A stretch of DNA of 34,988 nt from Bdellovibrionales bacterium (GTDB taxonomy: Bacteria; Bdellovibrionota; UBA1018; CAIMNF01): the NCBI GenBank assembly GCA_947457605.1, contig CANGWP010000001.1, positions 1-34,988 on the forward strand, read 5' to 3'. The notes below the pieces were generated by a model. The model saw only the letters and a program-made list of their open reading frames with translations, made no database searches and was not told the DNA's origin. The position numbers were made by a program, and so were the translations under genes. Positions 1 through 34,988 of this stretch are shown here, piece after piece; position 1 is the first letter of the stretch; each line of letters opens with the position of its first letter.

Positions 1-22
1 ATTACGGGACAAGGGTACAAAC

Positions 23-235
23 TTACGACTCGGAAATCTTCGGGCCATCTGGAAACTTCAAATCTTCCAGCAGAGGCTTGAGACGACCAAGGGCGACGTC
101 AGCCCGCACCAAATAATGACGGAGCCCGGGGTCGTGGGACTCTCCTCCGCTTTCAAGCTTACGCATGGCAAGCTGTACCATTCCAATGGCAATTCCGAGC
201 TCATTGGCAATCTGATGATGAAGTTCGTTGCTCAT
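23..235 (-). CDS. Small (70 aa) stand-alone helical protein resembling a HisKA_3-type histidine-kinase dimerisation/phosphoacceptor (DHp) domain
   Basis: The internal ATG at 235 overlaps the stop of the upstream OMP gene (ATGA on the minus strand, 232-235). NELHHQIANELGIAIGMVQLA ... ALGRLKPLLEDLKFP matches the two-helix pattern of NarX/DesK-type DHp domains (ELHD...; ...DLRP). No sensor or ATPase domain is present. The ORF-track version 23..352 carries an N-terminal extension that overlaps the OMP gene. Confidence 0.45.
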   Translation of the reverse strand: MSNELHHQIANELGIAIGMVQLAMRKLESGGESHDPGLRHYLVRADVALGRLKPLLEDLKFPDGPKISES

Positions 236-726
236 TCCAGGTAAAACCGGGCTCCAATCCCGCCCTGAAAAAATCCGTAAGTTGAGGGGATCAGCCCCAA
301 GCCCGGAACAAGTTCTGCGAAGATTCCAAAAGGCGCATCCGGAATGAACCATTCAGCTCCGACTGGAATTCTGATCCCGAGCCCAAACGAGCCATCTTGC
401 TCATCGAAATATTTTCCCTTTTTGTTTCCACTCGCAATCAAAAAGCCTCCACCTATCCCAGCGTAGGGCCTGATTCGGGAATAACTTTTAAAATGAAAAA
501 GATAATCGGAATAGAGAAACACGAATCGATCAAAGGAAAATGCAAGCCCCCCATCAATTGCCCGATCGGCAGTGGTCCAAAACTTACCCGTGAGACCGGT
601 GGGTTCACCGAGAACGAACCCCACGCCTTTTGACCTTGAAACCGCTCCTTCCGAGTCAAATTCCGCGAAGGCAGCCACAAAAAAAAGAAACCCAACCCAT
701 CGAAGACGGAATCCCATTCCCAACAT
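232..726 (-). CDS. Small outer-membrane beta-barrel protein (OmpW/opacity-porin-like) with signal peptide
   Basis: The 164-aa ORF has an N-terminal hydrophobic signal (RLRWVGFLFFVAAFA). Alternating Gly/aromatic beta-strand pattern (YAGIGGGFLIASG, GLGIRIPVGAEWF, GIFAELVPGLG, GIGARFYLE) is typical of 8-stranded OMPs. Confidence 0.6.
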   Translation of the reverse strand: MLGMGFRLRWVGFLFFVAAFAEFDSEGAVSRSKGVGFVLGEPTGLTGKFWTTADRAIDGGLAFSFDRFVFLYSDYLFHFKSYSRIRPYAGIGGGFLIASGNKKGKYFDEQDGSFGLGIRIPVGAEWFIPDAPFGIFAELVPGLGLIPSTYGFFQGGIGARFYLE

Positions 727-753
727 CCCTTTCCTAGGATCGAACCCGGGAAA

Positions 754-1818
754 TCAAGGATCGATCGGTTCATAGAGTTCCGGAAGAGTAGCAAATTCCC
801 CGGTGAACTCAATCCCTTTTGTGGGTCTCCAGAAAACATCCGGATGGGCATAGCGAGTGATCCAATAGCCCCCGGTGATCCGTCCCGACGAATCGAGTTC
901 AAGAACGTATTCCGAATTTTGTGTGGATGAAACCCAATTTCCGGTACCCGTGACGGGATCCCATCGTGAAACATCGAGTTCATCCACATAAATCAACTTT
1001 GATTGGATTCGAATCGCATTTCCCGCACTCTCCGACCGGGCACTACCAATGGGCGTAAATTCGTACCCGATCACGGGCTGATTCCACGCCTCCTTCCCCG
1101 GGTCCACGTCCGCAGGGAAGGCTTTTTTTCGAAGGCCGATCTCATTTCCCAAAATCACATGATATGTCCCCGGATTGATGTCCTGACAGTTCGGAAACTG
1201 AAGAGAGAGCCCGAAAGGACAGTAACGTCCAATCACGATTGAATTCAATTTCTGCCGGGCCGCCGTGTAGGAAATCAGGCCCTTGACATCAGAAGAACCA
1301 AAGGGGATCGGCACTCCGTCGGGATTCAACCTCACCACCGGCCTGGGCTCCCGAAATTCAATCGCCGCTGCAGTCCAGCCATCACAAATCCCTGCCCAAT
1401 CCGGCGCACGCGGATTCGACTCCGCCCGACTGATGTAATTTTTTAATGGATAATCGTATCGCCCTCGATAAAGGTCATACTTCTCCGTGGGCGATAATTT
1501 TTTCAGTTCTTCGAGCGACATCTTCAGCACTTCATCCCGTGTGGGAGAGCGATATCGAAAACCAACTTGAGGCTCCGCATTCCATCGGAAATTGATGCTT
1601 CCTCGATTTCGCGGCCAGTAGCTCTCCGACCAGGGCAACTTCGTGGAATCAATTCCGCCCGCGAGTGGCAGTCGATCAAATTGGTAATCGTACCCCTCCC
1701 CAAACCGGCCTGGATCATTGTAGCCATCCCAAGGCCGGCACCAGGCACTACTACCTATGCCGAGGCAAGCCAGCCCTGCCCACCAGAAAAAACCCCGAAC
1801 TATTTTTGCACTGCGCAT
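754..1818 (-). CDS. Secreted putative Cys-hydrolase / transglutaminase-elicitor-like protein (paralogue 1)
   Basis: The 354-aa ORF has a signal peptide (FFWWAGLACLGIGSSA). It has a candidate nucleophile motif WAGICDGWTAAAI. It shares DPGKEAWNQPVIGYEF and a C-terminal ...FWRP with the 12530..14311 protein. The family assignment (transglutaminase elicitor type) is from memory of motif style only. Confidence 0.65.
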   Translation of the reverse strand: MRSAKIVRGFFWWAGLACLGIGSSAWCRPWDGYNDPGRFGEGYDYQFDRLPLAGGIDSTKLPWSESYWPRNRGSINFRWNAEPQVGFRYRSPTRDEVLKMSLEELKKLSPTEKYDLYRGRYDYPLKNYISRAESNPRAPDWAGICDGWTAAAIEFREPRPVVRLNPDGVPIPFGSSDVKGLISYTAARQKLNSIVIGRYCPFGLSLQFPNCQDINPGTYHVILGNEIGLRKKAFPADVDPGKEAWNQPVIGYEFTPIGSARSESAGNAIRIQSKLIYVDELDVSRWDPVTGTGNWVSSTQNSEYVLELDSSGRITGGYWITRYAHPDVFWRPTKGIEFTGEFATLPELYEPIDP

Positions 1819-1888
1819 TTGCCAAAACCCCCCTCATTTCCAAACAGGGAGAGGCAAAATACGAGCCAGAACCCGAAAAGGAATTCCG

Positions 1889-2680
1889 CTATTTTTTCCG
1901 TGCACGGGCCATCAGGAAGAGACCCAGAAAAATGAACGGAAGACTCAGGATTTGTCCAAGATCAATCGGGAGATCCGACTCGGCGGGGATCTGGACTTCC
2001 TTCACAAACTCGATCAAAAACCGTGCTGTGAAAACGGAAACAAAAAACATACCCGTCAGAAATCCATTTCCGAATCTTCGATGAACGCCCTTTTTTAGCA
2101 TCCACATCATCAGGAAAAAGATGGAAAAATAAGAGAAGCTCTCGTACAGCATCGCCGGATGCCGGGGCATATCGTCCACTCGCTTGAACACCATCGCCCA
2201 CGGCACATCGGAAGGACGCCCAAGAATTTCGGAATTGAAGAAATTCCCAAGCCGAATCATTCCTCCAACCATCGTGCTGGGCACGGAAAGATAATCAAGC
2301 AGGGTAAGCACCGAGCCGTCAAAATGCTTTCGTTTCCAAAGAGAAACCGAAACGATCACCCCCAAAACCCCACCGTGACTCGCAAGCCCGCCTTCCCAAA
2401 CCTTGAGGATCCGGACCGGATCCGAGAGAAAAATGCCCGGTTCATAGAAAAACACGTGTCCAAGCCGCGCCCCGATGACCGTGCCCAGAATGACATAGGA
2501 GAGCATCGAATCGAATCCTGCGGGAACAATCCCATCGCGACTCGTGATCCAGTTCAGGATTCGCAGCCCAAGAAAGAATGCGAGCGCGAAGAGCGCGCCG
2601 TACCAACGCACAGAGAAAAAGCCAAGGTTGAAAATCTCGGGCGATCCACTCCAGACAATATGCTCCACCATGATCTCCAT
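1889..2680 (-). CDS. lgt: Prolipoprotein diacylglyceryl transferase
   Basis: This 263-aa polytopic membrane protein has FSVRWYGALFALAFFLG near the N-terminus, HGGVLG, and PRHPAMLYES (the Lgt HPxxLYE signature). Confidence 0.9.
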   Translation of the reverse strand: MEIMVEHIVWSGSPEIFNLGFFSVRWYGALFALAFFLGLRILNWITSRDGIVPAGFDSMLSYVILGTVIGARLGHVFFYEPGIFLSDPVRILKVWEGGLASHGGVLGVIVSVSLWKRKHFDGSVLTLLDYLSVPSTMVGGMIRLGNFFNSEILGRPSDVPWAMVFKRVDDMPRHPAMLYESFSYFSIFFLMMWMLKKGVHRRFGNGFLTGMFFVSVFTARFLIEFVKEVQIPAESDLPIDLGQILSLPFIFLGLFLMARARKK

Positions 2681-2714
2681 CCTACCACGGAAACATGACT
2701 AGCCCAGCCTTGGT

Positions 2715-2743
2715 TTGACAAGACCCTCCATTTTTTTTAGCTT
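2715..2743 (+). promoter_or_regulatory. Candidate sigma70-type promoter (TTGACA-17 nt-TAGCTT) that would give a leaderless or near-leaderless mRNA for the 2752 gene
   Basis: There is an exact TTGACA at 2715-2720, a 17-nt spacer, and TAGCTT (TAnnnT) at 2738-2743. The ATG at 2752 has no Shine-Dalgarno sequence in front of it. Confidence 0.3.
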
Positions 2744-2751
2744 TTGTTCCC

Positions 2752-3813
2752 ATGAAGATTCGCGCGATTTTTCCTTTTCTTTTTGGATTTCTATTTGCCT
2801 GCTCGAGCACACCAACAGCTCCAGTGCCCCCCCCTGGCGTTTTGTTTGTAGCGAGAGACTCGATCGCCAAAGAAACCGCATCCTTGTTTCCTGAATCCTT
2901 CTCCGATACAAGAACCATCCGAGTGCGATTCGCAAGCAATCGCGATCAAGAATCCACCTCTCTCGGCACCTCGCTTGTTTTCGGAGAAACCACCGTTACC
3001 GTTCCTGACACCCATCCCGTAGGAACCATCGGCCAAGGTTTCATTCGGGGAGAAACCAAAACACTTGCTCTCTCAGAGCTGAAGTCCTCCCTTTCGGAAA
3101 AGCCCCAATGGGGCTCTCTGATTTTTGTTCACGGATTCAACGTTGACTTTACGGAAGCCCTCTTTAGAACCGCTCAAATTGCGTATGATTTGAAATTTCA
3201 GGGTACCGTGCTTCTGCTTTCATGGCCTGCGGGAAAGACGGGTGGCTTCTTCGAGAAGAATCTCATCAACCGCACTTATGAATCCAATCAGCGAAACGCC
3301 CTCGCGAGCATTGATGCCTTTTTTCAGATTTTCCAAGAGCTTTCAGGACTTCCGCTGCCTCGCCAACTCATCATCCACTCCATGGGACACCAGGTTGCGC
3401 TCCCTGCCTTGCTGAAGTTGTCGCCAGCTCTTGAACGCCCCTTCATTCAAGAGCTGGTCCTGAACGCACCGGATTTTGACCCGGAGGAGTTCGGAACAAG
3501 CATTCCTGCCCTGAAGAAAATAGCGAACCGAATTACTCTGTACTGCTCCCAAAAGGACAACGCGCTTCTTGCTTCAAAAGCATTCAACGGGAAAAAACGT
3601 CTAGGCGCCTGCATCCGACACGAGGGAGTCGATGTGGTCAACGTGAGCGAAGTTGATGATCCGGGACTTACGGGACTTGGCCATGGATACTATTCATCGC
3701 GCCCCCTCCTCACGGACCTTGCCCAGGTGTTCTTGGGCCTTTCCCCGGAACAACGGCTCTTCATCCGGAAGTCGACAGGAGCCGGGGCTGAAAACTACTT
3801 TTTGCGACGCTAG
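2752..3813 (+). CDS. Lipoprotein, alpha/beta hydrolase of the DUF900 type
   Basis: The signal peptide has a lipobox (FGFLFAC). IFVHGFNVDF ... LLLSWPAG ... nucleophile elbow IIHSMGHQV ... LYCSQKDNAL are typical of DUF900 esterase/lipase-like proteins. The gene ends in TAG (3811-3813). Confidence 0.8.
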   Translation: MKIRAIFPFLFGFLFACSSTPTAPVPPPGVLFVARDSIAKETASLFPESFSDTRTIRVRFASNRDQESTSLGTSLVFGETTVTVPDTHPVGTIGQGFIRGETKTLALSELKSSLSEKPQWGSLIFVHGFNVDFTEALFRTAQIAYDLKFQGTVLLLSWPAGKTGGFFEKNLINRTYESNQRNALASIDAFFQIFQELSGLPLPRQLIIHSMGHQVALPALLKLSPALERPFIQELVLNAPDFDPEEFGTSIPALKKIANRITLYCSQKDNALLASKAFNGKKRLGACIRHEGVDVVNVSEVDDPGLTGLGHGYYSSRPLLTDLAQVFLGLSPEQRLFIRKSTGAGAENYFLRR

Positions 3814-3904
3814 GGGGTCCTGACTCAATCATTCTCATGGAAAAAACGGCTTTTTTAGATCCGGATTTCGAAATTCAAGGTAGACTGTTTCGAGGAGAAC
3901 CAAA

Positions 3905-4123
3905 ATGTTTGGAATATCTATCGAACACCTCTTGATTGTAGGGGTCGTGTTGCTTCTTTTCGGACCAAAGCGGCTTCCGGAGCTTGGTAAATCCCTTGGA
4001 CAGTCCATCAAGAATTTCAAGGATGGATTCAATGGAATCGAAAAGGATTCCAAACCCGTGGAGAGAATTGCGAACCGGGAAAACGAACCCAATAAAGACG
4101 AATCGAAGGAAAGAAAATCATGA
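3905..4123 (+). CDS. tatA: Twin-arginine translocase subunit TatA/E
   Basis: The 72-aa protein has [39 protein letters not shown], the canonical TatA TM helix plus amphipathic helix. A GAGGAG RBS lies upstream. Confidence 0.9.
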
Positions 4124-4560
4124 AAATCAGCTTTGATCAACCCAACATCACCAAGGAAGCGGCCGACCTGCTCATCGATGCCGCAATCACAACCGCGAAA
4201 ACGATCTCTCTATCGATCAGTGTTTGCATCCTCGACTCGTCCGGTCGTATGAAGGCATTCAGTTCAATGGATCAGGCTCCCGCGGTCAGTCTTGAAACGT
4301 GCATCAAGAAAGCAAAGACAGCCGTTGGATTTGGAATCCCCACAGGAAAAACCTGGTATGAGTTCATCAAGAACGATCCCATCCTGCTGAACGGAGCCGA
4401 GCACTTGCCTGACTTTATCCTTCTCGGCGGCGGCTCTCCCATTCTTCAGGATGGAAAACTCATCGGCGCAATTGGTGTAAGCGGAGGGCATTATGAGCAA
4501 GATGAAAAGTGCGTGACTGCTGCACTCGAGAAACTGAAGGCAAATCAAACCAAGTCATGA
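4120..4560 (+). CDS. GlcG/HbpS-like (DUF336) putative haem-binding protein
   Basis: The 146-aa protein has [31 protein letters not shown], the hallmark of the GlcG family. Its start overlaps the tatA stop (ATGA at 4120-4123). Confidence 0.85.
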
Positions 4561-6164
4561 AGGAAAAGGTCGACACCTTTGATTCAATCTCAGGGGCACT
4601 GACCCAGCTTGAGCCTCTTTTGGCAAGGATCACTCAAGCCTCCTCTTTGCAGCAACTTGCCCAATCCATCCTTGAGATTTTAAAAAAAGACTTCCGATTC
4701 AAGTCTACGGGGTTTTACTTTGTGAATCCGGACTCCGGGAAGCTCGAGCTCCTTCTCGCGGAGGGACTCACCAAAGAAGAGTGCGCCATTGCAGAGGCCA
4801 CGGCAATGGATCGTCACCCTGGATGGGTGATCCGAAACCAGAAAACCTACCTTGCGAATCTCGACTCCCAAGAATCCACAGGCTTTCAAAGGCGCCTTAA
4901 CCTCATCTCCAGACTTTACTGTCCCGTGATCTTTCGGGACCAGTGCATCGGAACCATCGGAGTCGCCTCTGAGGAGCCAAATGCCTTCAATGAAAATCAC
5001 GTCGCATTCATCGAATTCATCTGCAGGATCACCGCAGTCACCTATGAAAACATCATTCATTCCCTTGAAGTAAAGAAAAGCCAGGAGCGCCTCGATCAGG
5101 CGATCGAGGCGCTTCGATTCGGAATCTGGGATTGGGATCTGGTCCGGAACCATCTGCACTGGGATGACTACATGTACGTTTTGTACGATCAAGACAAAAA
5201 CTTGTTTTCAGGCAGCTATGATGCCTTTGAAAAGACCCTTCATCCGGAAGACAGGGAGCGGGTACGAAAAAAACTCAAGGAATGTGCGGAACAGAAAACC
5301 GATCTACAGACTGAATTCAGGGTTCTGACCTCTGACGGAAAGATCAAACAAATTGCAGCAAGTGCGAAATGCACATTCTCGGATACCGGCGAACTCATCC
5401 GCATGGTGGGAGCAAACTGGGATGTGACCGAACTCCGCGCAAAGGAACTGAAACTTCTTCATACCTCAAAGATGTCGAGCTTGGGGGAAATGTCTTCCGG
5501 GATTGCCCATGAAATCAACAACCCTCTTGCGATCATTCATGGAAAGAGTCATCAAATCCGAAGTCAGATCGAAAAAGGAAAAATCGATCCGGCCAATCTG
5601 ATCAAGCTTACCGGTGACATCGATCAAACCGTTCAGCGGATTTCAAAAATCATCAAGGGGCTTCGAAGTTTTTCAAGGGATGGAGATCAGGACCCGTTCG
5701 AGAGTCGTTCCTTACAATCTCTTTTGGAGGATACGATTTCCTTCTGCGCCACCCGGTTCAAACATCATGAAATTATTTTGGATTTGAATGGAGTTTCCCC
5801 CGAACTTCAAATCCACTGCAGGCCTTCCCAAATCTCACAGGTCTTGCTCAATCTCCTGAACAATTCCTTTGATGCGATCCAAGGTCTCTCAAACCGCTGG
5901 GTGAAGATAGAGGCAATTGAGGATCCGGCTGGAATCTCCATCAGCATTACCGACAGTGGCTCCGGAATCCCCGAGGCCATACGAGAAAAGATTTTAGAAC
6001 CATTTTTTACCACCAAGGAGGTCGGAAAGGGCACGGGCCTGGGACTCAGCATCTCGCTTGGAATCATCAAATCCCACGGCGGAACCCTTGAGATTGACCG
6101 TCACCATCCAAACACCCGCTTCGTCATCCGGCTTCCAAAAGCCGGAAACAAACTCCTGAGTTAA
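4557..6164 (+). CDS. Cytoplasmic GAF-PAS sensor histidine kinase (HisKA + HATPase_c), no cognate regulator adjacent
   Basis: The likely start is the ATG at 4557, overlapping the glcG stop (ATGA). There is a GAF-like N-terminal region, a PAS region ([20 protein letters not shown]...), the H-box [12 protein letters not shown], the N-box [11 protein letters not shown], and G-boxes DSGSGI / [11 protein letters not shown]. Confidence 0.9.
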
Positions 6165-7594
6165 ATCTTTTTCAAAACAGGATGAAACGGGGTTCTTGAA
6201 TCACCCACTTTGATTTCCTGGTGCTCCGAGGAGTATCCAGCTGCCTCCACTCCCACTTTATAGGAGCCAGGATTCAGGATCACATTGAAGAATCCATTCG
6301 GATTTACTACAAGGTCCTGGGAAAAGTTGCCCCCGTTCTCGCGAATCCGAATCTTTGCCTGAGAAATAACTCCCCCCATCTCATTTTTAATTTGCCCGTA
6401 AATGGAGGCGCCATCCATCCGTCCAAGAATGTATTTCCATCCCTCACGCTGATTCCGAACCGTCAGATCCCGCCACCGGGAATAACTGGGCTGGAACCCC
6501 TGGGATGTGGAATTCACTTCAATCACGAAAGGAATCACCTGCCCCACAGCATAGAGCCAATCAATGTCACCACCATCTACGGAATACAGGAGGTCAGGCG
6601 CAGTCCCGGCAGTGTAAGTTCCCTTGCCGTCGTCCTTTTTCAATTTACTTGCGAGCTCTCTTCCGATCTTTTCCACTACGGCTCCGGTTTCGGTACGTTG
6701 CCCCTCGCAACCATACGGATAAATCACGATCTCACTGTACGAATGGTAGGAAATCGACATCACGGGATGAATGGACCGTACAAAATTCATCATGACTTGG
6801 GTTTCCGGTTCTGAACCTGCACTTTCCCCGTGATAATCCTGGGCATATCTCGAGCTGCTTGAGCCCCGACACGAGTTCCAGGCGTAGGGATAATTCCGAT
6901 TGATATCCACGCCATACCCCCCACGAGCATTCTTTCTCCACATCGAATCCTGACTCCAAACCAGGTTATTTCCGTCAACATTGAACATCGGGACCACATC
7001 TATGACATAAGAATCTAGCCAGTGCGTGATTGATGGGTCTTTCCCATATTGGTCAAGCAGTGTTTCCACAATATCAAGACCAATCTCGGAGGTCATCACC
7101 TCCCGGGCATGGTGCATGGAATTGAAAAACACATGGGGCTTGGAGGGATCATCCTTCTTCACGTTCTGACTCAGACGGATGGACCAAATATCCCGCCCGA
7201 GCAAGGACTTGCCGATGGACTTCACCTGGGCGAGATTTGGATACTGGGCTGCGAACTGCTTCAGTGCCGACTCGATCTTTTCAGGATTCTGATAGCGACT
7301 GTCGGGCGCGCTTGAAACCCGATCTGCCCCCACAATCAGAGGCCGAAAGCCTGCCTCCTTCAACCACTTCAACTCTTCAGGATTCACAATCAAATCCACG
7401 TGCTTGGCCGAGAGATCCACACCGGCAACGTCAATCGATCGGGCCTGAATTTTTTTCATCTCCCCCTGATAGTTTCCGAGCTGGACTCGAACCAGATTTC
7501 TTCCGCTATTTTGAGCAAAGCTGGTTCCTGCCAGAAGGATCAGAAAAGCGAAAGCCCAAAGAGCGCGCAAGTGTTGATCGATTTTTCGTGCCAT
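6161..7594 (-). CDS. Secreted M14 zinc carboxypeptidase with C-terminal carboxypeptidase-regulatory-like beta domain
   Basis: A signal peptide is present. The Zn ligand motif is FFNSMHHAREVMTSE (HxxE). NRNYPY and HSYSEIVIYPYG are also present. The C-terminal IYGQI...VNPNGFFNVILNPGSYKVGVEAAGY is a CarboxypepD_reg-like fold. Its stop codon shares the TTAA at 6161-6164 with the kinase stop. Confidence 0.9.
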   Translation of the reverse strand: MARKIDQHLRALWAFAFLILLAGTSFAQNSGRNLVRVQLGNYQGEMKKIQARSIDVAGVDLSAKHVDLIVNPEELKWLKEAGFRPLIVGADRVSSAPDSRYQNPEKIESALKQFAAQYPNLAQVKSIGKSLLGRDIWSIRLSQNVKKDDPSKPHVFFNSMHHAREVMTSEIGLDIVETLLDQYGKDPSITHWLDSYVIDVVPMFNVDGNNLVWSQDSMWRKNARGGYGVDINRNYPYAWNSCRGSSSSRYAQDYHGESAGSEPETQVMMNFVRSIHPVMSISYHSYSEIVIYPYGCEGQRTETGAVVEKIGRELASKLKKDDGKGTYTAGTAPDLLYSVDGGDIDWLYAVGQVIPFVIEVNSTSQGFQPSYSRWRDLTVRNQREGWKYILGRMDGASIYGQIKNEMGGVISQAKIRIRENGGNFSQDLVVNPNGFFNVILNPGSYKVGVEAAGYSSEHQEIKVGDSRTPFHPVLKKI

Positions 7595-7614
7595 GGTTCC
7601 CCCCCATTAGTACC

Positions 7615-7720
7615 GAATCACGGTCGAGTGTCTCCAGAATCAGGGTCGAGTGTCTCCAGAATCAGGGTCGAGTGTCTCCAGAATCAGGGTCGAGTGTCTC
7701 CAGAATCAGGGTCGAGATCA
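7615..7720. repeat. Tandem direct repeat, 22-bp unit GGGTCGAGTGTCTCCAGAATCA, four full copies plus flanking partial copies
   Basis: Read directly: copies lie at 7621-7642 (first base C), 7643-7664, 7665-7686 and 7687-7708. A truncated copy GGGTCGAG..ATCA lies at 7709-7720, preceded by GAATCA at 7615-7620. The array lies between the divergent starts at 7594 (-) and about 7800 (+). Confidence 0.95.
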
Positions 7721-7799
7721 ACTGTTTTTCCAAAATCAAAGCAAAGAAGTCCCATATCAGGATCACTCTCCCAACCTTTGCTTTCAAATGGCCTGAAAA

Positions 7800-8315
7800 T
7801 TGCTTTTCAAGGAACCGATGAGAACACAATCCGGAAATTTTTTTAGAAATCAGATCCACTCAAAACCCGCGAGTCGCACCTGGTATGTCCTTGCAAACCG
7901 ATGCGATGCCGTCATTTACGAGGATTTCAAAGACCAGAAGTTCAAATTCAAGGAACGGATGAAAAATTCAAGAGGACACCTCACCGAGGGACAATTGGAC
8001 TCGGACCGGCCTGGCAGCGGATTCTCGAGCGCCGGAGCAGGCACCATTCGGCATGGTCTGGATCGGACTTTTCAGCATCACGAGCGCGATGCGACCCGCT
8101 TTGCCCGAGCCATTGCAAACCATCTCACTCGAAGAAAAAGGGAAGATGCGTTCCAAGGATTGGTATTGGTTGCAGAACCCCACTTTTTGGGCCTTCTCCG
8201 CCAGGCATTGCCTCGAGAGCTGCATGGGCTGATCCGGCATGAAATCCCCAGGGAATACCTCGAGGGATCGGATGCCGAGGTAAAAACCGCAATCGAAAGG
8301 GCAATTCAAAAATAG
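7800..8315 (+). CDS. Host-attachment-protein family protein (Host_attach type)
   Basis: TWYVLANRCDAVIYE ... DSDRPGSGFSSAGAG ... ERDATRFARAIANHL ... LVLVAEPHFLGLLRQALP match the conserved blocks of this family. The true start may be the second ATG (7818). The gene ends in TAG (8313-8315). Confidence 0.8.
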   Translation: MLFKEPMRTQSGNFFRNQIHSKPASRTWYVLANRCDAVIYEDFKDQKFKFKERMKNSRGHLTEGQLDSDRPGSGFSSAGAGTIRHGLDRTFQHHERDATRFARAIANHLTRRKREDAFQGLVLVAEPHFLGLLRQALPRELHGLIRHEIPREYLEGSDAEVKTAIERAIQK

Positions 8316-8319
8316 AAAA

Positions 8320-8349
8320 GGGGCGGTGAATTCAGGAATTCACCGCCCC
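8320..8349. terminator. Bidirectional intrinsic terminator hairpin between convergent genes
   Basis: GGGGCGGTGAATTC (8320-8333) pairs with GAATTCACCGCCCC (8336-8349). An A-run precedes it and TTGTTTAT follows, so both strands read stem plus U-tract. Confidence 0.8.
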
Positions 8350-8353
8350 TTGT

Positions 8354-8812
8354 TTATCCCAAACGGGGTCTGCGATCCGATTCCACCTGATGTTGTCGTT
8401 CCGTCACCTTCAGGAGCACATTGAATTCATCGGCCAGCACGGACATCAACTCATGCGTGGAAACAATTCCCATGAGAGCACCCTCTGAATCCACGATCGG
8501 AATTCTTTTCACTCCATGCTCCCGCATCAGCATCAACACATGGTTAAAGCTATCATTCTTTCGTGCGGTTACCAGAGTTGCCGACATCACATCCCTGACA
8601 TAAACCGTATTCGGCGCAATTCCAAAAGCGCTTGTGGATACCACGATATCCCGATCGGTGATCATCCCCATGGGGATTTTCCTCAAACCCTTTTCCTGTA
8701 CCACCACAACACAACCCACGTGCTGATCTCTCATGGTTTTGGCGGCAAGCTCCATCGTGGCATTTTCCGGAATGGTCACGACATTTCGATTTGCAATTTT
8801 CTCAAGTAGCAC
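8354..8812 (-). CDS. CBS-pair domain protein
   Basis: The 152-aa protein has two CBS repeats (VVTIPENATMELAAKTMRDQHVGCVVVV...; VMSATLVTARKNDSFNHVLMLMREHGVKRIPIVDSEGALMGIVSTHELM). It has a GTG start with AAGGAA 7 nt upstream. Confidence 0.9.
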   Translation of the reverse strand: MLLEKIANRNVVTIPENATMELAAKTMRDQHVGCVVVVQEKGLRKIPMGMITDRDIVVSTSAFGIAPNTVYVRDVMSATLVTARKNDSFNHVLMLMREHGVKRIPIVDSEGALMGIVSTHELMSVLADEFNVLLKVTERQHQVESDRRPRLG

Positions 8813-8831
8813 TTTTTGTTCCTTATGGCTG

Positions 8832-8867
8832 AAATAAAAAGAGCCCGGATTCTGGATCTCCGGGCTC
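8832..8867 (-). terminator. Intrinsic terminator on the minus strand directly upstream of the CBS gene RBS
   Basis: On the minus strand the sequence reads GAGCCCGGA-gauccagaa-UCCGGGCUC followed by UUUUUAUUU. This is a 9-bp GC-rich stem at 8841-8849/8859-8867 with a U-tract at 8832-8840. Confidence 0.7.
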
Positions 8868-9165
8868 TAGGATTCTCAGGGCCTTTGGACCCTGAGAATC
8901 CTGGGTTATCAGACATAACCCCTTCAGATTTTCATCTGTGACACGGTTTGAAGCGTGCAGTTGTCTTTGGACTTCTCCATAAGGACCACCTACCTTCCAG
9001 CACCTTGTGCCACCCATAAAGTAAGCAATTCGAATGCCAAGCTTTCATGGTGCTTTCGGCCTCCTCTCGATTCTCCCCGGGACAATACTGCCCTTTCAGC
9101 GGGCGTGGAGGGCCCTTGTGAATCCTCTCGAGCTGACGGGCCCAAATGTCCGCCTTGCATGATTT
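8868..9165 (-). promoter_or_regulatory. Long structured 5' leader or small RNA candidate (unclassified) upstream of the terminator
   Basis: There is a perfect 13-bp hairpin at 8869-8881/8890-8902 and a 7-bp hairpin at 8903-8909/8915-8921. Further GC-rich helices include GGGCCC...GGGCCC, GCCC-GCUGAAA-GGGC and CCAUGAA...UUUAUGG. The region has no credible ORF and lies between the divergent CBS and hydrolase genes. Confidence 0.35.
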
Positions 9166-9183
9166 TTGCTTTGCTCTTCCCGG

Positions 9184-9897
9184 ATGAATTACACCGTGCC
9201 TGAACCAGAAGTAAAAATTCTTGATGCAATGATCGAAGATCTGAAATCCGGAAGCAGACTTCCGGGTCAACTTCGAATTCCGCCTGCTCCCCTTGGTTGG
9301 GTCATTTTTGCTCATGGAAGCGGAAGCAGTCGTTTCAGTCCTCGCAACATCCAGGTTGCCAAGACCCTGAACCAGAGACATCAGGCCACCTTGCTTTTTG
9401 ATCTTTTGACGCCCGAGGAATCAAACATCCGGAAAAACGTATTTGACATCCCCCTCCTTGCGGAACGACTCAGAAATTCAGTATTTTGGCTTCAAAAACA
9501 GCTAGATTTCAATAACGCTCCCATTGCCCTTTTTGGAGCGAGCACGGGTGCAGCGGCAGCATTGAGCGCCACGAGTGTATTGGGAAAAAACGTGCGTGCG
9601 GTGGTATCCCGCGGTGGCAGAGTCGATCTTGCAAAATCTGCGGCAGCCGAAGTGGAATGTCCGGTGCTTTTGATTGTCGGGGGATGGGATGAACCCGTTC
9701 TTACCTGGAACCGCGAGGTTCTCCCTTTGCTGAAATCCGGACGCCTCAAGGTCATTCCAAAAGCCACCCATCTTTTTGAGGAGCCTCATGCACTGAGCTC
9801 TGCCATTGAAGCCGCAGCTGATTTTCTCGAGGACCAATTCCGTAAGGATCTTCCTTTCCGCCTCCCTTCCAAACCTCCTGCTGGCCCCTTCCCTTGA
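9184..9897 (+). CDS. Dienelactone-hydrolase-like alpha/beta hydrolase
   Basis: GWVIFAHGSGSSRFSPRN ... ALFGASTGAAAAL (nucleophile elbow) ... VLLIVGGWDEPV ... ATHLFEEP are present. The ATG at 9184 is preferred over the TTG at 9166. Confidence 0.8.
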   Translation: MNYTVPEPEVKILDAMIEDLKSGSRLPGQLRIPPAPLGWVIFAHGSGSSRFSPRNIQVAKTLNQRHQATLLFDLLTPEESNIRKNVFDIPLLAERLRNSVFWLQKQLDFNNAPIALFGASTGAAAALSATSVLGKNVRAVVSRGGRVDLAKSAAAEVECPVLLIVGGWDEPVLTWNREVLPLLKSGRLKVIPKATHLFEEPHALSSAIEAAADFLEDQFRKDLPFRLPSKPPAGPFP

Positions 9898-9923
9898 GTC
9901 CGGACTTCCCTTATGATGATGGA

Positions 9924-10292
9924 ATGAAACTCGTTCTTTTCATGATTTCTTCCCTGTTCGCTTTCGAGTCCCCTTCCTTCGCGAGTCCATGGAGCGACTT
10001 CGAGACCGGATCAGTAATCCGCTTGAAAGAGGATCTCCCCATCGCCCCCACACTCCTTTTTTCAAAGGGGTCGACCTTCGCCGTGAATGGGACGGAGTTT
10101 TTCGGACCACCTTACTTTCAGGTTTTATCGCTCAGGGCATTCCCCTGCCCGGAGTCTTTGGCGGAACGTCGGGTCGATATGACAATCCTTGATGACGCTT
10201 ATGGTTTCGAAATGGACTGGAATTGCAAAGTCTCCCTCTTTATCGAGGTCCGTGACTACTACCGGGAGAGCTACTTTGAAAAAACAGAGTGA
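9924..10292 (+). CDS. Small secreted hypothetical protein
   Basis: The ATG at 9924 gives MKLVLFMISSLFAFESPSFASP, a signal peptide. I recognise no domain. Coding is supported by its tight fit between neighbouring genes. Confidence 0.55.
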   Translation: MKLVLFMISSLFAFESPSFASPWSDFETGSVIRLKEDLPIAPTLLFSKGSTFAVNGTEFFGPPYFQVLSLRAFPCPESLAERRVDMTILDDAYGFEMDWNCKVSLFIEVRDYYRESYFEKTE

Positions 10293-10293
10293 T

Positions 10294-10746
10294 TTGAACC
10301 CTGCTGAATCAACACCGATCACTCCCGCATTTCCTCGGTGGGAGCGAAGTTTTGTCTCAGGGCCTGCCAGCACCCTGTTTCAGGTGGAGCACTCCATTTC
10401 AAATCAAGATTCCCAGGTTCTCTTCACCAAAGTGAAATTCCTACCTCATTCCGAAGGCCCTCCCGGACATGTTCACGGCGGCGCCACAGCCGGTCTTCTC
10501 GACGAGGCAATGGGAATTCTCGTCTGGCATCATGGGTTTGCCTCTCTGACCCAGACCATTCAAATCGATTTCAAGAAAGCAATTCCCCTCTCCGAACCAT
10601 GCCTCATCGTGACGCGGATTGATTCCATAGGGGAGCAAAAGGTGGGCGTCAGTTGCACAATTTTTGATTCAAGCCACCACCCCCATGTGACGGGCAAGGG
10701 GCTTTTCCATAGGCTCACAAAAGAGCAACTTTCCCGATTCAAGTAA
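10294..10746 (+). CDS. PaaI-family hotdog-fold thioesterase
   Basis: GPPGHVHGGATAGLLDEAMG is the PaaI/4HBT signature. The start is uncertain: ATG at 10189 would overlap the upstream gene by about 100 nt, so the in-frame TTG at 10276 or 10294 is more likely. Confidence 0.75.
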   Translation: MNPAESTPITPAFPRWERSFVSGPASTLFQVEHSISNQDSQVLFTKVKFLPHSEGPPGHVHGGATAGLLDEAMGILVWHHGFASLTQTIQIDFKKAIPLSEPCLIVTRIDSIGEQKVGVSCTIFDSSHHPHVTGKGLFHRLTKEQLSRFK

Positions 10747-10760
10747 GGTCCGGTTGATTT

Positions 10761-11543
10761 TTATTCGGAGCAGATGTTCTTTAACGAAACAGTAAACTCA
10801 ACCCTTCGATTCCGTACATCATCGGAGGCAAGACCACGGGTGTTCATGCTCCAGGCTCTGCGAGAGGCAATCCCACGAGGGCAAAAACGTTCCTCATCCA
10901 TTTTCTGATTTTTCACAAAATAATGCATCACCGAGATCGCCCGTTCCGTTGAAAACAGATAGGGATCTTCACCACTGATCGGAGGCTTTTTGTCCAGATG
11001 CCCCTCAATCAGGACATTCCCCTGAACTTTTTTGAAAATCCCCGCAAGTTGATCGAGTCGTTTGTAAGCATCTTTTCTGATCTCAACCCCACCCGCAACA
11101 AACAGCTCATCCCCCGGAATGGAAAACTTCAGCACATCCACATCCGAATCAAGCTCAAGTCCGAAGGTGATGTCCCCGAGCTTTGATTCCACCTCTTCCT
11201 TCAGGTCACGAAGGGGTTTTTGCACGAGATCTTCCGGAACCTGTCCTTCCGCACCATTGGATACGGAATCTCCTTGCCCGAGTTTTTCTCCCAAAGGGAT
11301 CGCCTCGGCCGACTTTTCATCCCTTCCCTTGTTGTAAGGGGTGTTCGGGTGATTGAAATAATGGGAAACAATGGCCTTGGTCTCTTCATCTGCACTGGTG
11401 AGCCAGAGAACCAGGAAAAACGCCATCATTGCGGTCACGAAGTCGGCATATGCCACCTTCCATGCACCACCATGTCCACCCGCATGCCCGGCTTGGACTT
11501 TTTTGATTACGATCGTTACGCCTTTTTCCTTATCCTTGGCCAC
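10761..11543 (-). CDS. motB: Flagellar stator protein MotB (OmpA-like C-terminal domain)
   Basis: GGHGGAWKVAYADFVTAMMAFFLVLWL is the MotB plug/TM region with the conserved Asp. The C-terminal IEGHLD...NRRVEF is OmpA-like. Confidence 0.9.
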   Translation of the reverse strand: MAKDKEKGVTIVIKKVQAGHAGGHGGAWKVAYADFVTAMMAFFLVLWLTSADEETKAIVSHYFNHPNTPYNKGRDEKSAEAIPLGEKLGQGDSVSNGAEGQVPEDLVQKPLRDLKEEVESKLGDITFGLELDSDVDVLKFSIPGDELFVAGGVEIRKDAYKRLDQLAGIFKKVQGNVLIEGHLDKKPPISGEDPYLFSTERAISVMHYFVKNQKMDEERFCPRGIASRRAWSMNTRGLASDDVRNRRVEFTVSLKNICSE

Positions 11544-11557
11544 TTTCTACCTCGGGA

Positions 11558-12415
11558 TTATGCTGCTGCTTTTTGTCCAGATGTCGCTTTATCCACTTCA
11601 TCGAAACTCGGACGACATCCCGGAGGAACCGTCCTTCTTCCGAACTCAACGCAGACTTTGGGTGCGCATTCCTTGGCAAGCGCAAGAATTGCTGACCGAA
11701 TCACGTCTATGTATTTTCCTGCCTCGTGAATGTCGGCCTCGATCTTTGTGGCAAGAGGCTGCATGAATCCATAGGATGCAAGAATCCCGATGAAGGTACC
11801 CACCAGGGCCGCCGCAACGTTTCGCCCGATGGCTTCCTTACCTTCCGAGAGGGCCCCCATCGTGATCACGACCCCGAGAACCGCAGCAACGATCCCAAGA
11901 CCCGGCATCGCGTCCCCGAGTTTTGAAATGTATCCTGGAGCATGAAGTTCTTCTTCATGTGCGGCCTTGATGTCCTTGTCCATGAGGTCTTCCAAATCGT
12001 AAGGACTCATGGGGGATGAAATTTGAACCTTGAGCGTGTCGCAAATGAAGTGCAAGGCATGATGATTCGCAAGCACTCCGGGATAGCGTTTGAAAATTTC
12101 AGAGGCCTCCGGTTTTTCCACATGGGGTTCAAGCGAGAGCGGGTTGGTTTTCACCACCTTGCAAAGCTCGTAGAGGCACATGAGAAGTTCCAAGTATTGC
12201 TCTTTGGTCGTCGGTTTGGATTTGATCGCATGGAGAACCGAATGAATGATCGCCTTCAACTGCGACGTCGAGTTCGCCATCACCGCGGCACCCGCTGCAG
12301 CACCGAAGATGATCAGAAATTCGGTGGGTTGATTCAAGACCATGATGTTTCCGTGGTGGGCAACATATCCGCCCAGAACACACCCAATCACGATGATCGC
12401 GCCGACTATAACCAT
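11558..12415 (-). CDS. motA: Flagellar stator protein MotA
   Basis: MVIVGAIIVIGCVLGGY..., PGLGIVAAVLGVVITMG and AAALVGTFIGILASYG are typical MotA TM3/TM4 segments. The start at 12415 is supported by GAGGA 6 nt upstream. The ORF-track start at 12478 adds 21 unlikely residues. Confidence 0.9.
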   Translation of the reverse strand: MVIVGAIIVIGCVLGGYVAHHGNIMVLNQPTEFLIIFGAAAGAAVMANSTSQLKAIIHSVLHAIKSKPTTKEQYLELLMCLYELCKVVKTNPLSLEPHVEKPEASEIFKRYPGVLANHHALHFICDTLKVQISSPMSPYDLEDLMDKDIKAAHEEELHAPGYISKLGDAMPGLGIVAAVLGVVITMGALSEGKEAIGRNVAAALVGTFIGILASYGFMQPLATKIEADIHEAGKYIDVIRSAILALAKECAPKVCVEFGRRTVPPGCRPSFDEVDKATSGQKAAA

Positions 12416-12529
12416 AGTTTTTCCTCGAATACCATTTCGGCAGAATTGGAGGAAAACTTGACTCTTCCCTTGGAACAAGGAAGACCACCCCCAATAAAAA
12501 CACGCAAGTAATTGAAATTAATTGGAAAA

Positions 12530-14311
12530 CTACTCTCGGACCACCCGCAGGAGTTCATCAAATCCAGGATAATACCCGGACGAAAGCTTCTCTCGCACTC
12601 GTCGCTCCACATATCCCGGTTCAAGCGAGGACTTTTCTTCCTGATACCGATTCCGCAAGAAATCAACCCTTGAACCCGAGACCGCTCCCCTAGAAAGCGT
12701 GGCTTCAAAGTCCCTTAGAAACTGAGCAGCCGAATCCACGCCTTGGCACCGCTCCGTGAGTTCAATCAAACTTCGATAGGCCCGGCTTCGAACGCTATCA
12801 CTTGAAAGGCGTCTTGCACGAAAGTACTCGATCTTTTCAGGAGGAAGAGCTCCCAAAATGAGATTACGATCCTTGGTGGGATCTGCCTTGAATCGGGAAC
12901 ACACCTCGCTCCGATTCTGACCGAAAATCAAACTATTTCTTTCCTCCCTGCGGAGATCCGGCGCATTGGAATCGAAGCCACACCAATCGCTCAGGCGCGC
13001 CGACCGCGGAGACCAAAAAGCATCGTTTCCAATTCGAGTGTATTCCATGAGCTTCACACGGGAGGGTTCGTCATCCGATACTGCAAACGATCCCTCGACT
13101 CCGTACTGGATCACGAGAGCGTGATGCTCCACTCCAGCGCCGGAATATTTCAGAATCCCGCGATCCACTCCAAGTCTTTGATACTGATGAAGAAGATCCA
13201 CCTGATCGCTGAGCCAAACTGTGCCGGAGGGACAAGGCTGCGATAGAGTTGCGGCCGCCGCACAAAGCTCGGAAACGGTTTCTTGTTGCCCGATGCGCGC
13301 TTTTGAAAGAAGGGCTGTTTCCAAAGAGACAAGACGCTCTCGTAGTCCCACGGTATCCCGTTCCGTGGAAGAAAAATGCTTCATCCCCGGAAAAACACGA
13401 TCTTTGACTGAATCATCCGAAAAAGTGATGTCCGCGATTGCCTCAATCGGCTGATTCCACACCTCCTCACCCGGATCCATCTCGAAGATCAGGTTTCGCC
13501 CTTGGGAAAATGCCTGCTTTGCAAGATCGAATAGCCGCTCCGGGGAAAACTCACTCCCTTCCCCGAACGCTCCCAATTTGATCAACGCAAGATTTGCATC
13601 TTCCAGTGAGGGGCCACGAACGCCGGAAGCTCCACTCACGAATCCCTTAAGGTTCAACCTCATCTCGATTTCAGAGCGAGAATAAAGCACAGTGATCAAT
13701 TCCTTGAGCTCTCCCCGGGTAAAAGGCACCTCGTGACAAACCATCGCCTGCCGATGTCGGTCGAGAGCTCTTCTCACCTCCGGATCGATACTCCAAGCAG
13801 CCCAAAGATCACATCGACCTTCCCAGGAAAGACTGCCCGAATTCGGAATCAACTCAAACAAGAGCCCGTACCCCGGATCACGGAGCCACTCCAGAATCTC
13901 GGAATCCCGACTAAGGTTCGGATCCCGAATCAGGGCAAGGTTGAATTTATAAAGAAGACTGTGACCCCGCGATGAAAGCGTGGTTGGATCGACTTTCGGT
14001 GAAGTGATGGGATTGTATTTGAGGGAATTCCGAATCCCCGGAATCTCGTTCACATACGAAAAAGAAATTCCTGAACCACCAGGACCTCGAGCCCTCACGC
14101 GTGCAGGATAAATGCTTACGGGCTCGGTTTGTCGTTTTTGATAATCAGCGGAAATCGCTCTGACTCCAAAATCGACCTCTTTGCACCCGAGAATGCTTCT
14201 GCCGGAGACCTCAAGTTCTTTTCCCTGGTCTTCACACAGTCCGGCAGAGGCCGTCGAAAAGAAACTCGATAAGAAAATCGTTCCGAGATTCAAAAAAACC
14301 AGAACCTTCAA
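12530..14311 (-). CDS. Secreted putative Cys-hydrolase / transglutaminase-elicitor-like protein (paralogue 2, longer)
   Basis: The 593-aa ORF has a TTG start with GGAGG 6 nt upstream and a signal peptide (FLNLGTIFLSSFFSTASA). WEGRCDLWAAWSI, DPGEEVWNQPIEAIADI and ...AFWSPR are colinear with motifs of the 754..1818 protein. Confidence 0.7.
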   Translation of the reverse strand: MKVLVFLNLGTIFLSSFFSTASAGLCEDQGKELEVSGRSILGCKEVDFGVRAISADYQKRQTEPVSIYPARVRARGPGGSGISFSYVNEIPGIRNSLKYNPITSPKVDPTTLSSRGHSLLYKFNLALIRDPNLSRDSEILEWLRDPGYGLLFELIPNSGSLSWEGRCDLWAAWSIDPEVRRALDRHRQAMVCHEVPFTRGELKELITVLYSRSEIEMRLNLKGFVSGASGVRGPSLEDANLALIKLGAFGEGSEFSPERLFDLAKQAFSQGRNLIFEMDPGEEVWNQPIEAIADITFSDDSVKDRVFPGMKHFSSTERDTVGLRERLVSLETALLSKARIGQQETVSELCAAAATLSQPCPSGTVWLSDQVDLLHQYQRLGVDRGILKYSGAGVEHHALVIQYGVEGSFAVSDDEPSRVKLMEYTRIGNDAFWSPRSARLSDWCGFDSNAPDLRREERNSLIFGQNRSEVCSRFKADPTKDRNLILGALPPEKIEYFRARRLSSDSVRSRAYRSLIELTERCQGVDSAAQFLRDFEATLSRGAVSGSRVDFLRNRYQEEKSSLEPGYVERRVREKLSSGYYPGFDELLRVVRE

Positions 14312-14498
14312 ATCAGACCTCCGAAATCCCCAACACCCGCGCTAATCTGCCCTAGCTCGGGGTAGTTTTGATAGCTGAAAATGGCCAAAAAGCACACTTT
14401 TCTGCGATTAAACCAAAATCATGGACCCCTGACGCCCGCCCTCTTCGTCACCGGGGAAAAGCATTGCGAGCACTTCTTGATTTCGTTAGAGTCCGGCC

Positions 14499-15788
14499 AT
14501 GAAATACTTTCATGGTTTTGGGAACCATTTTGAATCCGAAGCCCGTCCAGGGACTCTTCCCCAAGGCAGAAACTCCCCCCAGAAGGTGGAATGCGGCCTC
14601 TTTGCCGAGCAGCTAAGCGGAACCCCGTTTACCGCGCCCAGGTCACGAAATCTCAAAACTTGGCTCTACAAAATCAGCCCCTCGGTCGTCCAAGGGCGCT
14701 TTACTGAGGTAGGTCATCCTACCTGGATCAGTGAATCCACCCGGGGAAGATTTCACAAGACGCCCGAGGCCCTTCGATTTCACCCTTACCCCGAAGCCGC
14801 GACGAACTGTGACTTTCTGGACTCGATTTTCACCTATGCGGTCAACGGGGACTTGTATCGAAACTCCGGCATGGCAATTCATCTCTTTTCTTTCAATCGC
14901 TCCATGAGTGAACGATATCTCTACAATGCCGATGCCGAGATGATGCTGGTACTCGAACACGGGGATGTTGAGATTCACACTGAACTTGGAATTTTGGAGC
15001 TTTCGCCTCTTTTCATCGGCGTCATTCCCCGCGGAATGAAGTTCAAGGTTGAGCTGAAATCCGGCTGTACCTCAGTGCGCGGCTATCTTGCCGAAAATTT
15101 CGGCATGCCATTTCAGCTGCCCGAGCTTGGCCCTATCGGGGCAAATGGGCTGGCAAACCCGAGGGACTTTGAGATCCCCACGGCCTCCTTTGAAACGAAA
15201 GCCGGGAACCTCGAACTGTTTGCCCGCTACCAGGGGTCCTTGTGGAAAGCCCCCCTTGAACACTCGCCTCTCGACACCGTTGCGTGGCATGGGAACTATG
15301 TTCCCTATCGTTATGATCTCCGAAAATTCAACACCATCAACACCGTAAGCCATGATCATCCGGATCCATCCATCTTCACGGTTCTCACCTCTCCGAGTCC
15401 GGTGGGCGGAACCGCAAATATTGATTTTGTGATTTTTCCCCCTCGATGGATGGTGGCAGAGGACACCTTCCGCCCTCCCTATTATCATCGAAATGTGATG
15501 AATGAGTTCATGGGTCTGATCGAAGGTGCCTACGATGCGAAAGAAAGCGGCTTCAGGCCCGCAGGCGCAAGCATCCACAATGCATTCACAAGCCACGGGC
15601 CGGACGCGGAAGGCTTCAAAAAAGCGAGCAGTGCAAAACTTGAACCTACCCGATACGAAAATACGATGGCGTTCATGTGGGAGTCCTGCTTTCCATTTTG
15701 GCCGGCCGAACAAGCTTTGAAAAAGCGGGATCTCCTCGACAAAGATTACGTGGAATGCTGGCAAAGCCTTCCTCGGACCTTTCGCTGA
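14499..15788 (+). CDS. hmgA: Homogentisate 1,2-dioxygenase
   Basis: GFGNHFESEARPGTLPQGRNSPQ, AEQLSGTPFTAPR, PPYYHRNVMNEFMGLI and HGPD are present, with full-length colinearity to HGD. Confidence 0.95.
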   Translation: MKYFHGFGNHFESEARPGTLPQGRNSPQKVECGLFAEQLSGTPFTAPRSRNLKTWLYKISPSVVQGRFTEVGHPTWISESTRGRFHKTPEALRFHPYPEAATNCDFLDSIFTYAVNGDLYRNSGMAIHLFSFNRSMSERYLYNADAEMMLVLEHGDVEIHTELGILELSPLFIGVIPRGMKFKVELKSGCTSVRGYLAENFGMPFQLPELGPIGANGLANPRDFEIPTASFETKAGNLELFARYQGSLWKAPLEHSPLDTVAWHGNYVPYRYDLRKFNTINTVSHDHPDPSIFTVLTSPSPVGGTANIDFVIFPPRWMVAEDTFRPPYYHRNVMNEFMGLIEGAYDAKESGFRPAGASIHNAFTSHGPDAEGFKKASSAKLEPTRYENTMAFMWESCFPFWPAEQALKKRDLLDKDYVECWQSLPRTFR

Positions 15789-15790
15789 CC

Positions 15791-16498
15791 ATGCTGAATC
15801 AGGCGGAGAAGAAAGAACGTGCGCAATTCATTCTGAATTGGCTAAGCGAGAAATATCCGGATCCAAAAGCGCCCCTGGATCACGAGGATGCATTCACGTT
15901 TTTGGTCGCCGTGGCTCTTTCCGCACAGACCACGGACGCAAGGGTGAACCTGGTGACACCGGCACTTTTTCGGGAGGCGAATACGCCCAAAAAGATGGCA
16001 TCTCTCGGCGCACCCCGGATCCTTCATCACATCAAAACCTGCGGACTTGCGCCCACGAAGGCAAAAAATCTCGAAAAGATGTCAAAAATCCTGTGCGAAA
16101 AATTCGGAGGAATTGTTCCGGACAATTTTGAGGACCTCGAAAGTCTTCCCGGGGTCGGGCACAAGACTGCAAGCGTGGTCATGAGCCAGGTTTTCAATGT
16201 CCCTGCATTCCCTGTAGACACGCATGTTTTTCGGATCGCCAAACGCTGGAAACTTTCCCGGGGTCGTTCCGTGGAGGAAACAGAGGCGGATTTGAAAGCT
16301 CTTTTCCAAAAAGAACTCTGGAGCAAAGTCTCGCTTCAAATCATTTTTTATGGCCGTGAATTTTGTACTGCACGCGGATGTGACGGGCATGCTTGCCCGA
16401 TCTGCAGTCAACTCAACGGCACGCAGGCACCTCGAGCAAGGTCCCGTCCGGTGAAACAAAAGAACTCCCCCCGGAAAACGGGGACTCCTTCAAGGTAA
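15791..16498 (+). CDS. nth: Endonuclease III (DNA glycosylase/AP lyase) with basic C-terminal tail
   Basis: The ATG at 15791 lies 2 nt after the hmgA stop. AVALSAQTTDARVN and the HhH-GPD motif LPGVGHKTASVVM ... PVDTHVFR are present. The Cys cluster is CTARGCDGHACPIC. The tail reads NGTQAPRARSRPVKQKNSPRKTGTPSR. Confidence 0.9.
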   Translation: MLNQAEKKERAQFILNWLSEKYPDPKAPLDHEDAFTFLVAVALSAQTTDARVNLVTPALFREANTPKKMASLGAPRILHHIKTCGLAPTKAKNLEKMSKILCEKFGGIVPDNFEDLESLPGVGHKTASVVMSQVFNVPAFPVDTHVFRIAKRWKLSRGRSVEETEADLKALFQKELWSKVSLQIIFYGREFCTARGCDGHACPICSQLNGTQAPRARSRPVKQKNSPRKTGTPSR

Positions 16499-17705
16499 AA
16501 ACAGCCTTCCTCTCGGAAGCCGGAGTCTCCACCCTCCATTCAGCTTGAAACCTGTGATTGATTCCCTTTTTGAAATTCAATTCACTGGATTCGAATCGAT
16601 CCGATCTTCGACACAAGGGTGCCGTGAAAAATCGTTTGCGCACCGAAGTCTGGGTGGGTACCGCAGACCACACCTCTCCGGATTCTGCTTTAGGCAGATT
16701 TGATTCCTCAAACGCACCAACCAAATCAAGATAAGTCTTGGGGAAAAAATGCGAAAATGGTGGAACGGAAACGCAGGAAGCCGCGTTTTCAGAATTCAGC
16801 TCGCTCATGCAACGGGTCTGGGTGCCGATTCCCACCAACCCGTATGACTCATCCAGCAAATGCTCCCGGAGTTCCTGCTCCAAATCAGGATCCTGCTTCA
16901 GGGTGAGATACCCCTGGACAATCCCTGCAAGCTCTCCATCTTCATTCAGAATCGGCGCTCCTGAATTGCCTGCCTGAATGTTGCAGTCTCCAAAGGTCAT
17001 GAGGGGAGAATCCATGGAATTCAAAAGCGGATACAGAAACGTGGCATGGCTTGCAGAACACGGAAGAAAATTCTGAGTTCCACCGTATCCGGCCGCTCCA
17101 CCTTGATCCATCTGAACCCTGAGGATACGTGCGCCCTCACGATCCCGGAACCCGCGCCTGGCGATTCGAACCGGTTTTCGATCCGTGAGGGAACGATCAA
17201 GCTTGATGATCGCGTAATCCTGACTGTTGATTCCGCTTTCACCCGAGCGGAACTCGATCTCAAAACAACCAGCATGCTGGGCTGAGCGTTGTTCATCACC
17301 GGAAAAATGGGCGAACACAGATCCTTTGCACGGAAGTTTTCTGTTTCGCGTATTCCATCCGATCAAAGAGAGACTTTTGTTCACGCAGTGATCATTGGTC
17401 AACACCCGATCCTCCGAAATCAAAACTCCGGAACACCTCTCCAACCCCTCATCCGTAGCAACCGCAATCAAAGCGACAGCCGGATCACACTCGCCCTCAA
17501 TGGTGCAATGAAGGGAGGCGGAACGGGCCGCGGCTCTTGCTTTGATTCTTCGCTCAGACTTCTCTCCAGAAAGCCGATCCATTTGATCCGGATGGGTGCC
17601 TCGAGCGAAATCCGTATTTCTGGGGCCGCACGAGCTAGCCCCGATCAGGGCGATCGCGACCCAAAAAACGAGAAAAACTGCTTTTTTCAGGCCCGTTTTT
17701 TCCAC
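16413..17705 (-). CDS. Secreted trypsin-like (S1) serine protease
   Basis: It has a GTG start and a signal peptide. The catalytic triad motifs are VLTNDHCV (His), DYAIIKLD (Asp) and GNSGAPILNEDGELAGIVQG (Ser). Its 3' end overlaps nth by 86 nt on the opposite strand. Confidence 0.85.
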   Translation of the reverse strand: MEKTGLKKAVFLVFWVAIALIGASSCGPRNTDFARGTHPDQMDRLSGEKSERRIKARAAARSASLHCTIEGECDPAVALIAVATDEGLERCSGVLISEDRVLTNDHCVNKSLSLIGWNTRNRKLPCKGSVFAHFSGDEQRSAQHAGCFEIEFRSGESGINSQDYAIIKLDRSLTDRKPVRIARRGFRDREGARILRVQMDQGGAAGYGGTQNFLPCSASHATFLYPLLNSMDSPLMTFGDCNIQAGNSGAPILNEDGELAGIVQGYLTLKQDPDLEQELREHLLDESYGLVGIGTQTRCMSELNSENAASCVSVPPFSHFFPKTYLDLVGAFEESNLPKAESGEVWSAVPTQTSVRKRFFTAPLCRRSDRFESSELNFKKGINHRFQAEWRVETPASERKAVFTLKESPFSGGSSFVSPDGTLLEVPACR

Positions 17706-17820
17706 GAGTGATTCGGTATCACGAAAAAAATTAAATTAAAAGCATTTATTAAATAAATACTTTCAGTTTAGAATGAAAAGCAGCTCGAGGGGAATTTTCC
17801 AGGGCGTTTTTATCAGGTTT

Positions 17821-18789
17821 TCATACTGATTCATCGTGCCGGACCCCCGGGATCAGCGCACGCGTGCTGATCGGACCGAGGTTATGAAGACTCTGAACCG
17901 TTTTTACTTTGGGTTGATACCCGAAGGTTTTTCGAAACAGATCATCCGACAATATGGTGGGATACTTGAAGAACTCGAGCAAGTAAGGAGGAAACGGGAT
18001 CTTGCTCACCTCGGCGATCAACCGTACCAGGGAAGCCGTGATGATCGGGGGAACCGGAACTGCCATGGCTTGAGCATGGCGAATGGCGTGACTGAGCGCG
18101 ATGACACCCTCGCCTGCCACATTAAAAATTCCGGGTACGGGATTCTCGAGCGCAAGAATCAGGGCTCTGGCCAGATCCTTCTCATCAATGAATTGCATGA
18201 GCGGATCAAATCCGAAAACACGGGGACAAATTCCAGATCGGAGCAAGGAACAGATTGTATTCCGAACATGCTTTCCGATGACATTCGTGGGACGAAGAAT
18301 GGTGGTTCGAACCTCACGGACCTTCCACATGAAATGAGTTGCGGCATGATCCATTTCGACCGCATCCGAAAGTTCAGGAAAACTCTGGGATGCCCGCAGG
18401 GGCGCATCTTCAGCAATCACGAGCGGATTCAGTCGATGGGCACCGTACACGTGGTAGGTACTCAGGATGACAAGGTTCTTCACTCCGTTTGTCCGGCAAA
18501 GCTCGAGCAATTTCTGGGTACCGACCACGTTCATCTGAAAGCGGTACTGGGGCGAATATTTCTGGCTCTCGCGAATTCTTCCGAGGTGGAGTACCGCATC
18601 GAACTGATGCTTTTTAAAAACTTCATCCAGTTTGCGACTGTGATAATCGGCGATCATGAACTCGCCCGGAAAATGGGTCTCACTTGGACACGGCCTCGGA
18701 TCAACTCCCACCCATTCATATTTCGGAGAAAGCGCGCTCGCCACCAGACGCGCAATTGCTCCGGACGCCCCTGTCACCAGAACTTTCAT
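17821..18789 (-). CDS. NAD-dependent epimerase/dehydratase (extended SDR)
   Basis: MKVLVTGASGAIARLV is a Rossmann GxxGxxG-type motif. LSTYHVYG is present and the protein is 322 aa. Confidence 0.85.
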   Translation of the reverse strand: MKVLVTGASGAIARLVASALSPKYEWVGVDPRPCPSETHFPGEFMIADYHSRKLDEVFKKHQFDAVLHLGRIRESQKYSPQYRFQMNVVGTQKLLELCRTNGVKNLVILSTYHVYGAHRLNPLVIAEDAPLRASQSFPELSDAVEMDHAATHFMWKVREVRTTILRPTNVIGKHVRNTICSLLRSGICPRVFGFDPLMQFIDEKDLARALILALENPVPGIFNVAGEGVIALSHAIRHAQAMAVPVPPIITASLVRLIAEVSKIPFPPYLLEFFKYPTILSDDLFRKTFGYQPKVKTVQSLHNLGPISTRALIPGVRHDESV

Positions 18790-19703
18790 TTTGCTGCTCC
18801 CGTGAAAATATGCTCCCCGCGAATCTTGAGCCCCTCATTGATCTCGGACTGAAGGGTCTCCTTCACTCTTTGAACCTTTTCGCGAATTTTATCCTCGTCT
18901 TCCTTTGGATCGCCCTCAAAATAAAGCGGCTCTCCGAATCTCACCGTGACCTTGGAGGGAAGCGGAATCAATCCAAGCGGCCCGAGCAACGGGAAAAATG
19001 GCGTGATGGGAAAATACGGGGCGCCCAAGAGCTTTGCCAAAACCTCGAAGTTATAGACGCTCGGATATGTTTCTTCCGTTCCAATGATGGCCACAGGAAC
19101 AATCGGACTTTTGGTTTCCAGCGCAAGCCGCATGAACCCGGTTCCGAAACGCTGAAGTTGATAGCGGTCTTTGAAAAGCTTCCCGGATCCCCTCACCCCT
19201 TCCGGGAAAACAAGAACTGACTGATCATGCTCGAGAAGCTCCCGGCAATTCATCGGATCCCCGACCATTGCTCCAATCCGTGTGAACAAAGTACTCACAA
19301 ACGGTACCGTCGGAACCCATCTCTCCACCATGGCTCGAGCAATCCGAGGAGGCTCACCATCCATGAAAAGCGCGAGACCTGCCATCATGGCATCGAGCGG
19401 AATCTGACCACCGTGATTCCCGATAAAGAGCGCGCGCCCCTCGGGAACACGCCCGACTCCCGATGTCTCGACTCGAAAATACTTGTGATAAAGGAGGTAA
19501 AGGATTGGAGCAAACTTCCGGAGAGTCTCAGGATGGAGGCCCCAACGGTCAAAACCCGCCGAATTCAGCTCAACTTTCAGACGATTCAGTCGATCCTCAA
19601 GGCCGGGGACCTCGATCCACTCGAAGTGCTCCCACTTCTTGATCAAGTCCTTCAATTGGTCCAAATCCGTCTCCATGAGTGCGCGTTTAAAAATCATCTT
19701 CAA
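18786..19703 (-). CDS. Lysophospholipid/1-acylglycerol-3-phosphate acyltransferase family protein
   Basis: FIGNHGGQIPLD is an acyltransferase block I variant. VLVFPEGVRGSG is block III (FPEG), and PIVPVAIIG is block IV. Its stop overlaps the SDR start (4 nt). Confidence 0.85.
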   Translation of the reverse strand: MKMIFKRALMETDLDQLKDLIKKWEHFEWIEVPGLEDRLNRLKVELNSAGFDRWGLHPETLRKFAPILYLLYHKYFRVETSGVGRVPEGRALFIGNHGGQIPLDAMMAGLALFMDGEPPRIARAMVERWVPTVPFVSTLFTRIGAMVGDPMNCRELLEHDQSVLVFPEGVRGSGKLFKDRYQLQRFGTGFMRLALETKSPIVPVAIIGTEETYPSVYNFEVLAKLLGAPYFPITPFFPLLGPLGLIPLPSKVTVRFGEPLYFEGDPKEDEDKIREKVQRVKETLQSEINEGLKIRGEHIFTGAAK

Positions 19704-19766
19704 TCAAAGATGATAGCCCGTTTCCTTTGAAAGAGATAGCATGGCGGCAATTTGCCGGAAAGATTT

Positions 19767-21170
19767 TCAGGCGGCTTTTCTTTGACTGAGCCACTGGATC
19801 AGTTTTGATGCGATCTCACTCAGCGGAAGAACCTCGTTTGCGGCACCAAGACGGATCGCCTCTCTCGGCATCCCGAAGACCGCGCAAGAAGCCTCATCTT
19901 GCGCAATGGTGCGGGCTCCCGCGGTTTTGAGCTTGTGCAATCCTTTTGCACCATCAGCACCCATCCCGGTCAGGATTACCCCAATGCAATTTCCGCCACA
20001 GGTTTCTACCACCGAATCAAAGAGATAATCCACTGACGGTTTGTGCCGATTCACCGGCGGAGAATCATCAATCACAATGAACGTTCTTCCATCCGTACGT
20101 TTGCGAATCTGCATTTGTCGTCCTCCGGGCGCAATAAAAACCCTCCCCGGAAGGACCTCCATGCCGTGTTCGGCCTCCAACACCTCAAAAGGACAAAGGG
20201 AATTCATCCGATCAGCAAAGGCTTTTGAAAAGACTGCGGGAATGTGTTGCGTGATGACAATGGGCGGAATCGAGGCAGGAAGTTCCGTCAAAACCTTTCG
20301 AAGCGCCTCGGTTCCACCTGTGGAAGACCCAATGGCAATCAAGCAATTTGGATCAAGTCGTCCCGCGAAGACACCCGGAGGGGATTTTTTACCTCCTGTC
20401 ACCACGGCTACCGGACCAGGCGCCCGAATCGTCGTAACCTTCGCACTTGCAGCGGCCTTGATTTTTTCAACGATCACAGGTGCGGCTTCCGAAAGCTCGG
20501 ATGCACTCGGTTTTTGAACATAATCGACCGCCCCAGCCTCGAGAGCCTGAAGCACTCTTGATCCTTCCTCCAGGCCGATCGAGGTTATCATGACCGTTGG
20601 CACAGGATGGTGTGGGAAATACTGCTTCAAAAAGGTGAGACCATCCACTTCCGGCATTTCAAGATCCAAGGTGATGACATCCGGCTTTAACTTTTGAATC
20701 ATCGGAAGAGCACTGGAAGGACGATCCGCCGTTCCCACCACCTCGATTTGGGGATCCTCGCTCATGATTTTCGCAAGCAGGTTTCGAATGGTTTTGGAAT
20801 CATCGACGATCAAAGCTTTGATCTTCCTGGTAACGTGGATTTTGCAATCCTTTGGGAAAAACTTGACCTCAAAAGTCCCCTCTCTCACTGCCTGATTCAA
20901 AACCCGGTAGCGATGTTCCAGAAGAAAGGCGGAAATTTTTTTCGTGAGTTTTTCGGTACCAACCATTTTAAAGCCAACCGGCGTACCCACCTCGCCCTTC
21001 AGGAGTTCAAACCCGGCCTCAAGGTCTCCCTCATGAAACCATCTGGCACTGATCCAGACCGCAGCCGATGACTTGACTCCTTGTGAAACCCAAAGCACCC
21101 CGTCAAACAGGACTACCTTTTCGTGTTCCGGATGATTTGCGGAGAAAACTTTGAGGTGTTTGATCTCCAT
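19767..21170 (-). CDS. cheB: Chemotaxis response-regulator methylesterase CheB with an additional ~115-aa N-terminal domain
   Basis: The REC domain has KALIVDDSKTIRNL...VITLDLEMPEVDG...DYVQKP. The esterase domain has an intact triad context (IAIGSSTGGTEAL, VITQHIPAVFS, ILTGMGADGAKG). Residues 1-115 precede the REC domain and are not part of a normal CheB. Confidence 0.9.
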   Translation of the reverse strand: MEIKHLKVFSANHPEHEKVVLFDGVLWVSQGVKSSAAVWISARWFHEGDLEAGFELLKGEVGTPVGFKMVGTEKLTKKISAFLLEHRYRVLNQAVREGTFEVKFFPKDCKIHVTRKIKALIVDDSKTIRNLLAKIMSEDPQIEVVGTADRPSSALPMIQKLKPDVITLDLEMPEVDGLTFLKQYFPHHPVPTVMITSIGLEEGSRVLQALEAGAVDYVQKPSASELSEAAPVIVEKIKAAASAKVTTIRAPGPVAVVTGGKKSPPGVFAGRLDPNCLIAIGSSTGGTEALRKVLTELPASIPPIVITQHIPAVFSKAFADRMNSLCPFEVLEAEHGMEVLPGRVFIAPGGRQMQIRKRTDGRTFIVIDDSPPVNRHKPSVDYLFDSVVETCGGNCIGVILTGMGADGAKGLHKLKTAGARTIAQDEASCAVFGMPREAIRLGAANEVLPLSEIASKLIQWLSQRKAA

Positions 21171-21173
21171 GGT

Positions 21174-23018
21174 TCAATTCTTTCCGAAGAATTCCGTTCC
21201 GATGAAGGCGAAACTTGTATAGGGGAAAACATCCGTTGCATAGAGCTGCAGACTTTCAGTCCCTTTTCCCTCTCCCAAGTCCTCAAGAAGAAGCTGGCTG
21301 AAATGCCAACCTTTGAGATGTTGAGATGCGGTTTTGCCAAGCTCGCCAAAAACCCCGACTCCAATCCGGTCGGGCCCATGAAGAGCCGGCAATACGGAGA
21401 GCGCCTTGTGGTAGTCCAGCACCAGAATCTCTCCGGGCTTGGCCTTTACCGCAACGGTTTCCGGGGCAAGAACCTTCCGCCCCGTTGCTTTCGACAACTG
21501 TTCCGCAATGGCGGGAAGATTTCCCTCCACTCCCTCGAACAGAAGATAGACCGGGGGTTGCACTCCCTCCAACTCCCGAAGAAAAGACACGGTCTTCTTC
21601 ATGTGCCCCATGCCCGTGACCAGAACTCTCGCCTTGTTCTCCGGGTTCTTGATCTCAAGAGCCTTCTTGAACTGGGAATCGAGCTCAACCCGTTTCGGAG
21701 CCCCCATTCTCTTCAAGAGAATTGCCGATTTTAGCTTGGCCCGGATTTCTTCGCCTCTCTCCTGCAACTTGTTAAGTGCCGGTTTTTCAATGAAATCGGA
21801 AGCCCCAAGCTCGAGAGTCTTCATTGCAAGATCAGACTGATCCCTTGAAACCGAACTCACGATGACCACGGGAGGATGGCTTGAGGAAAAGTTCTTCTCC
21901 AGATACTCGACTCCATTTTGCTCAGGCATATGGATGTCGAGTGTCACGACATCCACATTCTGCAGGGTCTTCAATTTTTCCGCCGCTTCAAGACCGTTCA
22001 CAGCACTGCCGACTATTTCAAAACCCTGTTCCCGCTTCAGAATCTGCTTGAAAAGAGAATGAACACTTGGAGAATCGTCGACACAAAAAACTCGAACGGG
22101 TCTCGGCTCTCCGGACGAGACCGGGCCACCTTCACGAATCGGAATCACGGGTGCCGGTTGCGATGCTTTTTCACGTATCTTATAGATCGAGGGACCTTCA
22201 CTCTTCAGGTCAAATCCAAGTCCGTTCAGTGTCTCCGAGATGCCGATGAAAAAGTAGCCATTGGGTTCCAGGTGTCTCAATAACATCGCAGTGCTGGTGC
22301 GAATCTGATCCGGGGTGAAGTAAATGAACACGTTCCGGCAAAAAATGATGTCGAATTTCTGCCCTTCAAAATGTTCCTTTAGATCCAAAAGATTCGCCTG
22401 CTCAAAGCGGACACACTCGCGAAGCGGTCCCTTGGCTTTCACAAATTCGGAAATGTCCCCCGTTCCCCTCGCCCAATGATCTCCAAGATATGCCAAAGGC
22501 ACTTCACGGATCTCCCGTCTCGGGTACACACCGTTACGAGCAATTCGCACGGATTGCTCATCCACGTCTGTTCCGAGGATCCGGAACTTGAGATCAGATC
22601 CGTACGTCTGCAGGTGATACTTCAGGTACATGGCAAGAGAATAAACCTCCTGCCCACGGGACGCGGCAGCAGACCAAACATCGAGTGTCTTGTCCGCTCG
22701 TTTCCGGATTTCAGGGACCAACGCAGGCAGCGCCTTTTCGGCGATGAACTCGAAGTGACTGAATTCGCGGAAAAAATAGGTATAGTGGGTTGTCAGCAAT
22801 GAAACGATGTGTTGGATCTCGGATTTTTCATTGCTCTCGTAATATGCCTGATAGTCATCAATGGTCCGGTAACCAAGGTCCTGCACCCTTTTGTTCAAAC
22901 GAGTCTGAACCATTGCGCGTTGCTTATCACCAAGTTGAACTCCGGTCATCTTGGTCACTTCCAGTGCAAGATGCTCGCAGAGGTCCTGATATCTGAATTT
23001 TCTGGCTGCGGTACTCAT
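21174..23018 (-). CDS. cheR: CheR methyltransferase fused to a receiver domain and a degenerate CheB-like C-terminal domain
   Basis: CheR blocks are TTHYTYFFREFSHFEF, DVWSAAASRGQEVYSLAM and IFCRNVFIYF. The central REC has VFCVDDSPS...VVTLDIHMPEQNG...DFIEKP. The C-terminal ~190 aa is colinear with the CheB esterase but has TGMGHMK, LFEGVEG and VFGELGKTA at the Ser, His and Asp positions. Confidence 0.85.
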   Translation of the reverse strand: MSTAARKFRYQDLCEHLALEVTKMTGVQLGDKQRAMVQTRLNKRVQDLGYRTIDDYQAYYESNEKSEIQHIVSLLTTHYTYFFREFSHFEFIAEKALPALVPEIRKRADKTLDVWSAAASRGQEVYSLAMYLKYHLQTYGSDLKFRILGTDVDEQSVRIARNGVYPRREIREVPLAYLGDHWARGTGDISEFVKAKGPLRECVRFEQANLLDLKEHFEGQKFDIIFCRNVFIYFTPDQIRTSTAMLLRHLEPNGYFFIGISETLNGLGFDLKSEGPSIYKIREKASQPAPVIPIREGGPVSSGEPRPVRVFCVDDSPSVHSLFKQILKREQGFEIVGSAVNGLEAAEKLKTLQNVDVVTLDIHMPEQNGVEYLEKNFSSSHPPVVIVSSVSRDQSDLAMKTLELGASDFIEKPALNKLQERGEEIRAKLKSAILLKRMGAPKRVELDSQFKKALEIKNPENKARVLVTGMGHMKKTVSFLRELEGVQPPVYLLFEGVEGNLPAIAEQLSKATGRKVLAPETVAVKAKPGEILVLDYHKALSVLPALHGPDRIGVGVFGELGKTASQHLKGWHFSQLLLEDLGEGKGTESLQLYATDVFPYTSFAFIGTEFFGKN

Positions 23019-23026
23019 GGATTTTC

Positions 23027-23524
23027 CTATGCTGCGTTTTTCGTTCCGGTCTGTTGATTCCTTTTGATTGCATTCTGATCTTCAAGATTGAGACTCTTCG
23101 CAATATCGAGAAACAAAATGAGCTTTTTGTCCTTGCGATAGACTCCGGTGATGAAATCCGTGGCACGGGAGGATTGAATCTCGGGTTTTGGTGCGACTTC
23201 GTCAGGGTTCGGACTCAGCACGGTATTGACCGAATCAACAACCACCCCGATCGAAACTCCGCCAAGATCACAAATGATCACTGTCGTTTCTGCGTTTTTA
23301 TCCGCCTTCACTCCAAGCTTCTGCCGCATGTCCATCACGGAAATCACTTGCCCCCTCAGATTCATGATTCCAAGGAAATAAGGAGGCGTGTAGGGAACCG
23401 GGGTGTACTCCGGCATTGCAATCACCTCTCTCACTGCCAGGAGTGGAACCGCATACTCCTCGGATCCGAGAGAAAAACTCAAAAAACGCTCTCGAGCATT
23501 CATCGTAATGTTATTTGTTCCCAT
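23027..23524 (-). CDS. cheW: Chemotaxis coupling protein CheW
   Basis: The 165-aa protein has FLSFSLGSEEYAVPLLAVREVI...IMNLRGQVISVMDMRQKLG...IGVVVDSV, a canonical CheW fold pattern. Confidence 0.9.
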   Translation of the reverse strand: MGTNNITMNARERFLSFSLGSEEYAVPLLAVREVIAMPEYTPVPYTPPYFLGIMNLRGQVISVMDMRQKLGVKADKNAETTVIICDLGGVSIGVVVDSVNTVLSPNPDEVAPKPEIQSSRATDFITGVYRKDKKLILFLDIAKSLNLEDQNAIKRNQQTGTKNAA

Positions 23525-23525
23525 A

Positions 23526-25409
23526 TCAAGCCACTCCTCTTCCTTCCGGCTTCACCAGTTCATTCATTTCCAAAATAATTGCAGGCTTTCCATCCCCCAG
23601 GATTGCGCTTCCACTCATCCATCGCAATGCCCGGATCTCAGGCCCTACCTCTTTGATCACGACCTGCTGTTGTCCAAGAATGTCATCCACCATCACTGCA
23701 AAGGGACGGGAGGCATATCGGATCACCATCGCGATTTGCTCACGAGCCTGGCTTTCCTCGGACTTCTTTTGGCCCAGAAGCCTGCTCAAGCGGAAGAGGG
23801 GCAGATTCTCGCCCCTTAACAGGAGCATTTCTCCCATTCCTGTTGAAGCATGAATGTCATTTCCGGTCGGTCTGAGTGTTTCGTGAACATGGGAGAGCGG
23901 AACGACAAACCGGCTGTTCCCGTTCTTCACGACCATTCCGTCTATGATGGCAAGAGTCAATGGAAGGATCACTTTGAAGGTGGTTCCTTTTCCGAGCTCT
24001 GTCTCGACCAGAACCTCGCCCTGAAGAGCCTCGATATTGGTCTTCACCACATCCATTCCCACACCGCGACCTGACACCTCTGTCACCTGTGCCTTGGTTG
24101 AAAAACCGGGATGGAAAATCAGATGGATCGCCTGCTCACGAGTAAGCTTGGCATCCGGCTTTAAAATGCCCTTTTCAATCGCCTTTTGAACCAAACGATC
24201 GCCATCAATGCCGCCTCCATCATCTTTCACCTCAATCACGAGTTTCCCGCTCTGATGATATGCGTTCAGCATCACGTTTCCGGTTTCTCTCTTTCCAGCC
24301 TTGACTCTGGCTTCCGGACGCTCGATCCCATGATCACAGGCATTTCGAATCAAATGAACCAGTGGATCGCTGATGTTTTCCAGAACCGTTTTATCAAGTT
24401 CCGTGTCATCCCCCTGGGTGCTGAGCGCAACCCGCTTGTCGAGCATATTCGAAGTATCCCTCACGATTCTTTGCATTTTCTGAAAGGTCTGACGAAGGGG
24501 AACCATCCTCAAGCTCATGGAAATGTCCTGCACTTCTTTGGTGACCTTTCCCATTTGATGGATGGTTTTCCGGAGCAGATGCGATCCGCCACTCATGGAT
24601 TGCTCGCGAAGCACGGTCTGGAGGATCACAAGTTCCCCAACGGAATTGATCAGTTTCTCAAGTCGTGACAAGGACACCCGAATGGATTCATCCTGCATCG
24701 GCGCCGAAACAGGTTTCGATGCTTCCGGGCGCTTCAACTCAAAAACAGGAGCAGGCATTTCCTGAACTACAGGCTCAGGATCCGGAATCACGATGTTTTC
24801 CTCCTCTTTTGTCACCTCAAGAGCCGGGTTCGGAAGATCATCGAGCGAGTCATTGACAAGCTTAAGCAACTCCAACTCTTCCTTGCTCGGGGGAGGCTCC
24901 CCTTCGAATGCCCCGTGCACATCCTCGCCAGACTCGGGCTCGGTGGATTCGGAAACGAGATTCTCAATGCCCTCGAAAGAATGCGCTGACTCGGGAACGG
25001 GCACGGGAGGCTCCATCGACGCAGTTCCTGAGATCATGGAATCAAGCCGCTCTAGCAATTCAGAGCTGTCCACCCGGGCCTCAAGATCCTGCTTGAGTGC
25101 ATCCACCATCATTCGCACATGATCGTTGCAAAGGAGAAGGAGACTGATCACGGCCACTGTCACCGCAGTTTCTCCGTTTTTCAGTTTCAAAAGAAAACTC
25201 TCCCACTTGTGGGTGAAAAGACCGATGTCATCAAAGCCTACGGCTTTAGAGCTCCCTTTCAGGTTGTGGGCAATTCTAAAAATTTTATCGAGGGTGGGCC
25301 CATCCCCGGGATTCGACTCGAGCACAAGAAAGCACTGTTCAGCATCACTCAAGAGCTGACTTGCTTCTTCGAGAAATCCGACCTTTAACTCCCTTTCGAA
25401 ATCATCCAT
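23526..25409 (-). CDS. cheA: Chemotaxis histidine kinase CheA (Hpt - acidic/Pro-rich linker - dimerisation - HATPase - CheW-like)
   Basis: The Hpt domain has FRIAHNLKGSSKAVGF. The dimerisation region has IRVSLSRLEKLINSVGELVI. The ATPase has HLIRNACDHGIE, DDGGGID, GRGVGMDVV and the C-terminus has a CheW-like domain. A GAGGA RBS is present. No recognisable P2 domain is present; that region is acidic and proline-rich. Confidence 0.95.
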   Translation of the reverse strand: MDDFERELKVGFLEEASQLLSDAEQCFLVLESNPGDGPTLDKIFRIAHNLKGSSKAVGFDDIGLFTHKWESFLLKLKNGETAVTVAVISLLLLCNDHVRMMVDALKQDLEARVDSSELLERLDSMISGTASMEPPVPVPESAHSFEGIENLVSESTEPESGEDVHGAFEGEPPPSKEELELLKLVNDSLDDLPNPALEVTKEEENIVIPDPEPVVQEMPAPVFELKRPEASKPVSAPMQDESIRVSLSRLEKLINSVGELVILQTVLREQSMSGGSHLLRKTIHQMGKVTKEVQDISMSLRMVPLRQTFQKMQRIVRDTSNMLDKRVALSTQGDDTELDKTVLENISDPLVHLIRNACDHGIERPEARVKAGKRETGNVMLNAYHQSGKLVIEVKDDGGGIDGDRLVQKAIEKGILKPDAKLTREQAIHLIFHPGFSTKAQVTEVSGRGVGMDVVKTNIEALQGEVLVETELGKGTTFKVILPLTLAIIDGMVVKNGNSRFVVPLSHVHETLRPTGNDIHASTGMGEMLLLRGENLPLFRLSRLLGQKKSEESQAREQIAMVIRYASRPFAVMVDDILGQQQVVIKEVGPEIRALRWMSGSAILGDGKPAIILEMNELVKPEGRGVA

Positions 25410-25536
25410 GGTGCATCCTCGGATGACATTTCGGAACTAAAAGGAGCAAGCTTTAGCTATTCTTGTGGAATCAAAAAGGAATTCCAAATTGGGCGATTAA
25501 GGAATCCAAACACCCCGACGACGCAAGCCGTCTTGA

Positions 25537-26874
25537 TCAGAGAAGGTCATTGTTTTCGTTGGAAACTTCGTTTGTTTTAACTTCTTCCTTGAGAATCTCA
25601 TCGAGGAGCTTTTTGCGCTCGGCTGGGTTTTTCTCAATTGCCGCCACGAATTTGACCAAAACCCCCACCAAAGGCCCCGCCCCCCCTTCGATCTTGGTCA
25701 CCTGGTGAATCACATTCTCGGACCATCCCGCTTTCAAGAGTTCGGACTTTGCGATGCCTGCAAGGTCTTCGGAGGGTTTTTCACCACCCAAGGAAACCAA
25801 GCGAATCTCCTCAATCTGGTCACGCTTCGGAGTGAGTTTGGCATTTAGCTCGGAAACCCGCCCCGATTCGATTTCTTCCTGGTTCAAGATCCACAAAAAC
25901 TCCCCCTGAAGTGATTTTTCGCCTTTCTTCAGAATCGCTTTTTTCCTTTTGGATTCGTAGTTGATCATGTCGGATGCACCATGCGCGGGTGCCGGCAGCC
26001 TTTTTTCATAGTCCTTTGGGACCAGGACCGAATTCACATCCAACTCCAGAATCAACTCTCCACCATCTGCCAGGATCCGATCTCCCATGGAGAAACGAAA
26101 TTTTCGATATCCCGACTCAATCGCTGAATAAGTATCAGAGTGAGCGAATATGAATTCAATTGCGGTTTTCTCATTGAGTGAGAGTGACTGCAGAAGATCA
26201 ACCTCGATCTCGCCAGAATCATTGGAATAGATCGATCCACCGTCGGCTTTCGCCACTTCCTTCCACTCGGAAATTTTCAGAAAATCGGAACGATGGACGG
26301 TCGCGCCAACCCAGAATTTCGAATTCCCTCCGGATCCTCTGTCTTTTGACATTTGAGGGGTTTCGCCGATGCAAACCTTGCCATCGAGAATGCAAATCGA
26401 TTGCCCACTTTCAGGCTTCACACCCTCCTCCACAAACATCCGGACTCCGTTGAGCCTCAGCTTGAGAGATTTGACAGAGAGAATCGAATTCGATGGGGGA
26501 AGCTGCTGGATTGCCCTAAAGACAAGATTTGAATGGGGCGAGTAAGACACCCGGGATTTGTCATCGATTTTTGCTTTTCGATTTCCAGCATTCGAATGAC
26601 GAAAGGTGGAAAAGGACTTTTCAGGGCCGGCTTCATCCAGGAATGGAAGGCCGGACTCTACGAGGACTGTATCAATCTTCAAATCGTAATCAGAAAGGGG
26701 CCCAAGGGATCCATCCGTAATCGCAGCAGATTCCTGCTCGGATTGACCATCGAGATTCATGATTTTGGAAGACCCACTCCCCGCCTCTCCCTGGAGAGCA
26801 GTGACCTGCGAACGACCACAGGCGGTCAGTCCGATGATTGCCAGCAACAAAACAAACCCTTTTTCAGTCATCAT
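25537..26874 (-). CDS. Hypothetical lipoprotein
   Basis: The preferred start is ATG at 26874, giving MMTEKGFVLLLAIIGLTAC (signal peptide plus lipobox). The protein is about 445 aa with no domain I can name. The ORF-track start at 26982 adds 36 residues before the signal peptide. Confidence 0.65.
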   Translation of the reverse strand: MMTEKGFVLLLAIIGLTACGRSQVTALQGEAGSGSSKIMNLDGQSEQESAAITDGSLGPLSDYDLKIDTVLVESGLPFLDEAGPEKSFSTFRHSNAGNRKAKIDDKSRVSYSPHSNLVFRAIQQLPPSNSILSVKSLKLRLNGVRMFVEEGVKPESGQSICILDGKVCIGETPQMSKDRGSGGNSKFWVGATVHRSDFLKISEWKEVAKADGGSIYSNDSGEIEVDLLQSLSLNEKTAIEFIFAHSDTYSAIESGYRKFRFSMGDRILADGGELILELDVNSVLVPKDYEKRLPAPAHGASDMINYESKRKKAILKKGEKSLQGEFLWILNQEEIESGRVSELNAKLTPKRDQIEEIRLVSLGGEKPSEDLAGIAKSELLKAGWSENVIHQVTKIEGGAGPLVGVLVKFVAAIEKNPAERKKLLDEILKEEVKTNEVSNENNDLL

Positions 26875-27023
26875 GGGTGCGCAGAGTACCACAAAATTCC
26901 CGACTAAACAAGTCAATTGTTTAGTCGGCTTTTGCCATGAAGTCAGTTGAACATCCCCGCCCTCTGGCAGGATCTTGCCCATTCACGAGAGTTGGCCTGG
27001 TTTTTTATGGTAGGTAAAGAGTC

Positions 27024-27962
27024 ATGAGCCCAAAGCCCCCCACCATACGCCATAGCCCCTACTCCCAGAAATCCTTTCAAGTTCATTCAGGTTTTTATTC
27101 CAACGCCAATTCCCTTCGGTCTTATTTTGAACAGATCTATGCGCCCACCCACTCCACTGACCCCAAGAGATTCTGTTGGGACCCTTGGTCAGTTCCGAAC
27201 CAATATCGCCTACTCCGCACTCCAGCAGAGTCGTTTTTTCCTGAGCCTCTGATGTCGAAATTTCTCGACCATTTGCTTCGCTGGGGAAGAGAAAACCTCG
27301 GGTGCCAGATGATCTCTCATCCGTGGCTCAGCGCCTATACGGACAACTGCCACCAAGGGCTTCATTCTGACGTTCCCCATGGCCCTTTTGGTTTCGTTTT
27401 TTCCCTGACCAGGTGGAACGCACGAACATTCACCGGAGGGGAGACCTTGATCGCAAAACCTGCCCTTCTCACTTACTTCTCTGAGATGCAAAAAGGCGCA
27501 TCCCACGAAGAGAAACACTTCATTCGCTCAATCCCGGCACGCTTCAATCAACTTACCGTTTTTGATCCAAGATTTCCCCACGGTGTTCGCAGAGTTCAAG
27601 GCGTTGATTCGATTCTGGACGCCCGCCTTGTGATCCATGGCTGGTTTACGGATCCTCGCCCGATGCTCGATGGCGCGCTGAGTTTCAAGCAAATCATGCG
27701 CCCCATGGATGCCTTTGCATCCCAGGCAATGAATGAAGTCACGGCAAGCCGGGACACAACCGGCCTGCTCGCCCTCCGCCTGAACATTGCAGCATCAGGA
27801 AGGATCGTGGCGATCGACGTCCTTAGCTCCAACCTTCTTGATTCGCGTGGCGGGGTTTTTCCGAGAAAACTACTGGATTCGATTCTTACGCGTTGTGAAA
27901 CGACGTTTCCACACTCCCGCGGCACCACAAGACTCACACTACCTCTGCTTTTTCAAAGGTGA
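27024..27962 (+). CDS. Putative 2OG-Fe(II) oxygenase (prolyl-hydroxylase-like)
   Basis: It has an HxD...H arrangement: GLHSDVPHG ... FTGGETLI ... NQLTVFDPRFPHGVRRV. This is consistent with a double-stranded beta-helix dioxygenase. The assignment rests on motifs only. Confidence 0.6.
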   Translation: MSPKPPTIRHSPYSQKSFQVHSGFYSNANSLRSYFEQIYAPTHSTDPKRFCWDPWSVPNQYRLLRTPAESFFPEPLMSKFLDHLLRWGRENLGCQMISHPWLSAYTDNCHQGLHSDVPHGPFGFVFSLTRWNARTFTGGETLIAKPALLTYFSEMQKGASHEEKHFIRSIPARFNQLTVFDPRFPHGVRRVQGVDSILDARLVIHGWFTDPRPMLDGALSFKQIMRPMDAFASQAMNEVTASRDTTGLLALRLNIAASGRIVAIDVLSSNLLDSRGGVFPRKLLDSILTRCETTFPHSRGTTRLTLPLLFQR

Positions 27963-27965
27963 ATC

Positions 27966-28307
27966 ATGTTAAAATATGCAAGCCCCGTTTTTCTGTTGAT
28001 CATCGCAAATCTCTTTATGACCTTTGCCTGGTATGGACACCTAAAAAACCTGAGGGACCGTCCCGTGGCTTTTGCCATTCTTTCCAGTTGGGCAATTGCG
28101 TTCTTTGAATACTGCATCCAGGTGCCCGCCAACCGAATGGGGTCTCAAACCTATTCCTTGTCTCAACTCAAGATCATCCAGGAAATCATCACGATGGTGA
28201 TCTTCGCAGGATTTGCGGTATTTTACATGAAATCGCCGATCACCCGAAACTACATCTATGCATCCCTTTGCATGTTGGGCGCCGCGTGGTTCATCTTCCA
28301 AGACTGA
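27966..28307 (+). CDS. DMT-superfamily small membrane protein (DUF486 type)
   Basis: The 113-aa protein has IANLFMTFAWYGHLK near the N-terminus, which is characteristic of this family, and four hydrophobic segments. Confidence 0.8.
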   Translation: MLKYASPVFLLIIANLFMTFAWYGHLKNLRDRPVAFAILSSWAIAFFEYCIQVPANRMGSQTYSLSQLKIIQEIITMVIFAGFAVFYMKSPITRNYIYASLCMLGAAWFIFQD

Positions 28308-28856
28308 TCAACGCTTTTTTTTTGCGATCACCTTTTTCCTGATTTTTATGGCCGACTTCTTCTTGGCGGACTTCTTCTTGGAAACGGGTTTCTTTCTCTT
28401 CGACGCGGACTTTTTTGAGGAGGATTTTCTTTTTCCTCTCACCTTCATGTGAAAGGACTGGATCAGCTTGTTCAAATGACTCAACATCTTCCTCTTGTGA
28501 ACTGGATCGACAGCAACCAGTTCCGCACCCACTTGAAACAAACCATTCGGAAGATGCTTTACCCAGGCAACGCAAACAAGCAATTTCAAGGCCTCCTCGC
28601 CAATCTGAGCTTCAAGCAGAATCAAAGCCCCCTTCTGGTATTCCCTCGCGGTTTCAAAGGAGATTCCATTGCTGGAGAGGTCGACAGAAGAATTCTCCTC
28701 AAATACCGGAGTTCCGAGAACCTGATAAAATGAATGTTTGATTCGACTTTGGACTGGAACACGAAGCCGCCGGCGACGATCAGAAGATTTAGATTCCATA
28801 AATTCAGTCTGACAAACTCCACAAAAATTTACGATGGCATTGTTTTGACGGATCAA
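28308..28856 (-). CDS. PilZ-domain protein with Lys/Arg-rich histone-H1-like C-terminal tail
   Basis: The PilZ motifs are RRRRLR (RxxxR) and DLSSNG (DxSxxG). The last ~46 residues are KVRGKRKSSSKKSASKRKKPVSKKKSAKKKSAIKIRKKVIAKKKR. The start is ambiguous (ATG at 28856 or the MESKSS start 19 codons in). Confidence 0.75.
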   Translation of the reverse strand: MIRQNNAIVNFCGVCQTEFMESKSSDRRRRLRVPVQSRIKHSFYQVLGTPVFEENSSVDLSSNGISFETAREYQKGALILLEAQIGEEALKLLVCVAWVKHLPNGLFQVGAELVAVDPVHKRKMLSHLNKLIQSFHMKVRGKRKSSSKKSASKRKKPVSKKKSAKKKSAIKIRKKVIAKKKR

Positions 28857-28943
28857 TTCTAAAACTTGGTTATCAGGATCAAATTTGAATACAAAACCGA
28901 AACTTTCCCTTAAACTGAAATTCTAAAAGGAGCCTCCCCATTT

Positions 28944-29339
28944 ATGTTCGATCTTAGCACCAAGGTATTGATTGTAGATGACATGATGACCATGCGTAAA
29001 CTCGTAGGAAAGGTTTGCAAGGAACTTGGATTCACCAATCTTGTTGAAGCAAGCGATGGAATCCAAGCTTGGGAAGTGATTCAAAGCTCAAATCCTCCGA
29101 TTGGACTGATCATTTCGGATTGGAACATGCCCAACTGCTCAGGCCTTGATCTCTGCAAGCGACTTCGCGGAGACAGCCGTTTTGGAAAAACTCCTTTCCT
29201 CATGGTCACCGCCGAGGCGGAACAGCACCAGGTGGTGGAAGCCCTGAAGGCGGGGGTCGACAATTATGTCATTAAACCCTTCACCGGCCCGATTCTTACC
29301 GAAAAACTTGAATCCATTCATAAAAAGCGGAGCGGGTGA
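28944..29339 (+). CDS. cheY: Single-domain response regulator CheY
   Basis: VLIVDDMMTMRKL, LIISDWNMPNCSGLDL, FLMVTAEA and NYVIKPF are present. All phospho-acceptor pocket residues are present and the DWNMP motif matches enteric CheY. Confidence 0.9.
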   Translation: MFDLSTKVLIVDDMMTMRKLVGKVCKELGFTNLVEASDGIQAWEVIQSSNPPIGLIISDWNMPNCSGLDLCKRLRGDSRFGKTPFLMVTAEAEQHQVVEALKAGVDNYVIKPFTGPILTEKLESIHKKRSG

Positions 29340-29344
29340 CTTGA

Positions 29345-30715
29345 ATGGGCAATCCCCCTCCTCCCGTACTCACAGTTGGCCTGCCCAAGGAAATTGAAAG
29401 TCTGATCAATGACATTCTGAAGAATGCCTCGGTATCCAGTATCCCTTTGGACATGGATGCGATCATCGCAGAGATCACTCCAAAACCTTGCCTTGTGATT
29501 TCGGGCCCGCCGACTCCGGAGCTTCCGGCCAATGAAATTGCGCAATCCCTGCGAATGCAATTCCAGGAAATCCCGCTTCTCCTTTGCTGCACACAAAAAG
29601 AAGGCTTTGAGAGAAAAGCCTTCATCAAGAATGGATTCACCGACGCGTTTCTACTCCCGTTGGATCTCGCGAACCTGCGATCTTCCATCAGTGATCGAAT
29701 GGCAGAAGCATCCAAAGGGGAAATCCGGACCTTCCGGCCCGTAAAGATCATCGATCTTGAACCGGGAGCCACACTTGATTTTGAAACCCATATTTTTCTG
29801 CCTGCGAACAAACGCTACATCAAACTAAGCGCATCCGGGGATTCGCTCGAAACCGACCGGATTGATCGAATCAAGAAAAGCAAGTTCAGCACCATTCAGG
29901 TTCCGGCAGAGCAAATGAAGCATTTCTATTCCTACTCGGCAAAACGACTGCGGGATCTCGGGTCCGGCGCCATGTCCGTCACCGAAAAAAGGGAGAAACT
30001 GTCGGGTGCGGTTCGGGACCTGATCAGCGGCCTCTTCAGCGAGCAAGCCTCATCCTTCGAATCAGGGCAGTCGATGATGAAGGATTGCGGTCAAATCGTG
30101 AAGACCTACATCGTGGAAGGCGCGGAAAGCGAGTGGTATTCCAGGATTCAATCCGTCCTTGGGGAGCGCGGAGACAGTTACTCCCACTCGGCAAACGTGT
30201 CCACTCTGGCAGCCTTGTTTTCCATGGGCCTTGGCATTGGAAAGCCCGAGGATCTTGCGCTTGCAGGACTCTTGCATGACATTGGAATTGCCGAACTTCC
30301 CCCTGAAATCCAGATTCTTGACCCGGAACAGATGACCCCGGCTCAGCTTGAATTGTACAAGAAACATCCTGAACTCACGGTGAACTTGATCAAGAGTCGA
30401 AAACTCATCGTGCCCGAGATTGTTTCAAAAGCAATTCTCCAGCATCATGAACTCTACAACGGATCGGGCTATCCAAGCGGTCTCTTCGGAGATCGGATTT
30501 GCAAAGAGGCTCAGATCATCGCACTTGCGGACCGATTCGACTATTTGACGCGCGTTCGAGATGGCCGTCCCCTGATGACTCCCGCCCAGGCAGTGGATCA
30601 CTTGAGAAGCCTTCAAGTAAACGACCCCTCCCGGATCCACTATGAGCCCGAACTCTTAAAACGGCTTCTGAATTTGTTTCCCGGGAGCAAGCCCGAAACA
30701 TCGCCTAGTTCTTGA
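29345..30715 (+). CDS. HD-GYP domain c-di-GMP phosphodiesterase with N-terminal pseudo-receiver
   Basis: HSANVSTLAALF...AGLLHDIGI (HD) and HHELYNGSGYPSGL (GYP) are present. The N-terminal ~120 aa has a REC-like beta/alpha pattern but lacks the acidic pocket and the acceptor Asp (CLVISGPP). The gene starts 5 nt after cheY. Confidence 0.9.
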   Translation: MGNPPPPVLTVGLPKEIESLINDILKNASVSSIPLDMDAIIAEITPKPCLVISGPPTPELPANEIAQSLRMQFQEIPLLLCCTQKEGFERKAFIKNGFTDAFLLPLDLANLRSSISDRMAEASKGEIRTFRPVKIIDLEPGATLDFETHIFLPANKRYIKLSASGDSLETDRIDRIKKSKFSTIQVPAEQMKHFYSYSAKRLRDLGSGAMSVTEKREKLSGAVRDLISGLFSEQASSFESGQSMMKDCGQIVKTYIVEGAESEWYSRIQSVLGERGDSYSHSANVSTLAALFSMGLGIGKPEDLALAGLLHDIGIAELPPEIQILDPEQMTPAQLELYKKHPELTVNLIKSRKLIVPEIVSKAILQHHELYNGSGYPSGLFGDRICKEAQIIALADRFDYLTRVRDGRPLMTPAQAVDHLRSLQVNDPSRIHYEPELLKRLLNLFPGSKPETSPSS

Positions 30716-31364
30716 AATCTGATTGAATTCTCAGAAACGCGGCCTTTTTCGTGATTCTTCTGATTTGGTCATTGGAATAAATTGCCCCATCCGACCTAAC
30801 TTTTTCCGAACAATTGGCACAGAACCTTGAGACATTGTTCAAAAGAATGGATGCTGAGCCATAGGATCCATATTCAGTACGATCACAGGCAAAATGCCAG
30901 TTCAAGGATCCACCTGTCCAAATGCTCTTTTGCTTGTAAAAGATCGGGCATCTGGAATGGGGCCAGTTTCTGCGATCCGACTCGGTATGACGGGCTTCGT
31001 GATACAGCGTCATTACCCTTGCCACTTGCGGATGCTCGATTTCCACATAGTTGCGGGTGACCCAGATCTTACGATCGCTTCTTCCCTGAACACAGGCGAC
31101 CGCCGAGGAAGATCCGCCGCAATCCCCGTATCCGAAATAGTCAACTCTCGAATGAAACCAATTTGCATACTCGCCTGGCTTCGCACTTCCAAAGATGTCT
31201 CGATGAAGCTTCGAAACCCGGGAGTTTCGGACGGAATCCAGGAAGCGGAGATCCCCTTCTACTTGAACCTTCAAGCTCACCGGGACGTTTGAATCAAACT
31301 CAATTCCCGCGGCATTTGCGATGACGACTGCAAAGAGAGACACTACCCCCGTGAAAACACGCAT
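30705..31364 (-). CDS. Secreted Cys-rich protein with HExxH motif (putative zinc metalloprotease)
   Basis: It has a signal peptide (VVSLFAVVIANAAG), LYHEARHTE (HExxH) and eight Cys residues. I recognise no family. Its 3' end overlaps the HD-GYP gene by 11 nt. Confidence 0.6.
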   Translation of the reverse strand: MRVFTGVVSLFAVVIANAAGIEFDSNVPVSLKVQVEGDLRFLDSVRNSRVSKLHRDIFGSAKPGEYANWFHSRVDYFGYGDCGGSSSAVACVQGRSDRKIWVTRNYVEIEHPQVARVMTLYHEARHTESDRRNWPHSRCPIFYKQKSIWTGGSLNWHFACDRTEYGSYGSASILLNNVSRFCANCSEKVRSDGAIYSNDQIRRITKKAAFLRIQSDFKN

Positions 31365-31391
31365 ATCACCAGTCTAGGGGAGATTCCCGAA

Positions 31392-31462
31392 AAAAACAGT
31401 CTCGAATCAACCCACCGGAGACACTTGGGGCTGCGACAAAATCCCGGCATCAGACTGTTTTT
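31392..31462. repeat. Inverted repeat AAAAACAGTCT ... AGACTGTTTTT (11-bp arms, 49-nt spacer) in an intergenic region
   Basis: Read directly: the arms are at 31392-31402 and 31452-31462, between the SBP stop (31473) and the start of the HExxH gene (31364). Confidence 0.6.
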
Positions 31463-31472
31463 GGACAGGCAC

Positions 31473-33143
31473 TCATTCAAAAAACAAATCCTTCGCCAGA
31501 TCCGTCCCATACTTCCGAATCCACTTTGGTGATTTGATTCTGGACTGCAGGGCCGCCAAAACAAAATCCCGCTCCATCAGGAAAACATAGGGAATCTCAT
31601 CAAAAATGATATCACCAATCTTCTGAATGAGTTTCTCCCGCTTTCCTTCATTGAACTCGACATTGGCTTTCTTGATCAGTTCATCCACCTCGACATTTGA
31701 AAAAGATGCCGAGTTCGAACCTCCCTGTATGGAGGAGGATGCCCATAGCTGCCTTGGATCGGGCTGCACACCGCCCGCACCCCATCCCGAGAACGCCAGA
31801 TCAAAATCCTTTTTGTGAAGCGATTGGTACATCACCCCTTGATCCTCGGGACGCAATTCAAGATCAACCCCTGCCTTTTTGAAAGATTCCTTCAAAATCT
31901 GGGCAACACGCTGCTGCGCCGGACTCTCGTTCATGAACTTGAAGACAAATTTCAGGGTTTGTCGCTTCCCATTCAGGTCCTTCACAAAAAATGACTCTCC
32001 GGGTTCCTGTTTGAAACCATCTTGAAGAAGAAGCTCCCGTGCTTTTCTTGGATCAAAATTGTATCTACTGGAAGGGCTCTTCAGCTTCTGGGAGGTATAA
32101 CGGCTGCTTGAACCAAAAGGCGACACGCACCTTGAAGCCGTTCCCATGAAACCCTTCTCAATCACATCTTCATAATTCACCAGATGTGCGAGGGCTTTTC
32201 TGACCTGAATCGAGGAGAGCCAGGGATGCTTCAGATTGATTACGATTCCGGCCCAGGAAAGGGCCCGATTGGTCTTGAAACGATCCGCCCAGAGAGTTTT
32301 TCCGGAATCCCGGGAGGAGCCGAACTTGGAGGAGTCGACTCCCCTCACCTGCTTTACCAACTGATCCGAAGTGAGCGGAGTTGTATCGATTTCGCCCCGA
32401 ATGAGCCTCTCATACCGAAGTGTCGGGTCCGCGATGATCCGAAAGACCAGCGTCTTGAATCTGAATCGTCCCCGGAAGTTCTGAATCGAATCCCCCCACC
32501 AATTCAAGCTCCGCTCAAGAACGATCGATTGATCGCGGGAAAGAGACTTCAACACATAGGCGGAATTTCCAATCGGTTTCATACCCTCTTTGGACTTGTT
32601 CAGATCCTGCTCCTTTTCAAACTGCTTTTTCTGAACAGGAGTAAACTCATTCAATACCGAAAGGGTGTTGAATTTTGGCTCAGCGACTTGAAATGAAAAC
32701 CTGATCGCATCAATCTTTTTGAAGGAAACACCCTCAAAAAATCCACGAAGTACCGCAGCATCCACCTTGGGATCCATGATTTTTTGAAATGTAAACTCCA
32801 CATCGTCACTGGTAACGGAGGATCCATCACTCCATTTTGCTTCCGGTCTGAGGGCATAAGTGTATTCTTTTTTATCCTTTGAAACGCTGACAGAAGATGC
32901 CAAAACCGGAGAATCCTTCAGGGTATCCGCATCTTTCTCCAGAAGTGGCAGATAAAATTGGGAAGCCATGTCCATCGATTCCGAGTCCCTCGCTAGAAAT
33001 GGAACCATGGTAAGTGGAGTCATCCCGATCGAATCCGTAAATGTTCCGCTCGCAGAATTCACGGGCGCTGAGCGAACATCGGATCCAAAGAAGGAACCCA
33101 GCAAAAAGAAAAACAGCAGAACCGGATTTGAAGTGAATTTCAT
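31473..33143 (-). CDS. ABC-transporter substrate-binding protein, family 5 (peptide/nickel type), orphan
   Basis: The ATG at 33143 gives MKFTSNPVLLFFFLLGSFFG, a signal peptide. AKWSDGSSVTSDDVEFTFQKIMDP is typical of SBP_bac_5. No permease or ATPase genes are adjacent. Confidence 0.85.
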   Translation of the reverse strand: MKFTSNPVLLFFFLLGSFFGSDVRSAPVNSASGTFTDSIGMTPLTMVPFLARDSESMDMASQFYLPLLEKDADTLKDSPVLASSVSVSKDKKEYTYALRPEAKWSDGSSVTSDDVEFTFQKIMDPKVDAAVLRGFFEGVSFKKIDAIRFSFQVAEPKFNTLSVLNEFTPVQKKQFEKEQDLNKSKEGMKPIGNSAYVLKSLSRDQSIVLERSLNWWGDSIQNFRGRFRFKTLVFRIIADPTLRYERLIRGEIDTTPLTSDQLVKQVRGVDSSKFGSSRDSGKTLWADRFKTNRALSWAGIVINLKHPWLSSIQVRKALAHLVNYEDVIEKGFMGTASRCVSPFGSSSRYTSQKLKSPSSRYNFDPRKARELLLQDGFKQEPGESFFVKDLNGKRQTLKFVFKFMNESPAQQRVAQILKESFKKAGVDLELRPEDQGVMYQSLHKKDFDLAFSGWGAGGVQPDPRQLWASSSIQGGSNSASFSNVEVDELIKKANVEFNEGKREKLIQKIGDIIFDEIPYVFLMERDFVLAALQSRIKSPKWIRKYGTDLAKDLFFE

Positions 33144-33201
33144 GCCGCAATTAAACCCAATTCTTCTCCCTCTTGTCAAAAACAATGGTACCCTTTCCCT
33201 G

Positions 33202-34407
33202 ATGCGACAGGTTTTTGGATACCTTTTGGCAACAGCATTTTGCTCTCTGCCTGCAATGGCTCAGGTTGATCTTCACGCCCATCTGCACATGAAACCAGGA
33301 CTGGGCCCCCTTCTTCGCGGATCCGCAAAAGCCCAAGCCAAGGCGGCCCATCCCTCAAGCCGTCTGGACACCAAGGCTTCAGAAATCACTCTTCTTAACC
33401 CGGGCCCGCCAAAGATCACCGTCGTCAGCCTGTAGTCCCACCCCTGGCTTTCCAGTCCCCTGGCTTTTCATTTTCGGGACAACGTGGCCAGAGGACTCGA
33501 AGAGGAATATCAGGCCCTCGCGGAATTCGTGAGATCCCAGCCGGATAAAGTTGTTCTTGCCCGAAATCCTTCCGAAGCGAGGACTGCACTTCAAGCAGGG
33601 AAAAAAGTGTTGATCCTCTCGATTGAAGGCGCCTATGGCGCGATGGAGACGGAGGCTGATCTTTCAAAATGGGTGGACGAAAGAGGGCTTGCGATCCTGA
33701 CCCCGTTCCATCTGACCGAAGACTACTTCGGGGGGGCTGCTTTGCTGAGCCCGTGGCTCTCTCTATTCACATCTCCCCTTTCATTTTTTCAAAGCTTGAT
33801 GCTCAGTGGCGGCTCCTGCCTGAACTCATTTTGCGCATCCCCCATGGGAATGAAGCCTGCAGGAAGAGATCTGGTGGATCGCTTGGTTGAACGCAAGGTC
33901 TGGATTGACCTGGCGCATGCGAACGACTTGGAACGGAGGGAGCTTCTTCCGGAATTTCAAAAGCGAGGTCTTCCGTTGTTGGTTTCACATACAACTCTGG
34001 AGAGTCATTTCAACGCCGAGAGAAGTTTGAGCAAACTTGAAATCGATTATCTCAAGACCACAGGTGGCGTAGTTGGACTCATCCCGAGTGATGACTATCT
34101 TGAGGGCGGCACATCGGGCACTTGCTTTTCGGGACTTTTCGAATTCAAGAAACAAGTTCAATCGCTGGAAAGGTCCGTTGGAAAAAACAAAGTGATGATC
34201 GGGAGCGATTTCAACGCGCCCCTCAAGGGCCTTAGTCCTTATTGCCAAACCCGGGAGGGTGAGATCCACGGAGTGTTCGAGTCAGGCGGATTCTACCGGC
34301 AGGACCAATTCAAATCCCTCTCCGATTTCGTTGCCTCGGATCCTGATTGGACACGGGCCACGGAAGAAGCCTTCCTTTCGGCTTGGGAGCGGATCAGGTC
34401 ACGCTGA
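33202..34407 (+). pseudogene. M19-like membrane dipeptidase / binuclear metallohydrolase interrupted by one in-frame TAG (33433-33435)
   Basis: The N-terminal piece is MRQVFGYLLATAFCSLPAMAQVDLHAHLH... (signal peptide plus HxH). It is in the same frame as the C-terminal piece (LILSIEGAY, IDLAHAN, LLVSHTT, GGVVGLI, IGSDFNAP). The only stop between them is TAG within ...ITVVSL*SHPWL.... Confidence 0.55.
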
Positions 34408-34988
34408 CACGCCTCCAGAGACTCCGCACAGTAATTTCAGTCTCCTCAGGGTATGAGGACAAAAACTCGATGCGTTTCACGGGTCCCCTCGCATCCGGAA
34501 GATCCCGAGGATCCATGATGCACTCAAATTTTCCGGGAGCAAAACTCTCAAGCCATCTCCAAGCAAGATCCATATCGGGAGTCGAATACAGAAATCCCTC
34601 GCGCTCATCCTTCGCCCAGGCCCGACCTTCTCGAAGCACGCGGAGAAGGGAAACCCTGTTTCCCGTCTTTGCTCCGCCCACTAGCTCTTTTGGCGCCAAA
34701 ACAGACCGGATCCAGGCCGAAGGAGTAACATCCTTCCCCACCGCCAAATTCAAAAAATGGGCCCCGAACTCTGCGCACCCGGATCCTTCGCCCCTTAAAA
34801 TTTTATGCCCGCCCCCATAATGATGGAAGCTTCCGTGTTTGAACCAGGAGTGAAGCTCTGAAAAAACCACCTCGGCCCGATCCGGGGAAAGGGGCACAAT
34901 CAAGGTCTTCAATCGATTGCGACTCCTCGCCCATTCGAGTTTCCGGAGGGAATCACGCCCGTCATCTACGGTCCCGGGAAAGTCAAAA
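34394..34988 (-). CDS. Hypothetical protein, 5'-partial (open to the window edge)
   Basis: The reading frame stays open from 34912 to 34988 (FDFPGTVDDGRDSLRKLEWARSRNRL precedes KTLIVPL), so the TTG at 34912 need not be the start. GSGCAEFGAHFLN after HHYGGGH might be a permuted papain-fold His...Cys pair, but this is speculative. Confidence 0.55.
   Translation of the reverse strand, partial: FDFPGTVDDGRDSLRKLEWARSRNRLKTLIVPLSPDRAEVVFSELHSWFKHGSFHHYGGGHKILRGEGSGCAEFGAHFLNLAVGKDVTPSAWIRSVLAPKELVGGAKTGNRVSLLRVLREGRAWAKDEREGFLYSTPDMDLAWRWLESFAPGKFECIMDPRDLPDARGPVKRIEFLSSYPEETEITVRSLWRRVSVT

What the first reader, a model, noticed from the sequence alone, without database searches (positions are those of the whole stretch)
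21174..23018. CheR fused to a phosphorylatable receiver and a catalytically dead CheB-like domain
One 614-aa ORF carries three parts. The first is a complete CheR methyltransferase (TTHYTYFFREFSHFEF, VWSAAASRGQEVYSLAM, IFCRNVFIYF). The second is a CheB-type receiver with all acceptor-pocket residues (CVDDSPS, TLDIHMP, FIEKP). The third is a ~190-aa C-terminal domain that aligns colinearly with the CheB esterase encoded next door. At the three catalytic positions the neighbour has GSSTGG / TQHIP / GMGADGA, whereas this domain has TGMGHMK / LFEGVEG / VFGELGKTA. Ser, His and Asp therefore all appear to be replaced. The architecture CheR-REC-pseudoCheB is not the CheB-CheR-PAS-kinase fusion I know of. 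It suggests that methylation, not only demethylation, is placed under CheA phosphorylation control. The dead esterase might act as a receptor-docking or autoinhibitory module.
Basis: partly seen in the sequence, partly recalled or inferred. Interest (0 to 1): 0.72.

Follow-up and report, generated by a model that had tools for sequence, protein, structure and literature searches.

The report
CheR fused to a dead CheB
This gene from a predatory-bacterium lineage (Bdellovibrionota) fuses the chemotaxis receptor methyltransferase CheR to a whole copy of its opposing enzyme CheB whose esterase half has lost its catalytic residues, which suggests, but does not prove, that methylation here is switched by phosphorylation.

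Summary
ORF 21174-23018 (-) encodes 614 aa. It has an intact CheR (residues 1-285, Pfam E 5e-45), a CheB-type receiver with all phospho-acceptor residues (307-438), and a 174-aa C-terminal domain (441-614) that no Pfam, NCBIfam or BLAST search recognises.

Three methods identify that domain as a diverged CheB esterase fold:
- Profile-profile comparison: 80-90 % probability, P 1.5e-6, decoys at most 5 %.
- Family profile against PDB sequences: the top three hits are CheB.
- Foldseek on AlphaFold models: the top eight hits are all CheB, and REC plus the C-terminal domain align colinearly with full-length CheB.

The Ser/His/Asp positions are Gly469, Glu495 (or Gly496) and Lys562. No column of a 128-sequence family alignment holds more than 20 % His.

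The fusion is not an artefact. More than 1,000 database clusters score E ≤ 1e-60 against the full protein, and every homologue checked carries the domain. All named sources are Bdellovibrionota, including Halobacteriovorax marinus. The usual operon is cheA-cheW-cheR*-cheB.

Databases call it "CheR family methyltransferase" or "response regulator", and I found no paper describing it. Phospho-control of methylation is plausible but is inference only. I rate it a new variant of a known kind.

The parts
21174..23018 (-). cheR* ORF, 614 aa: CheR, linker, CheB-type REC and pseudo-esterase domain (stop codon 21174-21176)
   Evidence: ORF list. Pfam and NCBIfam. AlphaFold2 full-length model pLDDT 93.3, pTM 0.90. 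An RBS-like GGAAA lies 7 nt upstream of the ATG.
22164..23018 (-). CheR module, residues 1-285 (all-alpha N-domain plus SAM-dependent methyltransferase domain)
   Evidence: Pfam CheR E 5.3e-45 and CheR_N E 4.8e-07. PDB 1bc5/1af7 phmmer E 1.5e-33. Foldseek 1bc5_A E 3e-23, TM(target) 0.84. R84, E85, S120, G122, E124, D151, R228, N229 and Y233 are conserved in at least 84 of 86 family members.
22101..22163 (-). Pro-rich linker, residues 286-306
   Evidence: This is the only internal region of low confidence, with 10-residue pLDDT blocks of 77 and 59. The sequence is SQPAPVIPIREGGPVSSGEPR.
21705..22100 (-). CheB-type receiver (REC) plus long alpha5/linker helix, residues 307-438; phospho-acceptor Asp361 at 21936-21938
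   Evidence: Pfam Response_reg E 3e-20. Best NCBIfam match is the CheB N-terminus, E 4.3e-30. 32 % identical to the REC of the neighbouring CheB, E 2e-20. Conservation among 86 members: D314 85, D315 86, D361 84, S389 84, K412 86.
21177..21698 (-). Pseudo-CheB domain (CT), residues 441-614. It has the CheB catalytic fold. The triad positions are G469 (21612-21614), E495 (21534-21536) and K562 (21333-21335). Family-conserved residues include E579/D580 (21279-21284) and T601/S602 (21213-21218).
   Evidence: hhalign against a CheB catalytic alignment: 90.2 % local, 80.5 % global, P 1.5e-6; decoys at most 4.8 %. Foldseek with the CT-only model: top 8 PDB hits are all CheB. With the full-length model: 1chd 197 columns, TM(target) 0.58. 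Family profile against PDB sequences: top 3 are CheB. No conserved His in the family.
19767..21170 (-). Partner cheB, 467 aa: unknown N-terminal extension (residues 1-114, 20829-21170), REC, and an intact esterase with GSSTGG / TQHIP / GMGADGA
   Evidence: Pfam CheB_methylest E 1.4e-65; NCBIfam CheB 402.6 bits against a 293-bit cut-off. Motif positions. Its start codon lies 3 nt after the cheR* stop. A cheB immediately follows cheR* in most related loci.
23027..23524 (-). cheW, 165 aa, same operon
   Evidence: Pfam CheW E 5.2e-36. Conserved position upstream of cheR*.
23526..25409 (-). cheA, 627 aa (Hpt, dimerisation, HATPase, CheW-like; no P2 domain detected), same operon
   Evidence: Pfam. 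Conserved position.

Best explanation
The gene encodes an active chemoreceptor methyltransferase (CheR) joined by a flexible Pro-rich linker to a complete but degenerate CheB. The CheB part consists of a phosphorylatable CheB-type receiver, the linker helix, and a CheB-fold domain that has lost the Ser-His-Asp triad and about 30 residues around the beta-hairpin/NRHKPSVD region. All of this is shown here.

Inferred origin: a cheB copy lying next to cheR fused to it and lost esterase activity. The receiver and a conserved surface on the old active-site edge of the sheet were kept.

Inferred mechanism: CheA~P phosphorylates Asp361. As in CheB, this changes how the receiver packs against its partner domain. 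Here the consequence would be a change in CheR's access to, or activity on, receptor glutamates, with the pseudo-esterase acting as the intramolecular regulatory or docking element.

With the intact CheB encoded immediately downstream, both arms of receptor methylation would then be under kinase feedback. The most logical sign is that phosphorylation inhibits methylation while activating demethylation. That sign is a guess.
For: Shown:
- Domain identities.
- CheR and REC functional residues are near-invariant across 86 full-length members.
- The C-terminal domain matches CheB by profile-profile comparison, with controls, by profile-to-PDB search and by fold.
- REC plus the C-terminal domain are colinear with whole CheB over about 350 columns.
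- The triad is absent in the query and in the family.

The C-terminal domain is retained at full length in every homologue checked, although it evolves fast: mean pairwise identity 0.235, against 0.45 for CheR and 0.54 for REC.

Its best-conserved residues are E495/G496, D535, G558/S561, E579/D580 and P599/T601/S602. They sit just after beta-strands in the model, on the same sheet edge as CheB's active-site cleft. This fits a preserved interaction site rather than a decaying remnant.

pTM 0.90 for a three-domain protein suggests a defined interdomain arrangement.

The operon is tight: cheW to cheR* 8 nt, cheR* to cheB 3 nt. The order cheA-cheW-cheR*-cheB is conserved in most related loci, and cheR* is the only methyltransferase in the operon.

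Precedents for regulating CheR exist: a TPR domain in FrzF (PMC3447774) and the response regulators PilG/PilH acting on PilK and ChpB localisation (PMC12129077).
Against: - There is no biochemical or genetic evidence of any kind.
- I could not inspect model coordinates or the predicted aligned error, so the interdomain contacts are unknown.
- The REC-to-C-terminal-domain orientation in the model differs from inactive CheB crystal structures (rmsd about 14 A over 350 columns), so the CheB switching mechanism may not carry over.
- The sequence evidence for CheB homology is moderate: 47.7 % with small alignments, no Pfam hit for the query, and one of 31 members at E 0.0087.
- The invariant Ser602 with Glu579/Asp580 could be a non-canonical catalytic site.
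- The conserved face is acidic, which sits poorly with direct binding of the acidic methylation helices.
- The receiver could simply be a phosphate sink.
- Some loci lack an adjacent cheB (L004/L010, L007).
Confidence: 0.55

Rival explanations
1. The REC plus pseudo-esterase module does not regulate CheR catalysis. It acts as a tether or scaffold that places CheR in the receptor array, or on the partner CheB with its extra N-terminal domain. Alternatively it acts as a phosphate sink competing with CheB for CheA~P.
For: An adaptation-enzyme-derived pseudo-domain is known to serve a structural array role: CheW-CheR-like in spirochaete F2 systems (PMC7666581). The CheA here has no recognisable P2 docking domain, so extra docking surfaces would be useful. 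The partner CheB carries a lineage-specific N-terminal domain that co-occurs with cheR*. The CheR-to-REC linker is flexible.
Against: The phospho-acceptor pocket is strictly conserved, so the receiver is used. A pure scaffold would not need it, though a sink would. pTM 0.90 suggests that the CheR domain is packed against the rest rather than dangling.
Confidence: 0.25
2. The C-terminal domain is still an enzyme, or a small-molecule or metal binder. It would use a new site built from Ser602/Thr601 and Glu579/Asp580 (with Glu495) in place of Ser-His-Asp.
For: S602 is 98 % conserved, E579 95 %, T601 87 % and D580 85 %. All lie at strand ends on the active-site edge of the sheet. Ser-Glu-Asp triads exist in other hydrolases, the sedolisins (own knowledge).
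Against: E579/D580 align with CheB's own non-catalytic QD(E) motif, and P599 aligns with CheB's invariant Pro, so these may be inherited structural motifs. P-x-T-S at the start of the last helix looks like a helix cap. The overall drift (23.5 % pairwise identity) and the loss of the hairpin/NRHKPSVD segment fit loss of the ancestral activity.
Confidence: 0.12
3. The similarity of residues 441-614 to CheB is a chance resemblance between generic doubly-wound alpha/beta folds, or the ORF is two genes joined by a sequencing error.
For: BLASTP, Pfam, NCBIfam and phmmer see nothing. Foldseek TM-scores are only 0.5-0.6.
Against: All eight Foldseek hits at E ≤ 1e-3 are CheB, and the next hits (dehydrogenases, methyltransferases) are at least six-fold worse in E-value. 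Independent sequence profiles also rank CheB first. Decoy and other alpha/beta controls score at most 4.8 %, against 80-90 %. The alignment is colinear and preceded by a CheB-type REC. The fusion recurs in more than 100 diverged homologues and 12 genomes.
Confidence: 0.03

Closest known systems
CheB (receiver plus methylesterase; PDB 1a2o, 6ymz, 1chd, 3sft)
   Same: Residues 307-614 follow the same order: CheB-type REC, linker helix, then a doubly-wound alpha/beta domain. Foldseek aligns about 350 columns with full-length CheB and 197 with the isolated catalytic domain. The PP-strand, QD(E)-like ED and C-terminal Pro motifs are shared.
   Different: Ser/His/Asp are replaced by G469, E495 (or G496) and K562, and are not conserved in the family. 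About 31 residues around the beta-hairpin/NRHKPSVD are missing. The query fails Pfam PF01339. The module is fused behind CheR. The modelled REC-to-domain orientation differs (rmsd about 14 A).
CheR (PDB 1af7, 1bc5)
   Same: Residues 1-285 are a standard CheR with catalytic and SAM-binding residues.
   Different: It carries a 330-residue C-terminal extension. Canonical CheR is a stand-alone enzyme with no receiver (own knowledge).
CheB-CheR fusion proteins ('CheBR', often with PAS and kinase domains)
   Different: The order is the opposite (CheB then CheR), and the esterase there matches PF01339 with its triad. Here the order is CheR, REC, dead esterase, and a separate active CheB is kept next door.
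CheW-CheR-like of spirochaete F2 systems (PMC7666581)
   Same: This is a domain derived from an adaptation enzyme that has lost its catalytic residues (R79W, Y218F) and is kept as a fused, non-catalytic module of the chemosensory apparatus.
   Different: There the dead domain is CheR-like, is fused to CheW and has a structural array role. Here it is CheB-like, is fused to an active CheR and comes with a live receiver.
CheR with accessory regulators: CheR-TPR/FrzF (PMC3447774); PilG/PilH control of PilK and ChpB (PMC12129077); CheR1-MapZ complex (PDB 5xly, listed)
   Same: These are precedents for methyltransferase activity or placement being regulated rather than constitutive.
   Different: Regulation there is by a TPR domain, by separate response regulators acting on localisation, or by a c-di-GMP-bound PilZ protein. 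None has a receiver built into CheR.

Membership tests
CheR methyltransferase (PF03705 + PF01739) | Matches the family profiles above the curated cut-offs | tested here: met
   CheR 153.7 bits against a cut-off of 27; CheR_N 29.8 against 27.
CheR methyltransferase (PF03705 + PF01739) | CheR fold (N-terminal helical domain plus SAM-MTase with beta-subdomain) | tested here: met
   Foldseek 1bc5_A E 3e-23, TM(target) 0.84, 279 columns.
CheR methyltransferase (PF03705 + PF01739) | Catalytic Arg and Tyr (R79/Y218 in T. denticola CheR, PMC7666581) and SAM-motif residues | tested here: met
   R84 is present in 84 of 86 members and Y233 in 85 of 86. E85, G122, E124, D151 and N229 are present in 86 of 86.
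CheR methyltransferase (PF03705 + PF01739) | Methylates receptor glutamates | not testable with these tools
   Needs an enzyme assay.
Response-regulator receiver (PF00072), CheB subtype | Profile match and acceptor-pocket residues (DD, D, S/T, K) | tested here: met
   72.9 bits against a cut-off of 30.2. D314, D315, D361, S389 and K412 are conserved in at least 84 of 86 members. The best matches are CheB receivers.
Response-regulator receiver (PF00072), CheB subtype | Phosphorylated by the cognate CheA | not testable with these tools
   Needs a phosphotransfer assay.
CheB methylesterase catalytic domain (PF01339) | Matches the family profile above the curated cut-off | tested here: not met
   No hit for the query at E ≤ 1 or E ≤ 10. 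One of 31 family members reaches E 0.0087.
CheB methylesterase catalytic domain (PF01339) | CheB catalytic-domain fold, preceded by REC and linker | tested here: met
   Top 8 Foldseek hits are CheB. 1chd TM(target) 0.58 over 197 columns, and full-length CheB about 350 columns. hhalign 80-90 %.
CheB methylesterase catalytic domain (PF01339) | Ser-His-Asp catalytic triad (S164/H190/D286 in Salmonella CheB; invariant S13, H39, D136 in alignment A4) | tested here: not met
   The aligned residues are G469, E495 (or G496) and K562. The highest His frequency in any family column is 20 %. Only 3 of 128 members have S, H and D near the aligned positions.
CheB-CheR fusion (CheBR) | An active CheB domain N-terminal to CheR in one protein | tested here: not met
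   The order is CheR, REC, CheB-like, and the CheB-like domain lacks the triad.

The most novel reading that the evidence does not exclude
The REC plus pseudo-CheB module is a phospho-switchable regulatory domain derived from the opposing enzyme. It would make CheR activity depend directly on kinase output. Together with the N-terminally extended CheB next door, it would form a reciprocal two-enzyme adaptation switch in which CheA feedback drives methylation and demethylation in opposite directions. The acidic conserved face of the dead esterase may mimic the receptor's methylation helix and occupy CheR's basic receptor-binding surface until phosphorylation releases or engages it. I found no chemosensory system described with a receiver built into CheR.
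Probability: 0.3. Interest if true: 0.8.

Novelty: new variant of a known kind. Interest (0 to 1): 0.6.

Why it matters
In the textbook pathway only demethylation (CheB) is under kinase feedback, and CheR is treated as constitutive. Here a phylum-wide family builds a live receiver into CheR, together with a fossilised copy of its antagonist.

If the receiver controls methylation, adaptation in these predatory bacteria follows a different feedback logic, which affects adaptation speed, precision and gain. The family would then be a natural test case for models of two-sided feedback.

It also adds a second example, after the spirochaete CheW-CheR-like protein, of an adaptation enzyme recycled as a pseudoenzyme module.

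Practically, more than 1,000 database entries are labelled only "CheR family methyltransferase" or "response regulator" and have an unannotated 175-residue domain that can now be named.

Cultured hosts exist for experiments: Halobacteriovorax marinus and Bacteriovorax sp. BSW11_IV and DB6_IX.

Tried and rejected
- **Direct sequence methods on residues 441-614.** BLASTP against the neighbouring CheB, Pfam and NCBIfam and phmmer against PDB all found nothing. This is why profiles and structure were needed.
- **Word-indexed homologue search with the C-terminal domain alone.** It found only 3 fragments. The exhaustive profile search was required.
- **False positives in that search.** P0102 is a 2338-aa Ig-like repeat protein of Pseudomonas. 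I set it aside, and P0147 (2928 aa, 7 short stretches) likewise.
- **Genome scans.** Patterns from the 4-sequence alignment A1 found nothing. A 6-sequence alignment worked.
- **Is the N-terminal extension of the partner CheB a degenerate CheD?** The idea came from CheD-CheB fusions among its relatives. There is no Pfam hit, hhalign gives 0.4 %, and the PDB profile search returns only spurious designed TIM-barrel repeats. Rejected for lack of evidence; the function stays unknown.
- **Did the REC of cheR* arise from the partner CheB?** The cheR* receivers are monophyletic (13 of 13), but are barely closer to partner CheB receivers (37 %) than to other CheB receivers (35 %). Inconclusive.
- **Literature.** Eight full-text searches found no description of a CheR-REC or pseudo-CheB protein. 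Wuichet and Zhulin 2010 was not available under the id I tried, so a mention there or in the MiST database cannot be excluded.
Full report
**The observation**

The minus-strand ORF 21174..23018 encodes 614 aa. Pfam finds CheR_N (23-60), CheR (80-266, E 5.3e-45) and Response_reg (310-418, E 3e-20). It finds nothing for residues 441-614. NCBIfam's best receiver match is the N-terminus of CheB (E 4.3e-30). The best solved-structure matches for the receiver are also CheB proteins (6ymz, 1a2o, 3t8y), ahead of CheY.

The gene sits in a tight operon on the minus strand:
- cheA, 23526-25409
- cheW, 23027-23524
- this gene
- a full cheB, 19767-21170

The gaps are 8 nt (cheW to cheR*) and 3 nt (cheR* to cheB), and a GGAAA lies 7 nt upstream of the ATG.

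**Is the C-terminal domain CheB-like?**

Direct comparison fails. BLASTP aligns only the two receivers (32 % identity, E 2e-20) and nothing after residue 432.

I therefore collected the family. A word-indexed search with the domain found 3 fragments. An exhaustive profile search of 1.84 billion representatives found 170 at E ≤ 1e-3, mostly 600-660 aa with the domain at the C-terminus.

*Profile-profile comparison.* A 128-sequence alignment of the domain was compared with a 117-sequence alignment of CheB catalytic domains gathered.
- Local mode: 90.2 % probability over 78 columns.
- Global mode: 80.5 % over 156 colinear columns, P 1.5e-6.
- Controls: the family's own REC and CheR domains, a reversed CheB alignment, and ten column-shuffled CheB alignments all gave at most 4.8 %.
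- The in-tool comparison with smaller alignments gave 47.7 %, E 1.9e-4, over 75 columns.

*Profile against PDB sequences.* A profile of 31 diverse members ranked CheB first, second and third (1chd E 0.016, 1a2o 0.068, 6ymz 0.12).

*Structure.*
- An AlphaFold2 model of the domain alone had mean pLDDT 66, from a 4-sequence alignment. Every Foldseek hit at E ≤ 1e-3 was a CheB catalytic domain: eight chains from four entries (1chd, 6ymz, 3sft, 1a2o), TM(query) 0.53-0.61.
- A full-length model from an 89-sequence alignment reached pLDDT 93.3 and pTM 0.90.
- That model matched CheR structures with its N-terminal part (1bc5 TM(target) 0.84).
- It matched full-length CheB over about 350 columns (6ymz E 8e-16, 1a2o E 8e-14).
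- It matched the isolated catalytic domain 1chd over 197 columns (TM(target) 0.58, rmsd 4.0 A).

The large rmsd against full-length CheB (about 14 A) shows that the two halves are each CheB-like but are oriented differently in the model than in the crystal structures.

**Is it catalytically dead?**

In the hhalign alignment the CheB nucleophile Ser aligns with G469, His with E495 and Asp with K562. HMMER's alignment to 1chd shifts the His position by one residue, to G496. Neither residue is His.

Across 128 family members:
- Ser-equivalent column: G 33 %, S 24 %.
- His-equivalent column: E 57 %, D 18 %, with only 7 His.
- Asp-equivalent column: K 26 %, D 10 %.
- No column anywhere in the alignment exceeds 20 % His.
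- Only 3 of 128 sequences have a Ser, a His and an Asp within a residue or two of the aligned positions.

About 31 residues of CheB, the hairpin carrying the conserved NRHKPSVD segment, have no counterpart. A shifted Ser-His-Asp triad is therefore excluded for the family.

The following residues are conserved instead: R464, Q487-P-P, E495-G496, D535, S553, G558, S561, E579 (95 %), D580 (85 %), P599, T601 (87 %), S602 (98 %), F603 and Y605. Several correspond to non-catalytic CheB motifs: the PP-strand, the QD of AQDE, and the C-terminal Pro. In the model's secondary structure most of them lie just after beta-strands, on the sheet edge that carries CheB's active-site cleft. That mapping is my inference, because I could not view coordinates.

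**Is the rest of the protein functional?**

Across 86 full-length members the CheR catalytic and SAM-motif residues are essentially invariant: R84, E85, S120, G122, E124, D151, R228, N229 and Y233. So are the receiver's D314, D315, D361, S389 and K412.

| Domain | Mean pairwise identity |
|---|---|
| CheR | 0.45 |
| REC | 0.54 |
| C-terminal domain | 0.235 |

The dead domain evolves about twice as fast as the other two. It is nevertheless always retained at full length: all 110 further top homologues carry it.

**Is the fusion real, and where does it occur?**

The full-length query has 1,212 database clusters at E ≤ 1e-60, and the best 120 are all about 590-660 aa. Named sources are all Bdellovibrionota or unclassified metagenome bins:
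- Bdellovibrionales
- Oligoflexia
- Bdellovibrionota bacterium FG-1
- Halobacteriovorax sp.
- Halobacteriovorax marinus

A scan of one genome per species found it in Pseudobdellovibrionaceae, Bacteriovoracaceae and Halobacteriovorax. It also found it in the isolates Bacteriovorax sp. BSW11_IV and DB6_IX.

Sources name it "chemotaxis protein methyltransferase CheR", "CheR family methyltransferase", "response regulator" or "hypothetical protein". Their precomputed Pfam annotation stops at the receiver.

In the related loci the usual order is cheA-cheW-cheR*-cheB. One variant inserts mcp and a cheY-like gene. Exceptions are cheW-mcp-cheW-cheR* without cheB (L004/L010) and an isolated copy (L007). 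One representative (P0092, 1107 aa) continues straight into a CheB. The fusion is thus an old, stable, lineage-wide gene.

**How it most likely works**

*Shown.* The protein is an apparently active CheR covalently linked, through a low-confidence Pro-rich linker (residues 286-306), to a whole CheB-derived unit. In that unit the receiver is intact and the esterase is not.

*Inferred.* The unit keeps CheB's role as a phosphorylation-operated switch but now acts on CheR. CheA~P would phosphorylate D361. The receiver's repacking against the pseudo-esterase would then change CheR's access to receptor glutamates or its placement. The pTM of 0.90 suggests a defined three-domain assembly, which fits intramolecular control. 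With the active CheB next door, methylation and demethylation would both respond to kinase activity. Inhibition of CheR by phosphorylation would reinforce negative feedback, but the sign is a guess.

*Rivals.*
- A docking, scaffold or phosphate-sink role without catalytic regulation. The spirochaete CheW-CheR-like protein (PMC7666581) is a precedent for a dead adaptation-enzyme domain used structurally.
- A new catalytic or ligand site built on S602, E579 and D580.
- Chance similarity or artefact, which is largely excluded.

**Comparison with what is known**

It works like, and descends from, CheR and CheB. It is a member of the CheR and receiver families. It is not a member of the CheB esterase family by the profile or triad criteria, although it has the fold.

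It differs from CheB-CheR fusions in domain order and in having a dead esterase (the description of those fusions is my own knowledge). It differs from CheR-TPR (PMC3447774), from PilG/PilH control of PilK (PMC12129077) and from MapZ-CheR1 in carrying the receiver within CheR itself.

Eight full-text searches found no description of this architecture. The held library is incomplete, and one key comparative-genomics paper could not be read under the id I tried.

**Verdict**

The functional interpretation is plausible but untested. I rate it a new variant of a known kind and of moderate to high interest to chemotaxis specialists.

Noticed in passing
window 19767-21170 (-); extension = 20829-21170: The partner CheB has a roughly 114-aa N-terminal extension before its receiver. 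A comparable 115-145-aa extension precedes the REC in all but one of the 12 cheB genes that follow cheR* in the non-redundant loci, window included. Its conserved features are a K-x-[IV]-G motif and a C-terminal VEReG..EV.F.P..GK.RV motif. There is no Pfam hit, no CheD similarity and no meaningful PDB match. Its function is unknown and it co-occurs with the dead-CheB fusion.
   Followed up: partly
window 23526-25409 (-): The CheA has Hpt (12-107), dimerisation (241-299), HATPase and CheW-like domains, but no detectable P2 domain. An acidic, Pro-rich linker fills residues 108-240. Both receivers of the operon would therefore have to dock elsewhere.
   Followed up: no
window 19767-26982: The window's che operon contains no MCP and no single-domain CheY. 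A 481-aa ORF with no Pfam match (25537-26982, -) lies just upstream of cheA. The related locus L002 has mcp and a 187-aa receiver gene between cheW and cheR*.
   Followed up: partly
P0092 (1107 aa): One family representative continues from CheR-REC-dead domain directly into a REC plus an active CheB catalytic domain in a single protein. This is either a natural four-module fusion or a read-through or frameshift in that assembly.
   Followed up: no
L004 / L010 (Oligoflexia MAG JACMNQ010000049.1), 4870-9884 in L004: This is a variant context, cheW-mcp-cheW-cheR*, with no cheA or cheB adjacent. The fusion protein is therefore not always paired with a neighbouring esterase.
   Followed up: no
P0168, P0230: Among the closest relatives of the window's CheB catalytic domain are CheD-CheB(catalytic) fusions that lack a receiver (CheD E 1.4e-21 and 1.1e-10). 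This is another unusual adaptation-enzyme fusion.
   Followed up: partly
window 28308-30715: A faint PilZ-domain gene (28308-28799, -) is followed by a 131-aa receiver (28944-29339, +) and an HD/HD-GYP protein (29345-30715, +). This is a likely c-di-GMP signalling pair close to the che operon. The annotation comes from the identical ENA contig.
   Followed up: no
window 10761-12478 (-): MotA and MotB stator genes lie about 7 kb beyond cheB (from the annotation of the identical contig). This is consistent with a flagellar context and is otherwise ordinary.
   Followed up: no

Follow-up and report, generated by a model that had tools for sequence, protein, structure and literature searches.

A PilZ protein with a lysine-rich, rapidly diverging tail in one genus of uncultured Bdellovibrionota: a candidate c-di-GMP receptor with a proposed tether to a polyanion

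The window analyzed here comprises 34,988 nucleotides, i.e., positions 1 to 34,988 of a contig from a Bdellovibrionales bacterium (assembly GCA_947457605.1). On its reverse strand it carries a gene for a small PilZ protein which ends in a lysine-rich tail, here called the PilZ-polylysine protein. The features of the locus are collected in Table 1. An open frame of 182 codons extends from 28308 to 28856 and opens at TTG 28856, and the earlier note on this DNA had taken this entire extent as the gene. The open frame is real, its start required correction. The database record of the protein (P0001) calls it from ATG 28799 with 163 aa, and in most of 101 full-length homologues the stretch ahead of the tail comprises 114-117 aa and begins with M-x-x-x-x-DRR. 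Because of the database call and the conserved N-terminus of the homologues the TTG was dropped as a start and the coding sequence is taken as 28308-28799.

The PilZ gene meets the gene of a DMT_6 membrane protein (27966-28307, forward strand) stop to stop; the latter comes after a gene for a 2OG-Fe(II) oxygenase. On its other side the PilZ gene diverges from the gene of a CheY-like protein which contains the segment IISDWNMP. Five bases past the CheY-like gene starts the gene for an HD-GYP protein. Its translation displays the HDIG and GSGYP motifs, and its best relative in the PDB is Bd1817 (3tm8; E = 1.6e-14).

Table 1. Coordinates of the PilZ-polylysine gene, its parts and the divergent neighbours in the window
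Feature	Position	Strand	Basis or remark
PilZ-polylysine CDS	28308..28799	-	163 aa; TGA stop 28308-28310
PilZ module, residues 1-116	28452..28799	-	N-terminal Arg-rich arm, six-strand barrel, most of the C-terminal helix
RxxxR c-di-GMP motif, R9-R10-R11-L12-R13	28761..28775	-	conservation in 101 homologues
DxSxxG c-di-GMP motif, D40-L-S42-S-N-G45	28665..28682	-	conservation in 101 homologues
C-terminal α-helix, residues 99-121, joining barrel and tail	28437..28505	-	AlphaFold2 model
Polycationic tail, residues 117-163	28311..28451	-	composition; predicted coil from residue 122
15-nt tandem duplication, 2.2 copies, encodes KKKSA-KKKSA	28349..28381	.	TRF and direct reading
Divergent intergenic region, 144 bp, between PilZ gene and CheY-like gene	28800..28943	.	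ORF map
CheY-like single-domain response regulator, 131 aa	28944..29339	+	Pfam Response_reg, E = 3.1e-25; synteny
HD-GYP (HD_5) protein, 456 aa, putative c-di-GMP phosphodiesterase	29345..30715	+	Pfam HD_5, E = 9.4e-28; synteny

By its profile, both motifs and the predicted fold the PilZ-polylysine protein belongs to the PilZ family. The Pfam PilZ profile (PF07238) scores 24.7 bits with the long open frame and 25.1 bits with the 163-aa form at a gathering cut-off of 22.5. That the cut-off is exceeded just barely counts against a PilZ-based reading. In the homologues the profile is above the cut-off in 101 of 101 sequences, with a best E of 4.7e-11. The motifs RRRRLR and DLSSNG, which had been recognized from the letters alone, hold up: the first contains RxxxR (R9-R13), the second equals DxSxxG (D40, S42, G45). 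Across the 101 homologues R13, D40, S42, and G45 never vary, and R8/R9 reach a conservation of 90% or more; in an alignment of 22 domain sequences R8, R9, and R13 are invariant. The helix region is conserved as well, with an invariant P99 and with D98, K102, H108, and L109 at 90% or above in the same 101 homologues. By its two intact motifs the protein is a putative receptor of c-di-GMP.

An AlphaFold2 model was built with the 101-sequence alignment (mean pLDDT 75.8). It predicts a short arm at the N-terminus, then six strands within residues 14-95 (pLDDT 78-95) and a helix from 99 to 121. From residue 122 the tail is modeled as coil, with a pLDDT of about 50 over residues 121-160, where the model is uninformative. 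When the model was compared with the PDB using Foldseek the best 36 matches were all PilZ proteins with a probability of 1.0. Leading are BcsA (4p00), Alg44 (4rt1/4xrn), MrkH (5kec, also 5kgo), MotI (5vx6), YcgR (5y6g), and PP4397. A phmmer search of the PDB with the protein returned no match, i.e., the PilZ structures were found by the fold search alone. A count of charges along the sequence gives a slightly acidic barrel core; the N-terminal arm, the helix and the tail are basic. The genome has eight other PilZ matches, none of which is among its lysine-rich open frames. A six-frame search of the genome with PF07238 missed the PilZ-polylysine gene, which is above the cut-off in hmmscan; this search was a first-look filter of limited sensitivity.

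The tail, residues 117-163, reads HMKVRGKRKSSSKKSASKRKKPVSKKKSAKKKSAIKIRKKVIAKKKR. Of its 47 aa 20 are Lys and 5 are Arg, and Asp and Glu are absent. The initial description of about 46 residues, roughly half of them Lys or Arg, was thus accurate (25 in 47). Such a tail is rare in the genome. The assembly (2.09 Mb, 197 contigs) was scanned for 40-residue windows with at least 18 Lys/Arg among 5339 open frames of at least 90 aa. Eight open frames qualified, the PilZ tail ranking first with 22 Lys/Arg, and beyond it about four matches look like genuine lysine-rich proteins. A proteome-wide habit of lysine-rich tails is ruled out with about 5 comparable cases in 5339. The GC content of the genome is 51.6%; it is not AT-rich and therefore the lysine run is no by-product of base composition. 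Two other lysine-rich open frames of this genome deserve mention in their own right; one encodes a Bcp peroxiredoxin, the other a bipolar basic/acidic protein.

Among 5.8 billion proteins searched there were 111 relatives, all from metagenomes or metagenome-assembled genomes (MAGs); 101 are full-length. The few named ones carry the labels Bdellovibrionales or 'Tfp pilus assembly protein PilZ'. The earlier note had named the absence of the tail from orthologues as the point on which its proposal would fall, and had suggested comparing tail lengths. On this point the proposal stands: a lysine-rich tail follows the conserved helix in 101 of 101 full-length homologues, and its length varies from 19 to 70 aa with a median of 44. 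Three sequences are tail-less; these come from short contigs (509-2000 bp) and do not extend past the helix, and therefore are probably fragments. The overall composition of the tails of the family is 47% K, 12% A, 9% S, 7.5% T, 5% V, 5% R, 4% P, and 1.5% D plus E. Leu and Ile together amount to 3%; Phe, Tyr, and Trp to about 0. The net charge is between +11 and +34 and the charge density between 0.37 and 0.64. The ratio of Lys to Arg is about 9:1 compared to 1.3:1 in the domain.

At the protein level tails share 44-54% identity where the respective domains are 97-98% identical; random pairs of tails share 39%. The tail alone, searched against the 5.8 billion proteins, retrieved nothing but its own protein, i.e., it has no alignable relative. 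The rapid divergence and the lack of an alignable relative indicate that the sequence is free; charge is held. What is held further is a rhythm. The autocorrelation of basic residues at a lag of 5 is 0.34 (z = 22.8 compared with shuffled tails), at a lag of 10 it is 0.18. The rhythm is (KKKxx)n in which xx mostly is TA, AA, SA, or VA. Judged by composition, periodicity and the predicted coil, the tail is a disordered region which is selected for charge and rhythm, not for sequence.

How such a tail may grow is suggested by the DNA. On the coding strand positions 28380-28366 are caagaagaagtccgc and positions 28365-28351 are caagaagaagtcggc; 14 of 15 positions are identical. TRF agrees and reports a period of 15 with 94% matches and a score of 59. 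Thus, the 15-nt direct duplication of the earlier note stands, and its idea that tail length may evolve by slippage is supported by comparison within the genus. Tandem repeats of their own inside the tail-coding DNA are present in 13 of 17 genes, the PilZ gene of the window and 12 of 16 orthologues. The period is 15 nt in 11 genes; periods of 18, 27, and 30 nt are also seen, and the repeat units differ from gene to gene. Variable length and independent repeats in 13 of 17 genes together support that length and sequence of the tail turn over by slippage of mostly 15-nt units, each coding for a pentapeptide.

Slippage in an A-rich 3' end could, in principle, be all there is. The tail then would be a functionally neutral low-complexity expansion, as the mostly 15-nt period of the repeats in most orthologues and the highly variable sequence and length might indicate. 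We consider this most improbable. The tail was never lost in 101 full-length members, although the domains diverged to about 50% identity. Charge density is kept within the range given above, acidic residues are almost absent, the reading frame is always maintained, and the pentad pattern is far above the shuffled expectation.

The phylogenetic range of the fusion is narrow. The genus consists of uncultured freshwater Bdellovibrionota, and each of the 16 other genomes of this genus carries a single, tailed copy. In the neighbouring genus of the same family, represented by one genome, a syntenic orthologue is located beside a receiver and an HD-GYP gene; it ends with ...DRMLKVQKRRT and has no tail. 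A survey of 301 genomes across the phylum identified matches in the genus itself plus one weak match, and nowhere else. With a profile of the domain only, 1.84 billion cluster representatives were searched. This yielded 131 proteins, 13 of which with E < 1e-10 are considered as the family. Wherever one of the 13 is complete at its C-terminus the tail is there; the more distant PilZ proteins matched by this profile, about 115, are all tail-less. Several of the genomes matched by the domain profile are MAGs from lakes. A tail throughout the genus, a tail-less orthologue next door and tail-less distant PilZ proteins argue for one event. Therefore, as far as the sequences tell, the tail was added once, in this lineage, to a PilZ gene that already existed, and was kept ever since. 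The search for PilZ domains with lysine-rich tails in relatives, which the earlier note had proposed, thus finds the architecture in the entire genus and none beyond. The fusion appears to be confined to one uncultured genus of Bdellovibrionota; unrelated fusions of PilZ and polylysine may exist elsewhere. The earlier note was not aware of such an effector type having been described, and in the open-access literature searched, PilZ proteins with a polylysine or lysine-rich tail are indeed not described.

The gene neighbourhood suggests a link to c-di-GMP metabolism. Of 17 related loci 13 display the divergent arrangement of PilZ and HD-GYP genes, and 11 of these 13 include the CheY-like receiver. 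The remaining four loci end too close to the PilZ gene to show the HD-GYP side. The order PilZ/receiver/HD-GYP also exists in two near-identical strains and across the genus boundary. At a distance of 3-9 kb from the PilZ gene an operon cheA-cheW-cheR(fusion)-cheB is located; five out of six long contigs conserve this synteny. In the sixth (genome G011) PilZ, CheY, and HD-GYP genes are kept, and no che operon is present in the 19 kb around them. Because the CheY/HD-GYP arrangement recurs across the loci and the che operon is less constant, the firmest functional association, as read from gene order, is with a c-di-GMP-degrading module which the CheY-type protein may control. In part, synteny within one genus may reflect shared ancestry, not function. 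The genome of the window also holds three GGDEF genes.

Single-domain PilZ proteins usually act via protein partners; MapZ with CheR1, YcgR, and DgrA are examples. By this precedent the c-di-GMP-loaded PilZ domain would be an adaptor of the MapZ/DgrA type which binds the neighbouring CheR/CheB fusions or the motor, and the tail would merely anchor it to the anionic inner membrane or the receptor array. The syntenic che genes, the adjacent CheY-like receiver, and MotI and YcgR among the fold matches are compatible with an adaptor. Yet the locus of G011 retains the PilZ, CheY, and HD-GYP genes with no che operon alongside, no MCP is encoded near the PilZ locus, and a tail nearly devoid of hydrophobic and aromatic residues lacks anchors for a membrane. 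We assign a slim chance to the adaptor.

What, then, does the tail resemble? The earlier note had likened it to the tails of eukaryotic H1 and chlamydial Hc1. In composition the likeness stands: the tail is a Lys/Ala/Ser/Thr/Pro-rich basic region, predicted to be disordered (pLDDT about 50). Homology found no support. The tail alone matched no Pfam family at E ≤ 1 and thus no DNA-binding family, and the PilZ-polylysine protein has neither a match to a linker-histone or Hc1 profile nor a globular H1 domain. HC2 (PF07382) matches weakly in just 5 of 101 members, and S/TPKK (SPKK-type) motifs are present in 9 of 101 tails. On these grounds the protein is placed outside of the H1, Hc1, and Hc2 families; by analogy, its tail may still work like theirs. 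A similar relationship exists to chlamydial Hc1/Hc2, to AlgP and PhaF of Pseudomonas and to the C-terminal tail of mycobacterial HupB. All are disordered and Lys/Ala/Ser/Thr/Pro-rich with short tandem peptide repeats and rapid changes in length. They differ in that the repeat here is KKKxx, not KPAA or PAKK, and that the tail is much shorter with a median of 44 aa. Further, the H1-like repeat proteins have a structural or DNA-binding core, whereas the tail here extends from a second-messenger receptor.

In AlgP and PhaF the lysine-rich repeat tails bind to DNA and serve to position granules (PMC9239181). The tail of AlgP has KPAA repeats and is H1-like in composition; the protein localizes to polyphosphate granules and is needed for their spacing (PMC9239181). 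Accordingly, the tail here could target polyphosphate granules or tether granules to DNA, and the protein would link c-di-GMP to granule organization. Of the 17 genomes of the genus 15 encode PPK1, and its presence would accommodate such a role. The assembly of the window (87% complete), however, has neither a PPK1 nor a PPK2 that was found, a polyphosphate gene is missing near the PilZ locus, and the type of repeat, KKKxx, is not that of AlgP. A function at polyphosphate granules is accordingly rather doubtful.

Next, RNA has to be considered. Ribosomal and RNA-binding proteins often bear basic disordered extensions. A tail which binds RNA or ribosomes would let c-di-GMP act on translation or on the fate of RNA. 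As a precedent, the binding of PlzA to both RNA and DNA depends on c-di-GMP (PMC9915621). We regard RNA as an improbable target in view of the predominance of Lys over Arg of about 9:1 and of a conserved neighbourhood in which RNA-related genes are absent. RNA-binding motifs and tails are usually Arg-rich; a preference for Lys is typical of polyanion binders of the H1/AlgP type.

In its PilZ part the protein resembles MapZ/PA4608 from P. aeruginosa, DgrA from Caulobacter and CdbS from Myxococcus xanthus. These have in common a single PilZ barrel with RxxxR and DxSxxG, an N-terminal Arg arm, a C-terminal helix and a size of about 115-125 aa. The sequence kinship to the three is no closer than the general PilZ level. 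To our knowledge, MapZ and DgrA have no polycationic tail. Neither does CdbS according to its published description (PMC10313047). Over-accumulation of CdbS disturbs chromosome organization; the protein is reported to act independently of c-di-GMP binding and its DNA binding has not been demonstrated (PMC10313047).

PlzA from Borrelia burgdorferi and MrkH from Klebsiella pneumoniae likewise sense c-di-GMP via PilZ and couple it to binding of DNA or RNA (PMC9915621). They consist of two domains, a PilZ-like N-domain and a PilZ domain, and bind via folded surfaces, whereas the protein described here has one PilZ domain and a disordered tail. Because the tail is disordered and polylysine-like, any binding of nucleic acids would be electrostatic and non-specific. 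CdbA from M. xanthus is a c-di-GMP-binding nucleoid-associated protein which links c-di-GMP directly to nucleoid organization (PMC7156744). It forms a tetramer of the ribbon-helix-helix type with one interface for which c-di-GMP competes with DNA, and it possesses neither a PilZ domain nor a polylysine tail. With PlzA (PMC9915621), MrkH, CdbA (PMC7156744), and CdbS (PMC10313047), there are known routes from c-di-GMP to nucleic acids or the nucleoid.

We propose that the PilZ-polylysine protein is a c-di-GMP receptor whose polycationic tail tethers it to a polyanion, with the nucleoid as the most probable one, and which reads c-di-GMP there. Based on sequence features and on analogy, we give this proposal about an even chance of being correct. 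The tail would serve as an electrostatic tether which holds the PilZ receptor on the polyanion. Chromosomal DNA is ranked first as the target because the 9:1 ratio of Lys to Arg and the Lys/Ala/Ser/Thr repeats resemble the DNA-binding tails of the H1/AlgP/PhaF type. A point against DNA is that RNA, polyphosphate or acidic lipids would be equally good ligands of a polylysine tail. The CheY/HD-GYP module would set the level of c-di-GMP locally, and the PilZ receptor would read it at the surface of the polyanion.

In stand-alone PilZ proteins such as PA4608/MapZ the C-terminal helix moves when the Arg arm closes over c-di-GMP. Because the tail hangs directly on this mobile helix, ligand binding could alter how the tail is presented. 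Binding would fold the Arg-rich N-terminal arm over the barrel and thereby reposition the C-terminal helix with its tail. Alternatively, the domain might dimerize around intercalated c-di-GMP, which would double the valency of the tail. By either change the number of presented tails would be altered and, as a result, the affinity for DNA or its bridging would change, or else the choice of the partner protein recruited to the nucleoid would. Any such coupling between ligand binding and the tail is purely conjectural.

A bolder version would make the protein a c-di-GMP-switched factor for compaction or bridging of the nucleoid. Dimerization would then convert a monovalent tail into a bivalent cross-linker of DNA, or release it, and a chain would run from CheA via CheY, HD-GYP, and c-di-GMP to the PilZ-polylysine protein. 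We consider this version unlikely, though conceivable. If it is true, an environmental or prey signal would directly alter chromosome compaction in bacteria of the predatory type. This would be comparable to the dense nucleoid of attack-phase Bdellovibrio (PMC8445325). Further, the lysine-rich extension on the Bcp peroxiredoxin of the genus would then be the same nucleoid address tag.

No c-di-GMP receptor is more widespread than the PilZ domain, and its fusion or binding partners define its outputs. If the tether proposed here exists, a PilZ domain with nothing but a selected, fast-evolving polycationic tail fused to it would be a minimal new type of output, that is, electrostatic tethering to DNA or a different polyanion under the control of a second messenger. 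The family itself presents a clean natural case of a disordered region which is selected for charge and rhythm and evolves by slippage of pentapeptide units.

The PilZ protein, with its polycationic Lys-rich tail, is not the only protein of this genus to carry such an extension. The genome from which the window is derived also encodes a Bcp-type peroxiredoxin, which begins with a Lys-rich extension some 50 residues in length (AKKKVAKKISKKKVTPKKVAKKPATK...). In approximately 12 of the 17 genomes of the genus, own genome included, the peroxiredoxin match starts inside this extension, i.e., at query residue 25 or earlier (loci L038-L054). With the Bcp extension and the PilZ tail, the genus thus has at least two proteins, unrelated to each other, that bear a polycationic extension. 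The two may have a common target, e.g., the nucleoid.

A bipolar protein is encoded on a further contig of the same genome. Its N-terminal half consists of Lys/Ala/Pro repeats (AKKAAPKKAAKK...), its C-terminal half is an extreme acidic tail rich in Asp and Glu. The Pfam scan, run on the 216 aa which follow an internal ATG of the ORF, returned HC2 for the repeat half at 33 bits, i.e., under the cut-off of 40. This protein may belong to the nucleoid, or it may serve polycationic tails as their counter-ion partner.

Features inside and outside the window (C92 and C106 are other contigs of the same assembly, G000)
Feature	Location	Strand	Remarks
Bipolar protein, 221-aa ORF	G000 contig C92, reverse-complement coordinates 2130-2795, outside window	-	
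Bcp-type peroxiredoxin	G000 contig C106:147-794, outside window	-	AhpC-TSA, E = 1.7e-40
CheY-like receiver + HD-GYP pair	window 28944-30715	+	5 nt between the two genes, receiver upstream

Neither PPK1 nor PPK2 was found in a search of the whole assembly, the completeness of which is 87%, and PPK1 was found in 15 of the 17 genus genomes. The missing polyphosphate kinases probably reflect an assembly gap, not a loss.

A six-frame search of the own genome with PF07238 returned eight other PilZ matches. The gene at 28308-28799 is itself absent from this list, yet it exceeds the Pfam cut-off by hmmscan; as a first-look filter the six-frame search may miss PilZ genes of weak score. At its 3' end the stop codons abut with zero spacer (window 28305-28310): DMT_6 (+) ends at 28307 and the PilZ stop (-) occupies 28308-28310. 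The convergent transcripts have no space for separate terminators.

The CheY-like receiver is of the true CheY type with the segment IISDWNMP present; Pfam matches nothing in the N-terminal domain of the HD-GYP protein. Of the 17 related loci, 11 keep the pair, and it is also conserved beyond the genus. The che operon, at 17.8-25.4 kb of the window, is 3.5 kb away. This arrangement suggests a chemosensory pathway with c-di-GMP hydrolysis as its output.
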